Source of the DNA: a virus
Strand: one strand, 5' to 3'
Length of the DNA stretch: 64,000 bases
IMG/VR virus record: IMGVR_UViG_3300035698_012088
Location: 95,413 to 159,412 of that record
In this document: positions 1-64,000 of the stretch, in pieces
Layout: each line of letters starts with the position of its first letter
How positions within the stretch are numbered: the first letter of the stretch is position 1
The notes under the pieces: generated by a model
The model's input: only the letters and a program-made list of their open reading frames with translations
What the model was told of the DNA's origin: nothing
The model's database searches: none
Translations under genes and position numbers: made by a program

Positions 1-47
1 AAGTGTAAGAGCGTAGTATAAAGAGACTACGGAGAATACGATTTTCG
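1..47 (+). mobile_element. Probable 3' end of an upstream group I intron in the DNA polymerase gene
   Basis: The polymerase frame has a TAG at 14-16. Two small hairpins (CGTAGT/ACTACG and GAGAAT/ATTTTC) end at G47, after which TT-CAA-GGC restores (F)QGLAADGAK. Confidence 0.55.
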
Positions 48-130
48 TTCAAGGCTTAGCAGCTGATGGAGCAAAATACGCCCTATGGTATTTATACTTA
101 GCTGATTATAAGATGGTTAACTTTATCCAT
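48..130 (+). CDS. polA: Family A DNA polymerase, internal exon
   Basis: Translates QGLAADGAKYALWYLYLADYKMVNFIH: the PolA QGxAAD motif followed by the first half of motif C (VNFIH). Confidence 0.85.
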
Positions 131-179
131 AATAGACACGTCTCTTTCTAATGCTATATTAGTATAGGAAGGAGACATC

Positions 180-815
180 ATGTATTCTGTATATATGTAC
201 ACGCACACAAAAAGTAATAAAAAGTATATAGGTCTTACAAAATATACTTTAGAAAAGAGAGCCGGTAAAGAAGGCTGCAACTATAAAGGTTGTCCTAGAT
301 TTTACGATGCCATCCAACAATTTGGCATGTCTGCATTTAAAGCAGAAGTGGTAAAATCAGAACTAACTAGAAAAGAAGCAGCTGATTTAGAGAAAAAGAT
401 GATAAGGAAACTTAAAACCAGAGACCGATCTCTAGGCTATAATCTTCAACCAGGTGGATTTTGTTATCGTAGAACCAAAAGCTCTGAAAGGAGAAGGCGG
501 CAACGAATAAAAACCACCTTGAGGAAACAAAGGTCTAGTTCTAAAGTAAGAAAGACAATGAGTAATAGAATGAAGGATGTATGGAGCGATCCTATTTTTA
601 GAGAAAAACAACTAAATATCCTTCAAACCTCTCCCACAGGAAAACCTAAAAAGAGACTTCAATGCCGCGAAACTGGAGAGGTGTATTCTTCTCAAGCCGA
701 AGCAGCTAAAGTTTGGGGGCTTAGCAAGAGCTATATAAGCCGTTCTTTAAAGGAAAAGGATTTTGTTAGAGTTAACAAGTCCTGTGGAGATTATGTGCAT
801 TTATATAGATACTAA
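180..815 (+). CDS. GIY-YIG homing endonuclease in intron loop L1
   Basis: SVYMY...KKYIGLT, a conserved R and E, GYNL, and a C-terminal NUMOD1-like segment (ETGEVYSSQAEAAK). SD GGAG upstream. Confidence 0.85.
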   Translation: MYSVYMYTHTKSNKKYIGLTKYTLEKRAGKEGCNYKGCPRFYDAIQQFGMSAFKAEVVKSELTRKEAADLEKKMIRKLKTRDRSLGYNLQPGGFCYRRTKSSERRRRQRIKTTLRKQRSSSKVRKTMSNRMKDVWSDPIFREKQLNILQTSPTGKPKKRLQCRETGEVYSSQAEAAKVWGLSKSYISRSLKEKDFVRVNKSCGDYVHLYRY

Positions 816-938
816 ACATTGTGGATGTAAAACAGGGTGAATTGCTGGAAAATCCTAAAGCCTTTTGTACTATAGTGGTTGCACTTTCAAATAGGGTGCA
901 GTACATTATCACTAAGTAACAATCAAAAGGATATTAAA

Positions 939-1355
939 ATGGACAATCAGCAGGCAAGCTCGAACCTAATACCTCTCCCAGGCCTATCTCACTATTATAC
1001 AGATGGAGTCGGGAATATTTACAGTACAAAGAGAGGAGACACCAAAAAATTGAAGACTAGACTACACTATGGAAGAAGTGCTTCGCCCTACATAAGAGTG
1101 AAGGCAGCAGCGAAGAATTATTTACTGCATAGGTTAGTAGCATCTGTCCATCTTAAAAGGCCCCTTGCCAAAGAGGAGAGGGTAAACCACAAAGATGGCG
1201 ATACTGTAAACAACAGTCTGAACAATTTAGAGGTATTGTCTCACAGGGAGAATGTTGCTCATGCCGTGAGAAACAATCTCTACTGCTCCGGTAAAGAATG
1301 GTATAAGGCCAGAGAAGCTTCAACGACTATTCCGCGAGGAAGTACACTCAAGTGA
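939..1355 (+). CDS. HNH homing endonuclease in intron P6 region
   Basis: LHRLVA...VNHKDGDTVNNSLNNLE..HRENVAHA (HNH_3 type). ATG at 939 follows AAGGA. Confidence 0.85.
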   Translation: MDNQQASSNLIPLPGLSHYYTDGVGNIYSTKRGDTKKLKTRLHYGRSASPYIRVKAAAKNYLLHRLVASVHLKRPLAKEERVNHKDGDTVNNSLNNLEVLSHRENVAHAVRNNLYCSGKEWYKAREASTTIPRGSTLK

Positions 1356-1468
1356 GTGGAAGCGCCCTGCCCCTAGTAACTTAGGGTGATGATATAGTCT
1401 GATCTGAATGGAAACATTCAGCAGCTGTAAAGCGAGCAAAGAGCAACGACCTTTGCTGAACATGAATG

Positions 1469-1684
1469 GATGAGATAATAGTAGAGTTGCCTCTAGGAGA
1501 CGAGCTTCAAGCCAATGTCAAAAAAGTGGAAAAATATATGATTCTAGGTATGGAAAAAGTGATTAAACACGTTACAATAAAGGTAGAACCCACACTAATG
1601 ACTAGATGGTACAAAGAAGCTGAACCCGTGTATGATGAGGAGGATAATCTTCTCCTCTGGACACCTAAGATGAAAGAAATGTGA
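1469..1684 (+). CDS. polA: Family A DNA polymerase, last exon
   Basis: DEIIVELP...VTIKVEPTLMTRWYK completes motif C and a typical PolA C-terminus. Confidence 0.85.
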   Translation, partial: DEIIVELPLGDELQANVKKVEKYMILGMEKVIKHVTIKVEPTLMTRWYKEAEPVYDEEDNLLLWTPKMKEM

Positions 1685-1870
1685 TTATGAAACAGACTTG
1701 TCATTTCTGCCAGAAGACTAAAGCAGCAGCATCAATGTTCCCTCTGAAGAAAGGAGAGAATATCATAGTATGGGGCTGTAAACATCACCCTGGAATACCA
1801 GAACAATTTGCATTAGATAAAGAATATCTAAAAGAACTCATAAAAAAACCTACAAGGAATATTTTACCAA

Positions 1871-3055
1871 ATGGCATTCAGAAAAATGTCCGACACCGGA
1901 CAAAGTACAAACACTAATAGTTTTTCTAATTTAAACTTAATAGTAAAACCCGACTCAGGATTTGAGATCCTTATCCCCTATTTGAAAGAAGATGACCTGG
2001 AAACAGAAATCAGAGTTTTCAATTCATTTGATGAAGATGGAGATGAGGACTTGGTCCTTAACCCAGATGGAAACGTCGAAGACCCTTTCAATAGCCTTGG
2101 CTGTGCATTCTACTATGCAGAAGTATGTACAATCTGGAAGAATGGTAGGACCATGTTGGTCTCATCAGTCCAACCAGAAGATGAAGCAGGAAATCCAGTT
2201 CCTGGGAGTAACTACAGCCCAGCTGCCCATTTCATGAGGAGACTCAGCTACAAGATCTTTGTAGAGAATGAAAAGCAGCAGCGCGGTATGGAGACAAACA
2301 TTCCTAAGCATTGGATGCCCTGGACATCTAAAGGTACTATTGTAAGACCCCAGCCCATGTTTATGGTTCAGTGCATGGCTTCAAAAGTAAATGGAGAAGT
2401 CAAAAGGGATATGAAAAAGAAGATGCAATGGCAAGGTCCATATGTCTTCCTCATTCCCAAAAGTGCTGAAGGCGTTTTCCTGAACAACGTACTAAAGAAA
2501 GAGGATGAAGATGAGATGCTCAGTCTTGGCAATAATCGTTTAGGCGATTTCTGCTCCTGTGCTGAAGGTCACCTCTTAAGACTCTCAAGATTTACTCAAA
2601 AATCAGGTGGTGGAAAAAGAGGCAAGATCAGTTATTCTCTGTCTCTAGGTAAGAAAACACCATTTAGAGAAGATCAAGTCAAAGGTATTGTGAGACCCTG
2701 GGATGAACTTATTCATCTCCCCACAGTTGATGAAACTGTTAGGGTCTTGTCAAAACTCTTTGAGCCTGCTGTGATAGACTTCGGTTTTAGAAACACAGCA
2801 TATACTTCTTATGTCCCTGAAGAGTTCCTCGGAGCTGCAGATGACATTCCAGAAGCAGAAGATATTAGAGAGATTAGAGCCAAGAACGGGCCAATCCAAG
2901 AGGAGCGTACCGCCCCAAGACTCAAAGCTCCTTCTATTGCTGATGGAGATGATATTGACTTACCCAAAGTCTCAGATGATAGTGAACTAAGCCCAGAAGC
3001 GTTCAAGAAGAACTTGGATAAGCTCCAGGGTCACACTATGCCTATGGCAGACTAA
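1871..3055 (+). CDS. Hypothetical protein, possibly ssDNA-binding or recombination-associated
   Basis: 394-aa ORF between polA and the RecA-like gene with an acidic C-terminal region. Function inferred from position only. Confidence 0.3.
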   Translation: MAFRKMSDTGQSTNTNSFSNLNLIVKPDSGFEILIPYLKEDDLETEIRVFNSFDEDGDEDLVLNPDGNVEDPFNSLGCAFYYAEVCTIWKNGRTMLVSSVQPEDEAGNPVPGSNYSPAAHFMRRLSYKIFVENEKQQRGMETNIPKHWMPWTSKGTIVRPQPMFMVQCMASKVNGEVKRDMKKKMQWQGPYVFLIPKSAEGVFLNNVLKKEDEDEMLSLGNNRLGDFCSCAEGHLLRLSRFTQKSGGGKRGKISYSLSLGKKTPFREDQVKGIVRPWDELIHLPTVDETVRVLSKLFEPAVIDFGFRNTAYTSYVPEEFLGAADDIPEAEDIREIRAKNGPIQEERTAPRLKAPSIADGDDIDLPKVSDDSELSPEAFKKNLDKLQGHTMPMAD

Positions 3056-3068
3056 CAAGTCTATATGT

Positions 3069-3095
3069 GCCGGGGCAAATGTCCCGGCTTTTCCT
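3069..3095 (+). terminator. Intrinsic terminator
   Basis: GCCGGGGC-AAAT-GTCCCGGC followed by TTTT. Confidence 0.7.
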
Positions 3096-3118
3096 CTTTC
3101 TACATATAGGAGATTACT

Positions 3119-4315
3119 ATGGCCAGAGGTCGTAAAGCAGCAACAGCATTAACCAATGCTACACCTACAGGATTCGCCAATGCACTCAGAGACAATGCTA
3201 TCAAAGAGTGGGGCACAACCAATGTAGCAGATGCAGATACCTTCTTGGATTCTGTATATGGCATACCAGTAGGGAATGATAAACTCCCTCTTCAATACCT
3301 TTTAGGCATTGACGTCTTAGCTTTAGAGAGATGTATTACCTTAGTAGGGTCTTGGGGAACAACCAAGTCTTCCCTAGGATGGTACTTTGCTAAGCTATTT
3401 TTAGAACATAACAGTCAAGTAGTATTTATTGATACTGAACATAAAACTAATCCTGATCAGGTCAGGGCTATTATTAACAACGATGAACTCTTAAAGAATA
3501 TCCTGTTTACAGAAGTGGACTCTTTAGATAAGATGCTCCATGCCTTATTCTATTATACAGAAGAATACAACAAACTGATTCCAGACAAAAGCATCCCTAT
3601 GTTGCTTTTTGTAGATTCCTTAAATGCTGTCACATCAGAAGATGTAGCATCTAAGATCATGGCACAGGAAGATGTAGCCGGTTTTAGTGGAGCCAGGAAT
3701 GCAGGACAGATACAAGAACATATGCAGACATTTGTTCCTAAGTGCCTAAAAGGTAACCCAATATCCCTGGTGGTAGTAAACCATCAGAAGTTAGATATTG
3801 GCGCCACAGCACGATCCCCCTTTATGCCAGCAATCAAAAAGGAAGCTGGAGGAGGACACAAAGATTTCGCCTACACTTGGAAATTTGAGTTGATGAAGGC
3901 TGGTTCTAAGAAATCAGTCCATGGGAATATTCCCTGCTACAAGATGAAAATAGGTAAGAGTTCTCTAGGTTCAGGTGAGAGATTGCCTATCCTAGTTCCA
4001 TATACCAGCACCTTCAAAGAAGATGGTGTTGAGATAATTGAATATGACTGGGACTCTGCTTTGGTAGACCTATTGACTGATAATAAGATATCAGCCACTG
4101 CGGTCAAAGAAGTAATACAGTTTACTAGAAGTGGATCTAAGTGCTCAAGCAAGCAACTTGGGCTAACAGATGTTTCTGCAAAAGAGATGGGAAAAGCCAT
4201 ACATGCAGATGCAGATATAGTTAAAGCACTACAAGACAATGTCTTACACATTAGGAGAAAAAGGGTATTTGGATGTCAATCTTTGGAAATAGCGAAAAGC
4301 GATTCAAAAAGCTAG
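3119..4315 (+). CDS. RecA/UvsX-like recombinase with a divergent Walker A
   Basis: LVGSWGTTKSS (Walker A position), VFIDTEH, LLFVDSL (Walker B), VVVNHQK and GGG loop in RecA order. Confidence 0.75.
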   Translation: MARGRKAATALTNATPTGFANALRDNAIKEWGTTNVADADTFLDSVYGIPVGNDKLPLQYLLGIDVLALERCITLVGSWGTTKSSLGWYFAKLFLEHNSQVVFIDTEHKTNPDQVRAIINNDELLKNILFTEVDSLDKMLHALFYYTEEYNKLIPDKSIPMLLFVDSLNAVTSEDVASKIMAQEDVAGFSGARNAGQIQEHMQTFVPKCLKGNPISLVVVNHQKLDIGATARSPFMPAIKKEAGGGHKDFAYTWKFELMKAGSKKSVHGNIPCYKMKIGKSSLGSGERLPILVPYTSTFKEDGVEIIEYDWDSALVDLLTDNKISATAVKEVIQFTRSGSKCSSKQLGLTDVSAKEMGKAIHADADIVKALQDNVLHIRRKRVFGCQSLEIAKSDSKS

Positions 4316-4664
4316 AGAAGCAGAGAGCTATAGATAAGTTCACTGCAAAAGTAAAGAAGATCATAGAGAAGGAAGTAATAGTTGATTTAGATATGGAGAT
4401 CATGGACACTGTCCTCACCATGTCAGAGATCTTTTCAGGAAAGTATCAAGAGACGAAGATGTGGGGTAAGTTCAAGAAAGCTTTGGCTGTCACGCCTTAC
4501 CCCATAATGATCTTTAAGATAAAGAGAAGTGGTCCTTGGGTCTTAACCAACGCCACTGTGCCCAATCAGCAGTCTGGAAGGGCCAGGATAGAGATACCTG
4601 CAAAGGGAACAGCCCAGAATGCATATGTCTATCCCCTAGAGTTATTTTGTAAGGAGTATAAAGT

Positions 4665-4952
4665 ATGAGTAATCTAAGAGATAAGACCTACAGAGAGAAG
4701 ATGAAAACCTGTAGTCACTTGTTACCCGATCCAGGAGGAGAGGTAGTGAGGGAGTGTCTTGAGTACATAGAGGAGTTAGTCGAAAAGCTTGCAATTCCTC
4801 AGTATAGATCCATTGAGGACAAAATTGCTACTGTCCGGGTAGCTCTCTCTCAAACGGCGATCTCGGCCCTGAGCGATAGAGAAATCGGTAGACAGTGTGC
4901 AGTTAGCCATACCTTTGTGGGTAAGGTTCGTAGAAGTATGGAAAAGGAATAG
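4665..4952 (+). CDS. Small helix-turn-helix protein
   Basis: LSDREIGRQCAVSHTFVGKVRR. Confidence 0.6.
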   Translation: MSNLRDKTYREKMKTCSHLLPDPGGEVVRECLEYIEELVEKLAIPQYRSIEDKIATVRVALSQTAISALSDREIGRQCAVSHTFVGKVRRSMEKE

Positions 4953-4955
4953 AAA

Positions 4956-5741
4956 ATGGGTGCAGTTAAAATAGTAGAAGCTGAATTGATTGGGGACCTC
5001 CCAGCAGTAGTTCCTAAGCAGTTCCAGATCTTTGTGGATGAAGTCCCAAAGAAGAAAGAAGACTGCTTTACTCTGATCAAGAGTAATCTGATCGATGCAG
5101 CCAGGTATGCCACACTAAGGCATTGGAATGTAGGAAGGGTCATCGATACCCTAAAGGATAGAGGTGAAAAGGATGTACTCACTCAGGTCATGGAGAAGAC
5201 CCAGTATGAGAAGAGACATCTTCAGTACACCCTATCTGTCTTCAGGAAGTTTCCCTCCTTTGAGGAAGTACACGATCTCTGTGTAAAAGGCCTTGAATGG
5301 ACACAGTTCAAAATGTTGACTGCTGTCAAAGAAGATGGGGATAGAGAAGAGATTGTAGAGAAGATCATGGAAGACAGGATTGATAAGTATGATCTTGGAG
5401 ATGAGATCAAGAAGGCTAACAGCAGCGGACTACCTGCCCTCCCCGCTCTCCCAGAAGTCCCTGAGACTGATGGCACAATAGAAACTGCAGAGCCTCTTAA
5501 GTTCTTCCAGAAGATGCATGATGCCCTGGAGAAGACCTATCACCACTTCACGGACAAGCTCATGGAAAGTAAAGACTACTTGGATGTAGCCACTGATGAC
5601 ATGAGAACAACAGATGAAGTGTACAACAAAGTAATTGAACAGATTGCAGTGATCAGAAATGACACAGCAGACTGCCAGGATACTTTGATGAGTCTTCTAG
5701 AGTTTTGTGATACCACGGCCAAGGATCATGCAGAAGAATAA
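4956..5741 (+). CDS. Hypothetical protein with a DUF1016-N-like helical domain
   Basis: LRHWNVGRVI...LEWTQFKML pattern; weak. Confidence 0.3.
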   Translation: MGAVKIVEAELIGDLPAVVPKQFQIFVDEVPKKKEDCFTLIKSNLIDAARYATLRHWNVGRVIDTLKDRGEKDVLTQVMEKTQYEKRHLQYTLSVFRKFPSFEEVHDLCVKGLEWTQFKMLTAVKEDGDREEIVEKIMEDRIDKYDLGDEIKKANSSGLPALPALPEVPETDGTIETAEPLKFFQKMHDALEKTYHHFTDKLMESKDYLDVATDDMRTTDEVYNKVIEQIAVIRNDTADCQDTLMSLLEFCDTTAKDHAEE

Positions 5742-6591
5742 TCTACCCAGCTTTAGTGTACCTAGATTCAACAAGCTCTCCGCTAAGATTAAAAGTGCTC
5801 TTATCGAAGATGGTCTACAGGATGCAACCATCCAACAGGCTAACATGAAAAGAGTGCTAGATGCTATAGTTTCTAATCTCCCAAAGAGAAAAGGGCTATC
5901 TAAAGATGACAAGTATATGAGGAGGAAGTCTGTAACAAGCATTCTCTCCCATTACATTGGAACACCTTTAGATGTATTAACTATAGATGTCCTATGCAAA
6001 CACATTGCTGGATGCGTAGATACCATCTTAGACGGTGAACTATATTGCCAATGGTCACCTAAGAGTCCAGCTAACTGGGCCTTCATAAAGGTAATAAGTA
6101 TAGAGAGGGACTTTACAGAGAGAAAGACATATAAATGTAGACTAGAGTCCTGTGGTGGAAACACTTATGGAACTACATGGATTGTGAACTTCTCTTCTAA
6201 ATTTGTATATAGAATCCTAAAGGCTTGTGGAACTAGATGGAAAGATGAGCATATTCCAGAAGATCTATTTGATCTATGGCTAACTGCTAAGATAGGATAT
6301 AAGAGCTATAAAACCACATTTACAGACATATATGCTTCCAACAGTCAACAGGTTTATAATAAGAATATACTAAAAAAAAGAATAGGTCCCTGCATTCAGG
6401 GCTTGACAAATAAGTGTATGAACTGTCAATTACCTAAGAAGCTGTGTGCTTTATCTAGACACACTGCAGAATACCCTAAAGAGGTATGTAAAAACACTAA
6501 ACCAACTAAACATTATGGATACATTGTAAGGGATAAAATATGCCTTGGGTGTATTAATGTTGGTAGATTTCCACATAAGGAGAAAAGATGA
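5707..6591 (+). CDS. Hypothetical protein, Cys-rich C-terminus
   Basis: 294-aa ORF in a coupled gene run. Confidence 0.5.
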   Translation: MIPRPRIMQKNNLPSFSVPRFNKLSAKIKSALIEDGLQDATIQQANMKRVLDAIVSNLPKRKGLSKDDKYMRRKSVTSILSHYIGTPLDVLTIDVLCKHIAGCVDTILDGELYCQWSPKSPANWAFIKVISIERDFTERKTYKCRLESCGGNTYGTTWIVNFSSKFVYRILKACGTRWKDEHIPEDLFDLWLTAKIGYKSYKTTFTDIYASNSQQVYNKNILKKRIGPCIQGLTNKCMNCQLPKKLCALSRHTAEYPKEVCKNTKPTKHYGYIVRDKICLGCINVGRFPHKEKR

Positions 6592-7220
6592 AACCAAATA
6601 CATTTACCAAAGGAGGATCTACAATGGGAATGAGAATTCCAGGAGCAGGGCCCCCAATGGTTTTCCAGAGAGACCTGGCACTATGCCTACCTTTTTTGAT
6701 GAAGAATGCTACGATTATGTGCCAAGGCATATATGAGGGCCAAAAAGCAGAATTGGAGATTTTAGACACTATAATCCAGTTCTTCCATAGAACCTATGAG
6801 GATTCTAGAGCAGATAGAATGAAAGGCCTCAATCAGCTTAGACACTTGTTTGAGTATATTGAGACTAAGGGAGCTATGGGCACAGAGCTGTTAGCTACCT
6901 TTTCTACACTGTTCATGACATCCATTTTTACTTACATATATGGTAGTAAGCAAATGGCCATTGCATCCCCAGACAGTCTAGACACAGAAGAGTGTTACGA
7001 TTTTCAACAAGTAACCTCTATGCTATCTTTGATGGGTAAAGAAACAGCCAACTCTTTTATTGATGAAGTGAAAAGCTGTGGGGCTCTCCCTACAGGATAT
7101 GACCTCAATCCATTAAAGAAATCAGTAGATAACTATCTAATTGATATACAGAAAAATCAGGAAGAAAGATATGCCGCAAACACTACAGACTCTGACAAAG
7201 AAGCTCCAGCAGAGTCCTGA
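6588..7220 (+). CDS. Hypothetical protein
   Basis: ATGA overlap with the previous gene and SD AAGGAG. Confidence 0.55.
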   Translation: MKPNTFTKGGSTMGMRIPGAGPPMVFQRDLALCLPFLMKNATIMCQGIYEGQKAELEILDTIIQFFHRTYEDSRADRMKGLNQLRHLFEYIETKGAMGTELLATFSTLFMTSIFTYIYGSKQMAIASPDSLDTEECYDFQQVTSMLSLMGKETANSFIDEVKSCGALPTGYDLNPLKKSVDNYLIDIQKNQEERYAANTTDSDKEAPAES

Positions 7221-7908
7221 TACAATATACTACAGATGGTATGGTACTATCTTCTCTGAGCAGGATGTCTTCACTAGATTGGATAAAACATATCTCTATG
7301 TAGTTAAAGATAACATTATCCAAAGAGTGATAGGATATTCTAGTAAGACAGAAGATCAAGAGCCAATCCTCAAGTATTCAACAGAGACTTGTTATAGAAT
7401 CATGTCTGGAAACAGGAAGGGAAGAGTACTCCCCTCTAGTAGAATATTTCAGAATGAGACTTGTGAGATAGCTGGAATAAAAAAAGACCTAGAGGAAGGA
7501 ACCTCAAAGAACCAAATTAATGAAGATAAGCCTTCAGATTCATACCTATTAGAGATACTCGGGGAATTAGAAGTTCCTCCTCATACAATACCTAAGATGG
7601 TACATCCTCAGTTCTACTTGAGCTGCCCCTCTAATAATAAGATTCTATATCCTAGAAAGGGAGAGGCAACCTTAGAGGCTATCAAGGCTACAGGTGCCTA
7701 CAATGAGAGCCTACCTTTGGAGACATGCCTTAGGAGATGCTTACCTGACTTTGCAGAAGATGCAGGGAAAGGAAGAAGTGCTTACCCTTTTGAGCACATT
7801 TATGGAAAAGGGATAGTGGTTGCAGATCCTTCAATCTATGGCACATGGTTTGCAGTAGATAAGAAAGATGTAGCTAATACAAAAACAGTGGAGTTTACAT
7901 TTACATGA
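7141..7908 (+). CDS. Hypothetical protein
   Basis: Long ORF in a coupled run; true start probably ATG 7171. Confidence 0.5.
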   Translation: MIYRKIRKKDMPQTLQTLTKKLQQSPDTIYYRWYGTIFSEQDVFTRLDKTYLYVVKDNIIQRVIGYSSKTEDQEPILKYSTETCYRIMSGNRKGRVLPSSRIFQNETCEIAGIKKDLEEGTSKNQINEDKPSDSYLLEILGELEVPPHTIPKMVHPQFYLSCPSNNKILYPRKGEATLEAIKATGAYNESLPLETCLRRCLPDFAEDAGKGRSAYPFEHIYGKGIVVADPSIYGTWFAVDKKDVANTKTVEFTFT

Positions 7909-8501
7909 GATTAGGAGAGTGGTTAGCAAGTAGAGAGTATATAACAAATAAAGCATGTGTTTTAACTGTAGGCTCAGATGGTCTCAAACCGTCCCAGAAT
8001 AATCTAATGTCAATTGGATTGCATACAGGTAAAGAACACTCTATAACATACATAACCGGAGCAGACCCTAGTGCTGTTGTACAGTACACAGGAGTATCTC
8101 CGTCTTCCTATACGGAAAGAGCAGTGGGGGCAGACAGAGCAAAGGAACTTATTCTTCCTATTCTGTACAGTATGGATTTCTATGTGGTATTTAACAAAGC
8201 CTTTGTAGAAGGATGGCTTGATGATTTTGATCCTAAGATGTTTGAGGATAAAGAGGTCTTGGACTTGTCCAGCTTCTTTAAGCTAAAGGATATGGGAGAA
8301 GATATCCCACCAGATGTGGAAAACCTTACAGACTTAAATGAAAGAATAAGTGCCTGCCTTGTAGGTACTAAGTACAGGAAGGGTTATAAGTTAGAAGACT
8401 TACAAGCCCGGTATTTAGGAGATATGGAAGACTATCTCCCTGCTTTAGAGATGAAGCCCCTAAAGCTATATAAATTATATGAAACTGCATTAATGCTATA
8501 A
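7905..8501 (+). CDS. DnaQ/DEDD exonuclease-fold protein, apparently catalytically degenerate
   Basis: CVLTVGSDGLKPSQNNLMSIG aligns to ExoI (xxDxETTGL...IxxIG); YTGVS, VFNKAF, VLDLS and YKLEDL follow the DnaQ layout. Confidence 0.5.
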   Translation: MRLGEWLASREYITNKACVLTVGSDGLKPSQNNLMSIGLHTGKEHSITYITGADPSAVVQYTGVSPSSYTERAVGADRAKELILPILYSMDFYVVFNKAFVEGWLDDFDPKMFEDKEVLDLSSFFKLKDMGEDIPPDVENLTDLNERISACLVGTKYRKGYKLEDLQARYLGDMEDYLPALEMKPLKLYKLYETALML

Positions 8502-8669
8502 GGTGTATTCAGAGTTTAAAGCTTTATGTACTCTTTCATCAGATAATTCTGCAAAACCCCCAGATAGGGATTTGATAATCTTCTTACATTTAGTACATAT
8601 ATAAAGTCCTTCAGGGGCTTTGTTCTGCTTACATCTCATGCACGTTCTACGTGGTCTACGCTTTGCCAT
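8496..8669 (-). CDS. Small basic Zn-finger protein
   Basis: MAKRRPRRTCMRC...ICTKCKK with AGGA upstream; fills the gap between + strand genes. Confidence 0.55.
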   Translation of the reverse strand: MAKRRPRRTCMRCKQNKAPEGLYICTKCKKIIKSLSGGFAELSDERVHKALNSEYTL

Positions 8670-8700
8670 GATGTAATCCTTTCCGTAAAAATTCAATATA

Positions 8701-9825
8701 TTGGCGATCCAGGATATTACAACAGGAGACTCCATGAGGATAGATATCGAAACTAAACCTTTCAAAGAGTTTATTAAGACTTTTGAAAAGCATCCAAAGC
8801 ATAAAAATATGCAAGCTTATTTAACAGCTACAGAGGACTCTACTATCAATGTAGCAGTACCAACTGAAGACAATATACAAGATAAACAATATGACCCTAT
8901 TTATATAATGACTGAAATATCAGGTATGTCAGATACCACGGACAAAGATATGTCCTTTGACTTACAAGTTTTAAATGATGCACTTAAGAATACAGATGCA
9001 AAGATTATAACCCTAAAGCAAAATAACACAAAAATTGATATAGGTGTAGAGAGTTCAGCTCCATCAGGAGGTGTAATCTTTGAAGCCGTAGATACCGTTG
9101 AGGGGACTGTTTTAGAAACAGTCATGCCTAAGGGATTGGCAGGATTTGATTACGACAAAAAGTTTGACTTCTATTCCAATAAGGAATCAGAACAATTTGG
9201 GGTGAAGCTTATAAATAGGAATGTTGTTCTCATAGCAGACTGGTACACTCCAGGAGACATCAGTGAGATTGATGCAGTGATGAGCGTTTTTGTAAAAGAT
9301 TACGAACCTAGAGCTATTAAAAAGGATAAGAAAAAGATGCCCGCAGCAAGAAGAGCAAAAAAAGCAGCAGAAGCTACCTTAGATTTACCGGAGATTACAG
9401 ATGAAGAAAATATTAAAAGTGGAGATGAGGATTCCGGTCCTAGTGGTGATAAAGTACTGGGAGAAGGAGCTGAGCAGGTGGATGAGGATACCGAGACAGT
9501 ACCTGGGAATGAATCTGAAAGGGACACTGACAGGAAGGACACAGTCAAAGATCCCAAACCTGACAAGCCTGCCAAAAGGAAGCCCAGGAGAACTGCAGAA
9601 GAAATACTTAAAACAGATATCGCAAAGGCGATCACGAAGTTAGAGGAAAACGGGTATACAGTGTCCTTGGAAGATGAACAAGAGTATCCCCCAACTGTTC
9701 TTGGAAAGGTCGGTTCTGCTATGTCTTTAATGGCAGCAGCAACAGTGGCACTAAAAGATGTTGCAGCAATGACAGAGAATCTCGTTGACAAAGACGAATT
9801 CATTGCTAAACTAAGAGATCTCTAA
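8701..9825 (+). CDS. Hypothetical protein with an acidic low-complexity linker
   Basis: Long ORF; probable start ATG 8733 after AGGAG. Confidence 0.5.
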   Translation: MAIQDITTGDSMRIDIETKPFKEFIKTFEKHPKHKNMQAYLTATEDSTINVAVPTEDNIQDKQYDPIYIMTEISGMSDTTDKDMSFDLQVLNDALKNTDAKIITLKQNNTKIDIGVESSAPSGGVIFEAVDTVEGTVLETVMPKGLAGFDYDKKFDFYSNKESEQFGVKLINRNVVLIADWYTPGDISEIDAVMSVFVKDYEPRAIKKDKKKMPAARRAKKAAEATLDLPEITDEENIKSGDEDSGPSGDKVLGEGAEQVDEDTETVPGNESERDTDRKDTVKDPKPDKPAKRKPRRTAEEILKTDIAKAITKLEENGYTVSLEDEQEYPPTVLGKVGSAMSLMAAATVALKDVAAMTENLVDKDEFIAKLRDL

Positions 9826-10049
9826 AATGAGTTCCATTGACAAGTTTCTAAGAGACTGGTGGAGACAAACTGAGCAGATCCTCAGGGCTAGGTATAAATA
9901 CAGCCTAAAGGATGTGAACAAGCAGTACTTAGATGACTGCTTTGAGGTCAGCCTGAGACCGGATCAGGCAGTAAATTATATGGCAGAATTTTATCAGTTC
10001 CATAAACTTAGAGGGAAAAAACCACCCCGGTACTAAAAGAAAAATATGT

Positions 10050-10124
10050 GCGCCATTGGTGTTAGAGATAGCATAGGGCCCCTCCAAGGCTCGGGCATCG
10101 GTTTGAATCCGATATGGCGCTCCA
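10050..10124 (+). tRNA. tRNA-Gly(UCC), atypical
   Basis: Acceptor GCGCCAT/ATGGCGC, U73 and CCA; anticodon arm GGGCC-CCTCCAA-GGCTC; T arm ATCGG-TTTGAAT-CCGAT. Confidence 0.8.
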
Positions 10125-10361
10125 CAACCTATAAGGAAATGTAAGAAATAATATGTATGGAGATTATGATTTTTGGATAGTCTCAAATAGCAAAGAGACC
10201 TTATTGTTTTATGGACCCAAGCCTGAAAAAGTAAATGGAAAGTGGTCCTCAGTATATGGCCCAGTAGGGCAGTTACCTAATAAGAAGTTTAAACCTAACC
10301 AGTTCAAAGAACCGGTACACCTCACCTTATACGAAGAAGATATGTGTAAGTTAGAGGACTC

Positions 10362-10390
10362 TTGATAATGATGAGATACTGTGGTATATT
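10362..10390 (+). promoter_or_regulatory. Sigma70-like promoter of the HNH gene
   Basis: TTGATA-N17-TATATT with an extended -10 TG. Confidence 0.55.
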
Positions 10391-10418
10391 TATAGTAAAC
10401 CCACAATAGGAGATCATT

Positions 10419-11069
10419 ATGAGAACAATTAAGAAAAACTGCATAAATGGACATGAGGTACATATAAGTAGGATGAAATGTCCAGAGTGCGGAATAGGTA
10501 AATTTGAAAAAGTATATAATACCTGTGAAAACTGCAAAGAGTCTTTTCCTGTTAGACAAAAAATAGGAGGTAAGGCTCTTACAGCATATAATAGAAAATA
10601 CTGCTACACCTGTTCCCCACCTCGCTCTATGAAGTATTGGGATTATATGTCCCCTGCTAAGGAAAAGGTCTGCTCTTGCTGTAAAGAAAAGAAACCTTTA
10701 GAAGAATATGTTAAAGAGAGAATAAGCGTTACAGGTAGACAGCTATACAGTGTTTGGTGTAAAAGATGTAAAAGCTCCTATAGTGTACATTTAAGACGTA
10801 GATATAAGCAGGATATGGTAGACTATAAAGGAGGAGAGTGCTCCCACTGCGGCTATGCTAAATGTTTAAGTGCCTTGGACTTCCATCACGTCGATCCTTC
10901 AAAAAAGGAATTCTCGCTAAAAGAGTACACCACAAGAAAATTATCAGCAGTCTGTAAAAAAGAATTAGATAAGTGTATACTATTATGCGCCACATGCCAT
11001 AGAGCAGAACATGATAGGCTTTTCTTAAAAGATAGGGACTTTTCTAGATTTAAAAAGGAGAATAAATGA
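10419..11069 (+). CDS. Free-standing HNH endonuclease with Zn ribbons
   Basis: CSHCGY...LDFHHVDPSKKEF...ELDKCILLCATCHRAEH and several CxxC pairs. Confidence 0.8.
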   Translation: MRTIKKNCINGHEVHISRMKCPECGIGKFEKVYNTCENCKESFPVRQKIGGKALTAYNRKYCYTCSPPRSMKYWDYMSPAKEKVCSCCKEKKPLEEYVKERISVTGRQLYSVWCKRCKSSYSVHLRRRYKQDMVDYKGGECSHCGYAKCLSALDFHHVDPSKKEFSLKEYTTRKLSAVCKKELDKCILLCATCHRAEHDRLFLKDRDFSRFKKENK

Positions 11070-11809
11070 AGATATTTGGAGTGGATCCAGGAACATCAGA
11101 ATCTGGATATGTAGTATATGATACAGAGACAGAAGATATAATATCGTTTGGTAAAATAGACAACGATGCCTTGCTAAAGATTATTGTTGAAAATCCTGAC
11201 GAAGCAGATGTGATGGCCATAGAAATTATTACATCATATGGCCAGAGAGTTGGAAAAGAGACATTCCAAACCTGTTTCTTCATTGGAAAATGTATGCAAG
11301 GGTTTAGGAAAAAGCATTATAGAATTAAGAGAGTAGATGAAAAGAAGTACATATGTGGCACAGGTGCTGCCAAAGATAGTGGAATAAGACAAGAATTGCT
11401 TGATAGATTTGAGCCAGACTTGATTGCAGGGAAGAGACCCAAAGGTAAACTCAAAGGATTCAAGGCTGATATCTATTCAGCCCTTGCAGTGGCCATAACC
11501 TGTGAAGAACAGTATTTGAAAACACAAAGAATGAAAACACCCATACAGACAGAGGATGAATTAGTAGAGAATTTAATGAAATTGTGGAACGAGCTTTGTG
11601 GGCCTCCCCCCAGTGGATCATCACCTCCAGCTGGAGAGTTTTTTAGATCAGAAAAGAAGTTAACCAATATAGAGATAGGAGACCTAGGGACTGCCCTGGA
11701 GAAATTCAACGGAGAGACAGGTGTATTCTTTAGTGATGGGCTACTAAATATCTACTACTCTCTACATCCTGTAACCAAATCAGATAGAATTGAAGGAAGA
11801 GTAATGTGA
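11066..11809 (+). CDS. RuvC-like Holliday junction resolvase
   Basis: IFGVDPG, MAIE, AAKD and ADIYSALAVA motifs of the RNase H fold. Confidence 0.7.
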   Translation: MKIFGVDPGTSESGYVVYDTETEDIISFGKIDNDALLKIIVENPDEADVMAIEIITSYGQRVGKETFQTCFFIGKCMQGFRKKHYRIKRVDEKKYICGTGAAKDSGIRQELLDRFEPDLIAGKRPKGKLKGFKADIYSALAVAITCEEQYLKTQRMKTPIQTEDELVENLMKLWNELCGPPPSGSSPPAGEFFRSEKKLTNIEIGDLGTALEKFNGETGVFFSDGLLNIYYSLHPVTKSDRIEGRVM

Positions 11810-12669
11810 CTTCTAAGAAACTAACTTCTCTAGAGGTCTCGGACAAAAAGCATTGGAAAAAGTACAAGGAGAGCAATCTATGACAAGAGAAACTATATTA
11901 GAGGACAGCAGGAATATGATTAATACTGGTGCAGCAAGAGCAACAGCTCTGATAAAGGCTAATCCAGCAGTGATCGGTTTAGGTCTTGTGATTATAGCAG
12001 GTATCATACAGCCTATTGCAGCAGTTCTAGGCGCAGCAGGTTTAGCAGCATTATCCTCTAATACCCCAGAGGCAAAAGTAGAAGCAGAAGAAGACGCTGT
12101 GGTCGTGCCTGATCAGGATACAGTGACTCCAGTTGAAGGAGCCCCAGATAGAGAGGAATAAGAACATTAATGGTAATACACAAGTTAGGCTGGAAAAGGT
12201 AATACCTCATTTCAGTGAACTGTTTTCTAATTTTATTCTTATAGGGGTCCTCTTCAAAAGGGAGGACCCCTATGGGGGATCCAGTAATCAAATAGGCTAT
12301 TCTTCTTTGACCTATGGTACAAAGAAGGCACTATATGCTTTGTGTAAGAGTCTAATGTTAGTGTCTTTTCAAGAGGAAGTTCAAAAGACTACTATGGAAG
12401 ATACTAAATTAGAAGTTATCAAGAAATGTACACCTATAATAGAAACGGAATTTAAAGATTATATCTTAGCAGGAATAAAATTAGAGAACCCTAAGACCTG
12501 GGGGTATTATGTGAATTTTAGACACAAAGGCCTGGACAGATTTGATTTAGGAAGAGCTGTTCTCTGGGCCATGGAACAAATATCCAATAACAACTATGAA
12601 GATGAAGACGATAAAGATAAACCAGAAGAACTACTAAACTAAACTATATACCTATTCGTAAAGAGGAGA

Positions 12670-13413
12670 GTGCTCCCATTATCTGTAAATAATAAGTATT
12701 GTAAAATGATAAGAATGACGATTAAAGAAGCCACTAAATTAACAGGTGGTTTATCCAATCCCTCCAAGATGCCAGGATATGGTTACTCTGTATCTAAAGA
12801 TACATGTCCGGTTATAGCTAAACATAGTGACTGTGACTCTATATGCTCCAAATGCTATGCTAAGAAAGGGAGATATAATTTCCCCAAGGTACAAGCAGCT
12901 ATGAAGCTCAGAGCCCAAAAGAGAATGTTTTCTTTGGAATGGCAGAAAGGTATGGAACACCTTATATCCAAGAGATGTACAGGCTGGTATGGTAATGTCC
13001 CTTATTTCAGATGGCATGACTGTGGAGATATAGAATATGTAGAGGATCTTTTGTCTATCATGAGTATAGCAAAGAATTTACCTAAAGTACACTTTTGGTT
13101 ACCCACCAAGAGATATGAATTAGTAGAAATGATAGATAAAAAAGATGTACCAAAGAACTTAACTATAAGACTCTCTGCACATTATATAGATAGAAAGCCA
13201 ATGTATGACTGTGCTATTGGTTCCCAGGATGGCACATCATTTAAAGTAGAAGACCCTGGTAAACTGAAGAAGTACCCCTTCTCAACAGTTATCAAAGAAA
13301 TATCATATAAAGATGCTAGAATATGTCCCGCCACAAATGGGCAAAAGGGATGTCAAGAGTGTAGAAAATGCTGGGATTCCAAGGTAAAACATATTTCTTA
13401 CAAGATTCACTAA
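12670..13413 (+). CDS. Phage Gp88-like (Fe-S/radical-SAM-like) protein
   Basis: GLSNPSKMPG, CP..C...CSKCYA, YFRWHDCGD, FWLPT, NLTIRLS and C-terminal CPA...CQECRKCW. Confidence 0.7.
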   Translation: MLPLSVNNKYCKMIRMTIKEATKLTGGLSNPSKMPGYGYSVSKDTCPVIAKHSDCDSICSKCYAKKGRYNFPKVQAAMKLRAQKRMFSLEWQKGMEHLISKRCTGWYGNVPYFRWHDCGDIEYVEDLLSIMSIAKNLPKVHFWLPTKRYELVEMIDKKDVPKNLTIRLSAHYIDRKPMYDCAIGSQDGTSFKVEDPGKLKKYPFSTVIKEISYKDARICPATNGQKGCQECRKCWDSKVKHISYKIH

Positions 13414-13582
13414 AAAAGATTTAGAGCTTAACCTATTCGTAAAAAAGCAGTTCCAGATGTTATGAAATTTTGATCAATTTTTCCCCTATTGATAGATGCG
13501 AAATTGACTAGTAGAGTAAGGACATACAGCGGGCCACACTGGGTCCGTATTTTTATTCAAAAGAGAAGGATAGGAGAAAATA

Positions 13583-16500
13583 ATGATAGAAGAAATGACA
13601 TTCCAGAAGTTCCAGAAGAGAGACGGCAAGATAGTAAACTTTGATGAAGCTAAGATTGAGGCAGCAGTGCACAAAGCATATATAGCAGCCAGAGGGTCTA
13701 ATCACTCCTTAGTTCCTAGTATAGTATCAGAAAAAGTGGCAGAAAAAGTATATGGTGAGGACGAAGCAATATGGCACATCAATCAGGTTCATGATCTAGT
13801 TGCTATGTACTTAAAGGAAGTGGGATGTGACGATGTAGGAGTAGCTTATACAGAGTATAGACTTAAGAGGGATAAAGCTAGGAAAGAGATAAAGGTAAAG
13901 AATACAACCAAGTCCAAGAAGAGTATCACAGATGCATCTTTACTATTAGTAGAGGCCTCTGATTGTTATACCACTACTTGGGATAGAAATGAGATAGAGA
14001 AGACCTTAGAGACCCAGACAGAACTAGACTCTGATACTAGAGAAGCAATAGCAAAATTAGTAGAGAACAAGGTAATAGACTCAGGACTAAAAACTATAAC
14101 TACAGCTTTTGTAAGAGAGCTAATTAACACTGTACTACATGAGGGCAACTATGGGTGTGAGGTACAGGACTTAACAGTATATAGAATTTCAAGAGATTTT
14201 GTAGACAATTTGATGTATGACAAGGTAGATGAAAACAGTAACATCTCCAACAACAACCCAGAGGCAGTCTCTATGGCTATCTCTGAAGTAGTGCTCAAGG
14301 AATGGGCTTTAGATACAGTGTTTTCAGATGAATTGAAGAGAGCCCACTTAACAGGGGCAATCCATTTACATGACTTAGGTTATCCTCATAGAGTATACTG
14401 CTCATCCCACAGTATTGAGTATTTGAAGAAATACGGCCTTGTAGGGCATGACAACCTTAATACGGAGTCAGCCCCGGCTAAGAGTGCTAGTGTCCTTACA
14501 GGGCATCTAAACACGTATCTAGCTAGTATGCAGGCTAACTATGCCGGTGCACTAGGTCTCGGCTATGTTAACATCTTCTATGCACCCTACTTAGTGGGCA
14601 AAACAGACAAGGAAATGAAACAGGTTGCACAAGAGTTAATCTTTAATGGTTCTCAGAATGCATTCAGCAGAGGAGGACAGACCCTTTTCTTAGATTTCAA
14701 TATCCATAGTGGAGTACCAAGTTACCTCAGAGATGTTCCTGTAATAGGACCAGGAGGTAAGTATAAAGCAACCATGAATGGTCACGATGCCCTCTTAGAG
14801 GATAGATATGAAAAAGAGGAAGATCCTAATGGAAATAAGCTAATGAGCTTATGGCATGGCGATCTTTGTGTATATAAAGAAGTGTACACTAAACACGGAT
14901 ATAAAGTTGAATATCCCTATACTGATATTAAACTAATGACATATAAAGATTACGAAGTAGAGTCTCGGAGATTCTGCTCAGCCCTACTTAAAGTATGGGA
15001 AGAAGGAGATAAGAATGGCAATATATTTCCGTTTCCAAAATGCGATTTTCACGTTGATGCGGACACCTTCCTTAAGGAAGAAAATCACAAACTGTTTTCT
15101 AAAGCCTGTGAACTATCTTCTGTTAATGGCTCCACGTATTTTGTGTTTGACAGAGATGCTGTTACCTTGTCTGCCTGTTGTTTTTCAGGTGACCAAGATA
15201 TACTAATAAAAGGCAGTGCTAAAGTAACCAAAACAAAGTTTAAAGACTTTAAAGATTTAGACTACGAAGCATATAAAAGAAATTTGACTATTTTTCATAA
15301 TGGTGCTTGGTGTAAGGGTAAATATATAGAGACAGATTCTACAGATGTAGATTTCTATAAAATTAAGACAACAAATAACAAAGAGATGGTAGTAACAGCG
15401 GACCATATATTCCCCACCTGGGGGGGAGATACAGTGGCGTGTCAGTTAGATGTAGAAGACTATCTGCAGTTTAACACACTAGAGTTAGATAAACTAGCCA
15501 CACAGGATCTAGGCCTAACTTTTGAACAAGGGTTCTTGATAGGTCTATATTTAGGCGATGGGAGTTTAGATAAATCAGGTAGAAAACATGATGTATGTTT
15601 TTCACTTAATGAGCGAGATTATAATATAGCTCTACCTTATCTGACTAAAGCTCTAGAAGACTGGAATATTTCTGCAAACATATGCCTCAACACCCCCTAT
15701 AATAATGTTCATCCTGTAAGGATATCCTCTGCAGAACTTATAGACTTTATTAGAGTATGGATAGCCGGGAACCATTGTTATGAAAAAGAATTGGACTTAA
15801 ACGCTCTTGTGCAGTCAACGGAGTTTAGAGAAGGCATAGTGCACGGGTATTACACCTCTGATGGAGGAAACTCCAATAGGATCTACTCAACATCTAAAAA
15901 GTTGATTGATCAGATGGAGTGTGTTTTTACTAGCTTAGGGATGCAGACAACTATAGACGTATCAGATAGGACAGACGAACCTGTAATTATAAGGGGAGAG
16001 CAGTTCAAGAGAAACCACCCCCTATACTGCATAAGATGGTTTAACCTAAAGAATAGAAGAGCATATCCAGAGCATTATAAAGTACATAATAATAGCGTAT
16101 ATTTCAAAATTGAATCTATAGAAAACCTTGGAACTATTTCCGACAAAGCGTATTGTTTTGAAATGGACAATACAGAAGAGCCATATTTTACCCTACCTAG
16201 TGGAGTAATCACACACAACTGTAGACTGCGCACTACACTGGACGATAAGTATGCTTTAATGCATCCTGAATTAGTGTCTTTTTGTGGGTTTCAGAATGTA
16301 ACTGTAAATCTACCCCAAGCTGCATATAGAGCAGCAAGGAAAGGTAATAAGTCCATAGAGGGATTCCTAGAAGAGATAGATAATACAATGAGTCTGTGTG
16401 TACAGGCCCATCTACAGAAGAAAGATAAGATAGCACAGCTTCTAGACAAACCAGGGAAGCCTTTATACCAAATAGGTAAAATAGCTGCCCATGGTAAACC

Positions 16501-17194
16501 TTTTGTTGAGTTAGACAAATGTACATATATCATAGGTATCATAGGACTTAACGATGCACTCAACTATATGTATGGTAAAGAGATGCACGATGACCCAGAG
16601 ATTATGGACAAGGCACTCAAAGTAGTAGCCCATATGTACCATAAGACTCAGAACTACACAAAGAAACATGGACTCAAGTTTACTCTTGAAGAGACTCCAG
16701 CTGAATCCGCTGCAAGAAGATTAGCCAAAACTGATCTTAAGTTCTACCCAGAATCTGCAGGAGTGATCAAAGGTGGAGAGGACACAGAGTATTATACCAA
16801 TAGCATCCATCTCAGTGCAGATGCAGATGTATCTCTCATAGAGAGGATTAGAGAACAAGCCAAGTTTCACTCCCTAATTGAATCTGGGGCCATAACCCAT
16901 GCTTTTGTGGGCGAGGAAAATCCAGATCCCAAGACAATAGAGACATTAGTAGAGAGGGTGTTCTTAGATACCCAATCTGCACAGATCACAATATCCCCTG
17001 AGTTTACAATCTGTGACCGCTGTAAAAAGCAAAGTAGAGGACTGGAAGACACATGTGTTCATTGTGGAAGCCCAGAGGTGAAACACTTAACACGAGTTGT
17101 GGGTTATTTCTCTCTGATAGAAAACTGGAATAAGTCTAAGAGAGAAGGAGAACTCAATGCAAGACATACAGGAGAATATAGAGTCGGAACCTGA
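13583..17194 (+). CDS. nrdD: Anaerobic (class III) ribonucleotide reductase with ATP cones and an intein
   Basis: KRDGKIVNFDEAKI ATP cone, AHLTGAIHLHDL, FPFPK, SAC|C-RL, EETPAES, YYTNS, CxxC..CxxC and the RVVGYF glycyl loop. Confidence 0.95.
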   Translation: MIEEMTFQKFQKRDGKIVNFDEAKIEAAVHKAYIAARGSNHSLVPSIVSEKVAEKVYGEDEAIWHINQVHDLVAMYLKEVGCDDVGVAYTEYRLKRDKARKEIKVKNTTKSKKSITDASLLLVEASDCYTTTWDRNEIEKTLETQTELDSDTREAIAKLVENKVIDSGLKTITTAFVRELINTVLHEGNYGCEVQDLTVYRISRDFVDNLMYDKVDENSNISNNNPEAVSMAISEVVLKEWALDTVFSDELKRAHLTGAIHLHDLGYPHRVYCSSHSIEYLKKYGLVGHDNLNTESAPAKSASVLTGHLNTYLASMQANYAGALGLGYVNIFYAPYLVGKTDKEMKQVAQELIFNGSQNAFSRGGQTLFLDFNIHSGVPSYLRDVPVIGPGGKYKATMNGHDALLEDRYEKEEDPNGNKLMSLWHGDLCVYKEVYTKHGYKVEYPYTDIKLMTYKDYEVESRRFCSALLKVWEEGDKNGNIFPFPKCDFHVDADTFLKEENHKLFSKACELSSVNGSTYFVFDRDAVTLSACCFSGDQDILIKGSAKVTKTKFKDFKDLDYEAYKRNLTIFHNGAWCKGKYIETDSTDVDFYKIKTTNNKEMVVTADHIFPTWGGDTVACQLDVEDYLQFNTLELDKLATQDLGLTFEQGFLIGLYLGDGSLDKSGRKHDVCFSLNERDYNIALPYLTKALEDWNISANICLNTPYNNVHPVRISSAELIDFIRVWIAGNHCYEKELDLNALVQSTEFREGIVHGYYTSDGGNSNRIYSTSKKLIDQMECVFTSLGMQTTIDVSDRTDEPVIIRGEQFKRNHPLYCIRWFNLKNRRAYPEHYKVHNNSVYFKIESIENLGTISDKAYCFEMDNTEEPYFTLPSGVITHNCRLRTTLDDKYALMHPELVSFCGFQNVTVNLPQAAYRAARKGNKSIEGFLEEIDNTMSLCVQAHLQKKDKIAQLLDKPGKPLYQIGKIAAHGKPFVELDKCTYIIGIIGLNDALNYMYGKEMHDDPEIMDKALKVVAHMYHKTQNYTKKHGLKFTLEETPAESAARRLAKTDLKFYPESAGVIKGGEDTEYYTNSIHLSADADVSLIERIREQAKFHSLIESGAITHAFVGEENPDPKTIETLVERVFLDTQSAQITISPEFTICDRCKKQSRGLEDTCVHCGSPEVKHLTRVVGYFSLIENWNKSKREGELNARHTGEYRVGT
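15179..16219 (+). mobile_element. Intein with LAGLIDADG endonuclease (347 aa)
   Basis: Starts CFSGDQ, has block B VTADHIF, LAGLIDADG helices LIGLYLGDGS and VHGYYTSDGG, and ends VITHN before C+1. Confidence 0.92.
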
Positions 17195-17364
17195 ATGGGA
17201 TGTTCCCCCAAAGGAATTTCAGGAAGTGATATTAACAATTTTAAAACAGGGACATAAGAATAGAGATCAGGGGTTTAGAGACGAGTTCCCTGAGGAAGTT
17301 AAAGAAGGTTTACGTAGAATGGAGGACCCAGATGATGATTGGGTTCCCCCAGGGTGGGAGAAAG

Positions 17365-17745
17365 ATGTATAACATAGTAATATTTGGTAAGAAGGGTTGC
17401 GCTAAATGTAAAATCCTGAAGAAGAGAATAGCTAAAGTCTTAGAAGATGAAAAATACAGTGCATACCTGTGCACTGAAAAAGATATAACACTAGATAATG
17501 ACTTAGTAGACTTATGTAATGCTGAGTGTATTAACCCCCAACAGATACCTGCATTTTATGTAGAGACAGAGGGGAAACCTATTGTTAGGACAAGCCACTT
17601 TTCACAGATAGAATTATCTTGTTTATATGGAGTGTATACTAATTACAGTACTACAGGTACAATATTAGAGGAAGACATAAGAAATATACTTGATCAAGTT
17701 CTAGCCCTAAAACTAGGAAATGAAAAAATGAAGAAAGATCCCTAA
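17365..17745 (+). CDS. Glutaredoxin/thioredoxin-like protein
   Basis: IFGKKGCAKCKIL and a cis-Pro-like QQIPAF; two genes downstream of nrdD. Confidence 0.7.
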   Translation: MYNIVIFGKKGCAKCKILKKRIAKVLEDEKYSAYLCTEKDITLDNDLVDLCNAECINPQQIPAFYVETEGKPIVRTSHFSQIELSCLYGVYTNYSTTGTILEEDIRNILDQVLALKLGNEKMKKDP

Positions 17746-17766
17746 CACAAACTATCAGGAAATAGA

Positions 17767-18495
17767 ATGACATTCAACACTTATTTGCAAAAAGTAACAG
17801 GGTTAACCAAAGAGGAAATCCCTAAGAGATTAAATGGAAAATACTTAACCAATAAGAATACCTTTAAGGAAGGACTGGACACAACTCTCTTGGCTTATGG
17901 TATATATGGAGAAGAGGGACTACTAGGGATATACAAAGGACCTCGATCTCTGCAATGTTGGTTGGTGACACTTCCACACAACGTAGAGCTGAGAGCAACC
18001 TTGGGCCTAATTGAAGCTCCCAGTGAAAAGCATGAAATAAATGTAGAGAAGTTTAACGCAGATAAAGTACTTGCTACTCTCCTTACAAAAAAGGACATGT
18101 TTAGTAAGGTATATTTAACTGAAAAGAACTTAGACATCCTAGAAGCAGCAATAGTTAAATATACAGTGGATGTTTTAGCAGAGTTTACTATAACAAGCGA
18201 CGCGACCAACTGGAAACCCACTAAGCTGTATGCCTTAGGAAAGAAACCTGGCCACAGTACATTAGGACTATACGAGAAGACCACTGTTTATGAAAGAGAT
18301 AGGTATACTTCGGTGTATAAACCTAGTCAGAAAAACTTACTCTTAGCTTTTATTCACAATGTACATACATATAATTATTATGGTAGAGATCAAACCTACA
18401 AAATGCATAAACAGAGTATAGAGCTTAAAACCGACAAAACCCTAAAAGAACTCAAAGAACAGGTCAGCGTAGAGCTGGCCATAATGGAGCTGTAA
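17767..18495 (+). CDS. Hypothetical protein
   Basis: 242-aa ORF with SD. Confidence 0.55.
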   Translation: MTFNTYLQKVTGLTKEEIPKRLNGKYLTNKNTFKEGLDTTLLAYGIYGEEGLLGIYKGPRSLQCWLVTLPHNVELRATLGLIEAPSEKHEINVEKFNADKVLATLLTKKDMFSKVYLTEKNLDILEAAIVKYTVDVLAEFTITSDATNWKPTKLYALGKKPGHSTLGLYEKTTVYERDRYTSVYKPSQKNLLLAFIHNVHTYNYYGRDQTYKMHKQSIELKTDKTLKELKEQVSVELAIMEL

Positions 18496-18503
18496 AGAAA
18501 ACA

Positions 18504-19676
18504 ATGGACGTTAATCACAACACCCTAGCAAAGCTTATTCACAAGTCATATTACACCACAATCCCTCTCTTTGTTAAAGGGACTACTGGTATCGGAAAAT
18601 CCCATACTATCAGAGAACAGGCAAAGATCATTGCTGCAAAGGAAGATCGGGAACTGGTAGACTGGAATTACCTTAGCAAAGAAGAGCATATCGCTTTGGC
18701 CACTGAGCCTGATAAGCTGAAGAAGCTTTTTATCCTTGCTGATGTAAGAATCAGTCAGATGGATCCCGGTGATCTCCGTGGTCTGCCATTCATGGTAACA
18801 CATGACATGGACGTAGCCAACAACTCAAAAATCTCTGACAAGAGGTTTGCCCGGTATGTAGAGTGGAGTCCTATGGCTTTGTTCCAGTGCATGTCACAGC
18901 ATGAGTGCAAAGGTCTTCTCTTCTTTGATGAGATGAACTTGGCCTCCCCCGCTGTACAGGCTGCTGCATATCAGATCATCTTGGATAGGTGCATTGGTGA
19001 GATTTCCCTCTCCCCTGGTGTTTCCGTCCTTGCTGCAGGTAATAGGGTTGAAGATAGAGCTAATGTATTCGAGATGGCAGCGCCCCTCAAGAATAGGTTC
19101 TCCCATATTAACTTAACACCCCCCACCATCAAAGAGTGGACTGATTTTGCCATTAAGGCAGATGTGGACTCTAGGATCATTACGTTCCTGCAGTTCAAGC
19201 CCAGCCTCTTGATGGCAGATCTGAGTAAGTTGGCTAAGTCCAAGACTGATGCCTTCCCTACTCCCAGATCTTGGGTATACTGCTCAAAACTTATCAGGGA
19301 CGAGAAGGGCATGGACTTTGTCCACACTCTTGCAGCCACGGCCATTGGAGATGGACCTGCCCTAGAATTTAAAGCATATGTCAAGCTGAATGATACCTTG
19401 GACATTAACGATCTCCTGAATCATCCAGAGAAGGTGAAGAAGATCGGGGCTTTGGACCTTAAGTGGTCCTTTGTGTCCGCAGTGTCTGAGATGTACAGAG
19501 CTGACAAGAAGCTCCTTACAAAGGTTATTGAAGTGTGTCCTCACATGGACCCAGACTTCAGCGTTAACTTACTTAGAATGATGAAAGCACATAACAAGAC
19601 ATCCTTTGTCACAGCCCTGACAAAGTCTCCTGAGTGCATTAAGATCGTAAAGCGGTACGCCAAGTACTTGGTGTAA
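18504..19676 (+). CDS. MoxR-like AAA+ ATPase
   Basis: GTTGIGKS, LLFFDEMN, AAGNR, PLKNRF and PTPRSW. Confidence 0.88.
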   Translation: MDVNHNTLAKLIHKSYYTTIPLFVKGTTGIGKSHTIREQAKIIAAKEDRELVDWNYLSKEEHIALATEPDKLKKLFILADVRISQMDPGDLRGLPFMVTHDMDVANNSKISDKRFARYVEWSPMALFQCMSQHECKGLLFFDEMNLASPAVQAAAYQIILDRCIGEISLSPGVSVLAAGNRVEDRANVFEMAAPLKNRFSHINLTPPTIKEWTDFAIKADVDSRIITFLQFKPSLLMADLSKLAKSKTDAFPTPRSWVYCSKLIRDEKGMDFVHTLAATAIGDGPALEFKAYVKLNDTLDINDLLNHPEKVKKIGALDLKWSFVSAVSEMYRADKKLLTKVIEVCPHMDPDFSVNLLRMMKAHNKTSFVTALTKSPECIKIVKRYAKYLV

Positions 19677-19690
19677 TCCTAGTAGTTTGT

Positions 19691-19720
19691 GGGGAGTGGT
19701 GTAAAAACCCTCCCCTTTTT
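19691..19720 (+). terminator. Intrinsic terminator
   Basis: GGGGAG..CTCCCC stem followed by T5. Confidence 0.6.
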
Positions 19721-19877
19721 ATTCAAGGAGAGTAGCATGTTAAGATTTTTCATGTGGACAATATTGTGGATTATCTGTTTAGGGTTTCCCACAATAAAAG
19801 TAAGCTATACTGATGGGTTGAATATACATCTTCATGGCTGGCAAGAATTAATTTTTAAGTAGTAGGAAGGAAAAACA

Positions 19878-21122
19878 GTGGAAAGTAAATTGTCCCCAAT
19901 TGATAAGATTATGAGGGCTAAGATTAAGCTTCAAGATGAGAAGCCGTTCTTCAGCTTTCTGATTATGCATCTCAATATTAAGAGAGATGATGTGAAGGTA
20001 CCCACAATGGGAGTGGATGCCAGAGGAAACCTATTTTATAATGAGTCTTTTATCGAGACCCTCTCAGAATCCCAACTCAAAGCAGTCTTGTGTCACGAAG
20101 TAGGTCACATTGTCTTTGAGCACTTAATGAGATATCAGGGCTTTGATCCTAAGGTTAAGAACATAGCAGATGACATAAAAGTTAATGATGTACTGGTAGA
20201 TGATGGAATCACTGATCTCCCCCAAGGAGGTCTGATCCCCAATAGACACCAGATCAATATTGGCGGGGTTAGTGTGGACAATATCCATGAAAAGACCTCA
20301 GAAGAGATCTATACAGAAATCTTTAAGATCAATAAGTCAAAGCTTCCAAAGGGCTTTGATATCCATTTTCCAGGCACTGGGGATGAAGACGGAGAAGGAG
20401 ATGGAGAAGGAGAGGGTGATGGAGAAGGCAATGACGGCCATACCCCAGGCATGAAGGGTCTCTCTGAACAAGAGGTCAAGAATAAATGGAAAGAAGTTAT
20501 CACCCAAGCCGCGACAATTGCTAGACAGAGAGGTACTCTCCCTGCTGGTATTGCCATTGCTATGGATGACTTACTTGAACCTAAGATGGACTGGAAGTCG
20601 ATGTTGTACAATTTCATCACCCAGGATATCATCTATGACTTCAATTATATGAGACCACATAAGAAATCTCACTCCACGGGTTTCTACTTCCCTCAAATTT
20701 ACAAAGAGAATATTGATCTAGTAGTACACTGGGATACTTCAGGCTCCATGCAGGGAGATACTCAGGAATGCCTAGATCAAATGTATGGGCTACTTAATGC
20801 CTTTAACAATATCAGAATTGACTGGGTCATCTGCGATGCAGCTATCCAGGGACATTTTGAACTGAATAGAGAAGATAGACTTGATCTCACAAGCTTTGAT
20901 ATCAGAGGTTGGGGTGGAACATCCCATATCCCTGTGGTGGACTGGATCAATGAAAATAGACCAAGCTGTAGACTTTTCATCTCCATGACAGATGGGTATT
21001 CCGATATCCAAAATTGTTATGATGAGCTACCTCCTTGTCACAAGATTATCTTGCTGCCTAAGGACTATGCTGGGATGAGAGAGCAACTAGAGGACTATGG
21101 TACCTGCATAGTTATGGAATAA
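19878..21122 (+). CDS. Metallopeptidase-like plus vWA domain protein (DUF2201 type)
   Basis: PTMGVD, LCHEVGH (HExxH), a GE/GD linker, MIDAS DTSGSM, GWGGTS and TDGY. Confidence 0.88.
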   Translation: MESKLSPIDKIMRAKIKLQDEKPFFSFLIMHLNIKRDDVKVPTMGVDARGNLFYNESFIETLSESQLKAVLCHEVGHIVFEHLMRYQGFDPKVKNIADDIKVNDVLVDDGITDLPQGGLIPNRHQINIGGVSVDNIHEKTSEEIYTEIFKINKSKLPKGFDIHFPGTGDEDGEGDGEGEGDGEGNDGHTPGMKGLSEQEVKNKWKEVITQAATIARQRGTLPAGIAIAMDDLLEPKMDWKSMLYNFITQDIIYDFNYMRPHKKSHSTGFYFPQIYKENIDLVVHWDTSGSMQGDTQECLDQMYGLLNAFNNIRIDWVICDAAIQGHFELNREDRLDLTSFDIRGWGGTSHIPVVDWINENRPSCRLFISMTDGYSDIQNCYDELPPCHKIILLPKDYAGMREQLEDYGTCIVME

Positions 21123-21677
21123 TGAAAAAGATATTAGAGATACATACAAGGGCTCCTCCTTCCTACCATTATGGAGGGAGGAGTTCCTTTTCTGATAGTT
21201 CAACCTCCACTACCCCAGTATTCAATTCACTAAGGAATAGAAAGCCAGGACTATGCGTGAAATCTGCACAGAATGCGGTGAAATTAAAGAAGTTGAGGAA
21301 GTACTCTTCCAAAGCTACTTTGCTCCCCCAGAACACCCAAAAGGCACAAAAATGTCAGACATCACTGACCAAGAAGCCTTTGAATTAGTAAGAGGAGAGG
21401 GAGCAGTATCTAGACTTTTATGCGAAGCATGTAAAACCTTACTCATAGATGTTTTTGAATTCCCTCTATATGAAGAGGTGCTAATGGAAGAAGTCACAGA
21501 GGAACATACCCCAACACCATTTACTGGAGAGCAGATGGAAGAAGCTAAGGCACAGCTGAAAACTATCTTCGGAGAAGGTGATGAATTAGACAAAGCTATG
21601 GAAGCATTAGAGAAACAACAGAAGGACCTCTTAGAGGCTAATGAAAAAGCTGAAGAAACAACAGTGGAGGAAGACAC

Positions 21678-22001
21678 ATGACAGATATCGTAGCCCAATA
21701 TTCCATTACAGATACAACTAGGAACCAAAAGGTTGTCTTCACATTAAAAGATGTGACAGAAGACACAACCCTAACAATGCATATAGATATCACCAAAGCG
21801 TCAACCGGTGTCTCTATAATGGATAGAACGTGTAAGAACTGGCCGCTCAAGAAAGCGCTTAAAACAATAGATACCTTAAGGGGCGTAAATAAAAAGATGT
21901 ACTCCCCTCAGCTAAATATGAGAGGCCAGGTAGAAGTTCTTAAGGATATATCTGAAGAAGATAGAGTAGAGATGGTAGCAATGATAGCGAGCAAGGAGTA
22001 A
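21678..22001 (+). CDS. Hypothetical protein, paralog of the next gene
   Basis: AQYSITD..KVVFT and YSPQLNMRG. Confidence 0.65.
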   Translation: MTDIVAQYSITDTTRNQKVVFTLKDVTEDTTLTMHIDITKASTGVSIMDRTCKNWPLKKALKTIDTLRGVNKKMYSPQLNMRGQVEVLKDISEEDRVEMVAMIASKE

Positions 22002-22003
22002 CA

Positions 22004-22333
22004 ATGGGCAAAAAGAACGTGACAGCAAAGTATTCTATATCAGATAAGAATAAGAATAAGAAAGCGGTATTTACTTTCTCATATGTTCCCGGGGAAACTA
22101 AGGTTTCTGTAGGGATTGAGATCTCCAGCCTGGACGATGATAAGACCCTGCTGGACAGAGAAGTATCTGGATATCCTATCTCCAGAGTACTTAAACTGGT
22201 AGATAAGTTCAATAATTCAGAAGTAGTGTATTCTCCTCAGCTCCACCTTAGAGGCGAATCAGAAATTATTAAAGACCTTAGTCAAGCAGACAAAGACCTA
22301 ATGGCAGCCAGTGTGGTATGTGAGGAGCTATAA
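22004..22333 (+). CDS. Hypothetical protein, paralog of the previous gene
   Basis: AKYSISD..KAVFT and YSPQLHLRG. Confidence 0.65.
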   Translation: MGKKNVTAKYSISDKNKNKKAVFTFSYVPGETKVSVGIEISSLDDDKTLLDREVSGYPISRVLKLVDKFNNSEVVYSPQLHLRGESEIIKDLSQADKDLMAASVVCEEL

Positions 22334-23106
22334 TGTGTTTTGGACGAGGCATCTTGGGAACAGTGTTCTCTAAGTTTGGAACAGGTACAGGTGATGTAAA
22401 AGCCACCTTGCCTGACCCTGAGTTCTTTTCCCATTCTGAGTACTATATGGATAACCTAGAAGCCGTAGAGAGCACTAAAAATACTATAAAGAATACACAG
22501 AGATATACAGGAATATTCAATGATATGGTCCTGGGCATGGGCATATTCACAACAAAGAAGACTGTGGATAGTGTAGGTGTAACATCTGCTAAGTATATGC
22601 ATCACCAGCGCACATTTGACACCGGCTTCAACCAAGGTACCTTCTCAAGTGCCCCAGACCATGAGAAGTTAGTTAGAGCAATGGCCCATAAGCCTGACTC
22701 TAAAGGCGCCCAGATGGAGTACTATAAGGTTAAGAAGAAATCTAAACCTTTAGGACATGTGCATTTAGAATGTAAGACATGGGTCTACCAGGATAGTGAC
22801 TTTAAGGAACACACCCTTAAGCTTAACCTGGTGAAGTCCAAGAATAGCCCTGATCTTGAAGAGGGTACACGAGATGCATTACTCATGCTTCTACAGTACT
22901 CTTCTGAAGACACAAAACATTATGGGATATTTAGAGACCCTTTGGGCTATTACTTTAGAGGCCTCTATTACTTACTTTACTCCCAGGCAATGCACTCTAT
23001 GGCGTATATGAATAGCCTAAGAGTGTTCCCTACTAAGCTAGACTTGAGCTTACCTAATAAGTCTAATGACTACCTAACAGTATTACAAAGCGTAGAACAG
23101 CTATAG
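22333..23106 (+). CDS. Hypothetical protein
   Basis: TAATG-coupled 257-aa ORF. Confidence 0.55.
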   Translation: MCFGRGILGTVFSKFGTGTGDVKATLPDPEFFSHSEYYMDNLEAVESTKNTIKNTQRYTGIFNDMVLGMGIFTTKKTVDSVGVTSAKYMHHQRTFDTGFNQGTFSSAPDHEKLVRAMAHKPDSKGAQMEYYKVKKKSKPLGHVHLECKTWVYQDSDFKEHTLKLNLVKSKNSPDLEEGTRDALLMLLQYSSEDTKHYGIFRDPLGYYFRGLYYLLYSQAMHSMAYMNSLRVFPTKLDLSLPNKSNDYLTVLQSVEQL

Positions 23107-23118
23107 AAAGAGAGGATT

Positions 23119-24159
23119 ATGTATTTTTCTGAACGCGGCCTAGAAGCCGTAGCATGTGATGATAACAGTTTCTTATATCTTGTAAAAGATTTATTCTTGG
23201 ATGAGGAGGACGCTATAGAAGAAAGACACTCTGTATCTGGCTCCGGTGAGACCAAGGGTACAAACTATACAGGATATATATCTAACATATATAAAAGGGA
23301 TATGGAGACTGTATGTAATAGTAAACTGATAGCCTATGCAGTATTCTTCAATAAAACCTTAACTGGAATGAAGTTTGGATTATCTGAAGAGAAGTGTCTT
23401 TTCTTAACTACTGAGGGAGAGGGTGGAAAAGAGGAGACCCTAGGCATCTCCTCCGTAGTTTGTGAGCATAAGGAAACATATGAATCTCCCTCAATATATG
23501 CAGTAGTCCAAACACCTAAAGGTAAATATAAGGGGATCATGGTACATAAATCCCAGACCCCTAAAGATAAAACATCTGCGCAGTTGTATGCGGTTTTGAA
23601 GGGAGATTATGGTATAACTAGTAATCAGGGCTTCAATATCTCAGATAATACCAAATCCAATAAGGTAATTATGTTTAGAGAGACAAAGGATATCTGGACA
23701 GCAGTATATCAGATAAAAAGAGCATATGAAACCTCTCCTAAAAATCTCTTAAGTGTAAAATGTAGTAAAGGTCTAGTACCTAGAATAAGGAGAGCTATGG
23801 AAAAGGAAACTCCAGTCAACGGAGATGTCATTTGGACAGGAGTATTTGATATTCCTGAGAAGAAAGATGCACTAACAAGTCACCGATTTATATTTAGCAT
23901 TGCAGAAAAAGATAATAACTTTAGCTATTATGAAGTATCCCATAGAACTAAAGGTAAACATAAGAAAATACAGACTAATACCTTTATGAAGGTATATAAG
24001 GGGATGAGAGTTATGGATAAACAAACTGAGAATTTAACAGACTCACCGGAGAACAAAGTACTCCTGGCCTTAGGGGTAAGACTTGTAGCAGAGTCTAATG
24101 ACATGCCTGAAAACCTTAAGGATATTCTAAAGACAAAGCTGGTAGTAGAGGAGCTGTAA
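23119..24159 (+). CDS. Hypothetical protein
   Basis: 346-aa ORF with SD GAGG. Confidence 0.55.
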   Translation: MYFSERGLEAVACDDNSFLYLVKDLFLDEEDAIEERHSVSGSGETKGTNYTGYISNIYKRDMETVCNSKLIAYAVFFNKTLTGMKFGLSEEKCLFLTTEGEGGKEETLGISSVVCEHKETYESPSIYAVVQTPKGKYKGIMVHKSQTPKDKTSAQLYAVLKGDYGITSNQGFNISDNTKSNKVIMFRETKDIWTAVYQIKRAYETSPKNLLSVKCSKGLVPRIRRAMEKETPVNGDVIWTGVFDIPEKKDALTSHRFIFSIAEKDNNFSYYEVSHRTKGKHKKIQTNTFMKVYKGMRVMDKQTENLTDSPENKVLLALGVRLVAESNDMPENLKDILKTKLVVEEL

Positions 24160-25025
24160 TGAAAAAAGGTATAGGTGTAGGCGTAATAACTTGTGAAAGC
24201 CCTAAATTCTTATCTGGATGTATGTTTACTCTTCCCGATTCAGAGTATTTAACTTTAGTGAATGACGGAACAGAAGAGAGCCTAGCCCCTGCCTTAATAG
24301 ATATCCCCTCTGCAGCCCATATAATGACTACACCTAAACCTAGAAGTGGGGTAGCCATAGCAAAGAACATGGCTATAAAAGATCTTCTTGATAAAGGATG
24401 TGATCATATCTTTATAGTAGAAGATGACATGGTATTCCTAAGACACTATACTTGGGAAAAATATATAGAACTATCTAAGATAACAGGTATACAGCATTTC
24501 AACTTTGGGTTCCACGGTAAAGGGAACATGGATATGGAGTATAAACCTGCTCCTAAGTATGTACTAGAGTACCCCGGAGCAACTCTGTGTATAAATAGTG
24601 TTGTAACAGGTGCGTGTTCATACTATAGTAGAGTTTCTTTAGAAGAGATTGGATATATGGATACTAAGTTCTATAATGCTTGGGAACACATAGAACATAC
24701 TTACAGAATGTCTCTGGCAGGGTTCACTACACCCTTTTGGAACTTCGCAGACTTAGGAAGGAGTTATCAGTATATAGAGGAGCAGGAGACATCTGGGTTT
24801 GTAGTAAAGAATGAAGAACATGTTATGTCAGGTTTACATTGGTTTAAATATAAGCACAACTTAGCACATGGCCCCAATAAGAATTCAGGACTTCCTATAG
24901 AATACGCGTCAACAGATGAGGTATATAAGTCTTTAAGAGCTATACATAGTAAGTACAGTGAAGTCGAGATGCAGGAGGACCAATGGTTGACTATAAAACA
25001 CACCTTAGATGAAAAAGATGGATAA
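24159..25025 (+). CDS. Glycosyltransferase family 2 (GT-A fold)
   Basis: GVGVITC, LVNDG, GVAIAKN, IFIVEDD, IGYMD and WEHIEHTYR. Confidence 0.8.
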   Translation: MKKGIGVGVITCESPKFLSGCMFTLPDSEYLTLVNDGTEESLAPALIDIPSAAHIMTTPKPRSGVAIAKNMAIKDLLDKGCDHIFIVEDDMVFLRHYTWEKYIELSKITGIQHFNFGFHGKGNMDMEYKPAPKYVLEYPGATLCINSVVTGACSYYSRVSLEEIGYMDTKFYNAWEHIEHTYRMSLAGFTTPFWNFADLGRSYQYIEEQETSGFVVKNEEHVMSGLHWFKYKHNLAHGPNKNSGLPIEYASTDEVYKSLRAIHSKYSEVEMQEDQWLTIKHTLDEKDG

Positions 25026-25189
25026 AGAGGATAAAGAAAACCTAATATCTATATTAGAGTTCTGTACAGAAACTGTAGAAGCCTTAAAAAGAATGGACGC
25101 AGAAACAAAAAGGTTACAAACAGAAGTAGCCAAGTGCAGAAGAGAACTACATGACATTAAAACCAAAAATCCATACTTAGAACTATAGA

Positions 25190-25266
25190 TTCCCTGTAGT
25201 GTAATGGTTTTAGCACAGAATCCTTTGGAGATTTTAGTCTTGGTTCGAGTCCAGGCAGGGAAGCCA
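25190..25266 (+). tRNA. tRNA-Gln(UUG)
   Basis: TTCCCTG/CAGGGAA-G-CCA, anticodon loop CTTTGGA and T loop TTCGAGT. Confidence 0.92.
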
Positions 25267-25328
25267 GCTTTTCATAACACTTGTATTGTGAAAACCCTTC
25301 ATGTATAGTATATGTGAAGGAGACACCA

Positions 25329-25730
25329 ATGCAGAAAATATGTTGTACATGTGAGGAGAGCTTGCCTCTTGAAGCATTTAGTGTGAATAAGTCAAAGAAA
25401 GACGGCTTAAACCTGAAGTGCAAAGAGTGTAATAAAGCTTACCAAAAAGAACACTATAAGAAGAACCCTAAATACTATAAAGAGAAGAACACGATTAGGC
25501 GTATAGCGACACAGAAGTGGTGGCAGAAACATAAGTCATCCTTAGAATGTGAGATTTGTGGAGAAAAGTATTCTTACTGTCTCCAGTTCCACCACAAAGA
25601 CCCCTCTAAGAAAGAGGGAACCATATCTAATATGATAAGGCACTGTTCTAAACAGAAGTTACTTGATGAGATAGATAAGTGTATCGTACTTTGTGCAAAC
25701 TGTCACATAAAAACCCATCACCCAGAATGA
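25329..25730 (+). CDS. Free-standing HNH endonuclease between two tRNA genes
   Basis: LQFHHKDPSKKE...EIDKCIVLCANCHIKTH; related to 10419..11069. Confidence 0.8.
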   Translation: MQKICCTCEESLPLEAFSVNKSKKDGLNLKCKECNKAYQKEHYKKNPKYYKEKNTIRRIATQKWWQKHKSSLECEICGEKYSYCLQFHHKDPSKKEGTISNMIRHCSKQKLLDEIDKCIVLCANCHIKTHHPE

Positions 25731-25736
25731 ACTAAT

Positions 25737-25809
25737 GGCTCCATCATCTAGAGGCCTAGGATGCGAGATTTTCAGTCTCGTCACGCCGATTCGAATTCGG
25801 CTGGAGCTA
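25737..25809 (+). tRNA. tRNA-Glu(UUC)
   Basis: GGCTCCA/TGGAGCT, CGAGA-TTTTCAG-TCTCG and T loop TTCGAAT; no encoded CCA. Confidence 0.9.
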
Positions 25810-25842
25810 AAGACCAACCTGTAAGAAAGAAAAGAAAAGAAA

Positions 25843-26397
25843 ATGCAAACAGTAAAAGACGTAGCAGAAACATTTAAGTTCAACACCATTGATGTTGACT
25901 TTAAAGCAGCTCCCTGCATAGTTGAGTATGTGAAGGAAAGGACCTATAAAAGGGTCTTCTGCCAGGCATGTTCCACAGCACGACCAGTAGAGGCCACTTG
26001 CCCAGATTGTGGTGCCAAGCTCCTTGATCCCGAATCTGATGCCCTCCCTCTCCCAGTCTTCCTTCAGAAGGCCGGCAACAAGAGGGGGGCCATGGCAGCA
26101 GTCTATGACGAGCAAGCTGGCAAGGTATTTGTAGGGTGGAGCCTGTACAACGATAAGATGGAGGAATTCTCCTTCCAGAACTCCGAGGCTATGAAGATTG
26201 CTCTCCAGAGGGCTTGTTCTGCAGCCAAGGGAAAGACTTTTAAGACTCTCCCCCAAACAGTTCATACCCAGATGGAATTCTTTAAACATAAGGTTGCCAG
26301 GCAGTTCGAAGTGGATGATGACAAAGTAGTGAGTATTTCAGAATATGAACCCAACCAAAAAGTCGAGAAAATCGAAAACGACGATCCCGTTGAATGA
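25843..26397 (+). CDS. Hypothetical Zn-ribbon protein
   Basis: CQAC...CPDCG and VFVGWS. Confidence 0.5.
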   Translation: MQTVKDVAETFKFNTIDVDFKAAPCIVEYVKERTYKRVFCQACSTARPVEATCPDCGAKLLDPESDALPLPVFLQKAGNKRGAMAAVYDEQAGKVFVGWSLYNDKMEEFSFQNSEAMKIALQRACSAAKGKTFKTLPQTVHTQMEFFKHKVARQFEVDDDKVVSISEYEPNQKVEKIENDDPVE

Positions 26398-26652
26398 AAT
26401 AGATATAAATAAGCCGGGGATCTGGATAGTTCAACACACTAAGCATTCAAAGGAAAGTAACTATGTGTGCAGAATTGGAGAGCTTCCAGATCCCCTTAGC
26501 CGATTAAAGATAGAGATGCATAAGAAAGACTTCTTAGAGGCTATGACAGAGATACATGAGGAATGGGAGGGCAAACCTATGTCTATAAATGAATATGCAA
26601 ACAGTGTATTCAACCTGTTCCTAGAGAAATTGAATGAAAAGGAGATAGATTT

Positions 26653-27744
26653 GTGAGTCAAATGAGAAAGGTACTCTCCTATGGGGATGTACTTTTAGCC
26701 CCCAGATACTCTAAATGTAAGCACAAATCAGATGCAAATCTGGGATATCAGTATGATGCAAATATTGAATTCTGTGCAGTACCTTTGATAAATGCCCCTA
26801 TGGATACAGCAGGACATAGTGGATTAGTAGATTACTTATATCATAAATGTGATATGCCTGCAACAGTACATAGATTCTTTCCCAATGTCTCAGAGCAGAT
26901 ACACTTCTTAGAGGAGACCTTTGATCCAGTAGAACTAGTACATGGTTCTAAGATCTTTGTTGCTGTAGGGTCTGTATACAAATGGAAAGACTGGATTGAT
27001 TCCTTATTGGAATATAGAGAAAGCAAAGACCTTAATTTTGGTATCTTAGTAGACATGGCCAATGGAGATACAGCAGCTTGTGTAGATACAGTAAAATACC
27101 TGACAGATGTTAAGTGTTTTACAGGCAACTTAATGGCAGGTAATGTAGCCACCAAGTCTGGACTAGAGAGACTCTGGGAAGCCGGAGCTAACTTTATAAG
27201 AGTTGGAATAGGTAGTGGAAGTATCTGCAGCACAAGGATTAACACAGGGTTTGGAATTCCTGTATTTTCTTCTTTGCTAGACTGTGCTTCTATTAAACCA
27301 GATGCCTGTTACATAGTTGCTTGTGGAGGATGTGAAGAACCCGGAGATATTCTAAAAGCTATAGCTGCAGGAGCAGATATGGTTATGTGTGGTAAACTTT
27401 TTGCAGCTACAAGTTTAGCTGGAGGAGCTACCTATACTAAAGATTTAAAGGAAACATTAAAAGAAGATGAGAAATACTACAAAGCTTATCATGGAATGGC
27501 CTCAGCAAAGGCCCAGGAGTTAATAGGAAGTGAAGAACATAAAGCAAGTATTGAAGGAGTCTCAGGTCTTATCAGATATTCTGGAAGAACTGAAGATGTG
27601 GTACAAGGGATATTGCAAAATCTTAGATCAGCGATGACCTACTATGCCGGAGTCACCAATTGGAATGAGTTTCAAAGGAAAACCAAATTCCTTGAGATCA
27701 CCCCAGCTGGAAGAAAAGAGTCAGAAACAAGGGTGTTTGATTAA
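26653..27744 (+). CDS. IMP dehydrogenase/GMP reductase family protein (no CBS domains)
   Basis: LSYGDVLLAP, APMDT, VDMANG, AGNVAT, RVGIGSGSICSTR, YHGMAS and EGVSG. Confidence 0.88.
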   Translation: MSQMRKVLSYGDVLLAPRYSKCKHKSDANLGYQYDANIEFCAVPLINAPMDTAGHSGLVDYLYHKCDMPATVHRFFPNVSEQIHFLEETFDPVELVHGSKIFVAVGSVYKWKDWIDSLLEYRESKDLNFGILVDMANGDTAACVDTVKYLTDVKCFTGNLMAGNVATKSGLERLWEAGANFIRVGIGSGSICSTRINTGFGIPVFSSLLDCASIKPDACYIVACGGCEEPGDILKAIAAGADMVMCGKLFAATSLAGGATYTKDLKETLKEDEKYYKAYHGMASAKAQELIGSEEHKASIEGVSGLIRYSGRTEDVVQGILQNLRSAMTYYAGVTNWNEFQRKTKFLEITPAGRKESETRVFD

Positions 27745-29183
27745 TGAAAGAACAGTTCAGGATTGTAAGTGACAGACATATCTTAACCTATGTGATATTC
27801 TTGGGAAGCATAACAGGTGTAGCGACCTATTGTGGTTTAGGTACATTCACAAGTTTCATAGAATACATGGTATATACCATTATCATAGCTGCATGTATTT
27901 GGCACCATGGGCATGACTGTACTGATCTAGCCCTTGCAGCTAAGAAATGTAAAGGTCCACAAGATGTCCAACCATTTCTGGAAGCTGCTGTTAAGTTCTC
28001 TGGAGTACTAGATAATAACACAGGTATTGTAATAAAGAATGTTGAGGTGAAAGACCCTAAGATCGAGGAGGATTCCCCAGATGAAGGTCTTTGAAGCTAC
28101 GGTATCTGTAGAATATACTTTACACATAATGGCTGAGAACGAGGCCGAGGTAGAAGAAATATCTTCTGGTATAGACCCAGGTGATTGTGGTGACGTTGAG
28201 AACAGTGTGTGGTGCAGGGAGATACTAAATCCAGAAGGTTGGGAACATAACTATCCAGACAATGGCAACGGGAAACTTACTATAGCAGATATTATTCTTA
28301 GTCAACAAGAAGATGAAGAAGCAACTTTAGAAGAAATAGAGAAGAAGAAGTTTGATGTAGAACACCAGATGAAGTTCCCTTTTTGGGAAAACATGGGAGA
28401 TGAAGATGAAAATAGTAGAGATGCCAGTATTTGAAGATCCTGAAGAAGTACCTGATGAACCAGTGGCCCCAGCTCTTATGTCCTCTTTGAGTAACTGTCC
28501 AGCCTGTGGTGTAAGAATAGCTCTCTGTGGATGGAAACAACATACCATTAAGGCTAAGTGGGATTCTGTCACCAGTTCAGATGGAAACATAAGAATCTCT
28601 GGGTTTGACATTACCTGTGATAATTGTGAGTTTACTTGGCATGAGCCACTGCCTAAATTCATAAATATCCCTGAACTCTTAGAGGCAGCAGAAAATGAAA
28701 CTAAACAGGATAAGTAAGACAGGTTTTACAGATCATTTACATGTGTCTGGCCTAAAGAAGTCTCTCCTAGGAGAGACTTCTGAAGGTCAGTACTATATAG
28801 CCCTATGTATAAGAGAGATGAGAAAGACAATGTCATGGAGCAGTAAGCTAAGGAGAGAGAGCTTATACTTTGACGGCTATTGTCTAATGATAAAGAAGGA
28901 ATCCCACCGGATCTTTTGCTGTAGTATAGATGTAGAAGCAGACATACTTGCAGGGCCTCCTAATGAGATGGATTTACTTTGTACTTCAGTGCAGGGCCAT
29001 GACAGAGAAGGACAAGTAGGAGATATAGAGAATATAGGAGAAGTCCTTGATAAATATGGGATCCCCGAAATGGGAGTATATTCAGATATAGACAGAGAAG
29101 AATTCGCATTAGATCTTATTTTGTACAACCTATAGGATCTAGCAACACTTATTCGTAAAAGGAGATAAAAATGGAAATGAATT

Positions 29184-29741
29184 ATGGTATGGTTAGAGGA
29201 TTGGATAAAGAAAGAAGTGACCCCTAAAATAAGAGAGCAAGCTAGAAAACTATCTCTTATTAGAAATGGCCCTAAGGATGGGGCTACGCAGCAATCAGGA
29301 AGAAACCACTGGCAAGGAGGCCTAGGGGAATATGAGGTTGCGGACTGGTGGGATGATCCTAATGTGAAGGTAGATGAGGACAGTTATGGCAAAGAAGGCG
29401 ATGAAGGTTTTGATTTTGATATCCCAGGGGTTGGTACAGTAGATGTAAAAACTCCAGAGTATCACAAGGGAGATCCTCTCCTAAAGGTGTCCCCTGAGAA
29501 GATAGAGGAGGGTAAAGCAGATTACTATCTCCTTGCCACAGTGGACTTACAAAACTATACCTTAGAAACCGTCCCCAAGGTTGCCCTTATAGGCATTGCC
29601 AGTAGAGAAGATATTCTGGAGAACACAAAGCCTAAAATGATAGGTGGAGTTTTAAGCCATGTTACTTCAATACATGACCCCTGGCTCAAACCCCTTAAGG
29701 AATTTAAAGCAAATGTACAAAATTATGGAAAAGAAAAATGA
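29184..29741 (+). CDS. PD-(D/E)XK nuclease-like protein
   Basis: GGLGEYEV...GDEGFDF...VDVKT. Confidence 0.5.
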   Translation: MVWLEDWIKKEVTPKIREQARKLSLIRNGPKDGATQQSGRNHWQGGLGEYEVADWWDDPNVKVDEDSYGKEGDEGFDFDIPGVGTVDVKTPEYHKGDPLLKVSPEKIEEGKADYYLLATVDLQNYTLETVPKVALIGIASREDILENTKPKMIGGVLSHVTSIHDPWLKPLKEFKANVQNYGKEK

Positions 29742-30036
29742 CAGTGTGAAAACACTGTTTCACGGGATAAATAGATCCAGAACTGTATCTCTTGGAAAGT
29801 GGCTACAAGCCGATGTAAAAGAGGTAACAGATGGGTCTAAGAACTCTACTTATATTTCTGGATGGCACATGCTCCCTACTCATAAGGAGTGTGTTGCCTA
29901 CCTGGAGAAGTTCAGACATAAAGACAATAAAGTAATTGTAAAGTGTAGGACCAAGGGAAAGACTTGGCCTAAGACACAAAGCAGAGCTAATGTGATCCTA
30001 AGTGAATGGATCTATTTGGAGGCAATTGTATAGCTC

Positions 30037-30338
30037 ATGAGTAACGTTCAGTTGGGAACCGCTGTAATAGCGGGAATAGTATATATATATTGGGAGTAAT
30101 AGGACACACAATTCAATTTATGCATGAACAAGAACCTATACATGGATATTTCAAAAGAAAGATAAAATCTAAATTAGATGTTATATACAGATTACTCTCT
30201 TCTATACTGTGGCCTTTATTCCAACTGTTCTGCCTCCTCATGTGGATGACTTCTAGAGCTAGAAAGTTATTTTCTAGTTTCTGGAAGTTACCTTTGACTC
30301 ATGATCACGACCTATCAGATGTAACGGAGGAACTATGA
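30037..30338 (+). pseudogene. Membrane protein gene frameshifted at a (TA)n tract
   Basis: ATG 30037 frame reads MSNVQLGTAVIAGIVYI then stops; removing one AT from 30080-30090 joins it to LGVIGHT... Confidence 0.6.
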
Positions 30339-30661
30339 AACCAGAAGCAACAGAAGTCTTAAGGGCAATTTTCATAGCAGCAGGAGGTATAGCATATATC
30401 CCCATACTTTATGCTACATACATTTATCACAGAGATGAATCCCATATCTTTAATCTCTTTGAAGAAGATGAAAACTTTCCCTATCCTTGTAGCAGGGTAG
30501 AACTTCTACTTCTCTATATAGGAATAGGTTTCTGGCCTATAACTTATATTGTAGGATTATCTATAATGGGAACTGAGGTACTTAAAAAGAAACTTAAATC
30601 TTTTAGAAAACTCCCTATGCATAGAGACAGAGATCTAGAGAAAATTGCAAAGGCCTTATAA
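30335..30661 (+). CDS. Small membrane protein (WP-motif family)
   Basis: Two hydrophobic segments and FWPIT. Confidence 0.6.
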   Translation: MKPEATEVLRAIFIAAGGIAYIPILYATYIYHRDESHIFNLFEEDENFPYPCSRVELLLLYIGIGFWPITYIVGLSIMGTEVLKKKLKSFRKLPMHRDRDLEKIAKAL

Positions 30662-30705
30662 CGAAACTATTTATAAAGTTAATGTAAAATGTAAAAGGAA
30701 GAAAA

Positions 30706-30993
30706 ATGATTTGGATTATGGCTACCATGGATATCTTTTGGCCAGTTTGTTTAGCAATATATGCAATTGGAGAATTCCTTCTCCTTTGGCATTTTCTAGG
30801 AGATAAAAACTTATCCTGGGATACTAAAGAAGAGATGATGTGGGATTTAGCTACAAGAATAATTTGGCCTATCACCTTAGGAGGGTGGGCAATACATGAC
30901 TGGACAGCCTCATTACACAAGAGAGTATGGGAGTTTAAGCAGACACCTTGGAAGAGTATGAGAGATGCAAAAATCGTAGCAGAAAACCTGTAG
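30706..30993 (+). CDS. Small membrane protein (WP-motif family)
   Basis: Two hydrophobic segments and IWPIT. Confidence 0.6.
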   Translation: MIWIMATMDIFWPVCLAIYAIGEFLLLWHFLGDKNLSWDTKEEMMWDLATRIIWPITLGGWAIHDWTASLHKRVWEFKQTPWKSMRDAKIVAENL

Positions 30994-31937
30994 GAAATAA
31001 CATGACTAAAGAAGAAGCAGAGAAGAACCTTAGATCTCAGTTGAATATGGGATCCTATACAGTGGAAGACGCCTCTGTCTTTACAGAGGGATACATAGCA
31101 GCACTATATGATGCAGAGACTATCACTTGGGAAATACAACAGTATCTCTTGGATACCTTTGGGATATGACTCCAGAAGAAGAATCCCCCTTCCCTTACTC
31201 TGATGACCCTAGCAGAGATTCTTATAAGGGTAAGAAGAAGATAAAAATTACTTCTTACCTAAACCCTAAAGACGATATGGGAGTAGAAGAATACTTAAAT
31301 ATGCTTAACAAAGCCATTGCCTTGGCAGAAGAATCCGGTCTTACAGAGTTAACAATGAGCTGGTGCGGTGAAGATTACAATATAGAACACTCTATAGTTG
31401 GAGTTAGAGAAGAGACTGATGAAGAACAAGCTAAGAGACTTGAGCACACTAAGAGGTATTGGAAGAACAAGTATAAAGGCTATGTGAGAGACACTGCTTT
31501 TTTTGAATCACCTAGAGGGCAGCAGACCATAGCAGCAGTAGTAGCAGAGGAGCTTTAATGGTAACACAAGAAGAGTTGATGGAAATTCTTAAGAAGAGTA
31601 TGAATAAGGAAATAACTAAATTACTTAAAGATACGGATAAGTATATGAGGAAACATGCTAAACAGGGATGCAATTGTACTACCTGGACTTTGGCAAGGGA
31701 TAATATTGTTATGCCTTTTGTAGAGGCCCTTAGACAGACTTACCCAGATCTTGATATTACTATTGGTAAAACACGCCACACATCTGACTGGACAAGACCA
31801 CCCCAATATACTGTAACAATAAGGTGGGCCGAAAAATCTCACATTCTCACCACTGCACAAGCGATGAGGTATGCTGAGAAGGCCACAGCAGCAGCTTTAG
31901 CAGAAGCAGAAGAAGACAAAAAGAAAGAGGACAAGAC

Positions 31938-32303
31938 ATGAAAATAGCAGTTGACATGGATGGCACTTGTGTTAACCATATATTTCCTGAAATGGGGGAG
32001 GATGTACCTCATGCAGCGGAAGTTATGAAGGAATTAGTAGAGGCAGGACATAAGCTTATCTTATATACAATGAGGTCTGGAAAGGAACTAGATGCAGCGG
32101 TGCAGTGGTTCGCAGATAAAGACATTCCTCTATATTCAGTGCAAAAGGACAAGGGCCAGCTTGCCTGGACTAAGAGTAACAAATGCTATGCTAATAAATA
32201 CGTAGATGATAGCGGAATCGGTTGCCCCCTCATAAAAGTAGAAGGATGGGATAGACCCTGTGTAGATTGGGAGGCAGTAAGAGCTGTTCTTCTCAATGAA
32301 TGA
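31938..32303 (+). CDS. HAD-superfamily hydrolase-like protein
   Basis: IAVDMDGT, LILYTMR and YVDD. Confidence 0.75.
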   Translation: MKIAVDMDGTCVNHIFPEMGEDVPHAAEVMKELVEAGHKLILYTMRSGKELDAAVQWFADKDIPLYSVQKDKGQLAWTKSNKCYANKYVDDSGIGCPLIKVEGWDRPCVDWEAVRAVLLNE

Positions 32304-33165
32304 GGGAGAGGAAAGGGTTTACTCTGAAATAATACAGGCAGTGGACGACATGGTCGCCTTGGTCGAGCCAGAGGACTATGTAAACATGAAGGAAATACAG
32401 AATAAGATCTATTATCTAGTAGGTTGCAGCCTGGGGACTACGGCAAACCTTGATATTAAAATAGACGAGCTTAGAGAGAAGTTAAATGCATTTCTAGAGA
32501 TAACTGTAGAGAAGGGAATATCAGATGATGACGAATAAGGGATATGCTTTGTTAACTCTTAAAGAGGCATCAGATATACTACATGCTATTATAGATCACA
32601 ACTGTAAAGCATTCCCTATAAAAGAATTGGATCAGCTTTTAGATGTAGAACATGCTATGGGAATGGCCCAAAGGCAGATAGATTCATTGACAGTAGATAT
32701 TCAGAAATTATCTGAAACCTTACAAGACTTTATAGATGTCAGAGACTAAAATCTATGCGGAGGTGTAGTGGTAGAAGTAAAACAGCTAGAAACAGCAGTG
32801 AATGGGTATACATATCAGATAGAGCCCCTGTTGTTACACTTGGCTATTAATGGAAAAGTGTATGAAGAAAAAGATATAGATCTCTTAGCTAAAGAAATAG
32901 CAGGAGCGTTCTCAAAATTAGATGAGGAAGTAGGATGTCTTCAAGTGACTCTTAACCAAAAAATAGTAGGGCAAGAGGGTACATATCAAATGAAGATGAG
33001 TGGGAATTATGGGGAAAGAAGTGTCCCTGTATCCCCTAGAGGAGTCCAGAATATATGGAAGTATCTATATGGATTAACCCAAATAGAGGACCCCTCTGGA
33101 GTAGTTAAATTTAATGATGGATTAGACCATCAGCAATTACACTTCGATATAACTTTGGAGAGTAT

Positions 33166-33498
33166 ATGAATAAAGCAGTTAAGCATCCAGAACATTACAA
33201 TGAACACCCAAGTATAGAATGTATAGACGTAGCCGAGATCTTTAACTTTAATCTAGGTAATACTGTGAAGTATGTCTGGAGGGCAAGGTTTAAAGGTAAG
33301 AGACTGGAAGACCTTAAGAAGGCCCAGTGGTACTTAAATAGAGAAATAGAGAATATGGAAGCGACCACTAAGTTAAAATGGCAAAGGGTGCAAGATGAGC
33401 AGGACAAAGAGAAAACTACCTCGGAACTATCACAGACATCCCAAGGGCAGAAAGCAGGCCTTGATCCAAGGAGTGAGATCAGGTGCAATACCCCCTAA
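33166..33498 (+). CDS. DUF3310-like protein
   Basis: VKHPEHY...IECID...FNLGNTVKYVWRA..K...EDLKKAQWYL. Confidence 0.8.
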   Translation: MNKAVKHPEHYNEHPSIECIDVAEIFNFNLGNTVKYVWRARFKGKRLEDLKKAQWYLNREIENMEATTKLKWQRVQDEQDKEKTTSELSQTSQGQKAGLDPRSEIRCNTP

Positions 33499-33710
33499 TC
33501 CATATGATGACAAATCCCATAGCAATGAGGTGATATTTGTATATAGTCTAATTGATAGATTAATTAGGAAAGGCTTAACCGATGATGATATAGTACATAA
33601 AATAAATAGAAAGCTAGGCATACCTATGGATAGAGTAGTACAACTAATTATTGATAAGGCAGATATAGCAACCCAAGTAGAAGCAAGAATGAAAGATTGG
33701 GGTTTCCCAT

Positions 33711-34418
33711 ATGAACCTGACTATTAGAAAAGCATTTATAATTGGAGACTCTCATGGGAATTCAACATACCTTGAGAATAGTATAGTGGCAGCACAGAAA
33801 TACGGAGCTGATGCTCTGATACAAGTTGGAGATTTTGGTCATTGGCCAGGACATAACTGTGACGTGACTCGAGATTTTGGATTCCCTATCTACTTTGTAG
33901 AGGGAAACCACGAGGATCATGGACACTTACAGAGCCTCCCCTCTAAGATCAATATCTTAGCTCCCAACCTAACCCACTTAGGTAAGGGAGCTATTATAAC
34001 AATACAAGAAAAGAATATCCTCTGCATTGGAGGAGCATACTCTATAGATAAAGACAATAGGACTCCTGGGTTAGATTGGTTTCCAGAAGAGGAAATGACC
34101 CATGATGAATATAAAGAGATAATGAATTTAGACATAAGAATACACGGCGTCTTATCCCATGATGCTCCTATAGCATTAAACGTAGCCAATACATTTGTAT
34201 ACCAACAAGCAACTAAAAATAGAAATAGGTTACAGAATATAACTGACCACTTTAGACCAGACTTCTGGTTCTTTGGTCACTATCACATGTTATATGAGAA
34301 ATATTGTAGGAAGACAGATACAGCCTACATAGGGCTTCCAGCTGATGTGAATAATCCTAGGCTGGGGTGTCTGTTTGACTTTAAAACTGAAGATATCGCC
34401 TTACACTTCATTGACTGA
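33711..34418 (+). CDS. Calcineurin-like metallophosphoesterase
   Basis: GDSHG, QVGDFG, EGNHE, LSHDAP and FGHYH. Confidence 0.88.
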   Translation: MNLTIRKAFIIGDSHGNSTYLENSIVAAQKYGADALIQVGDFGHWPGHNCDVTRDFGFPIYFVEGNHEDHGHLQSLPSKINILAPNLTHLGKGAIITIQEKNILCIGGAYSIDKDNRTPGLDWFPEEEMTHDEYKEIMNLDIRIHGVLSHDAPIALNVANTFVYQQATKNRNRLQNITDHFRPDFWFFGHYHMLYEKYCRKTDTAYIGLPADVNNPRLGCLFDFKTEDIALHFID

Positions 34419-34917
34419 AAAAAGACAACAAGGAAACTAAAGATGGCACGATTCACAGGAACCGGACAGAAGACAGTAAAGAGAACCAGCAAGCAATTCA
34501 CATTTGAGTATACCCGCCCAGAGGACCTGAGGCGTGAAGGCCGAACCCTTGCCCTTACCGTAGCAGGAAAGCGTGGTGGAAGCACAATGGTCTTGAATGG
34601 ACACGCACTCCGAAGCCTCAAGGCAGTTATGCTGGAAGCTGGAGAAATTTCCTAAGTAGGTTCTCCTGTGCCTATACCCCTTAAGGGGTATAGGCAACAC
34701 CCTAAACAGGAGGAATTAATGTTTCACCTACATGAGACAGCAGAGGAGTGGATTTTAGACCACTCAGAACTCGATGAGCTTATCAGAGAGAGATTCAATA
34801 TACCAGAGGACTGTAATATCAAATATGATATGCAAGACGGTAAAATTGAAGTTACAGCTTGGAGAGCAAACTCTTCTGGTGAGCATATCCGAATAAATCC
34901 AAAGGACATAGACACAA

Positions 34918-35754
34918 ATGACTATGAAGGAACTGATACAGAAGATATACCCAGTTGATATAACAGGATATGGTCTGAATATGACCGGAGCTAGATATTG
35001 GCTCTCTAAAGGTAGATATAATTATGCAACAAGGGTTTTTACACATTCCTCTACAAAAGAGGATCATGAACTATTAGCCTGGGCCTCTGGGGGAGGGTAT
35101 GCATATGGAGCATTTAAGTACAAAAGTAAAAGGCAGTGTGGAGCATTTTTTGTAAATGTAGACCCAAATGCCTTAGCCCTACTATTCAATGGAAAAACTG
35201 GAGCTAGTCTTCCTGTTCAGGTAGTACAGCAAGATATAGCTGAATTCGAAAAGGCTTTAGCTAATATGGAATTTGATGAAATGTCATTTTCAGAGGATGC
35301 TAAGGATACTTTGCAGATCAAATCAAGTAGTTATGTAGACACATTACCTGTAGTAGCTACCTTTATTGTATCTTATAAGGACGAGAAGAGGAGAACTTTT
35401 GGTCGCTACCACTATAGAGGTAATAACCAATGGCTTACCTCTTTTAGAGCAAGACAGTATAAGAATGGCAATCTAAGGCTGGAGTTTGTTGACCTAAACA
35501 GCAACAAATCTTTTAACGGAGATCTATCACACAATCTCCAGGAAGCAGAGGCACTTCAGGTGCCATTTACAGCATACCCAGACCTAACCCGATACTTTAG
35601 AGAGATGAAGAAAATGGATGCAAGAGATTTCAGATCTCTCCTTACCAAAATAGGTACAAAGGATCACCCAGGGGGTAGTATATATGCAGAGGGATGGGAT
35701 CAAGAAAAGCTCCTAGAAAAGATCGACCTACAAATAATGATGGGAGAATTATGA
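34918..35754 (+). CDS. Hypothetical protein
   Basis: 278-aa ORF. Confidence 0.55.
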   Translation: MTMKELIQKIYPVDITGYGLNMTGARYWLSKGRYNYATRVFTHSSTKEDHELLAWASGGGYAYGAFKYKSKRQCGAFFVNVDPNALALLFNGKTGASLPVQVVQQDIAEFEKALANMEFDEMSFSEDAKDTLQIKSSSYVDTLPVVATFIVSYKDEKRRTFGRYHYRGNNQWLTSFRARQYKNGNLRLEFVDLNSNKSFNGDLSHNLQEAEALQVPFTAYPDLTRYFREMKKMDARDFRSLLTKIGTKDHPGGSIYAEGWDQEKLLEKIDLQIMMGEL

Positions 35755-36439
35755 AATTACAAAGAGTGAAAGACTTAGTAGAAAAACATAATAATAAGAC
35801 AGCTACAGTAGAAGAATACAATGAGCTATATACCTTAGTAGAACTTGGTTATAATCTTTTAGCAGCCCTAGGCCCATACCATCATTTCTCCTGTTCTAAT
35901 TTGGCAGGACTGATGGGAGCCGTTGGGAGTAATAGAAGAGAGAAACAATATCTAAATAAAGCCAACAAAGTAGACGAGGAGAGAGAAAGTGCAAATCGAG
36001 ATTGAGACTCCATTTATTAGAGAAGCTATGCATTATGAAGAATTAGCTTACTTAGAGAAGACCCTTAAAGAAGTAACAGGTCAGGATATCCAGACTATGG
36101 AGATTGAACCTACACCTGTCCCTAAGCCCCCTCCACAGAATGAGGATGATCCCCAGGTTGTAGCACTGGGTCCGCAGTATGCTGCTATCTACTATCTCTC
36201 TGGAGAGAAGATTGAAGTAGACGCTATGGTAGATGAAGGGCAGATTAAACCATGCGAAGCGTATTGACTGCAAAAGCTAAAGGTCATGAGGAACTTACCA
36301 TTATTCTGGAAAGAATCCTTAACGAAGAGAATACAAAAATCATCTGTGTATCGGAGCTGCAGAAATGCATTCCAGGTTTGGCTACTTACTATCCAGAATC
36401 TTCTGCACTCTATAAGGTCTTCTATTCCAAGGAGATATA

Positions 36440-36676
36440 ATGGGTAAATGGTGGTTGAGCAAAACAAATGTGGATAAGTGTTACATATGTGGCTCATACC
36501 CCAGTGTTGGAGAGGATGGCCCATATATGTATTACTGTCCCAATTGCGGAGATAACTTTGTAGAAGAAGAAGAAATTGTAACTGCTATATGTGAATGGAA
36601 CAAGGAACAAAGAAATGGAATCAAAAGAATCAAAGATGCCTCTGATACCACAAAATTTAGATGCGGAGATCTCTGA
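36440..36676 (+). CDS. Lar-like Zn-ribbon protein
   Basis: CYICG...CPNCG...AICEWN. Confidence 0.5.
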   Translation: MGKWWLSKTNVDKCYICGSYPSVGEDGPYMYYCPNCGDNFVEEEEIVTAICEWNKEQRNGIKRIKDASDTTKFRCGDL

Positions 36677-37119
36677 GCACCGGACCTACATCAGGTTGGG
36701 ACATCACATCATAGATTGTGATACTCTCCTCCAGTTTGATATGCTCTGTATGACTAAAGAGATTAGAATGGATGATGTAATAGTCCCTACTCTCTTTGGT
36801 GGGGTTAAGATTACCCAAGAGCCAAAGACATATCATACTGTTTGGGGCCAAAAGATTGATGAATACTGTGAGGATATCTGGATTACAGACTATACAACAG
36901 AGACAGATGCTAAAATAGCTATTATGTTTCTTGTAGGCGTAGCCGATAAGTTAAATGAAGATGCTCTTGGCGTTGATGAAGAGAAGCTTAATAGAATAGG
37001 CCGTGTCTCTGTAGTGCCTGGGGTAGAAGAAGAACCTGAACCCCCAGCACCTTCCACATGTAGATGTGACTCTGTACCAGAAGAGTAGTATATTACCTAT
37101 ATAACATAGGAGTATACAT

Positions 37120-37488
37120 ATGGCCAGATTTACATCAGAATATCTAGAACTAGGTTTGCCTATCTTATCCCCCAATAAGAAAGCACCCTGGATTATTAGA
37201 CAAAGATTAGTATATGAAACAGATGTAGAGGGAGGACCTTCTACAATTGTTGTGCCTGAAGACTTCAACTCAGATCTAGGAACTATCCCTAGGTGGCTCC
37301 TCACCCTTTTCCCTAATGACTATAGGATTGCAGCAGCATGTGTTGTACATGACTATACCATCAAGGCGAGAATAGAGGACGAACCTTGGAGAGATAAGGT
37401 ATTTAAAGAAGCGCTGAAAGCAACAGGCTCTGGTAGGATAAAGAGGACATTCATGTATATGGGTGTTAGAGTAAATGATTTCTTTTAG
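37120..37488 (+). CDS. DUF1353-like protein
   Basis: IVVPEDFNSDLGTIPR, ACVVHDY, DKVFKEAL and MYMGVR. Confidence 0.75.
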   Translation: MARFTSEYLELGLPILSPNKKAPWIIRQRLVYETDVEGGPSTIVVPEDFNSDLGTIPRWLLTLFPNDYRIAAACVVHDYTIKARIEDEPWRDKVFKEALKATGSGRIKRTFMYMGVRVNDFF

Positions 37489-37739
37489 TAGGAGATAAGC
37501 GTATTGTATTTGACACTTGAAAAGGAAAAGAAATGGAAAATTGTGATTCAGACTGCATATGCCCTAAATGTAAATCCTGTATTCCAACAGGCAAGAGCAA
37601 CCCTAAGAGGAAGTTCTTCTGCCATACTTTAAATAGAACGATCAAAGGTACAGAAGAATGTGCCAGTTTTGTAGAGGCAAGTGACCCGTTCAAGAAAAGA
37701 AACCAAGACATCTTGAACAAATAGTGGTTAAGTTTATAT

Positions 37740-37771
37740 GCTCTGGGGTGAAATATCCCCAGGGCCTTTTT
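37740..37771 (+). terminator. Intrinsic terminator
   Basis: GCTCTGGGG/CCCCAGGGC followed by T5. Confidence 0.65.
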
Positions 37772-37788
37772 CATGTAAAGGAGATGTT

Positions 37789-38559
37789 GTGAAAAGAATT
37801 CTTGTAATAGGAGAGAGCTGTAGAGATAAGACAGTCTATGGCAGATGTAATAGGATATGCCCTGAGGCACCAGTTCCCGTCTTTGAGTATGACCATGAAG
37901 AGACTACAATGGGTATGTCCTTCAATGTAAAGAATAATATGAAAGCTCTAGATACAACAGCAGAGGTAGAGCTTATAACCAATTGGCAACTTTTACCCGT
38001 CAAGACTAGATATATAGATATGGTTTCAGAACAAATGGTACTTAGACTTGATGAAGACGATTCCCTTCCCCCAATGGATATTCAGAAGAAGTTGTGTGAG
38101 CAGGACCTAGGGAAGTTTGATGCTGTAGTTATCTCTGATTATGACAAAGGTCTGTTAACCTATGATGACATAGCATACATAGCTAGTGTTATAGATGTAC
38201 CCTTATTCTTAGACACAAAGAAACCACTTAAGGCCCTATACTTCAGCAGAGTAAATTTCATAAAGATAAATGAAAGGGAAGAAAAGTTAAGTATAGCAGA
38301 GGGAGCCGATTTGACTAGAGGGGAAATGAATATAATTGTAACTTTAGGAAAAGCTGGGTGCAAGCACAACGGCATCACATACCCAGTACCTGAGGTAGAA
38401 GTAAGGAATGTGTGTGGAGCAGGAGACACTTTCTTAGCTGCACTAGTAGTAAAATATCTTGAAGAAGGCGACATCACCAAAGCACTGCCTTTTGCAAATA
38501 CATGTGCAGCAGAAGTAGTTAGACATCAAGGAGTGACCGTATATGGCCACTATCACTAG
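37789..38559 (+). CDS. HldE/RfaE kinase-domain protein (PfkB family)
   Basis: ILVIGE, RICPEAPVPV, KTRY, VVISDYDKG and VCGAGDTF; GTG start after AAGGAG. Confidence 0.85.
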   Translation: MKRILVIGESCRDKTVYGRCNRICPEAPVPVFEYDHEETTMGMSFNVKNNMKALDTTAEVELITNWQLLPVKTRYIDMVSEQMVLRLDEDDSLPPMDIQKKLCEQDLGKFDAVVISDYDKGLLTYDDIAYIASVIDVPLFLDTKKPLKALYFSRVNFIKINEREEKLSIAEGADLTRGEMNIIVTLGKAGCKHNGITYPVPEVEVRNVCGAGDTFLAALVVKYLEEGDITKALPFANTCAAEVVRHQGVTVYGHYH

Positions 38560-38567
38560 GAGACAAC

Positions 38568-39707
38568 ATGCACCCAGAACTAGAAGTACAGAAATACCTT
38601 AGATCTGGGAAGACCCCCCAGGACTTAAAGAATGAATTAGATATAAGATTTGATAATAGCGGCGACCTGTGGGGTTTCACCTATACACAGACAGACTCCC
38701 CTAAGATGCACCCTATAGTCTTGGAATGTAGAGGTATCATACTCGATGAGAGACAGAACTGGAAAGTAATCTATATGCCCTTCAAGAGATTCTTCAACCA
38801 CGGAGAAGCTCAAGAGATGGCTCCGGACAAAGATGATGAGAAATACTGGACCAGAGTTAAGCTGATGCAGAAGATAGATGGAACTCTCTTAGGAGTTTGG
38901 TGGTATAAGAATAAATGGAACTTCTCCACAAGAGGTAGGATTCATGCTTTAGGGCATGTAGATAGAGACCCTAATAAATCCTTTGCAGACCTAGCTACTG
39001 AAACTATAAAAGAGAACTACCCAGACTTCTGGAACAGGCTTGATAAGGAATACACTTATACTTTTGAACTGACCTCTCCGGAGAACAGAGTGGTTGTTCC
39101 CTATAAGGAAAAGGGCCTGACTCTACTGCAGATGAGAGAAGTTAAGACTCTACAGGAAGTAGGAGTTAATCCCAATCATGCACAGGAATTGGGAGTAGCT
39201 AGCCCTGAGATATATGAGAACAAGAGCATTAATGATCTAATGAGGTTAGTAAACTCTTGGCACATGTTTGAGGAAGGGATAGTAGCAGTAGACACCTCCC
39301 AGTATTATGATGGTTATAACTTCAGCAGAGTGAAGATCAAGAATCTGAACTACTTAGCTGTAGCCCATATAAAAGAGGACTCCACTAGAGGCTTAGTTAC
39401 TCTGATGCTGAACAGCAATGAGGCTGAGTTCCTTCTCCACTACCCTGAGTACACAGAAGAGTTAGAGGGGTATAAAGAGAAGTATAGTGCATACCTGTGC
39501 ACTGTCATGAATGAGTGGGAGAAGATCAAGGATATAGAGGATAGGAAAGAGTTTGCTATGGTTGCTAAGGTAGGAACCAATCCTTCTATACTATTCTCTC
39601 TCAAAGATGGTAAATACACAGAGGCTTCAGATCACTGGGAAGATCTTATAGGTTGGAAAGGTGAGAAGATGGCTGCTAAGATCATGATGAAGTACTTAGG
39701 AATATGA
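38568..39707 (+). CDS. T4 Rnl1-like RNA ligase
   Basis: ECRGIIL, FKRFFN, QKIDGT (motif I), FELTSP, EEGIV and RVKIKN. Confidence 0.88.
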   Translation: MHPELEVQKYLRSGKTPQDLKNELDIRFDNSGDLWGFTYTQTDSPKMHPIVLECRGIILDERQNWKVIYMPFKRFFNHGEAQEMAPDKDDEKYWTRVKLMQKIDGTLLGVWWYKNKWNFSTRGRIHALGHVDRDPNKSFADLATETIKENYPDFWNRLDKEYTYTFELTSPENRVVVPYKEKGLTLLQMREVKTLQEVGVNPNHAQELGVASPEIYENKSINDLMRLVNSWHMFEEGIVAVDTSQYYDGYNFSRVKIKNLNYLAVAHIKEDSTRGLVTLMLNSNEAEFLLHYPEYTEELEGYKEKYSAYLCTVMNEWEKIKDIEDRKEFAMVAKVGTNPSILFSLKDGKYTEASDHWEDLIGWKGEKMAAKIMMKYLGI

Positions 39708-39710
39708 CAC

Positions 39711-41140
39711 ATGGCTATGAAGAAGACACACTACTATCATGGAATATGTTCTATTAGTAAATTGCAGAATCCTACATCCTGGGCAACAATGTGCGGATTA
39801 AGAGTTATAAAGAAAGAGAGTAAGAGAAAGATAACTAGAGATGAAGAGAAGGTAACATGTAAATTATGTAGATCTCTACTCTTTAGGAGGTTTGTGGATA
39901 AATTATGAATCCTAAATATACAAAGATCATGGATAAGCCTACACAGGTTGTTCATATGCGGAGCACATTTCTGACAAGAAGAGTGTGCGATCTCGCCTAT
40001 GTTATAAACCCAAGAGAAGATTTAACAAGTGATGAAGATAAGGTAACTTGTCCTAACTGCCTATATCAGATGACAAGAAGTATATTGGAGGCATTATGAG
40101 TAAAATACATAGAAGCTGGTGGAGGAGGAATGAGAAATTACGTACAAAAAGGCTATGTGATGGAATTGATGACAAATATTTTGGACATATAACTATAGAT
40201 GAAACTAAAGTTACATGTAAACACTGTGAGAGAATAATAATTAGAGTAATGGCTAACTACTTATGAAAGACCTACCAAACCCTTGGGTACACTTTATGTA
40301 CTGGCAACCCATCAAATGTTTCTGGGGAGATAGTGTGAAATTAGTATTGTTTTGTGATGCTGACTCCATGTTTCATATAAGAGACTTAAAAAGAACTGAG
40401 TGCCAGGAGGAGGTAACATGTCCAAAGTGCAAGAGCAGAATAATAGAGAAAGCTCTGGAGAATTTATAGTACATTACTTTGATATTCAACATGTGCCCTA
40501 TACCTATAATCTATATAGGTATAAATCCTTATGTGTAACAAAAGGGCACCAGTTTAACAGTGATAAACCTAACAATGTTCCACCAGAAGAGGTAACTTGT
40601 GAAGAATGTCAAAGGTTACTCTTGATGAAGACGCTAAACAACCTGTAAAAAGGGAGAGGTGAAATGGCCGAACCAGTTCTATCAGAAGAAGACAAGCAGT
40701 TTCTGGCTGCACTTTTACCTGATGGTGAAGACGATACAGTAGAGATTAAAGAGAATAAGAAACACGCTATAGAGAATATAGTTGAGAACATATCTAAAGA
40801 AGACAAAGCAAAGGCAGCTAAAGAGAAAAGGGCTAAAAATGCTAGATACAAAAGACAAGAAAAAAAAGAGACTGAAAAGTTTCTCCAAGAACTTCTCAAA
40901 GATAAAAAAGAAGAAAAAGTAGTAGAAGAGGAAGAAGTAGTACACTGGGTTAGAAAGAAGTATGACACTCCCTCTCTGATGAATGAGAGTCTGGGGCCTC
41001 TATATCTTGCCAGATGCAAAGTGTATCTCCAAGGAGATGCAGAAGGCAAAGTAATTGAACACGGTTCTACAGACACAGCTGATGTAACATGTCAGACTTG
41101 TCTAGAACTTCTAATGGAAAACATCAGGGACGCTCTATGA
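39711..41140 (+). other. Zn-finger paralog array, block 1 (6 genes: 39711-39908, 39905-40099, 40096-40266, 40263-40469, ~40466-40648, 40664-41140)
   Basis: Each has an N-terminal [VIT]H, a central C, VTCxxC and a terminal helix ending in L. 40096-40266 (MSKIH...KVTCKHC...ANYL) was read directly from the DNA. Confidence 0.85.
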
Positions 41141-42420
41141 ATCAACTCGAAGAACTGCAACGCTTTGTAACAGAAGCAAACCAAACAACCTCAAGTAATG
41201 ATAAGAAGAAAGTCATTGCTAAATACCCACAGTGCAAGAAGATGTGGAATTACATATATGACAGCATGGCCTACACATATGGAGTAACCTCAAAGAGGGT
41301 TAAGAGCAAACCAGAGCTAACTACAGAGGATACCTATATCTCTATGGAAGCTTTGCTCCTAGATCTTAATGCTAGGGTCTTAACAGGTCATGCTGCAATT
41401 GCTGCTATCAATAGATTTGTAGCAGATAATGTCCAGTATAAGAATCTAATCTATGGTATCTTGGATAGGAATATCAAGACCAGAACAGATGCCAAGCTGA
41501 TCAATAAGATCTTTCCAGGATGCATTCCAGTATTCTTGGTAGCCTTAGCTGAGAAGTATGAAGATGGGATGAACATAGACTTTGATGTAGAAGTCTGGTT
41601 AGAGTCCCGGAAACTAGATGGAGTTAGATGTTTAGGCTTTGTGGATGCTGAGAACAATGTGACCCTTAAGTCTAGAACAGGTAAGCCTTTCAAGACTCTA
41701 GGTGTAGTAGGTAAAGTCCTTAAGAAGATGAATACACCCAATACAGTGTATGATGGAGAGCTGTGCTTAGTGGATGAGAAGGGTGTGGAGAACTTCCAAG
41801 AAGTGATGAAGTATATTCAGAAGAAGAACTTCACTATCCCCAATCCAAGGTACAAGCTCTTTGACATGCTAACCACTGAGGAGTTTGAGTCTGAAGTAGG
41901 AGATAGAATCCTCTCAGATAGACTCTCCCTGATCAAGGACAGTATCCCAGAAGACCAAGAGGTTGTCGTTCAACTTGACCAACATGTCATAAGAGATGAA
42001 AAGCATTTTCAAGAGAGAATGCAGGTCGCAGATAAGAATGGCTGGGAAGGTAATATCATCAGGAAAGATATTGGATATAAAGGCAAGAGATCCAAGGATA
42101 TGCTTAAGTGCAAGAAGTTCCATGAGACCGAGAAGGAGGTTGACTCAATAGCAACAGGGATGATTAGATATATTGAGGATAAAGTAGAATATGAGGAAGA
42201 GATGATGACTAAAGTTTTCATCACTCATAAGGGTAATGATGTAGGGGTTGGATCTGGGTGGAGTAGAGAACAGAGACAGTACTACTTTAAACACCCCGAA
42301 GACCTCATAGGTAAAATTATCACCATACAATACTTCGAAGAAACACTGGACGAAACCGGAAAATTAAGCTTAAGGTTCCCTACTATCAAGTGGGTTCATG
42401 GAGATCAAAGAGATACTTGA
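41137..42420 (+). CDS. ATP-dependent DNA ligase
   Basis: SRKLDGVRC, YDGEL, LFDML, WEGNI, LKCKKF, VGSG and LRFP. Confidence 0.92.
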   Translation: MNQLEELQRFVTEANQTTSSNDKKKVIAKYPQCKKMWNYIYDSMAYTYGVTSKRVKSKPELTTEDTYISMEALLLDLNARVLTGHAAIAAINRFVADNVQYKNLIYGILDRNIKTRTDAKLINKIFPGCIPVFLVALAEKYEDGMNIDFDVEVWLESRKLDGVRCLGFVDAENNVTLKSRTGKPFKTLGVVGKVLKKMNTPNTVYDGELCLVDEKGVENFQEVMKYIQKKNFTIPNPRYKLFDMLTTEEFESEVGDRILSDRLSLIKDSIPEDQEVVVQLDQHVIRDEKHFQERMQVADKNGWEGNIIRKDIGYKGKRSKDMLKCKKFHETEKEVDSIATGMIRYIEDKVEYEEEMMTKVFITHKGNDVGVGSGWSREQRQYYFKHPEDLIGKIITIQYFEETLDETGKLSLRFPTIKWVHGDQRDT

Positions 42421-42932
42421 TAGGATGAAATATAGTCATATAGCTTCAATACAGTAGATGGAGAATCGTTTAGGAAACCCAAAGCTTTATTACATCTACT
42501 ACATAAACACCCCCTAGTTTTTCCAGTATTATGGTCGTGATCTATACAAAGTATTCCTTCAATAATCCCGCAACAATTACATCCTTTAGCTTTAATTTTC
42601 GATGCCTCTTTTAAAGTTAAACCATATTTGCGCTGGTAGTGAAGATCTAGCGCCTTTTCTTTATTCTTTATATAATATGCATGGGCCCGCCCTCTGTTTC
42701 TTTTGTTATAGGCATGGTCTCTTTCTTTAAGTCTATCTTTATTCTTTTCACGGTACTCCTGATGAGTTTTTCTAATCTTGTCTTTATTCTTTAAATGATA
42801 CTCTTTACCCCATTCCTTATCGCACTCTTTACACCAACACTTATAACCATCCTTCAGGTTTTTAGCTTTACTAAAGAGTTCTTCAGCTGGCTTCTCAAGC
42901 TTACATTTTGAACATAGTTTAAGCACATCCAT
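42405..42932 (-). CDS. Endonuclease VII-like HNH endonuclease
   Basis: KYGLT, CNCC and IDHDHNTGKTRGCLCSRCNKALG. Confidence 0.85.
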   Translation of the reverse strand: MDVLKLCSKCKLEKPAEELFSKAKNLKDGYKCWCKECDKEWGKEYHLKNKDKIRKTHQEYREKNKDRLKERDHAYNKRNRGRAHAYYIKNKEKALDLHYQRKYGLTLKEASKIKAKGCNCCGIIEGILCIDHDHNTGKTRGCLCSRCNKALGFLNDSPSTVLKLYDYISSYQVSL

Positions 42933-43092
42933 CTCCTTTTAAAAAGCTGTTTAAGTTCTCTTCAGTCACTCTGGTAATCCCAGCCTTGGCTGCTTTGAGT
43001 TTACCTGACTTAATCCATAGTCTTACAGTTTTAGGGCTGACTTTTAGAATTTCCGCTACTTCTTTTACAGTGTATGTGGGAATAATACTCAT
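42919..43092 (-). CDS. Excisionase/MerR-type HTH protein
   Basis: YTVKEVAEILKVSPKTVRLWIKSGKLKA; SD AAGGAG. Confidence 0.8.
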   Translation of the reverse strand: MSIIPTYTVKEVAEILKVSPKTVRLWIKSGKLKAAKAGITRVTEENLNSFLKGDGCA

Positions 43093-44638
43093 GGATATCT
43101 CCTTTGTTGTTAAAGATAACATACATCAAAAAGGAACAAAAACAAACAATGTTGGTAAAAAAGAAACATTATGAAGGTGAGAGGGATGTGTAAGGAGTGT
43201 GTGCCCAAGTCCAGACATAGAGTTGTACACTATATACGACATGAGACCGGGTTCACAAAGTACATGTCATATTGCTGGTGGACAGGAGAACCTACTTCCC
43301 ACAGACACTTCACTACAGAGGAAGATAAAGTAACCTGTAAGCTCTGTAAAAAATGGATGCTTACTCAGATTGTGAGGGCCCTATAATGTGTAAAAAGTGT
43401 AAGCGTCCCGATGAGTCCTGGAATAGAAGCTCTCTACATAAAGTTCATCTTTGGACACATGAGTCCCTTTCTTTACCTTATATGCCTCCCTGTGGCTGTG
43501 AAGGTGGATACATCTGGGAATTTCTGCATTTCACTAAAGATACTGAGAAAGTAACATGTAAGACTTGTAAGAAGTTAATAACAAAATTAATATTGGAGGC
43601 TTTATGACAACAGTACACTACTTTAATATAGGATGTGAGGAGAATGGAAGATTAACACAGGATATGCATAGCCCAGATACTATGGCAATTGCCACTGAAT
43701 GTGGACTTATAAAGAAGCCTTTATGGACAGTAAAAGAACAGAAGCATACATACCTAGATGTCACAGAGAACAGCGAGGATGTAACATGTCCTGCCTGTTT
43801 AGAGATCATAACTAAAAAGATGTGTGAGGCACTATGAAAAAGAAAAAGGTACATTTAGCTAAGCCTAATCAGGGAGACCCTAGATGTGACTCTTGTGGAC
43901 AGGAGATAGTTGTATCTTATTGTGGGTGGAAATATAATCCACTTTCCCCCTTTATTACAGAAGATATAGAAAAGGCTACTTGTAAAGGATGTCTTAAAGT
44001 ACAAGCTACTTTAGAGTACATACCTAAGATCCACTATAGAGCTGATGTAAAATATACTTATTCTACTGGATCCTATGTTTCTAAACAGGCTATTTGCGGA
44101 CTACCTTATATAGGAGAATATAAAAAGAGGTTTACTTCTGAAGAATCTGAGGTTACATGTAAGACTTGTAAGAAGTACCTCCTAGGAAGGGTAATAAAGT
44201 CATTATGAGCCCTGCAAAAGAAAATAATAGGTTAACAGGAAAGCACTTTGTTGTGCAGGCAATGGGCACGTACTGGCCTTGGACCTCATTGTGTGGTAAT
44301 ACATATTATAGTAATGTTCTAGACTGTGTAACAGAGTCTCCAGATGAGGTAACATGTAGAGTATGTAAGAAGTTATTGTTGAATCACATATTGGAGAAAT
44401 TGTAATGCCAAGCCGACTTGATGAAGAAGATGGAAGAGTCCATTTTCATAAGTTCTCTATGTCAGATACACGGGATATTCCTCACTCTGTATCCTGGTGT
44501 GCCCGCTTCTTTGATGGCATCTGGGATTCTGAAACAGAAGATTATGTTCTTAGGGATGATCTGACAAGGAATGAAGAAGAAGTAACTTGTCAAAGATGTA
44601 TAAGTAACTTTGAGAGAGATATTATAAAAGCTATCTAA

Positions 44639-44704
44639 GGGGATGAAACGGCTTCGATTTACGTCATTGGCGTGAAGACTTGGGTTCGACTCCCAACATC
44701 TCCA
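44639..44704 (+). ncRNA. Minimal tmRNA-like RNA (tRNA-like domain only)
   Basis: GGGGATG/CATCTCC with G3.U70 and A73; stemless D-loop AAACGGCTTCGA; 8-bp helix TTTACGTC/GGCGTGAA; GAC linker; T arm TTGGG-TTCGACT-CCCAA. Confidence 0.8.
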
Positions 44705-46026
44705 AAAATAAAGAAGAGAGGACAATATGAACAAGGTTCACTATGTTAAACCATGGCCTGATATGCATATAGAGGCTTCCAAACTTAATGTCTATATGGC
44801 AGACATAGAAATGAAATCTGTCTGTGGTAAGGTCGTAGCCTTCAAGCAACTAAGAATAGTTGGACACCTTGTTGGACATCAAATCATTGCAGAGATTGAC
44901 AGCACATATAGAAGTCAAAGCAACTGCTATTGGGACACCAATATGGATAATGTAACTTGTGCTACTTGTAATAAACACATAGCAAAGGAAATTTTGAAAG
45001 GAATATAAATGTGTTATAAATGTGAAAAGGATAGACCAAGTGGTTACAACTTTTATGGAAGAGCTTCTAAGATACATTTTATAAATAGAGAGCTATCCGA
45101 GACAAATGACCCTATAGATGTGAAAGGCTGGACCTGTAGTTGTGGATATGAGGCTCTTCGTTGGGAACATAGACACGTTACTGATGATTACTTTAAAGTG
45201 ACTTGTTCTAAGTGTAAAGCAATAATTCCTCATGCATTTTTAGACGACCTAGTAGGAGAATTAAAGGAGAAACATGTGTAAATTATGTATAAGAGATAGG
45301 CCTAAGAAGTTAGGTATGTATGGACGTGCAAATAGGGTGCATCTTATGATAGAGAAAATTCCAAGGGCATTGGTCGATGACGTAGTTTACACTACACAAT
45401 GTGATTGGCAAGCTATAGCCTTTGAACATAGGCATATAACAGAGAATGTATTGGAAGTTACCTGTTCTAAATGTCTAAGTAAGATTGGGGAACTAATACT
45501 AGAGGGAATAGTACCTTCAAGAAAACAGTGCAACGGCTGGAAAAGATATAAGGCTATGAGAAAACCTAAGTGTAACTGCGGAAAGTGTTTAGCCAAATGG
45601 GAAAGAAAACAAAAAAGAAAAAGCATTGCAGAGTCTACTTAACAAAGAGATGGGAAGTCCCAAGTAAAAATAGAGACCACTGGGGTACATATATAAAGAT
45701 AAAGAAGTCTAGGATACTAAAGACCTTTCTCTGTAAGGCTAGAAGATATCCTAAAGGAGACATATTAGAAGAAGATCTCTCTAATGAAGAGGTAACATGT
45801 GCAAAATGTCTGAAGATAATTGTCCAAAGAACAATAGAAAGTCTGTGAGTCATTACTATTGCAGCCCTACTGTAGGTAGTTTTAAGAGGATACATAAAGG
45901 GAGGTTGTGTAAGTATGGCGCGGCATTCATAAAAAGATGGGGGTTTAGGATAACTAATTTAGATTCAGAGGTTATTACCTGTGAAGACTGTAAAAAGAGA
46001 TACTTAAGGTATCTAACAGAGGCACT

Positions 46027-46167
46027 ATGAGAAAGAGACTTAAGAAGAAAAAGAGATCCTGTGCTATGTGTAAACCCTACAAGATGCACTGGGAGAATAG
46101 GTGGAAGCCTAAAGACGAAGCTAGGTTGAAAGACTTTGAAAAAGAAAAGAAACAAAGAGAAGACTGA
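46027..46167 (+). CDS. Small basic protein (46 aa) inside the array
   Basis: MRKRLKKKKRSCAMCKPYK...; ATGA coupled. Confidence 0.55.
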   Translation: MRKRLKKKKRSCAMCKPYKMHWENRWKPKDEARLKDFEKEKKQRED

Positions 46168-48408
46168 GTCTTTAGACACCCATTACTACTTTAATTGTAG
46201 ACAATACCCTGATTTTAATATGAGACTTTGTTTGATTACTGCAAATGCCTACAAAGACTTTTATGACACAAGACACAGCATAGCAAACCATGAAGAGGAC
46301 GTGACATGTCAAAGGTGCCAAGAACTGATGATAAAACTCCTAATGACAAAAATATAGAATCCCATTACTACGGTCATCCTGGGGGGTACAGCATCCCCTT
46401 TAAGATCTGTAGCTATGCTCTCTCTACTATGCTGTGGAGAGGTCTCATAGTACACAATAAAACAGCAGAAGTAAAGTGTGAAAAATGTCAACAGAGACTA
46501 CTAAAAATGTTAGTGAACAGGCTATGAGTAAAAAACCTAAAGTACATTATTACAGAGATATTGAGATAGAGACAGAGAACACATATGAATATGATGAACA
46601 TGGGTGGTGTAAATACGATAAGTGGGATAATGCTATAATACGGCCTGGTAAAGAAATAACTGCTACCCTTACCTCTATATGTGGAGCAGCAGGAGATGAA
46701 GGCACTGCACAAATGACATGTGATATAGAAGATGGAGAGATAGTAACTAAGGTTACCCCAACAGAAAAAATTGATATGACATTTTGGACTAAAGATCCAG
46801 ATAAGGTAACATGTGAGAGATGTAAGAAAAGTCTTCTAAAGAAAACAGTGGAGGCGTTATAACATGCCTAGATCCCCAAAGGTACATTTGTTTAGGATTA
46901 TAAATCAAGATGTTACCCGCTATAGAGAGTATAACATGTTTATTAAAATAGAGACACTATGTGGGCACGAGCTACACGAGAATGTTCTGATTATACTGGG
47001 CTACGATATAGAGGGTAACATTACTGCAAAGGTAACTAAAGCCCCAGAAGACCCCAGGTGGCCTCCTTGGGGAATAACACAAGATCATGATAACTGCACT
47101 TGTGAAAACTGCAAAAGAATCCTTCTCTCTCAAACAATAAAAGCTTTATGAATAAGAAAAGAAAGATTTACTATATGTTTGTACCTACTCACACTTTCTT
47201 CTCTGTGACTAGGCATAAAGTTAGAACCAGTTTCTGGTATACTTTTGCCAGGCTAGATAAGAGCTTTTGTGGAAGGGAGCTGGTCTCAAACTGTGCAACT
47301 AATGATCTAAGTAAAGTAACATGTAAAATTTGTGACAGAATGTTAACAAGGATTACAGTGGAGGAGCTATGAGTAAAGAAAAAGTCGTTCATTTATATGT
47401 CTCCACAAATGCACATATATCTCACCGCAATTCAGCTAGAGATACCTTTCATGTGATATTTAAACCTAGCTCTTTGTGTGGAGTTCTCTTAGTTAGGTTG
47501 AACTGCAATATGGAGATACACCTGGAGCCGGACCATACTGTCCATACAAGGTTCTATGGTATGGACACTTTACCTGGAAGACCTCCCAAGTATCCACATT
47601 TGTTTACCTTGGACCCAGAGGAGGTCACTTGTACCAACTGTCTAGAGATTCTATTAAAACAAGTGACATCTAAGTTATGAAAAAGATTATACATTTTGCA
47701 GAGGCTCCAGAGGCAACTCCTTTAAGAGACCATATAGAGATAGCTATGATGTCAATATGCGGTATTGAAATAGGGTATACTAATTACAAAGTAATCCCTG
47801 AGCAGTTTGGATGGAAGCTATCAGCAACATTCATCCCTTTTGAAGAAGTGATGTTTGACGATGTCTTTTGGACTACAAACCCAGAGGGCGCCACCTGTGA
47901 GAAATGTAAGAAGATGATATTGCAAAGGACATTGGAAAGTCTATGAGTAAGATCACCCACATGAAGGGCTTTAATACAGATAAGATCACTAGGTGTGGCA
48001 AATACCGATATACCTTTAGGTTAGAAAGAGGTAGATGGAAGAACGATATAGCATCCATGACTGATGATGCAGAGTATGTAACTTGCCCTGGTTGTAACAA
48101 AAGGATTGTAGAGGAGTTAGAACTATACCTATGAGTAACAAACCTAAAGTACACTATTCTAAAGAGAAACCCGTAGTAGATACTTCTTTTGCCGAGGTCC
48201 GTGTCTATCTTCTTACCCAATGTGAAAGATATATAAAAGACTATTCCCTAACCTTTAAAGTAGTACCAGATAAAAACGGTGCACCTAATATAAGATCTGT
48301 AAGGGCCGGATTTGATAGAGATATCATTTTAGTAACAACAGATCCTGAAAAGGTTACCTGTAAAGTCTGTTCTAAGTATCTAGCCAAAAAAGTAGTGGAG
48401 AAATTGTA

Positions 48409-49188
48409 ATGAGAATTATTTCAAAGTTTCATGACTACTATGACATGATCATGAAACAGGGGTTTGACCCTAAAGTAGTATACAAAAGAGAAACAATAGA
48501 GATACTCCCAGAAGCCCTCAGGAATTCTAAAGACTGGGGTGCCAAGTGGAGGCAAGATGGTAGAGAGAGAGTGCAGAAATGGGGAAGTCCTTATGGGGTC
48601 TTTAAAAAGAAGATCTTTTTCTGCGGTAAGATATATCCCTTAGTGAGAGTAGAGATACATCTTCCCATGCCCAACGGGGGCTATTTTAATGGCTGTGAGG
48701 ACTCTTATCACTATTCTGCAGAATCTGCTATTACACACATCCTAAAACAGAAGCATATAAAGGCCTTGACCCATAAATTATATCGCGGAGTTAGCCACGA
48801 AGAAGATATAGAGAATTGGTTCTCAGATATTCCAAACAATACTATGTGGGACAAGGAGACCTACTCCCAGGTGGTGCCAGAAGCCTTGAAGCTAAGTGCA
48901 GAGCACAGGGTTCCAGTAATTACCTGGAATAGACGTACTGCCATATTGAACCCCTGTCTCAATGACCTTGAGTTCTATAAGGTAGTTGATCCATATACTG
49001 CTTTTCAGGAACTGTCTATGTACATGGGCAACAACCTAGCAGTACAGCAAGACCCCGTAGTGCCTGTAGGTGGAGATATCATTGTAGCAGAAAGTAAAGG
49101 TTACAATAGGTTTAGCTTTAGACAGGACGGTACAACCAAGAAGAGAAAACTAAAAAAGAAGAATAGGAAACATGGCAAAATATCTTGA
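48409..49188 (+). CDS. Hypothetical phage protein
   Basis: MRIISKFHDYYD...FYKVVDPYTAFQEL; TAATG coupled. Confidence 0.6.
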   Translation: MRIISKFHDYYDMIMKQGFDPKVVYKRETIEILPEALRNSKDWGAKWRQDGRERVQKWGSPYGVFKKKIFFCGKIYPLVRVEIHLPMPNGGYFNGCEDSYHYSAESAITHILKQKHIKALTHKLYRGVSHEEDIENWFSDIPNNTMWDKETYSQVVPEALKLSAEHRVPVITWNRRTAILNPCLNDLEFYKVVDPYTAFQELSMYMGNNLAVQQDPVVPVGGDIIVAESKGYNRFSFRQDGTTKKRKLKKKNRKHGKIS

Positions 49189-49653
49189 AGACATTTGGGA
49201 TAATGACATAGTTAATAATACCATTGTCTGGGTCAAAGGTAGTGCTGCTAAGGCTCCACAAGATAGAGACAAAGCAGTAAAATTACCTGCAGTTAGAGAG
49301 CTTTATGACTACGCTACCTTTGCTAGAGATTTAGTAAAAACCATGAGAGAGCAGGCCATAGAGAAAGGCTTTGCTCAGTATAACCCCAAAACTGGGGATT
49401 GGGAGTGGAGTGATGAAGTATAAACACATCTCAGTAAATTTAGAGAATACTCATGCTACTTTTGTGCCTGAAGACAATGATACACATGAAGAAGTAGTAG
49501 TAGCTCTAGCAAACCTCACCCTTGCCTTAAGTAAGCAGGGACAAATAGACAATGGGCGAGGAGAGGCTCTTGCCGCCTTATCTGGTATGGAATATTGGAG
49601 TATAAGTAAAGCCGTGTACGAAGAACTACAAGAAGCAATCATGGATATAAGGA

Positions 49654-51056
49654 TTGATGATGGTTGAATTAAGTTTGGATGGAAAATGGATTAGATTTAA
49701 GGATGATGATAAAGACATAGTGGTTATGGCAGTGAGTAAGATTATACATGTGTATGAAGATCGGGATGGGAAAGAGGGTGTAGTCCAGGCTGAAAATGAT
49801 GAAGACGCCACAGTTACCCTTAAAACAACAAAGAAAATACAGCAGGTCCTTATGGGAGTAGAACTCTTTAGTGAACCTGAACATTCTAATGAAGAAGTAT
49901 AATGGCAGAGCTAAGCCTAGATGGAAAGAGAATAAGGTTTAATACAGACATTGCTACTGTAATAGTGTGCGTAGAGGATGTAGCTGTTCTCTGCGGACAA
50001 AAGAAGTTTAGAGCGAAAACAGAGTATAATATGATAAATCGAGATGGAGATTCGTGGACCTTAACTAAGAAAGAGTTTGATGATATAAGTGCAATACTAA
50101 TGACAACAGAAGTATTTGGAGAAGAAGATGGCTAGATTGAGTCTATGTGGAAAATTCATAAAGTTTAAGCAGGCCAATGATCCCGGCATCGCATTGATAA
50201 ACCTAGATAAACTAAAGGGCACGTATTGGGAGCACTCAGTACAAGGCCTTCTTTATGTTGACGATCTAACTTACAAAGTAGGTGAGGTAGAGTATGCCAG
50301 CATTATTGAGATCGTAATGGGATATGATAGTGAAGGGACGTGTTAAATGGCGCAACTTAGTTGTAATGGAGAATGGTTAGATTTTAAAGGATATCAAGGT
50401 ACACCTTTTATGCTCCGTGTAGAGGATATCCACAGGCTAAATATAAAACCCACTAAACCCGCTCTTGGAATCATATATTTAAAAGATCCTAGTACTACAA
50501 CCTTTAGTGTAACTAAAGAAGAATATAACGAGATCAAATCCCTGATAATGGGGGAGACATTGGAAGGAAGATGTTAAATGCCTAGGTTAAGTTGGAATGG
50601 AGAATGGTTAGAATTTAATGAATCAGGTGGTGATCCTGCAGTAGTCAATATAAATGCTATAGCAGGGTTAGGTATTGAGAAGCTGAAAGGCCCTAGGGTA
50701 TATTTAAAAGATAGCCTTATTTATTATGCTGTGGATAGGTCTACATATGACTCTATAAGATCTCTTCTTATGGATGGAACATCAGATCAGGACAGTGTTT
50801 GATGAAAACAACTATTAGTGCAAATGGAGAACATATAGCTTTTGAAGGAGCAGATGGGGCAAGGTGCTGTATGCCCATAAAACATATTACAATGTGGTCA
50901 GTTGTCCCAAGAACTGTTCAACCTATCCAAAAAGAAGAAGAGTGGTTTATTCAATATGGTGACATAAAGGCCAAAGTCACAATAGAAGTGTGGCATGAAG
51001 TATATGAGAAGATTATGGGACTTGATATAATAGTAGAAAAGGACAAAGATGAATAA
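49654..51056 (+). other. Six tandem paralogs (49654, 49902, 50128, 50347, 50578, 50799)
   Basis: Shared N-terminus [LI]SxxGxx[IL]xF and C-terminal I/L-x-M-G/T/D helix. Confidence 0.8.
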
Positions 51057-51918
51057 AGACAACCTCACTAGAATCTACACTCATCTAGGAAGCGTGCACA
51101 GTGATGAGCTGATTTCTATTGCTATTGTGTTACATGTGTTTTACATGGACACAACACAGTTTAACTTATCAGATATTCAAATATTTAGATCAGAAATACC
51201 AGATGACTTAAAAGTTACAGACTGGGTATTAGATCAAGGTAAGGTATGTCTCCCTCTATTGAGGCAGATTGACCATCACCAGCTAGAGAAGGAGAATCAC
51301 TGTACCTTTTCCCTTCTCTTAGACTCTATAGGGTATCATGAGAAGGCAGAGCTATACCTAGACTGGTATAGGAACTTTATCACCTTAGATTGCTCTGGGC
51401 CAACTGCTCTAGCTTCTAAGTTGAGGACTGGACCAGATGTGATCTACTCATTACAGAGCCCTTTTGACCTAGCCATTAAGGATTGGTTCAAAAAATCTCC
51501 TAATGATCCTATACTCAAAGCTTTTCTAAGAAAAATGGGAGAGCATATAGTAGACACTATTGGGAAGTACGTACATAAGATGGCTCTTCTAGATAAACAT
51601 GTAGAAATAGTAGATTTAGAGAAGCATGGCCTCAAGGCTTTGTTTTACAGGACAGTAGAAGAAGATCCCAGCTTTGGTATTAGGAAGTGGATGCAGATCA
51701 ATAAACATAATGATGCAGCTTTGTCTATTACCTATGATGAAAGAAACAAAGGCTGGAGTATATATAGATTTGGTGATCATCCAAAGATAAACTTAATCAA
51801 AATTAAGAAAGAAAAAGATGTAACATATGTACCTAGAAATGGGTTTGTAGCTAAAGTTAAGAAGGAAGCAACCAGAGAGAGGCTCATAGAATTAGCCAAC
51901 AAATCTCTAAAAAGGTAG
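51049..51918 (+). CDS. MYG1/DHH-like hydrolase
   Basis: IYTHLGSVHSDE, VLDQG, IDHHQ and NGFVAK. Confidence 0.65.
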   Translation: MNKDNLTRIYTHLGSVHSDELISIAIVLHVFYMDTTQFNLSDIQIFRSEIPDDLKVTDWVLDQGKVCLPLLRQIDHHQLEKENHCTFSLLLDSIGYHEKAELYLDWYRNFITLDCSGPTALASKLRTGPDVIYSLQSPFDLAIKDWFKKSPNDPILKAFLRKMGEHIVDTIGKYVHKMALLDKHVEIVDLEKHGLKALFYRTVEEDPSFGIRKWMQINKHNDAALSITYDERNKGWSIYRFGDHPKINLIKIKKEKDVTYVPRNGFVAKVKKEATRERLIELANKSLKR

Positions 51919-51995
51919 CTTAATTATTATGCCTTTTTTGGCATAATATATTGGATGATGCCCCTAGCTGAAATGCTTGGAAATTCACCAAATAT

Positions 51996-52088
51996 ATATG
52001 TACAGCATACTTAGTGTTGCGCTGTAGTTCTCATAGAGATTAATTTCTCAAGGACTGCAGTATAAGATATTAAGTATGCTGTACATAT
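51996..52088. repeat. Long imperfect inverted repeat (93 nt)
   Basis: ATATGTACAGCATACTTAGTGTT/GATATTAAGTATGCTGTACATAT outer stem and GCTGTAGTTCT/AGGACTGCAGT inner stem. Confidence 0.8.
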
Positions 52089-52140
52089 CGCAGAGGAGAG
52101 AAGTTCTCTTTTTTGCTTAGGTATATGTTGAGGATAAAAG

Positions 52141-52404
52141 ATGGATGATAGTATAAATTTGACTGCAACACTTGCCCCCATGTATAACATTAAGTTTGAT
52201 AAAATACAGACTCAAAGGTATAACATTGGGCAACAATTTATAATCCCTATGCCAGGGAAGAATATACGTATAAATAATAGGCCAGGTCTGCACCATATGT
52301 CATATGACAAAGATCTGATGAAAGATCTTACAGATATCATGGCTAAAGATATTATAGATGAGGAGGATGCTAAACGGCTAGCAGCGATCTCTTCAATAAA
52401 ATAA
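52141..52404 (+). CDS. Small protein resembling the HK97-fold capsid spine-helix region
   Basis: YNIKFDKIQTQRY...YDKDLMKDLTDIMAKDIIDEEDAKRL; recognised from memory, not searched. Confidence 0.4.
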   Translation: MDDSINLTATLAPMYNIKFDKIQTQRYNIGQQFIIPMPGKNIRINNRPGLHHMSYDKDLMKDLTDIMAKDIIDEEDAKRLAAISSIK

Positions 52405-52439
52405 CTATACATCTTCCTAAAGGGAAGGTGACAATAAGT

Positions 52440-52607
52440 ATGGAAACAGCTAGGCTGCATAAGCTTAGAGCTACAAACAGGTTTCTAAGGATGAAGGCCA
52501 GAGAAGAGGGGTTCCTAAGAGAACTAATCCCTCCCATTCCAGTATCTCCGGTGGAGTGTGATAGAGCAGTATATACCCCACAACCTAGGATTGTAAAAGA
52601 TGGATAA
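52440..52607 (+). CDS. 55-aa protein resembling a capsid-protein N-arm/E-loop segment
   Basis: METARLHKLRATNRFLRMKAREEGFLRELIPPIPVSPVECDRAVYTPQPRIVKDG, read from the DNA. Confidence 0.4.
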   Translation: METARLHKLRATNRFLRMKAREEGFLRELIPPIPVSPVECDRAVYTPQPRIVKDG

Positions 52608-52911
52608 ATTTAAGAAGCAAGCAATACAGAAGGCTAAGCAAAGCTCTTCTAAAATAAGGATCTCCGCAATAGCTTTAACTAAAAATGGTAATGTACTAGG
52701 CTCTGCAACCAACAGACCTAGATTCAATAGATATGGAGGAGGGTATCATGCTGAGATGGCATTGATACATAAAGTAGGGCCTGGGTTCTCCACAATGATC
52801 CTGTGTAGAATAGGAAGGGGAGGTAAAGTATTACCAATCCACCCTTGTAAAAAGTGTAGCAAGACCTTGAAAAAACTGCATATCAAAGTCATTTGTATTC
52901 AACCAGATTGA
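52600..52911 (+). CDS. Zn-dependent cytidine/dCMP deaminase-fold protein
   Basis: YHAEM...HPCKKC. Confidence 0.8.
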   Translation: MDKFKKQAIQKAKQSSSKIRISAIALTKNGNVLGSATNRPRFNRYGGGYHAEMALIHKVGPGFSTMILCRIGRGGKVLPIHPCKKCSKTLKKLHIKVICIQPD

Positions 52912-53309
52912 GGAACACATGAGTTAAATATACTCATAGCAAAGAAAAGGAATTACTGAAATGAAACCGGAGAAACTAATAGCACTTCTTGCTATAGGTT
53001 TACTTCTTGGTCTATGTATCAAGAGCTGTACCAAAAAAGAAGAACCTGTTGTAGAAGAATCTGTTGTAGAGAAGGTTGAACCAGGCCTAGGAGTAGATCA
53101 ATATAAAGAAGAGATGGATAGATATAAGGTAGCCCAGATTTGGAAGATACCTGTTACAGACCCCTTCAAAGAGCCTTTTGTTATTGAAATACTGGAGATC
53201 AAGGGAGAGTATCTTAAGTTTAGAGGTCTTGGCACCGTAATGGTAGGAGGAGAGTCCTCTTCCCATCACAGTCTGCTACATGATGCAGAACTTGTGAAGT
53301 AAAATCAAT

Positions 53310-53391
53310 GGTCCCATGGTGGAATTGGCATACACAACAGATTCAAAATCTGTCGCTTAAATGCATCCCGGTTCAAGTCCGGGTGGGATCA
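53310..53391 (+). tRNA. tRNA-Leu(CAA)
   Basis: GGTCCCA/TGGGATC, ACAGA-TTCAAAA-TCTGT, a variable arm and T loop TTCAAGT. Confidence 0.9.
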
Positions 53392-53415
53392 GACTGTTTT
53401 TGTAAAGGAGTTAGT

Positions 53416-53871
53416 ATGATTTGGCCATGGCAAAAGAAAGAAGAGGTACTCCCTCCAGAGCCTCCCCATGAGCATTTGTTTACTGGATCAATAGAAGATG
53501 GATATCAATATTGTTTGGGTTGTGGAGAAGCCATTCCAGTACAGCCTATAAAATGTACCCACCTGGAGTTAGACCCTGAAATATATAAGGGTTACCAGAA
53601 ATGTATTAAGTGTAGTAAAGCTATAGCAGTAGCTGCCTGTCCCCATATTCATTTAGCAGAAATGGTTGATTCTTTTCAGAGGTGCGAAGACTGTGGTAAA
53701 CTCTTACCTGTCAAACCTCCTCCTTGTCACCATGAGTGGGAAGAGAAAGAATGTTTTCCTATAGAGAGACTGAATAACAGACTTAACAAACAGGTTACCG
53801 TAGCAAAGAAATATGTGTTTGAGTGTAAGAGGTGTAAGACCTTTAAGTCTAACACTGTAAACCTAACCTAG
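53416..53871 (+). CDS. Protein with repeated His/Cys Zn-knuckles
   Basis: Repeats of (C)xH..(G)YQxCxxC; ATG after AAGGAG. Confidence 0.65.
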   Translation: MIWPWQKKEEVLPPEPPHEHLFTGSIEDGYQYCLGCGEAIPVQPIKCTHLELDPEIYKGYQKCIKCSKAIAVAACPHIHLAEMVDSFQRCEDCGKLLPVKPPPCHHEWEEKECFPIERLNNRLNKQVTVAKKYVFECKRCKTFKSNTVNLT

Positions 53872-54094
53872 GAGGGTTTGAATGGACACCTATCTATATA
53901 ACATTTGTATGTTGAGCATCATTTTTGGCGCCCTGGCCTTAGCTGCTGGGGTAGGCATCATTGAGATACTTGATAATAAAAATAAGACCAAGATCAGGGT
54001 AGCAGAGCTTAGTCTTGCAAAAGCACAAGCAGAATTAGAGATGCAAAGAGAAAAGGATCAGATGAGTATCAGAGGTCCTTCAGTATAATTTAAT

Positions 54095-54263
54095 CTCGGA
54101 GTAGCTCAAGTCTCTTCACAGTGTAATCAGAGCCCTGGTAGAAGTCGAAGTGGCACGAAGCACATTGTTTTGAGGGGAACTCTTCGGAGTAGGTGGAGCA
54201 ACTCTCTGGAACAGATCTTACCCGGAGAGTAGGTTATTGGTTCGATTCCAATCTCCGAGGCCA
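54095..54263 (+). ncRNA. 169-nt tRNA-like RNA with a D-loop insertion and extended anticodon arm
   Basis: CTCGGAG/CTCCGAG-G-CCA; D stem GCTC/GAGC; T arm ATTGG-TTCGATT-CCAAT. Confidence 0.8.
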
Positions 54264-54283
54264 CGTTTTGTAAAGGAAATGAA

Positions 54284-54670
54284 ATGTCTATATTAGGGAC
54301 CCGTGCCATGGAGTTACTAGAGAAGATAAAGAGGAACAACTATAAATTTACTCCTACTATGGTAAAGCAGTTAGAGGGTCTTATAGGAACAACCCCTTCA
54401 GTCACCTTGATGGAGACTGTAGATAAATCCGCATTTCCTCAAGTAGTATCAGATTTACAGAGGATTACAGGGGTGGAGTTTACTGCGGAGACTATAAATA
54501 TCCTTAGAGAATCATATCCAGATATGAGAATCAAGGCTATCAAAGAGGTAAGGAAAGCAACAGGATCAGGTCTCAAGGAGGCTAAACACGTAGTAGATGA
54601 TGCATGGCCGTATCATATAGTAAACCAAAGGAAACAGAGATGGACCAAGAAAAAGCAAACATTCTCATAG
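54284..54670 (+). CDS. Protein with a ribosomal bL12 C-terminal-like domain
   Basis: RIKAIKEVRKATGSGLKEAKHVVD. Confidence 0.7.
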   Translation: MSILGTRAMELLEKIKRNNYKFTPTMVKQLEGLIGTTPSVTLMETVDKSAFPQVVSDLQRITGVEFTAETINILRESYPDMRIKAIKEVRKATGSGLKEAKHVVDDAWPYHIVNQRKQRWTKKKQTFS

Positions 54671-55009
54671 ACACTTTTATTGCATGGAAAGAGACTCTCT
54701 ATCCAAGCACAAGCAACTTTTAGTGAGATTATCTATATTGGTAAAATAGAGCAAGTCAGTTGTCTTATAGGAGTTCTGATCTTCCTTGCAGTTTTAGGGG
54801 GCATTGTGGGATACCTAATGAAACAATATAAGAAACTGGACCTTGAGACGTTTTCAGGCCAAGAAGAGCAAGGTGGGTATATAGCGGGAATGGGGGTCGT
54901 AACTGCGATCATGCTTTTTACCGTAGCTGGAAACTTAGCCTCAATAGCCTCTTATCTCAAGCCTTGGGTAGCCCCAAGAGCATATGTCCTAGAGCAACTA
55001 ATCAAGTAA
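54640..55009 (+). pseudogene. Membrane protein gene frameshifted at a (CT)3 tract
   Basis: ATG 54640 with SD reads MDQEKANILIDTFIAWKETL then stops; one extra CT at 54695-54700 joins it to SIQAQATFSE... Confidence 0.5.
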
Positions 55010-55473
55010 AGGAATCCACATGGGACTCGCAGAATTTGTAAAGAAGCAGACAGATGGTTCTCCAATGCCCAGACAGGGTAACTGGGGAAACCCCAATAAG
55101 AAGCAGGCTAGGAAAATAGCCTATAGACAGAAGGTTTATGATGACCTTAACATGGTGCCCCCAAAGAAGAGGATTAACTTCCCTTCTGTCCATGAGACAC
55201 ACAGACCTGGATCCGGTAATGCTAGAAAAGGCATTGGTCCTGGTAAGAAGAAATCTAGCTAAATGCCTATAATGAGTGGAACGAAGCACCCTAAATCGCA
55301 ATACGTTGTGAAGTATCTAATGGACTGGTTACTGAGAAAAGCTAGTTCAAGGTACATGACAGTGATGAGAAAGGGTAAAATGTGGAGAGAAGGCGAGCAC
55401 CCCTTAACAGGTAAGGCTTAAACTCTCCTTTGGCGTAATAGCACACCAAGTTCTTTTTCTTTTAGGAGACAAC

Positions 55474-55865
55474 ATGATAACGAACACAGATCTAGTATCT
55501 ATAGCTGAATCTATAAGAAATACTTGTCCTATGCTTAAAGTCTTAGTTAATGAAGACACTTTACAAATTTTTTCAGGAAAAGATAAGGGCACAATGTTTA
55601 AGTTTTGGCTTAAAATATCAAAGGGGGCGAGGTTTTAATTGGTAAAGTCCAAGCCATAGGTTCAATTGACCATATCCTTGAATACCATTATGCTAACATT
55701 TATGATACAGAGGTTGTAGTTGCATGGCTAGTGTCTGATGTTTTAAAAAAATGGTATATTAGAGAAAAAGAGAGATGTGAATCTCAAATAAGGAAATGTC
55801 AGGATACTTTTGAAGAGGTAAAGCACCAGGTTGGAGAAGGGGTTATGTCACTATGGAACCTATAG
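55474..55865 (+). pseudogene. Frameshifted paralog of 58072..58482
   Basis: ITNTDLVSIAESIRNTCP in frame 0 and AWLVSDVLKKWYIRE...LWNL in the -1 frame, with the shift at AAAGGGGG (55620-55627). Confidence 0.7.
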
Positions 55866-56104
55866 GAGAGATTGACACCCCTGAAGTAGGGTTAGTTAAA
55901 ACTATAAGAGCAACCTTTGAGCCTAATGGTACACCTTATGGGTTAAAGACATCAGATGTAGAAAAGATACATAAAACTATTATAGACCGTCCAGGTGGGC
56001 ATAAAGACGATATCGCATTTATATCTCTGGTGAGAGTAATTTTTACAATGGAGAGAATGGGATACGTATCCTTCAGGCCTTTTGAGGAAGATGAAGAAGA
56101 TTAA
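55853..56104 (+). CDS. Hypothetical protein, paralog of 58483..58713
   Basis: EIDTPEVGLVK...MERMGYVSF. Confidence 0.55.
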   Translation: MEPIGEIDTPEVGLVKTIRATFEPNGTPYGLKTSDVEKIHKTIIDRPGGHKDDIAFISLVRVIFTMERMGYVSFRPFEEDEED

Positions 56105-56114
56105 AGGAGATTGA

Positions 56115-56747
56115 ATGCCCTATTCTGAACAACATAAGTGCTTCTTCTTCCATATAACTAAGGCAGCAGGAACAGCAGTAGAGAAAACTTTAGGTATGTA
56201 TGGAAATCGTACTCCTCTAAAAGGTAAGGTTGGGGGAATATTTGGAAGAAATAGACAGCACTTTACCTATGCCGAACTTGTTCATTTTGATTTGGTGGAT
56301 GAATCCTTATTTGCAGACAGTGTATGTTTTGCAATAGTGAGGGATCCTTTGGACAGAATTGTATCTGAGTATTTCTGGCTAGCTTTCCACAAAGAAAATA
56401 TATCTTTTAAAGACTTTGTTATAGACACATATATACCTAGTTATAAGTTAGCAGAGGAGAACGCTTTGGTTCCTCCCTACTGCAGTTATGCACACTTCTA
56501 TCCCCAACATCTATATGAGTGTAAATATATGTCTGAGTATTTAGTCTTTGACACCTTAGACTCTGATTGGAAAGCTTTTGTAAATAAATATACTTTGGAT
56601 CTTCCTAAGAACTTGAAAAAAAGAAACAAAACAAAGGTTAGGGAGAAAGATTTCCTTTCCTACTACGATTCTGAATTACTATCTATAGTCAATAAGAGTT
56701 TGGATAAAGATATACAGTTCTACTGTAGAATCAGCACAGGTCTGTGA
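56115..56747 (+). CDS. Sulfotransferase family 2 protein
   Basis: 5'-PSB FFHITKAAGTAV, 3'-PB VRDPLDRIVSEY and HFYPQ. Confidence 0.82.
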   Translation: MPYSEQHKCFFFHITKAAGTAVEKTLGMYGNRTPLKGKVGGIFGRNRQHFTYAELVHFDLVDESLFADSVCFAIVRDPLDRIVSEYFWLAFHKENISFKDFVIDTYIPSYKLAEENALVPPYCSYAHFYPQHLYECKYMSEYLVFDTLDSDWKAFVNKYTLDLPKNLKKRNKTKVREKDFLSYYDSELLSIVNKSLDKDIQFYCRISTGL

Positions 56748-58071
56748 AATACTGCGAGAAGAAAAATGTCTAATAAAAGAAACGACATCTTAGGAAAACT
56801 TAAGTGTCCCCAGTGTGGGGAGTTAGTCTTTGTACAGCTTAAAGTTAGAGAGTTAGCCCTAGGAATATCCTTTTGCATCAAGTGCAACTGCTCTTGGATG
56901 TTGATTAAGTGTAGACAACACGGAGACAAGAAATGAAGTGGAAAGAATTTCCTCCTCCAGGAGCTTGGTATACAGAAATCTCTGGATGGCATAGAGTAAG
57001 GATATCTACACCTAATTGTGACAATGAAGAGATAGGGTGTGGAACCTCAAAAGAAAAAGCTCTTGAAGAAGCTTGGGAGTGGTGGCTCAAGGCTGCTGCA
57101 GCTGCTATAAAGGGAGAATGCTGGTACTGTGTAGATTATGACTATACAGAAGAAGAGGTTTGCTTTGTGTGTAAAGAAGCAAGAGCAGCTTTAAAGGAAA
57201 AGTAAATGAATTTGGAAAAAGATCTCATAGTTATCAAGAGTAAGATAAAAGCTCAATACCCTAACCTGGGGATGGAAGTAGATACCAAGCATGTTAGTGA
57301 GGGCAATTTCATAGGTGTGTACTTCAAAGGAGTAGATGTCCTGATACATGCTGACATGAACTTAAAGGCTCCACAGAAGAGCTACAGCGGATTCATCAAT
57401 CACTGGAAGAGTGATTACTTTAAGTCTGAGGGTAATAAAGGTGGAAAGTACGCCTATACTGATCCTGATTCCCTAATGGCTGAACTAGCTAAGTGGATAC
57501 AGGTTAGGATAGAGGAATATGAAGAGTTTGAAGCAGAGCTTGATGACATAGACAAAGAGTATAATCTTCAAAGCTTGGACAATTATGAGAAGAGACAGAG
57601 TATAAGTATGAAAGACCAGCTTGCTGTTATTGCTATAAAGAAGGTAACTGTTGATGACATAAAAGACTTCTTAGATGACAAGGTTGATGGTGCTAACATC
57701 CTTGACCATGTTCCTGGGGTTAAGCCTCATGCCATAACCCAAGCCAAGATGCAGTATTCTTATATCAATAACAAGTCAGATCCATAGGTAATAGAGTGGT
57801 TGAGATATGAAGGTGGAATAGCCACAGAATGGGAAAGAGAGTTCTACGCTGAACTCTTCAACAGTACACAGCCCATCAACGCATTGTTCTGGGATGTGAA
57901 GTAAAGGAAGTGATATGGAATCTGAACTGATTACAACAGAAGAGTTTGTGGAAAAGGTCAGAGATGGCATCTTTACTTTTGGGCAGTTCGTCCATGCCCA
58001 TGAAGATGACTTTCCTGAAAATATGTCTATGGAAGAGTGGATGGAAGAATTCACTAAGTTTGTGGTTGAAG

Positions 58072-58482
58072 ATGGGTAAAGGGATAACACAAGCAGATTT
58101 TTTTCCAATAACAAAGAGCATAATGGCACTGTGCCCAGGTATATTAGTACATTATGACAATAGAGTTTTCACCTTTGAACTTAGTGAAGGAGATACATCT
58201 TTAGACTTTAAGATGCACTTGAGACCAAAAAAGAATTGTGCAGAGCTCTGCACTCTTGTGACATATATTAGAAAAAATGAGGATACAAGAATAGTAGAAT
58301 TTATACATGAGAATCGTATAGATGCAGAAGGTATAACAGCTTGGATCTTAAATACAGTAATCAAAGAGTGGTATTTCAGAGAGCTTGAACATAGTAACAA
58401 TGTAATAGTTGAACATACAGAACTTAAGCAATCTCTGAAAAAGAAGATAGGATTATCCCTCCTAGCAACATGGGAGCTGTAA
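58072..58482 (+). CDS. Hypothetical protein
   Basis: ITQADFFPITKSIMALCP...AWILNTVIKEWYFRE...TWEL. Confidence 0.6.
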   Translation: MGKGITQADFFPITKSIMALCPGILVHYDNRVFTFELSEGDTSLDFKMHLRPKKNCAELCTLVTYIRKNEDTRIVEFIHENRIDAEGITAWILNTVIKEWYFRELEHSNNVIVEHTELKQSLKKKIGLSLLATWEL

Positions 58483-58713
58483 ATGGAAGAAGAAATTGAA
58501 GCTCCTTTAGCACTTGTTAAAGTTGTTGAGGGGGATATTGCCGATATCTTTTCACAGGCATGGAAAAAAGATGGAAAAGATAACTCTACGTATAACAAGC
58601 TTATAGCTGGTTTAGACGGTGCAGGAGATCTAACAGAAGCCTTAACCCAGATGTTGGAAGTATTACACGATCTAGGATATGTACATCTAGAAGGAAGAAA
58701 GGAAGGAGGATAA
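58483..58713 (+). CDS. Hypothetical protein
   Basis: EIEAPLALVK...LHDLGYVHL. Confidence 0.55.
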   Translation: MEEEIEAPLALVKVVEGDIADIFSQAWKKDGKDNSTYNKLIAGLDGAGDLTEALTQMLEVLHDLGYVHLEGRKEGG

Positions 58714-59172
58714 GATGAAAGACATTATAGATCAAGATGGGGAAGAATATACTCTTGACGAATACGAAGCTAAGCTTATGAAAGAGACTGGAGTGACTAG
58801 AGAAGAGTGGTTCATGGAAACAGACCCTGATGACCCTCCTTTCCAAGTAGGAGATAAGGTTAATATCAAGTCCATGTCTGGAGATATCCCTGCAGAGTAT
58901 TTCCATATCCTTAGGGAGCCCCAAGAAGTAGAGTCTCTGATACCTGTACCTTGTAGTGATGGGTCTATTTGGTCTGTGGATCTTGTAGACGTACCCTTTA
59001 TCTTCAACCAAGAAGATTTGGAAAAGGTAGAATAATGAAAGGAAGGTAAAGAGATGAGCTATTTTGAACATGTTGAGAAGCACCCTTTTGAGCATTTACT
59101 TGCTCGCATACTGGGTAGTATTTCAGGCTACTTTGCCACTGGGGCTTTCATAGATTTTCTAGGAGGATAGAT

Positions 59173-59409
59173 GTGAGTCTATTTCACAAACATACATTCC
59201 TTTCTGAAGTTAAGGATGGATATCAGTTCTGCAAAGTTTGTGGAAAAGCTGTACCTGTAGAACCTATAGGATGTGAACATATATGGGAAGAGTTTACACG
59301 ATTTGATACAAAGAGAACGAGTAATAAAGCTATTATAGCTAGAACCTTTATAATGAAATGCAGTCAATGTGGAGAGATGAAAAGACATCTCTTTAAAGTG
59401 GAAGACTAA
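59173..59409 (+). CDS. Short paralog of 53416..53871
   Basis: HKHTF...DGYQFCKVCGKAVPVEPIGCEHIWEE...CSQCG. Confidence 0.65.
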   Translation: MSLFHKHTFLSEVKDGYQFCKVCGKAVPVEPIGCEHIWEEFTRFDTKRTSNKAIIARTFIMKCSQCGEMKRHLFKVED

Positions 59410-60670
59410 AAATGCAGATTTTAATTTCAGAACAGCTAGACACAATAGTAGACTGGTGTACCAATAATAGGGAAAAACTGGACTTAGAGTTCTATGATTC
59501 TGATGAAGATACGGGTCTTTATGAAGAAGAGTATACTGGCCTCTTAGATCGGGATAACTGGAGAGTAGGAGATATCCAACTAGAAGACTCAGAATATATA
59601 ATAAGTTTTGACTGTATTCTTTTAGACGATCAGCTAAGAGCTTATGTGTATCTAGATGAAGATGGTGTGTATAAGAGATTAGAGGTACAAGGAGAATAAA
59701 GTGAAACCTTTTGCATTTGACTTTGTATTTGAGGACCCTATTAAAGGAGCCATTGTCCAAATATGGCATCTTCCTGTTGAAGCAGAAGAGCTAACAGAAG
59801 AGCAGAATAATAAACTCTTTGAAGAAATAGAAGATAGAAAACTAGAATATGATTTTGGTGTCCATGATGTAGGATATAGTGATGAGCTATTTGGATTTAA
59901 CTCTTATGAAGTAAAGTATGATAAGATCTCAGAATTACTGCAGATATGGAAAGATATTTTAACAAGCCTTGGTTTAGAAACAGGTGAGTGGAATATGGTT
60001 GAAGAAGAGAAGCAGGAATGAGTTAGGAGAATAAGATGACTGGATGTGGTAACCATAGCTGTATCTTTGTTAAACCTAAAGGGCAGGGCACTAACAGTAA
60101 TTGTTCTTGCCTGAGTTCTTTGGATACAGAGAAACAGCTGTATATTAAGCAGCTCATATATCATGAGAAGGTGTATAAGAAGAGAATAGAGGAATTAGAA
60201 GCAGAGTTAAAACTTAAAGAATGATTTGGAGAAAGTGGAATAATGAAAAGAAAATGGATAGTAGAAGTATTCCCTCATGAGGGCTTTGGCATAAGCATAG
60301 ATGGGAAAGAGATATATCTAACAGATGATAATGCCTCAGAAGTAGAGAGGCTATTGAATAAAGCAGAAGAGATGGAAGATATCCAGGACAGGGTGGAGAG
60401 AATGCAAAAGTAGATGCTCTGTTTAAAGATGACTTCATTCTAGAGTATTACTAAGTTTCACAAGGGCTCTTAGCTCAGTAGGAGAAGAAAATGTTGATTC
60501 AATTAGCGGCCCATCAGACAGTAACTTATGTTAGTTGGCTAGAACAGTGGGAAAAGATTCATGGAAGAAACTCCACAGCTGTTCAGAGAACTGAAGCATT
60601 TTACGCATTAGTTCATAATAGAAAACCTAGTTGGATAGGTTGAAGGATCACAAGGGCCCTTAGCTTAATA

Positions 60671-60753
60671 GGAAGTGTATGCCCCCTGGCTTATATCCAG
60701 TGCATTATAATGGGCTAATTTGGTGCATGTAGGTTCGAGGCCTACCACTTCCA
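60671..60753 (+). ncRNA. D-armless tRNA-like RNA, anticodon UAU
   Basis: GGAAGTG/CACTTCC-A; CTGG-CTTATAT-CCAG; variable stem TGCATTA/TGGTGCA; T arm GTAGG-TTCGAGG-CCTAC. Confidence 0.75.
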
Positions 60754-60767
60754 AAGTCTACCTTCTT

Positions 60768-61445
60768 TTAGAACAATTTGCATATATTTCTATATATTAT
60801 ATCTTCTATAATATTCAAATACTTTTTAGCCTTGTTGGGTTTGAAGTAACTCAAAGAAGAGACATCTATAGTACACATCTCTATCCCAGCCTCTAAACAG
60901 GCTTGGAACTTCCTTTCATCATTATTCTCTATTTTATCTAGTTTATCCTTACCAAAAATAGGTTCATAGTGAAATATCCCATTTAGTTCAAAGGCTAATT
61001 TCAGAGAGGGAATATAGATATCTAATTCTGAATTAATTGCATCTTTTCTGTTGAAATGAAATACTAGATCTGGATATAGAGGAGGAAGAACTTCTTGGAG
61101 CCAGACCTCTAGCTTAGATACTCTAGTCCCCTGAGTTTTGTGAGTATTATTATAAGTACATGCACAAGATCTGGAACAAAAGTGATTGGTATATCTTTTG
61201 ATTTGATTTGCCGCTTTACGAAACGATTTTTTACATTGGGAACATGTAACTATTTCTTTTGTTTTTCTCGCACTTCCACAACATCCTAAAGAGCAAAAAA
61301 TAGCTTTAGCACATCTACCTCGTATACACTGCTGTATGTAGTGTTTAGTTTTATAGAATGTTTTTGTACATTGTTTACATTTCAAAGGTAATTTATCTCT
61401 ACTTTTAGCTTGACCATACTCCTCTGGGGTATATAGTTTAATCAT
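60768..61445 (-). CDS. Zn-finger plus PD-(D/E)XK/Vsr-like putative homing endonuclease
   Basis: CxxC..F...FCSxxC repeats, SKLE and ELDIYIPSLKLAFELNGIFHY. Confidence 0.7.
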   Translation of the reverse strand: MIKLYTPEEYGQAKSRDKLPLKCKQCTKTFYKTKHYIQQCIRGRCAKAIFCSLGCCGSARKTKEIVTCSQCKKSFRKAANQIKRYTNHFCSRSCACTYNNTHKTQGTRVSKLEVWLQEVLPPLYPDLVFHFNRKDAINSELDIYIPSLKLAFELNGIFHYEPIFGKDKLDKIENNDERKFQACLEAGIEMCTIDVSSLSYFKPNKAKKYLNIIEDIIYRNICKLF

Positions 61446-61502
61446 TTGAATCTCCTTTGTATATAATGTACTGCACAAAGGAGTAGAAAACAACTTTTCA
61501 AT

Positions 61503-64000: not shown

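Follow-up and report, generated by a model that had tools for sequence, protein, structure and literature searches.

A group I intron is thought to become mobile once a homing endonuclease gene has lodged in one of the loops of its ribozyme, and the formation, competition and decay of such partnerships have mostly been inferred from single snapshots. In phage T4, an intron ORF has its ribosome-binding site tied up in a hairpin, a promoter-like element lying close by, and the cleavage site of the enzyme I-TevI is a CNNNG motif some 30 nt upstream. Phage group I introns mostly carry zero or one ORF, as seen in a survey of 45 Bastillevirinae introns (PMC11878797); this agrees with the earlier note on the present DNA, which had called zero or one endonuclease the usual state. 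PHROG 314 is listed as I-TevI-like (PMC11878797), and ORFs that overlap an intron core are tightly controlled (reviewed in PMC3984707). In fungal mitochondria, group I introns with two homing endonuclease genes (HEGs) in one intron, or with an HEG in the P1 loop, have been documented, e.g. Hypomyces aurantius cox1-i3 and cox3-i2 (PMC4964425). Our search of the literature found no two-endonuclease intron in a phage.

We have identified a single group I intron (IA-type) at positions 131-1468 of the window, the 64,000-nt stretch of DNA that was analysed, which belongs to the 159-kb record (G000) of an uncultured phage. The host gene is a family-A DNA polymerase, interrupted in motif C exactly between the CAT (His) and GAT (Asp) codons, and two intact endonuclease genes of unrelated families occupy two peripheral loops of the intron, P1 and P6a (Table 1). 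Both the anatomy and the junction were observed directly, and we hold the architecture of one ribozyme, two endonuclease genes and an H|D junction at 130/1469 with high confidence. The earlier note had read the locus as one intron between the H|D codons, with a GIY-YIG ORF looped out of P1 that leaves the guide sequence about 690 nt from the 5' splice site, and an HNH ORF in P6 lying over Q, R and P7.1/P7.2. These observations stand: CAT ends at 130 and GAT starts at 1469 around one RF00028 match, the P1 loop measures exactly 690 nt, and the HNH ORF at 939-1355 spans the core elements named. Three further independent assemblies have the 4.4-kb polymerase region without a single difference (100% identity), which rules out an assembly artefact; the double-endonuclease state is known from one phage genotype only. 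Because this intron occurs in related phages with only one endonuclease gene or with none, it is a rare natural snapshot of selfish-gene accumulation on one intron.

Table 1. Features of the polymerase locus, in window coordinates
Feature	Position	Strand	Evidence
Polymerase intron 1, 3' end; ends with G at 47	1..47	+	RF00028, 49.9 bits at G000 94372-94633
DNA polymerase exon 2 (83 nt), codes (V)FQGLAADGAKYALWYLYLADYKMVNFIH	48..130	+	tblastn/blastp against uninterrupted homologues
P1 5' strand, exon UAUCCAU; U130-G821 wobble	124..130	+	pairing; compensated in relatives
Group I intron 2 (1338 nt), IA-type, without P2	131..1468	+	RF00028, pairing, covariation
Putative promoter-like site TAGACA-16-(TG)TATATT	133..160	+	consensus scan, 10/12 matches
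Hairpin masking the GIY-YIG Shine-Dalgarno (SD) sequence; GGAGAC paired with GUCUCU	140..176	+	-18.9 kcal/mol, z -4.65
GIY-YIG homing endonuclease gene, 211 aa, inside P1 loop	180..815	+	PF01541, phrog_314
Internal guide sequence: CAUU, P10 strand (817-820); GUGGAUG, P1 3' strand (821-827)	817..827	+	pairing
P3 5' strand, partner 1363-1369	833..839	+	compensatory in 4/7 pairs
P4 5' strand 843-848 (with 947-952) and P5 5' strand 853-855 (with 941-943)	843..855	+	pairing, covariation
P5a-c extension, stem 861-867/924-930, including HNH Shine-Dalgarno AAAGGA (926-931)	861..930	+	pairing read from sequence
HNH (I-HmuI-like) endonuclease gene, 138 aa	939..1355	+	PF13392, phrog_959, PDB 1U3E
P6 (954-955/1317-1318) and P6a (959-961/1312-1314) 5' strands	954..961	+	pairing, covariation
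P7 (1325-1329/1395-1399) enclosing P7.1 1330-1341, P7.2 1345-1358, P3' 1363-1369 and P8 1371-1386	1325..1399	+	pairing, covariation
P9 (1404-1421), P9.1/9.2 tail, terminal G 1468	1404..1468	+	structure comparison
DNA polymerase exon 3, DEIIVELP...KEM, then stop	1469..1684	+	comparison with uninterrupted homologues

Relatives of the GIY-YIG protein were gathered by an exhaustive profile search, and loci by a five-protein alignment. The distribution of ORFs could be read directly from ten related contigs in which this ribozyme interrupts the polymerase between the same two codons: one is without an ORF (L004, 296 nt, 77.8 bits against RF00028), nine have a GIY-YIG gene only, in P1 (L005, L101/L102, L103/L104, L105, L106, L107, L109 and L111), and none has the HNH gene. 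Polymerase exon 1, used as a single-protein query against viral contigs, returned no relatives, and none of the 80 loci from an alignment-based scan held the intron at 131-1468. No second double state was found when the HNH protein was searched by tblastn against 90 loci with GIY-YIG relatives, since HNH never lay downstream of the GIY-YIG gene. At L120, an HNH match lies upstream of a GIY-YIG relative, with no ribozyme match there. L179 was considered as an example of the double state and rejected; its upstream HNH matches belong to separate ribozymes, of which the locus has five matches.

The GIY-YIG protein matches Pfam PF01541 with 25.7 bits (cut-off 22.6) and phrog_314 at 1.1e-19, and its ORF is 48% identical to the P1-loop ORF of L005. 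Residues Y5, Y16, G18, R27, E71 and N88 are invariant among 14 relatives, in which the C-terminal half of the protein is also conserved. The I-TevI DNA-binding domain, PF20987, scored below threshold (E 0.054, 13.8 bits; cut-off 27), PDB sequences gave nothing at E up to 1, with no I-TevI chain matched, and a word-based protein search returned the query only. All of the closest relatives come from this polymerase codon junction, where they too occupy the P1 loop of this ribozyme. The gene is a long-standing partner of the polymerase H|D site, and its lineage is tied to that site rather than to one ribozyme lineage. Elsewhere in the 159-kb record there is no paralogue of it or of the HNH_3 nuclease, each being the sole one of its kind.

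The HNH ORF begins in J5a/5-P5', continues across P4', P6 and the P6a loop, and has its stop codon within P7.2, thereby overlapping P5' (941-943), P4'/Q (947-952), P6/P6a, J6/7-P7/R (1320-1329), P7.1 (1330-1341) and P7.2 (1345-1358). Its product matches Pfam PF13392 with 30.8 bits (cut-off 24.8), with no frameshift, and phrog_959 at 1.4e-24; the catalytic motifs of both nucleases are intact. The match to I-HmuI (PDB 1U3E; E 6.7e-5) joins HNH residues 17-111 to I-HmuI residues 11-102 only. The I-HmuI C-terminal DNA-binding domain is absent, with no recognizable extra DNA-binding domain, so the site specificity of the enzyme is uncertain and it is possibly inactive here. A gene with the same P5'/P4'-embedded start occurs in the nrdA intron of Klebsiella phage KP13-7 (61% ORF identity) and in the DNA polymerase intron of Salmonella phage SSE121 (48-49%), with ATGGAYAATCAGCAG as the common start. 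In other genes and phages, ribozymes of this family usually have this HNH gene as their partner, and it follows the ribozyme, since both the gene and its overlapping start are found again in introns that interrupt different genes of unrelated phages.

Each gene appears to have a hidden ribosome-binding site. The ribosome-binding site of the GIY-YIG gene is locked in a conserved hairpin just 3' of the 5' splice site, so translation is probably held off on the precursor. An equivalent SD-sequestering hairpin was present in 7/7 other lineages examined (8/8 with ours), with z values from -2.6 to -4.65 in seven of the eight; that of L105 was not significant (z -1.3). Release could come about in two ways. 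Transcription from the putative internal promoter is predicted to start within the hairpin, which would free the ribosome-binding site; alternatively, ribosomes leaving exon 2 would open the hairpin, the exon-2 reading frame running seven codons into the intron to a stop at 149-151, within the 5' arm. The start codon and ribosome-binding site of the HNH gene belong to P5/P5a and would thus be hidden in the folded ribozyme.

That the two endonuclease genes were acquired independently is supported by their distribution. The earlier note had proposed two independent invasions. The separate histories hold up, given nine relatives with GIY-YIG only, one empty, and the HNH gene present in introns that split other genes; entry of a lone HNH gene into P6 now looks less likely than a P4-P6 swap. 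Exchange of the P4-P6 domain with a related HNH-bearing intron is the most likely route of arrival as judged from a mosaic pattern of identity, read on segments of 19-40 nt. P4-P5 and P5'-P4'-P6 are 96% and 77% identical to KP13-7, versus 79% and 68% to L004, while P7.1-P7.2-P3' is 82% identical to L004 versus 42% to KP13-7.

As to nuclease activity, target sites and the timing of expression, we infer the following course: each enzyme should cleave those polymerase alleles of co-infecting relatives that lack the intron, whereupon repair would copy the intron in. Whether both enzymes are active is about evenly balanced. In its fullest form, the hypothesis is that the intron is a turnover intermediate, in which a site-loyal GIY-YIG gene and a ribozyme-loyal HNH gene, brought by the P4-P6 swap, both act on one and the same intron-less allele, each at its own position, and two hidden ribosome-binding sites time their expression differently relative to splicing of the polymerase, an essential gene. 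We rate this as unlikely; if true, it would amount to a "double drive" on one intron-less allele, resisting target-site escape. With the same architecture, it is conceivable, at somewhat less than even chances, that only the GIY-YIG enzyme drives homing, and that the HNH gene is a passenger from the swapped P4-P6 domain, directed at another target or inactive and in the process of being lost, the double state being short-lived. Such a passenger would fit the lack of an HNH gene in 9/9 other GIY-YIG-bearing introns at the H|D site, the occurrence of the HNH lineage at other genes and sites, and a short protein (138 aa) with no recognizable additional DNA-binding domain. It fits less well with an ORF that is full length against the KP13-7 (387 nt) and SSE121 (402 nt) annotations, with alignments from residue 1, with an HNH_3 motif that exceeds the Pfam cut-off and has no frameshift, or with four identical assemblies, which leave no decay visible.

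All of these readings place both genes on one ribozyme, and the pairing around the 5' splice site bears on this. P1 comprises 7 bp, exon UAUCCAU (124-130) with GUGGAUG (821-827), and has a U-G pair at the splice site; P10 pairs CAUU (817-820) with GAUG of exon 3 (1469-1472) and is weak in several relatives. Between the P1 strands, 636 of the 690 nt (92%) belong to the GIY-YIG ORF, and most of the remainder is a 37-nt hairpin. The exon and guide are fully compensated in three states among ten relatives (AUCCAU/GUGGAU, GUCCAU/GUGGAC and GUGCAU/GUGCAC), and in the five GIY-YIG-bearing introns that were measured this covariation bridges P1 loops 690-736 nt long. In L004, which has no ORF, the same P1 is closed by an 11-nt loop. 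The exon sequence UAUCCAU would thus find its guide, GUGGAUG, 690 nt downstream and form P1 with the U-G pair in place. A twintron or two abutting introns, in which the GIY-YIG gene would have its own ribozyme next to or inside the HNH-bearing intron, has precedents in apparent multi-ORF phage introns that are really two introns, e.g. the phiNIT1 polymerase (PMC11878797) and locus L179. We consider it very improbable here, however: with E allowed up to 1, RF00028 still detected no second ribozyme in 131-1468, the ORF and its hairpin fill nearly all of 131-820, the ORF-less homologue closes the same P1, and exon/guide covariation reaches across the GIY-YIG ORF.

The covariance-model search that had been proposed as a check gave an RF00028 match at 763-1421 with 51.5 bits (gathering score 50) and a 349-nt insertion in P6. 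The score is barely over the threshold because of the two large inserts; same-site homologues scored 77.8 (L004), 58.8 and 78.7 bits. Apart from intron 1, RF00028 found no further ribozyme in the region or genome. The P5a-c extension is 85 nt long, and the P6a loop is 346 nt here versus 4-5 nt in relatives. The IA signature is present, with P7.1/P7.2 hairpins between P7 and P3' that show compensatory changes, and P2 is absent. Structural covariation was observed directly: across six homologous introns, 92.3% of cells in the core are paired, against just 31-52% in slid-register controls, and both-sided (compensatory) changes occur in 19/46 pairs, a level reached by 0/500 shuffles. The pseudoknotted core of P3-P8, P4-P6 and P7 is, by comparison of these sequences, kept by covariation, and P3-P9 would be expected to fold in the usual manner.

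Exon 2 ends in AAC TTT ATC CAT at 130 and exon 3 begins with GAT GAG at 1469. Joining exon 1, 48-130 and 1469-1684 yields a 1983-nt frame of 660 codons that aligns without gaps to uninterrupted homologues over NFIH|DEIIVELP. The ATCCAT-GATGAG junction predicted in the earlier note is in keeping with this in-frame, gapless join. The last intron base is G1468; a terminal G is found in 6/6 tabulated introns (ours, L004, L005, L101, L103 and L105), and the printed 3' ends of L106, L109 and L111 likewise have G before GATGA. We infer that the intron is spliced, in that guanosine-initiated transesterification would join ATCCAT to GATGAG and restore the catalytic HDE. That the polymerase is truly split into separate polypeptides and the ribozyme a dead relic, as the stop codon seven codons into the intron and the separate annotation of the pieces by gene callers might suggest, is scarcely credible when His/Asp separation would break up one active-site motif, compensatory change maintains the ribozyme core pairs and the junction is exactly in frame.

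Gene callers split polymerases of this kind, overlook the 83-nt exon and let the nuclease ORFs run on through the ribozyme. That motif-C intron polymerases are mis-called is a practical lesson for annotation.

The neighboring intron 1 spans G000 94402-95459 (1058 nt) and has its own ORF in the P9 region, encoding a 260-aa HNH enzyme (PF01844). Its P1, UAUGUGU/GCACAUA, differs by compensating changes from that of L006 and L076, UAUCCGU/GCGGAUA, and removal of the intron restores NYV|FQGLAAD. The earlier suggestion that one of the two enzymes might serve this neighbor found no sign in its favor and is unsupported, as intron 1 encodes its own HNH gene; some relatives, moreover, have intron 1 without intron 2.

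Taken together, the relatives form a natural series at one codon junction, from the ribozyme alone, through the ribozyme with GIY-YIG in P1 (many lineages), to the ribozyme with GIY-YIG and HNH. They belong to a widespread polymerase motif-C intron lineage, apparently undescribed so far, in which P1 contains an endonuclease gene whose ribosome-binding site is masked by a conserved hairpin. The series raises the questions of whether splicing is slowed by a 700-nt insertion between splice site and guide, whether two nucleases help or hinder each other when they share an intron, and whether ribozyme domains are exchanged along with their ORFs.

Among described systems, the T4 td intron with I-TevI and other T-even introns are, like ours, phage IA-type group I introns in DNA-metabolism genes. 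Our GIY-YIG enzyme resembles I-TevI in having an N-terminal catalytic domain, a C-terminal tail and membership in PHROG 314, and its ribosome-binding site, as in T4, lies in a hairpin with a putative promoter close by. However, the I-TevI gene occupies the P6a loop, whereas our GIY-YIG gene is in the P1 loop between splice site and guide, and the td intron has one ORF where ours has two. The introns of SPO1 (I-HmuI), Bastille (I-BasI), SSE121, PhAPEC5 and KP13-7 are likewise group I introns in phage DNA polymerase or nrdA genes with an I-HmuI-like HNH ORF, and those of SSE121 and KP13-7 share with ours the ribozyme family and the P5'/P4'-embedded ORF start. All five differ in carrying the HNH gene only, at other insertion sites or genes. 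I-HmuI and I-BasI are HNH enzymes that nick DNA, and I-HmuI has 174 aa versus 138 aa for our HNH protein. The fungal introns are, in contrast, organellar and usually carry LAGLIDADG or GIY-YIG genes, several being twintrons or having decayed ORFs, and those with two HEGs come without a comparative series such as ours. Finally, the "collaborative homing" of cyanophage S-PM2 psbA and F-CphI (PMC6083498) is a model of how a site-targeting endonuclease comes to join an intron, and our GIY-YIG gene is likewise tied to its site. There, a free-standing HEG accompanies an ORF-less intron, whereas in our phage the P1 loop of the intron already contains the nuclease gene and a second one is present too.

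The stretch opens inside the family-A DNA polymerase gene of the 159-kb IMG/VR virus record. Joined together, the three polymerase exons make a frame of 1983 nt (660 codons) whose alignment has no gap at either junction, and homologues lacking the interruption read continuously through ...NFIHDEVI.... The insertion at 131-1468 therefore falls precisely where the His codon of motif C meets the Asp codon, in agreement with the earlier note. Three further assemblies, each made from another sample, contain an identical copy of the 4.4-kb region, and the arrangement is therefore not a chimera.

Features of the split polymerase gene and its two introns (window positions unless a record is named; L003 is a stretch of the same phage's polymerase region and G000 the whole record)
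Feature	Position	Length	Details
DNA polymerase exon 1	L003 6718-8401, upstream of window		Exonuclease and polymerase domains
Intron 1	G000 94402-95459; L003 8402-9459	1058 nt	Ribozyme core first, then HNH ORF in P9 region
Intron 1, 3' end	1-47	47 nt	Last bases of the first group I intron
DNA polymerase exon 2	48-130	83 nt	Encodes ...FQGLAADGAKYALWYLYLADYKMVNFIH
P1	124-130/821-827		Exon UAUCCAU paired with GUGGAUG; U130-G821 wobble at splice site
Promoter-like site	133-160		TAGACA-16-TGnTATATT
Hairpin	140-176		Directly 3' of 5' splice site; -18.9 kcal/mol, z -4.65
GIY-YIG ORF	180-815	211 aa	In P1 loop; PF01541 above cut-off; phrog_314 at 1e-19
P10	817-820		CAUU, directly before guide, paired with first four bases of exon 3
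HNH ORF	939-1355	138 aa	I-HmuI-like; PF13392 above cut-off; phrog_959 at 1e-24; PDB 1U3E at E 6.7e-5
Intron 2, 3' end	1468		Terminal G
DNA polymerase exon 3	1469-1684		Encodes DEIIVELP... to stop codon

A single group I intron (intron 2) accounts for the whole insertion. RF00028 (gathering score 50) matches at 763-1421 with 51.5 bits and a 349-nt insert in P6, and no second ribozyme was found in the region with this model at E values up to 1. The only other match in the record is the core of the upstream intron 1, at 49.9 bits in one Rfam search and unmatched in another. Rfam's own placement of P1 was poor, and P1 was reassigned to the pairing in the table. P3, P4, P5, P6/P6a, P7, P7.1, P7.2, P8 and P9 could all be placed and P2 is absent; the intron is assigned to the IA type because P7.1 and P7.2 are present. 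At the edge of P5' is the start codon of the HNH gene, and its Shine-Dalgarno sequence, AAAGGA, is within the P5a 3' strand. From its start the ORF crosses P4' and P6, takes up the 346-nt P6a loop and then spans P6', J6/7, P7 and P7.1 before its stop codon inside P7.2. It thus overlaps Q, R and P7.1/P7.2, as had been proposed. The rest of the 159-kb record holds no paralogue of either nuclease.

Metagenome polymerases 34-46% identical to ours were found, two of which run from ...NF(I/V)H into non-polymerase sequence; the H|D junction of their contigs, L004 and L005, also holds an intron. The L004 intron is ORF-less (296 nt; P1 loop 11 nt, P6a loop 5 nt; RF00028 77.8 bits), and in that of L005 (932 nt) the P1 loop is 716 nt long and houses a GIY-YIG ORF, while the P6a loop is 4 nt. 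A profile search with two GIY-YIG proteins, followed by look-ups and scans, added loci L101/L102, L103/L104, L105, L106, L107, L109 and L111, all with a GIY-YIG gene in the P1 loop, the same ribozyme, the same H|D junction and a short P6. Exon and guide change together, with full compensation in each of three states (AUCCAU/GUGGAU, GUCCAU/GUGGAC and GUGCAU/GUGCAC), and the five GIY-YIG-bearing introns measured keep this pairing over P1 loops of 690-736 nt. In an alignment of six introns, 92.3% of cells are paired, against 31-52% in slid controls, and both sides have changed at 19 of 46 pairs, a count reached in none of 500 shuffles. Indirectly but strongly, these results argue for selection on both the long-range P1 and the core, which would imply that intron 2 splices; we infer its splicing, the timing of expression and the nuclease activity of its enzymes.

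The final ~27 nt of exon 2 (100-130, against L004 7836-7866) are nearly identical in polymerases only about 43% identical, and synonymous codons differ there in the intron-less alleles of L006 and L094. The near-identical flank is consistent with either co-conversion during homing or selection for P1 pairing. Polymerase homologues P0014, P0028, P0035 and P0051 break off within motif B, at ...NFG(F/K), which suggests that introns or inteins insert repeatedly at a third hot-spot of the polymerase clade, empty in our phage.

The two nucleases appear to have separate histories. The GIY-YIG ORF is 48% identical to that of L005, a divergence about that of the host polymerases, and all 14 relatives aligned share the catalytic Tyr, Tyr, Arg, Glu and Asn. 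For the HNH protein, the nearest relatives fall outside this polymerase clade: one is encoded by an nrdA intron (Klebsiella phage KP13-7, 61% identity), another by a polymerase intron (Salmonella phage SSE121, 48-49%). Both ORFs begin with the same ATGGA(C/T)AATCAGCAG and the same P5'/P4' overlap, which marks the HNH gene as an old partner of this ribozyme family. P4-P5 of intron 2 is 96% identical to KP13-7 versus 79% to L004, and P5'-P4'-P6 is 77-79% identical to HNH introns versus 62-68% to L004/L005, whereas P7.1-P7.2-P3' shows the opposite, with 82% identity to L004 against 42% to KP13-7. The HNH-adjacent segments are thus nearer to the KP13-7/SSE121 type than to L004 or L005. These comparisons, over short segments, fit a history in which the HNH gene and P4-P6 domain would have been gained jointly, by recombination between related introns, with the site-specific GIY-YIG gene already present. 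KP13-7 is a jumbo phage whose nrdA (L008, record 30877-34917) apparently holds at least two insertions, one with the HNH relative and another with a GIY-YIG relative, both annotated as hypothetical proteins.

The double state is rare: this HNH gene lies downstream of the GIY-YIG gene in none of the 90 loci holding GIY-YIG relatives, and the intron-dense L179, which has both nuclease families, provides a separate ribozyme for each. On this metagenome contig (1-3830), HNH and GIY-YIG ORFs are interspersed among five RF00028 matches over roughly 3.3 kb, an extreme density of introns for one gene.

Within the hairpin at the 5' splice site, the GIY-YIG Shine-Dalgarno sequence is paired with the upstream strand. 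An equivalent hairpin of different sequence occurs in all seven other lineages examined (z -2.6 to -4.3 in six, -1.3 in L105). Transcripts from the promoter-like site would begin within the hairpin, and since the stop codon of the exon-2 frame (149-151) is part of the 5' arm, ribosomes on unspliced RNA could also open it. The hidden Shine-Dalgarno sequence and promoter-like site presumably parallel the control of T4 I-TevI. Control of this kind in intron 2 would resemble that described where translation of an ORF has to leave the folding of its ribozyme undisturbed (PMC3984707). Many called GIY-YIG proteins of the lineage, among the 14 aligned, end in ...VDVK..ELLE...NQQP..., which is translated guide sequence, P3, P4 and P4'; the calls thus carry these ORFs on across the ribozyme's catalytic core. 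At L005 7653-8468 the gene caller overlooked the GIY-YIG gene and called an opposite-strand 181-aa ORF instead.

The finding of one intron with two endonucleases at the H|D site stands, and its interpretation is largely supported. The exception is the suggestion that one enzyme serves the neighbouring intron, to which nothing points: intron 1 has its own HNH ORF (260 aa; PF01844/endonuclease VII-like, of another subfamily), and the polymerase most closely related to ours, that of L006, contains intron 1 and lacks intron 2. The intron 1 junction restores NYV|FQGLAAD, homologues occupy the same NY(P/V)|FQG site in L006/L007 and L076, and its P1 (UAUGUGU/GCACAUA) is compensated relative to UAUCCGU/GCGGAUA in L006 and L076. 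The exon-1 reading frame passes an apparent stop at intron 1 (...TAT GTG T|AA).

Elsewhere in the window, an Rfam 'tmRNA' match at 44639-44707 (69 nt, 56.3 bits) comprises the acceptor and T-arm ends only, with the 306-nt body missing; ARAGORN reported no tmRNA there, and it may be a tRNA-like element.

The chief value of the locus is a clean natural series at one site. In the literature searched, two intact endonuclease genes in a single phage intron did not turn up. Each of 45 Bastillevirinae introns surveyed has one internal CDS or none; where more seemed present, an ORF was frameshifted or two introns lay side by side (PMC11878797). Introns with two homing endonuclease genes, and such genes in P1 loops, are known from fungal mitochondria (PMC4964425).

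Follow-up and report, generated by a model that had tools for sequence, protein, structure and literature searches.

Zinc fingers of the treble-clef type, such as those of GATA and nuclear-receptor proteins, have a CxxC as their last two ligands, placed where a basic helix begins, and occur as tandem modules. The phage domain described here is alike in these features; in treble-clef fingers, however, a knuckle supplies the first ligands, whereas in the phage domain the His and the first Cys are on separate strands, 10-44 residues apart. No treble-clef chain was among the rows returned by structural searches with two models of the domain, an absence that does not count against the fold, and the sequence and structure matches were not significant. 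The same order of ligands (H, C, C, C) and a similar length (67 positions) are found in zf-HC3 (PF16827), the His-Cys3 finger of small actinobacterial proteins. This family was a weak feature-based lead (score 0.77), and membership was rejected: the whole contig yielded no match with E <= 10, against a requirement of at least 25 bits, and zf-HC3 was not listed in Pfam scans of 10 members and 10 homologues at E <= 1.

Array Organization and Genomic Setting

The array lies on a 159,412-bp contig, a large uncultured phage genome with 18% missing, and all coordinates refer to the window (the whole stretch of 64,000 nucleotides that was analysed). It comprises 26 co-directional genes encoding 27 domains on the plus strand, at 39711-41140 and 43171-48409, in agreement with an earlier note, made from the sequence alone, that had counted about 26 genes and 27 domains. 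The profile of the ∼55-residue H-C-C-C domain matched 27 times in the contig (E 5e-16 to 8e-8), always within the array, and no copy was found outside it in the 159,412 bp. Two interruptions had also been described, a ligase/endonuclease/HTH block and a mini-tmRNA; these were identified as a DNA ligase, an Endonuclease VII and an HTH gene, and as a tmRNA consisting of the tRNA-like domain only. In the following list, each gene termed a member matches the family HMM.

39711..39908, plus strand: member, 65 aa, single domain (HMM E 5e-16)
39905..40099, plus strand: member, 64 aa, ATGA overlap with the preceding gene
40096..40266, plus strand: member, 56 aa, the shortest
40263..40469, plus strand: member, 68 aa
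40418..40648, plus strand: member, 76 aa, ATG within the V-T-C codons of the preceding gene (52-nt overlap), after GGAGGAGG
40664..41140, plus strand: member, 158 aa, long charged N-terminal extension and then the domain
41089..42420, plus strand: ATP-dependent DNA ligase; length 443 aa with the ATG at 41089 as start, 427 aa with 41137
42405..42932, minus strand: Endonuclease VII-like (PF02945; phrog_2633, E 1e-23)
42919..43122, minus strand: small HTH_17/excisionase-like gene
43171..43386, plus strand: member, 71 aa, additional N-terminal CxxC and H-R-H in loop 2, possibly a second zinc site
43386..43607, plus strand: member, 73 aa (84 aa from a start at 43353), additional N-terminal CxxC
43604..43837, plus strand: member, 77 aa, acidic, pI 5.0
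43834..44208, plus strand: member, 124 aa, two fused domains
44205..44405, plus strand: member, 66 aa
44405..44638, plus strand: member, 77 aa, acidic, pI 4.7
44639..44707, plus strand: tmRNA, tRNA-like domain only, between two members (Rfam RF00023, 56.3 bits, E 2e-19)
44727..45008, plus strand: member, 93 aa, long loop 2 (44 residues)
45009..45281, plus strand: member, 90 aa, N-terminal CxxC and H-R-H, 21-residue tail
45274..45642, plus strand: member, 122 aa, basic Cys-rich C-terminal extension
45597..45848, plus strand: member, 83 aa, conserved His replaced by Tyr
45797..46030, plus strand: member, 77 aa, ATG within the V-T-C codons of the preceding gene
46027..46167, plus strand: basic ORF of 46 aa with one CxxC, not a member (no HMM match)
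46136..46357, plus strand: member, 73 aa, TTG the sole start before the His strand
46306..46527, plus strand: member, 73 aa, ATG within the preceding V-T-C codons, V-K-C variant of the motif
46524..46862, plus strand: member, 112 aa (125 aa from 46485), loops of 44 and 43 residues
46864..47151, plus strand: member, 95 aa, long loop 2, C-T-C variant of the motif
47148..47372, plus strand: member, 74 aa, conserved His replaced by Tyr
47369..47680, plus strand: member, 103 aa, loop 2 of 50 residues
47677..47946, plus strand: member, 89 aa, acidic, long loop 2
47943..48134, plus strand: member, 63 aa
48131..48409, plus strand: member, 92 aa, last of the array, stop overlapping the start of the next gene (TAATG)

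The DNA ligase (41089..42420) breaks up the array yet is coupled to it, as its alternative start at 41137 overlaps the stop of the preceding member (40664..41140). The array shares a co-directional block with this enzyme and an RNA ligase, and its neighbors are ligases, an endonuclease, a PfkB kinase and uncharacterized proteins; the gene directly after it matches only phrog_4243, an uncharacterized family. The block is part of an accessory region of mostly small uncharacterized genes. Many small genes of unassigned function are present in large phages generally. Promoter and terminator scans gave results at chance level.

Most junctions between the genes carry the signs of translational coupling that the earlier note had claimed: about 15 are ATGA overlaps, three are TAATG overlaps, and at three the genes overlap by 52 nt, the ATG of the second gene sitting within the V-T-C codons of the first. 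Since such overlaps and internal starts would couple translation, all copies should be produced together. The recurrence of GTAAC(A/T)TGT at the DNA level was likewise reproduced (GTAACWTGT occurs 16 times in the contig, always on the plus strand, and 13 of these copies fall within the array), but the motif is simply V-T-C in its preferred codons, used in 13/22 cases against ∼25% expected from codon usage. Repeats within 39000-49500 consist of the coding motif alone, at 60-88% identity. At ATGA junctions, genes of the array end in Leu in 14/14 cases, compared with 3/33 elsewhere in the phage. Two side effects were considered as the source of this terminal Leu and rejected: the ATGA overlap itself, given that other ATGA genes end in many different residues, and an embedded ribosome-binding site, given that a GAGG core is present at only about half of the array junctions.

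Conserved Scaffold and Variable Loops

Conservation in the domain is concentrated in a few positions. Across the 27 array domains the three Cys residues are invariant, and the His and the Thr preceding the CxxC are at least 90% conserved, with Tyr in place of the His in two members; the same residues are conserved, H/C/C/C at 90% or more, in a 140-domain alignment that includes homologues from outside the phage. Spacing between the ligands varies from 10 to 44 residues for H to C and from 17 to 50 for C to CxxC, and the inserts in loops 1 and 2 reach 50 residues. In 23/27 domains the segment after the CxxC is exactly 12 residues long and ends in Leu or Ile, a tail also seen in a related contig. 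In pairwise comparisons the loops average 6-8% identity, the scaffold segments 29-43% and the helix tail 23%. Together with the coupled genes and the modelled domain (see below), this contrast upholds one part of the interpretation in the earlier note, a fixed scaffold with two hypervariable loops in a compact H-C-C-C module. A comparison of loop and scaffold conservation points the same way, the loops being less conserved (28% identity vs 65%) in the sole orthologue pair compared. The statement in the note that the intervening segments "differ completely" is slightly overstated, because some subgroups share inserts. Related inserts or extensions occur in 45009 and 45274 (45274..45642 is the closest paralogue of 45009..45281, at 34% identity), in 43171 and 43386, and in a long-loop set (44727, 46524, 46864, 47677 and 48131).

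The copies are of old origin, having diverged deeply from one another (∼25-35% identity), and no near-identical DNA is left among them. The conserved motif is spelled in several synonymous sets of codons, which shows selection at the protein level. Four other independent assemblies are 99.94-100% identical to the array phage, so that the variation among them is too little for dN/dS. Samples that contain the phage are ERZ27315476, ERZ27315773, JGI 3300025697 and SRR5458845.

Predicted Fold, Helix and Charge

Structure prediction, as suggested in the note, was carried out with AlphaFold for two members, and both models (pLDDT 78 and 79; moderate confidence) have the order strand-strand-strand-helix, that is, three strands and a C-terminal helix. 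The end comprising the CxxC and the helix is the most confident part (block means 93-94), and the models put the His on strand 1, the first Cys just past strand 2, and both Cys residues of the CxxC where the helix begins. Within the helix, K or R is common at +1, +2, +6 and +7 and hydrophobic residues are found at +3, +4, +8, +9 and +12, both in the window and in outside homologues. The latter retain the hydrophobic residue at +12, but their chain runs past the helix or joins the next repeat directly. In the models, the constant C-terminal helix is thus an amphipathic element of the fold core carrying two predicted zinc ligands, and for this reason it need not be an effector-docking handle. 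A role as the handle for an effector is not singled out by the data.

Outside single-domain homologues are strongly basic (median pI 9.4, 82% above 8.5), compared with 5.8 for other small proteins of the phage. Members of the array span pI 4.7-10.1, and half are neutral or acidic (4.7-7.8), so that protein targets would fit them better than nucleic acid. The basic face of the helix is retained even in acidic array members, and this conserved face could be the contact for a common ligand. Predicted self-association of the first member with zinc scored 0.01, a "no answer" result that is evidence neither way.

Relatives and Distribution

The domain is common in uncultured metagenomic phages. A profile search, a step proposed in the note, identified 288 protein clusters that carry it, at least about 260 of them outside this phage, a wide spread; a word-indexed protein search added little to this set. 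Outside homologues are encoded on phage-like contigs, and many have 2-8 fused repeats per chain; as judged from this range of 1-8 repeats per chain, the H-C-C-C domain acts as an independent unit. No informative fused domain was found in the long homologues, and no named H-C-C-C homologue was present in any source searched. A match to SprB repeats in one homologue (P0038) was rejected as a false positive.

The array, a member and outside homologues gave no tblastn or megablast hit to cultured phages. Three queries, the ligase, the RNA ligase and the two-domain gene, recovered no relative of the array phage from scans of viral and metagenome contigs. The two-domain gene (43834..44208) alone in the array has an unambiguous orthologue outside the phage: P0004, at 45% identity. 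The related 1.3-kb contig L009 carries four adjacent H-C-C-C genes, and an orthologue is recognizable for just one of them. In three contigs whose ligases are 45-50% identical, the domain is absent from the 10 kb around the ligase, and the array is therefore untied to a conserved neighbor that would hint at its function.

Candidate Functions of the Array

The explanation that we favor, tentatively and at somewhat less than even chances, is a lineage-specific tandem expansion of a small, uncharacterized His-Cys3 zinc-finger domain, whose copies would form a panel of binding modules with specificity set by the loops and with nucleic acid as the favored common contact. Each gene would encode one autonomous module, and one gene two. 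A module would consist of strand 1 bearing the His, strand 2 ending in Cys-Gly, a short strand 3 (hydrophobic-Thr), and the segment x-D-x3-V-T-C-x2-C leading into a 12-residue amphipathic helix. We infer that the four ligands (H/C/C/C) hold one zinc ion, in which case both stretches between ligands would be free to vary without unfolding the domain. The basic face of the helix would provide the contact shared by all copies, presumably with nucleic acid, and the loops would give each copy its own specificity, or a second partner, during a putative host takeover.

The main competing explanation, which we consider possible but rather less probable, is that each copy is an inhibitor or decoy binding a different host protein (part of a defense system, RNA polymerase or a protease, for example), so that together they form a panel in which the zinc core serves only as a display scaffold. 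Apart from the common effector, this is in essence the view taken in the earlier note. Hypervariable loops, differing in length as well as in sequence and holding inserts as long as 50 residues, would suit such a role, as would the wide pI range of the array (4.7-10.1) and the placement of the block in an accessory region of small uncharacterized genes. It is also consistent with the fast turnover indicated by L009, where one in four adjacent genes has an orthologue, and with the independent expansion of the domain in different phage lineages, as arrays or as internal repeats. However, no member matches a characterized inhibitor or a defense or anti-defense model (0/27 match PADLOC models at E <= 0.01), and the family as a whole is strongly basic with a conserved basic helix face. 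An adaptor function, the common-effector idea of the note, seems improbable. Here the constant basic helix would dock on one factor, from the phage or the host, that all copies share, while the loops of each would recruit a different target. This function would account for the strict 12-residue tail with its terminal Leu or Ile (23/27, and in the related contig), for the basic face kept in acidic members, and for the co-translation of all array genes, but the amphipathic helix is the best-modelled part and bears two zinc ligands as a core element, outside homologues extend past it or join the next repeat, and the block holds no candidate effector, the next gene matching phrog_4243 only.

Two further explanations were weighed. 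That it is largely a neutral by-product of unequal recombination, with redundant or decaying copies and no diversified function, is improbable to a slightly greater degree. Head-to-tail units with conserved junctions favor unequal crossing-over, some starts are doubtful (one is TTG only, and several overlap the preceding gene by 46-52 nt), and related phages lack the array in the ligase neighborhoods examined; nevertheless, each of the 27 domains still has an open frame and a complete set of ligands at ∼25-35% identity, the motif is preserved through synonymous codon changes, and the four independent assemblies agree at 99.94-100%. The abundance of small genes that contain Cys and combine constant with variable parts could also suggest modified-peptide precursors or the targets on which a diversity-generating retroelement acts, but either is very improbable. 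For RiPP precursors, the layout is not that of a leader plus core, as constant segments at both ends and in the middle flank the variable ones, and no peptide-modifying enzyme was found among the flanking genes scanned. For a retroelement target, no near-identical pair of template and variable repeats was found in 39000-49500, and the loops differ by length and not by point substitutions.

Significance

On present evidence, the array is an uncharacterized paralogue expansion. Going beyond the binding panel that we favor, one could speculate, at a low probability, that it is a natural scaffold-display library, in which ∼27 binders on one zinc-stabilized mini-fold each neutralize or redirect a different host factor (defense proteins or nucleic acids), the module being reused across phage lineages as arrays or as fused multi-binder chains. 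If true, this would represent a new general class of phage counter-defense or takeover proteins, as well as a ready-made small binder scaffold. The locus is in any case an unusually clean natural experiment, with 27 diverged ∼55-residue modules in one operon and hundreds of relatives, some chained in sets of 2-8. Identifying the binding partner of the module would give an annotation to an entire family of metagenomic phage proteins at once, and would reveal whether phages use scaffold-plus-loop repertoires in the manner of immune systems and engineered binders. A fixed core with loops tolerating 10-50 residues is a candidate minimal display scaffold.

Comparison With Known Families and Folds

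The earlier note did not recognize the array as a described system. This stands in that no characterized family matches the members above threshold in Pfam, PHROGs, NCBIfam or PADLOC, and is to be revised in that the domain is carried by at least ∼260 outside clusters and apparently overlaps with DUF8336. Compared with PHROGs, the 140 domains gave weak hits to uncharacterized families: phrog_15583 (7 domains, best E 6.5e-5), phrog_30413 and phrog_7505. Matches to PDB sequence profiles (E 0.07-0.2) were rejected as a chance "EEVTCPICLE" stretch of TRIM RING fingers, and a 7-repeat homologue matched nothing among those profiles. Neither AlphaFold model had a Foldseek match in the PDB, and a wider fold search with both models gave a best Z of 2.6, so that its matches to known fingers that bind nucleic acid are not significant. 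A search of BFVD returned uncharacterized phage proteins only (best E 0.11, probability 0.99, TM 0.59).

The top structural rows were C2H2 fingers of the U1/matrin type (TUT1, SF3A2/Prp11 and U11 snRNP), which resemble the models in having two strands and a long helix; these matches (Z 2.0-2.6, rmsd 2.4-3.0 Å over 38-44 residues) are far below a meaningful level. Membership in the C2H2/U1 type was rejected: C2H2 fingers have a CxxC in a hairpin and two His in the helix, whereas in the array pattern, H...C...CxxC, it is the CxxC that opens the helix.

Nothing relevant emerged from literature searches on DUF8336, zf-HC3, HCCC fingers of phages or arrays of zinc-finger paralogues in phages. DUF8336 (PF27025, Pfam 38.x) is annotated on 28-32% of the members of the Atlas clusters that are nearest, in features and shape, to two members of the array, and a "faint" precomputed hit to it occurs in a 6-repeat homologue (P0111). 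Its Atlas clusters are labelled bacterial (Planctomycetota), whereas carriers of the array domain are phage contigs, and the entry implies no 27-copy array. In size and in its context of small proteins, however, DUF8336 is like the array domain, which probably represents the same domain or a sister of it, as a putative member.

Organization and divergence of the array

The block at 39711-48409 is a paralog expansion of a small, predicted zinc-binding phage protein, and comprises 26 genes, on the + strand throughout, that carry 27 copies of a ∼55-residue domain (H...C...T...VTCxxC-helix). Profiles built from the 27 copies or from a 140-domain alignment give exactly 27 matches contig-wide (E 5e-16 to 8e-8), and no copy was found outside the array block in the profile search of the whole contig. 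Three Cys residues are invariant, and the His and the Thr before the CxxC are at least 90% conserved in array members and outside homologs; Tyr replaces His in two members. Across the 27 domains, the His-to-Cys spacing (loop 1) ranges from 10 to 44 residues and the Cys-to-CxxC spacing (loop 2) from 17 to 50. The tail after the CxxC is exactly 12 residues long, the last one Leu or Ile, in 23 of the 27 domains. Mean pairwise identity in the two loops is 6–8%, which is the chance level; the scaffold segments reach 29–43% and the tail 23%. The earlier note described the array accurately, and its reading of a fixed scaffold with variable loops is reasonable.

With the exception of a few closer pairs and one long-loop subgroup, the paralogs are about as distant from one another (mostly 25–37% identity) as from homologs outside this phage. 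No near-identical DNA repeats are present in the array, which is therefore old and deeply diverged rather than recently amplified.

Genomic context

The IMG/VR viral contig is 159,412 bp long, with an estimated completeness of 82%, and the window is its final 64 kb. Its genes include those for an RNA-polymerase-beta-like protein, a DNA polymerase, and an anaerobic ribonucleotide reductase, all counted over the contig. No close cultured relative of the contig was found; the same phage occurs in four other public assemblies at 99.94–100% identity. The following features lie in or near the array, or elsewhere in the window:

763-1421: group I intron match, 51.5 bits against an Rfam threshold of 50
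37738-39707: PfkB-family kinase and RNA ligase 1 homolog (T4 Rnl1-type), directly upstream of the array
40418, 45797, and 46306, + strand: internal start of the next member, its only usable ATG, 52 nt inside the preceding gene
42405-43122, - strand: Endonuclease VII gene and small HTH gene, immediately following the DNA ligase; every other gene of the block is on the + strand
44639-44707: tmRNA, tRNA-like domain only, without the tag-coding part, between two array genes (Rfam 56.3 bits over 69 nt)
46027-46167: basic ORF of 46 aa with one CxxC, inside the array, not a family member

The array is interrupted by an ATP-dependent DNA ligase, which is coupled to the member before it, by the Endonuclease VII and HTH genes, and by the tmRNA. 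The Endonuclease VII and HTH genes together have the look of a mobile endonuclease cassette that was inserted here. The RNA ligase, PfkB kinase, mini-tmRNA, and several tRNA genes suggest that RNA repair or translation rescue is a theme of this region. The 46-aa ORF resembles the basic, Cys-rich C-terminal extension (45480-45642) of the gene at 45274, and each sits just before a member lacking a good ATG, in a different reading frame from that member; the two could be N-terminal modules that became detached, or old frameshifts.

Gene junctions

Consecutive genes meet in ATGA overlaps at about 15 junctions and in TAATG at three. The three internal ATGs are built from the Thr-Cys codons (ACA-TGT) of the preceding V-T-C and follow purine-rich Glu codons (GAGGAG), which would serve as the ribosome-binding site; the long form of the DNA ligase would begin likewise, at 41089. 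In eight other members, the V-T-C ATG is met immediately by a stop (ATG-TAA or ATG-TGA). The recurrent GTAACWTGT is simply V-T-C in the preferred codons of the phage, and spells 13 of 22 such motifs, against about 25% expected. At about half of the junctions, a GAGG core is embedded in the last codons (E-A-L = GAG GCN TTA TGA).

Genes at ATGA junctions end in Leu in 14 of 14 cases in the array and in 3 of 33 in the rest of the contig, so the overlap does not impose this final residue. Contig-wide, ATGA-junction genes outside the array end variously (K, T, E, I, L, and others), and a shared C-terminal tag on other accessory proteins would thus not be a simple by-product of overlap. Among the remaining genes of the contig, Leu is the commonest last residue (27/156).

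Predicted fold and zinc site

AlphaFold models were obtained for the first member (27-row alignment) and the 43171 member (140 rows), with mean pLDDT of 78 and 79. In both, three strands lead into a C-terminal helix, and the most confident part is the end made up of T-x-D...VTCxxC and the helix (block means 89–94). In the first-member model, strand 1 begins with the His, the single Cys falls between strands 2 and 3, and the helix begins with the CxxC; the natural reading of this arrangement is that the H/C/C/C residues hold one putative zinc. Four members (43171-43607, 45009-45480) have an extra N-terminal CxxC, and three of these additionally carry H-R-H just ahead of the conserved Thr. These residues suggest a possible second zinc site in this subgroup, in a part of the chain modeled at low confidence.

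The helix is hydrophobic at +3, +4, +8, +9, and +12, with Lys/Arg frequent at +1, +2, +6, and +7. Outside homologs share this pattern, including the hydrophobic +12, yet their chains usually extend past that position. What the earlier note describes as a constant C-terminal helix before the final Leu is therefore the core helix of the fold, and the proteins of this lineage end right at its last buried residue.

Possible functions

The reading we favor, tentatively, is a panel of small binders that make a common contact, probably to nucleic acid, through the basic helix, with specificity encoded in the loops. Consistent with nucleic-acid binding, single-domain outside homologs are strongly basic (median pI 9.4, versus 5.8 for the other small proteins of this phage), the basic helix face is kept, N-termini are often Lys-rich, and the fused multi-repeat homologs look like poly-finger proteins. 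Inhibitors or decoys directed at proteins are somewhat less probable; in favor of protein targets are the range of pI across the array (4.7–10.1), loop inserts of up to 50 residues, and fast turnover among relatives. The anti-defense or adaptor role raised in the earlier note is a guess, and adaptors with a shared effector seem unlikely. The scaffold is kept through synonymous changes, and the search found no template repeats in the array region and no maturation enzymes among the flanking genes scanned, which disfavors neutral redundancy, peptide precursors, and retroelement-driven diversification.

Distribution and comparison with known families

The earlier note did not recognize the array as a described system. 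The family is not unique to this phage but widespread: searching 1.84 billion representative proteins with a profile gave 288 matches at E ≤ 0.001. Among the best 150 of these, 128 are from elsewhere than this phage; 78 of the 128 have at least two domains by strict count, with up to eight repeats per chain by motif counts. Outside homologs occur on low-GC and high-GC contigs with phage-typical gene order, beside genes including ThyX, dCMP deaminase, HU, peptide deformylase, and resolvase. A 1.3-kb contig of a related phage carries four adjoining family genes, also Leu/Ile-terminated, of which the two-domain gene alone has a clear array ortholog (45% identity); between these two, 39 of 60 scaffold positions (65%) and 15 of 53 loop positions (28%) are identical. 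In phages with a 45–50% identical ligase, no domain copy lies within 10 kb of the ligase gene.

Scans against Pfam, PHROG, NCBIfam, and PADLOC gave no family at threshold, and Foldseek gave no solved-structure match to the domain models. The best hits of a wide structural search were U1-type C2H2 fingers (Z 2.6), far below a meaningful level. The H-C-C-C finger zf-HC3 (PF16827) has the same ligand order as the array domain, although its model gave no match. Most of the nearest clusters in the ESM Atlas are viral and unnamed; two Planctomycetota clusters carry Pfam DUF8336 (PF27025), itself a domain of unknown function, on 28–32% of their members. A six-repeat homolog also has a faint precomputed DUF8336 hit, and a link between the array domain and DUF8336 is likely.

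Follow-up and report, generated by a model that had tools for sequence, protein, structure and literature searches.

Trans-translation is nearly universal among bacteria and is a drug target. To our knowledge, mycobacteriophage DS6A provides the single known case of a phage tmRNA reduced to its tRNA-like domain (TLD), and it has been treated as a curiosity. According to the accounts of Mao et al. (2009) given in PMC4131195 and PMC11915505, a TLD-only tmRNA was published for DS6A, and a similar TLD-only molecule proved to be a strong inhibitor of tmRNA in E. coli, chargeable or not; the functions considered in these accounts are those of an SmpB decoy and of a tag-free rescue RNA. AlaRS, EF-Tu and SmpB recognise the TLD alone: AlaRS charges it, EF-Tu binds it, and SmpB does so with high affinity; once the peptide has been transferred, the ribosome cannot go on without a resume codon, which the mRNA-like domain supplies (review PMC8012679). 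Outside phages, a TLD-only molecule is the sole tmRNA of jakobid mitochondria and some plastids, where it co-occurs with SmpB and is thought to help with incomplete mRNAs; plastid tmRNAs of about 65 bp in Mallomonadaceae and mitochondrial forms without a CDS have also been reported, and a 2025 tmRNA database includes nine 'standard, no CDS' entries among 97,179 sequences (PMC11915505).

We analysed a window of 64,000 nucleotides, which corresponds to bases 95413-159412 of a 159,412-bp virus record and comes from a large, uncultured phage. An earlier note on this DNA, made from the sequence alone, had described a tmRNA reduced to its tRNA-like domain, for which it proposed the same two functions that are considered in the DS6A literature. 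The Rfam tmRNA model RF00023 matches positions 44639-44707 (+) of the window across the whole model (1-374) with 306 internal positions deleted, and the score of 56.3 bits (E 2e-19) passes the gathering score of 47, with both model ends matched; this agrees with the earlier description. All TLD letters that are highly conserved in the RF00023 consensus are matched by the element, and a search of the whole 159,412-bp record with RF00023 returned the same single match. Model R1, which represents the mini-tmRNA family and has the element's own sequence in its seed, likewise has one match in the window, at 44639-44704, and no second such element was found anywhere in the 159-kb record. The earlier note had proposed searches with both the tmRNA and the mitochondrial tmRNA models. 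The former matches as described, whereas RF02544 has no match at the locus, and its sole match in the record, at another position, scores 13.7 bits where 65 are required. An ordinary tRNA was also rejected: RF00005 gives 26.8 bits, below the cut-off of 29, the central helix has a 3-nt loop rather than the 7-nt loop of an anticodon arm, and ARAGORN made no call at 44639-44704. No other tmRNA pieces were found in the 159-kb record, and since its first 96 kb are free of matches to any Rfam family, the mini-tmRNA is not accompanied by a full-length or two-piece tmRNA in this phage.

The gene, delimited by RF00023 and the fold, comprises 66 nt on the plus strand from G1 to the discriminator A (44639..44704). 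Its secondary structure was taken as the RNAfold minimum-energy fold, in which RNA positions 1-7/59-65 form the acceptor stem, 8-19 the D-loop, 20-27/31-38 helix 2 and 42-58 the T arm, with the discriminator A at position 66. The 5' acceptor strand GGGGAUG (44639..44645), which carries G3, pairs with 44697-44703 to form a 7-bp stem, and the G3:U63 pair of the RNA corresponds to tRNA position 3:70. There follows a stemless 12-nt D-loop, AAACGGCUUCGA (44646..44657), with GG and UUCGA that match the upper-case Rfam consensus GG.UUCGA. Helix 2 (44658..44676), an 8-bp helix (UUUACGUC/GGCGUGAA) with two G.U pairs and the triloop AUU, replaces the mRNA-like domain and the pseudoknots in the fold. A GAC linker from helix 2 to the T arm (44677..44679) aligns with the conserved GGAC of the Rfam consensus and of our family alignment A1 (described below), and the T arm itself (44680..44696) consists of the 5-bp stem UUGGG/CCCAA and the loop UUCGACU, as seen in both the consensus alignment and the fold. 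The 3' acceptor strand CAUCUCC, which holds U70, and the discriminator A73 complete the gene (44697..44704), all of these parts lying on the plus strand; AAA comes next and CCA is not encoded. Two of the five tRNAs that ARAGORN finds in this phage (Glu and Leu) also lack an encoded CCA, and therefore the host must add it. The consensus alignment and RNAfold agree with the TLD hallmarks that had been listed previously (G3:U70, A73, the stemless D-loop with GG..TCGA, the GAC linker and the T arm), and the fold and the 306 deleted model positions bear out a helix 2 closed by a 3-nt loop with neither tag frame nor pseudoknots.

Compared with one-piece SsrA (RF00023), the RNA has homologous ends and the same acceptor, D-loop, GAC linker and T arm, whereas about 300 nt are missing, comprising the resume codon, tag frame, stop codon, PK1-PK4 and helix 5. 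The strands of helix 2 are separated by the 3-nt loop alone, which leaves no resume codon, tag reading frame or stop codon, and therefore the RNA cannot template a tag; nor does the 66-nt element contain sequence that could form PK1-PK4. The element is homologous to tmRNA, with every TLD feature kept and the mRNA-like domain gone, and is, as judged from its sequence, a genuine phage gene for a tag-less mini-tmRNA, the TLD of a tmRNA alone. The DS6A RNA resembles it in being phage-borne, in having a complete TLD with G3:U70 and A73 but no tag frame and no pseudoknots, and in matching both R1 and RF00023, and the two phages are alike in having no SmpB of their own. They differ in that the DS6A RNA is 80 nt long with an apical AAAACC-GC..GC-GG hairpin on helix 2, whereas this copy is 66 nt with a triloop, and in that DS6A is a 60-kb mycobacteriophage, whereas the present phage is AT-rich and 159 kb or more, with no integrase found. 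The tmRNAs of jakobid mitochondria (RF02544) and Mallomonadaceae plastids are likewise reduced to the TLD, are similar in size and are presumed to depend on SmpB without tagging. They are, however, encoded in organelles and have no other tmRNA beside them there, whereas a normal host tmRNA is expected alongside the phage RNA; the jakobid mitochondrial molecules are moreover usually circularly permuted, and their model misses the phage locus.

Integration at ssrA is common, and the 3' end of the gene can be carried by phages (PMC9004378). We therefore considered whether the element might be what is left of an attP site used to integrate into the ssrA of a host, a scenario also named in the earlier note. 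This origin is hardly credible here, and the scenario found no support: the 5' and 3' halves of the TLD are both present, intact and connected through a clean helix, no tyrosine integrase was detected in the record (82% complete according to CheckV), and the family to which the RNA belongs is found mostly in records not flagged as proviruses. Profile searches of the same 82% complete record likewise gave no match for SmpB, a CCA-adding enzyme or an RF-1/ArfB-like protein.

A search for homologs, which had also been proposed, revealed a large phage family. The first pattern used TLD motifs with 8-38 nt between the D-loop and T arm and with G3 and U70 fixed, and it identified 60 IMG/VR loci of 74-80 nt. 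Widening the gap to 39-69 nt identified 10 further IMG/VR loci of 81-108 nt, and a looser pattern returned at least 120. Family lengths among IMG/VR loci range from 61 to 108 nt and are mostly 78-80 nt; in metagenomes, the same kind of pattern found short forms at 16 loci (67-72 nt). Among 185,579 prokaryote species represented by one genome each, there were just five matches, all on MAG contigs, and the family is therefore essentially phage-specific. The mini-tmRNA family is thus large, structurally conserved and almost exclusively phage-borne, and it includes the DS6A molecule. The expectation that such an RNA would be nearly unprecedented outside jakobid mitochondria did not hold, given the published DS6A precedent and the wide occurrence of this kind of RNA in phages. 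The kind itself is already known from DS6A; the wider value of the searches lies in showing its frequency in uncultured phages of many sizes, its uniform build and its near-absence from cellular genomes.

In most family members, helix 2 ends in a small apical hairpin that contains an AAAGCC-like motif. This hairpin, typical of the 75-80-nt majority form, is absent from the 66-nt copy, which has the triloop AUU instead and is among the shortest members, and which may not behave exactly as the 75-80-nt members do. The same minimal design, a TLD with a plain hairpin as helix 2, was found at L219 (61 nt), L080/L091 (67 nt), L083 (68 nt), L087 and L209 (69 nt each) and L090 (70 nt). The helix 2 sequences of these short members are unrelated to that of the 66-nt copy, and their carriers have no detectable proteins in common with this phage; L209 has its acceptor stem, T arm and AUU triloop in common with the 66-nt copy, and the L209 phage (146 kb), tried as a possible relative, was rejected with zero detectable proteins in common. 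The recurrence of the minimal design with unrelated helices argues that the 66-nt form is not a one-off accident, and the short form probably arose several times. A separate subgroup (L007, L023, L045, L057 and similar), present in several distinct phages, has the acceptor GGGGUGG/CACCUCC with non-standard U.C and G.A oppositions at positions 5 and 6.

To examine conservation, we constructed alignment A1 from 45 distinct family sequences with 19 consensus pairs. Compensatory changes were found at 11 of the 19 pairs, including all seven modelled pairs of helix 2 and both variable pairs of the T stem. In the 66-nt copy, no pair is broken in helix 2, in the T stem or at acceptor positions 5 and 6, and all follow the covariation pattern of the family; the first pair of helix 2 is U-A rather than the C-G of 40 of the 45 members, both sides having changed. 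These compensatory changes and the covariation of helix 2 indicate that the RNA structure is under selection. The scan was repeated with the entire 5' strand and positions 69 and 70 left free, and a perfect 7-bp acceptor stem was then present in 103 of the 111 distinct sequences among the matches listed. All 103 of these listed perfect-stem sequences have G3:U70 although the positions were free to vary, and A73 is invariant in the same 103, whereas acceptor pairs 4-6 vary and covary. Among the matches listed, the two G residues of the D-loop are conserved in 92% and 84% at free pattern positions, lengths range from 61 to 81 nt with a mode of 78-80 nt, and CCA is encoded in 24 of the 103 members. 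The pattern at free positions indicates that the alanine identity pair G3:U70 is under strict selection.

The genomic context of the element is a compact array of small paralogous genes (about 46-125 aa) that extends on the same strand as the RNA from 43171 to beyond 47680 (+). Most of the array products end in ..(E/D)(E/K)VTCxxCxxxLLxxxxxxL, and the members tested matched no Pfam family. As judged from the list of open reading frames, each array gene abuts the next or overlaps it, by 0-8 nt or more, in a tight, translationally coupled arrangement, and the sole gap between 43171 and 47680 is one of 88 nt that holds the 66-nt RNA and a 22-nt spacer. Immediately upstream lies a 77-aa Cys-motif mini-gene without a Pfam family (44405..44638, +), whose TAA stop abuts G1 of the RNA. 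The spacer (44705..44726, +) contains a purine-rich ribosome-binding site (AAGAAGAGAGGA) of the next gene, a 93-aa Cys-motif mini-gene (44727..45008, +, from the same list). A scan for promoters and terminators gave no specific or convincing signal beside the mini-tmRNA, and the simplest reading of this layout would be co-transcription with the array followed by excision by tRNA-processing enzymes.

Between the ligase gene and the plus-strand array lie two genes on the opposite strand (42405-43122, -), one for an Endonuclease VII-type nuclease (PF02945, E 1.4e-13) and the other for an HTH_17/MerR-like DNA-binding protein (E 7e-15); this pair looks like a mobile homing-endonuclease cassette. 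Elsewhere in the window, positions 763-1421 (+) match the group I intron model RF00028 with a large insertion (51.5 bits against a cut-off of 50), and positions 54183-54260 and 60671-60753 (+) match the tRNA model at 30.3 and 26.0 bits without being called by ARAGORN; these two matches coincide with odd tRNA-like RNAs.

The array layout could also be explained if the element served merely to punctuate or process the transcript, as an RNase P/RNase Z site or a 3' cap that splits or stabilises the mini-gene message and has no role in trans-translation. We regard this as improbable. The RNA does start exactly after the upstream stop, inside a co-directional array and without its own promoter or terminator, and across the family, a same-strand open frame of at least 60 codons ends within -5..+25 nt of the RNA 5' end in 27 of 72 members; in one contig with a related ligase (L064, below), the RNA even overlaps the stop codon of the upstream open reading frame. 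Tight packing beside an upstream gene would be expected for any small phage gene, however, and any tRNA-like fold would suffice for such a purpose, yet the tmRNA-specific D-loop, GAC linker and G3:U70 have been kept in more than 100 diverse phage lineages. Within a wider distance of 300 nt upstream, a same-strand open frame of at least 60 codons ends in 62 of the 72 distinct copies, and tRNA genes lie within 300 nt of 13 of the 72, nearly always on the same strand.

The carrier phages were also searched for components of trans-translation. No SmpB was found in 46 carrier records, of which 11 reach a completeness of 90% or more, and no full-length tmRNA was found in 31 carriers of 15-296 kb, 17 of them at least 90% complete. 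The strong RF00023 matches in these 31 carriers are all 72-106 nt long, and the mini form is therefore their sole tmRNA-like gene. Such features are compatible with an RNA that stands on its own, undergoes tRNA-like processing and relies on factors of the host. Across 92 loci there was no conserved protein neighbour; the clusters that did emerge were confined to related phages. Fragments of tRNA and tmRNA are reportedly handled by phage proteins and by host nucleases in the course of infection (PMC11662646), and the RNA could conceivably be a decoy for a host factor other than SmpB, such as a defence nuclease, RNase R or AlaRS. We consider this very improbable, given that no conserved protein partner adjoins the RNA across the family and that the conserved features are those of a TLD that binds SmpB, AlaRS and EF-Tu.

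No close relative of the phage was reached by blastn or by searches with the nearby ligase. The region gave no blastn match among 50,697 phage records, and the 66-nt query matched only those parts of full tmRNAs and tRNAs that form the T arm and the acceptor end. A DNA ligase search with the single protein returned no relatives, and one with a two-sequence alignment returned 41 loci. RNA-model matches were present in two of 15 whole records with a related ligase, namely the L064/L125 contig and a degenerate element at L144, and the mini-tmRNA is therefore accessory and patchily distributed. The L064/L125 contig encodes a DNA ligase 42% identical to that of this phage and, about 2 kb away, a 105-nt TLD RNA without an encoded CCA (L064:9343-9447, +). 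This RNA has the UUCGAU/AAGAC junction in common with the 66-nt copy, and its acceptor and T stems differ by paired changes. The last codons of the upstream open reading frame, together with its TAA stop, coincide with the first 10 nt of this RNA, and RNase P cleavage at G1 would therefore leave an mRNA without a stop codon. The apical region of the L064 RNA contains GCG ACG UAA, a putative two-codon frame. Among the other loci, a Hint/LAGLIDADG intein splits an RNA polymerase Rpb1-domain-5 protein at L150:14809-17733 (G000 14809-17733), and another intein splits a radical SAM/SPASM enzyme at L151:16526-18712 (G000 35526-37712).

The TLD-like element at L144, which scores 39.6 bits and has a mismatched acceptor, bears on whether the 66-nt element could be a non-functional remnant, that is, a full-length phage tmRNA gene that suffered a random internal deletion and is decaying. 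The mismatches in the copy of Streptomyces phage Alone3 and the fact that the exact 66-nt sequence is a singleton without a close homologue would be consistent with such decay. In the present copy, however, all stems are perfectly paired, the conserved TLD letters are intact in both halves and the 8-bp helix 2 is exactly re-closed; the element also fills the sole gap of a compact array, and its minimal design recurs with unrelated helices in other lineages (61-72 nt; L219, L080, L083, L087, L090 and L209). We therefore think a decaying remnant quite improbable, and the random deletion that the earlier note had raised against its own interpretation is unsupported.

The mini-tmRNA is probably a charged, SmpB-binding competitor of host tmRNA that damps or blocks trans-translation. 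In this proposal, the mini-tmRNA would be transcribed with the surrounding plus-strand array of mini-genes, cut by RNase P at G1 in a tRNA-like excision, trimmed by a 3' nuclease after A73 and supplied with CCA by a host enzyme. Host AlaRS would then charge it with alanine through G3:U70 and A73, and host SmpB would bind it, the phage encoding none. The charged RNA would compete with host tmRNA for SmpB, and probably also for EF-Tu and for the empty A site of stalled ribosomes; with neither a resume codon nor a tag frame in the mini-tmRNA, the SsrA degradation tag would not be added, and host trans-translation would be damped or blocked during infection. We infer these steps because the TLD is recognised by AlaRS, EF-Tu and SmpB (review PMC8012679), and SsrA tagging should fall because the mini-tmRNA cannot template a tag.

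The strict conservation of G3:U70 suggests that charging matters, and it would favour an action on the ribosome, either as a dead-end substrate or in tag-free release, over simple sequestration of SmpB, since a pure SmpB sponge would not need the pair. Against a charge-dependent action, the inhibition observed in E. coli was independent of charging, as far as it is recounted in PMC4131195 and PMC11915505. One tentative reading is that the RNA is a charge-dependent ribosome agent and a widespread phage device: the alanylated RNA would be delivered by SmpB and EF-Tu to ribosomes stalled on cleaved mRNAs and would accept the nascent chain, with either a tag-free end or a trapped ribosome as the result. 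This reading gains some plausibility from G3:U70, which occurs in 103 of 103 perfect-stem sequences among the matches listed and is unneeded by a pure decoy. If it were correct, the 66-nt copy would be near the smallest natural RNA able to act in this way.

We regard productive tag-free rescue as unlikely. Here, the predicted Ala-mini-tmRNA and SmpB would enter stalled ribosomes, accept the nascent chain and release it untagged, through drop-off and peptidyl-tRNA hydrolase or through an ArfB-type factor, so that ribosomes would be recycled, and proteins that are truncated or of phage origin would be spared proteolysis. Several observations are consistent with such a role: G3:U70 and A73, both invariant at free positions in the 103 sequences among the matches listed, point to selection for charging; the carrier phages have no full tmRNA of their own among the 31 searched; and a TLD-only RNA serves as sole tmRNA, with SmpB, in jakobid mitochondria and some plastids (PMC11915505). 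However, there is no known way to finish the process without a resume codon and a stop codon, no RF-1/ArfB-like gene was found in the record, and the one experiment recounted in PMC4131195 gave inhibition of tmRNA rather than rescue. If, as we favour, the RNA is a competitor of host tmRNA, it would represent a natural phage RNA that serves as a compact inhibitor or probe of trans-translation, and the 66-nt copy, which lacks the apical hairpin, helps to define the minimal functional core.

Unannotated copies are also present in the cultured phages DS6A, BRock and Alone3, in which experiments would be possible. The DS6A mini-tmRNA lies at JN698994.1 28478-28557 (L097:1501-1580) and scores 58.3 bits with R1, whose seed does not include it. 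The copies in Streptomyces phages BRock (NC_048650.1, L104:1194-1271; 65.6 bits) and Alone3 (OR725492.1, L105:1179-1255; 46.1 bits) each lie inside a tRNA cluster, and the mismatches of the Alone3 copy fall within helix 2 and the T stem. The tmRNA of mycobacteriophage Kumao is a normal one of 407 nt. The 'tmRNA' calls that ARAGORN makes at L083 and L087 are false, with long invented tag peptides; in both cases, the program joins the 5' half of a neighbouring tRNA to the 3' half of the mini-tmRNA. Weak matches of 24-30 bits in Synechococcus phages S-CRM01 and S-CAM1 and in Ruegeria phage RpAliso have no D-loop and were not accepted as members of the family; those in the cyanophages may be pieces of two-piece tmRNAs. 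In S-CAM1, this is an unannotated 52-nt element (L106:1182-1233) with a tmRNA-type T arm and 3' acceptor strand but without the D-loop motif, which may be the acceptor piece of a two-piece tmRNA, and similar matches are present in S-SSM7 and S-CAM3.
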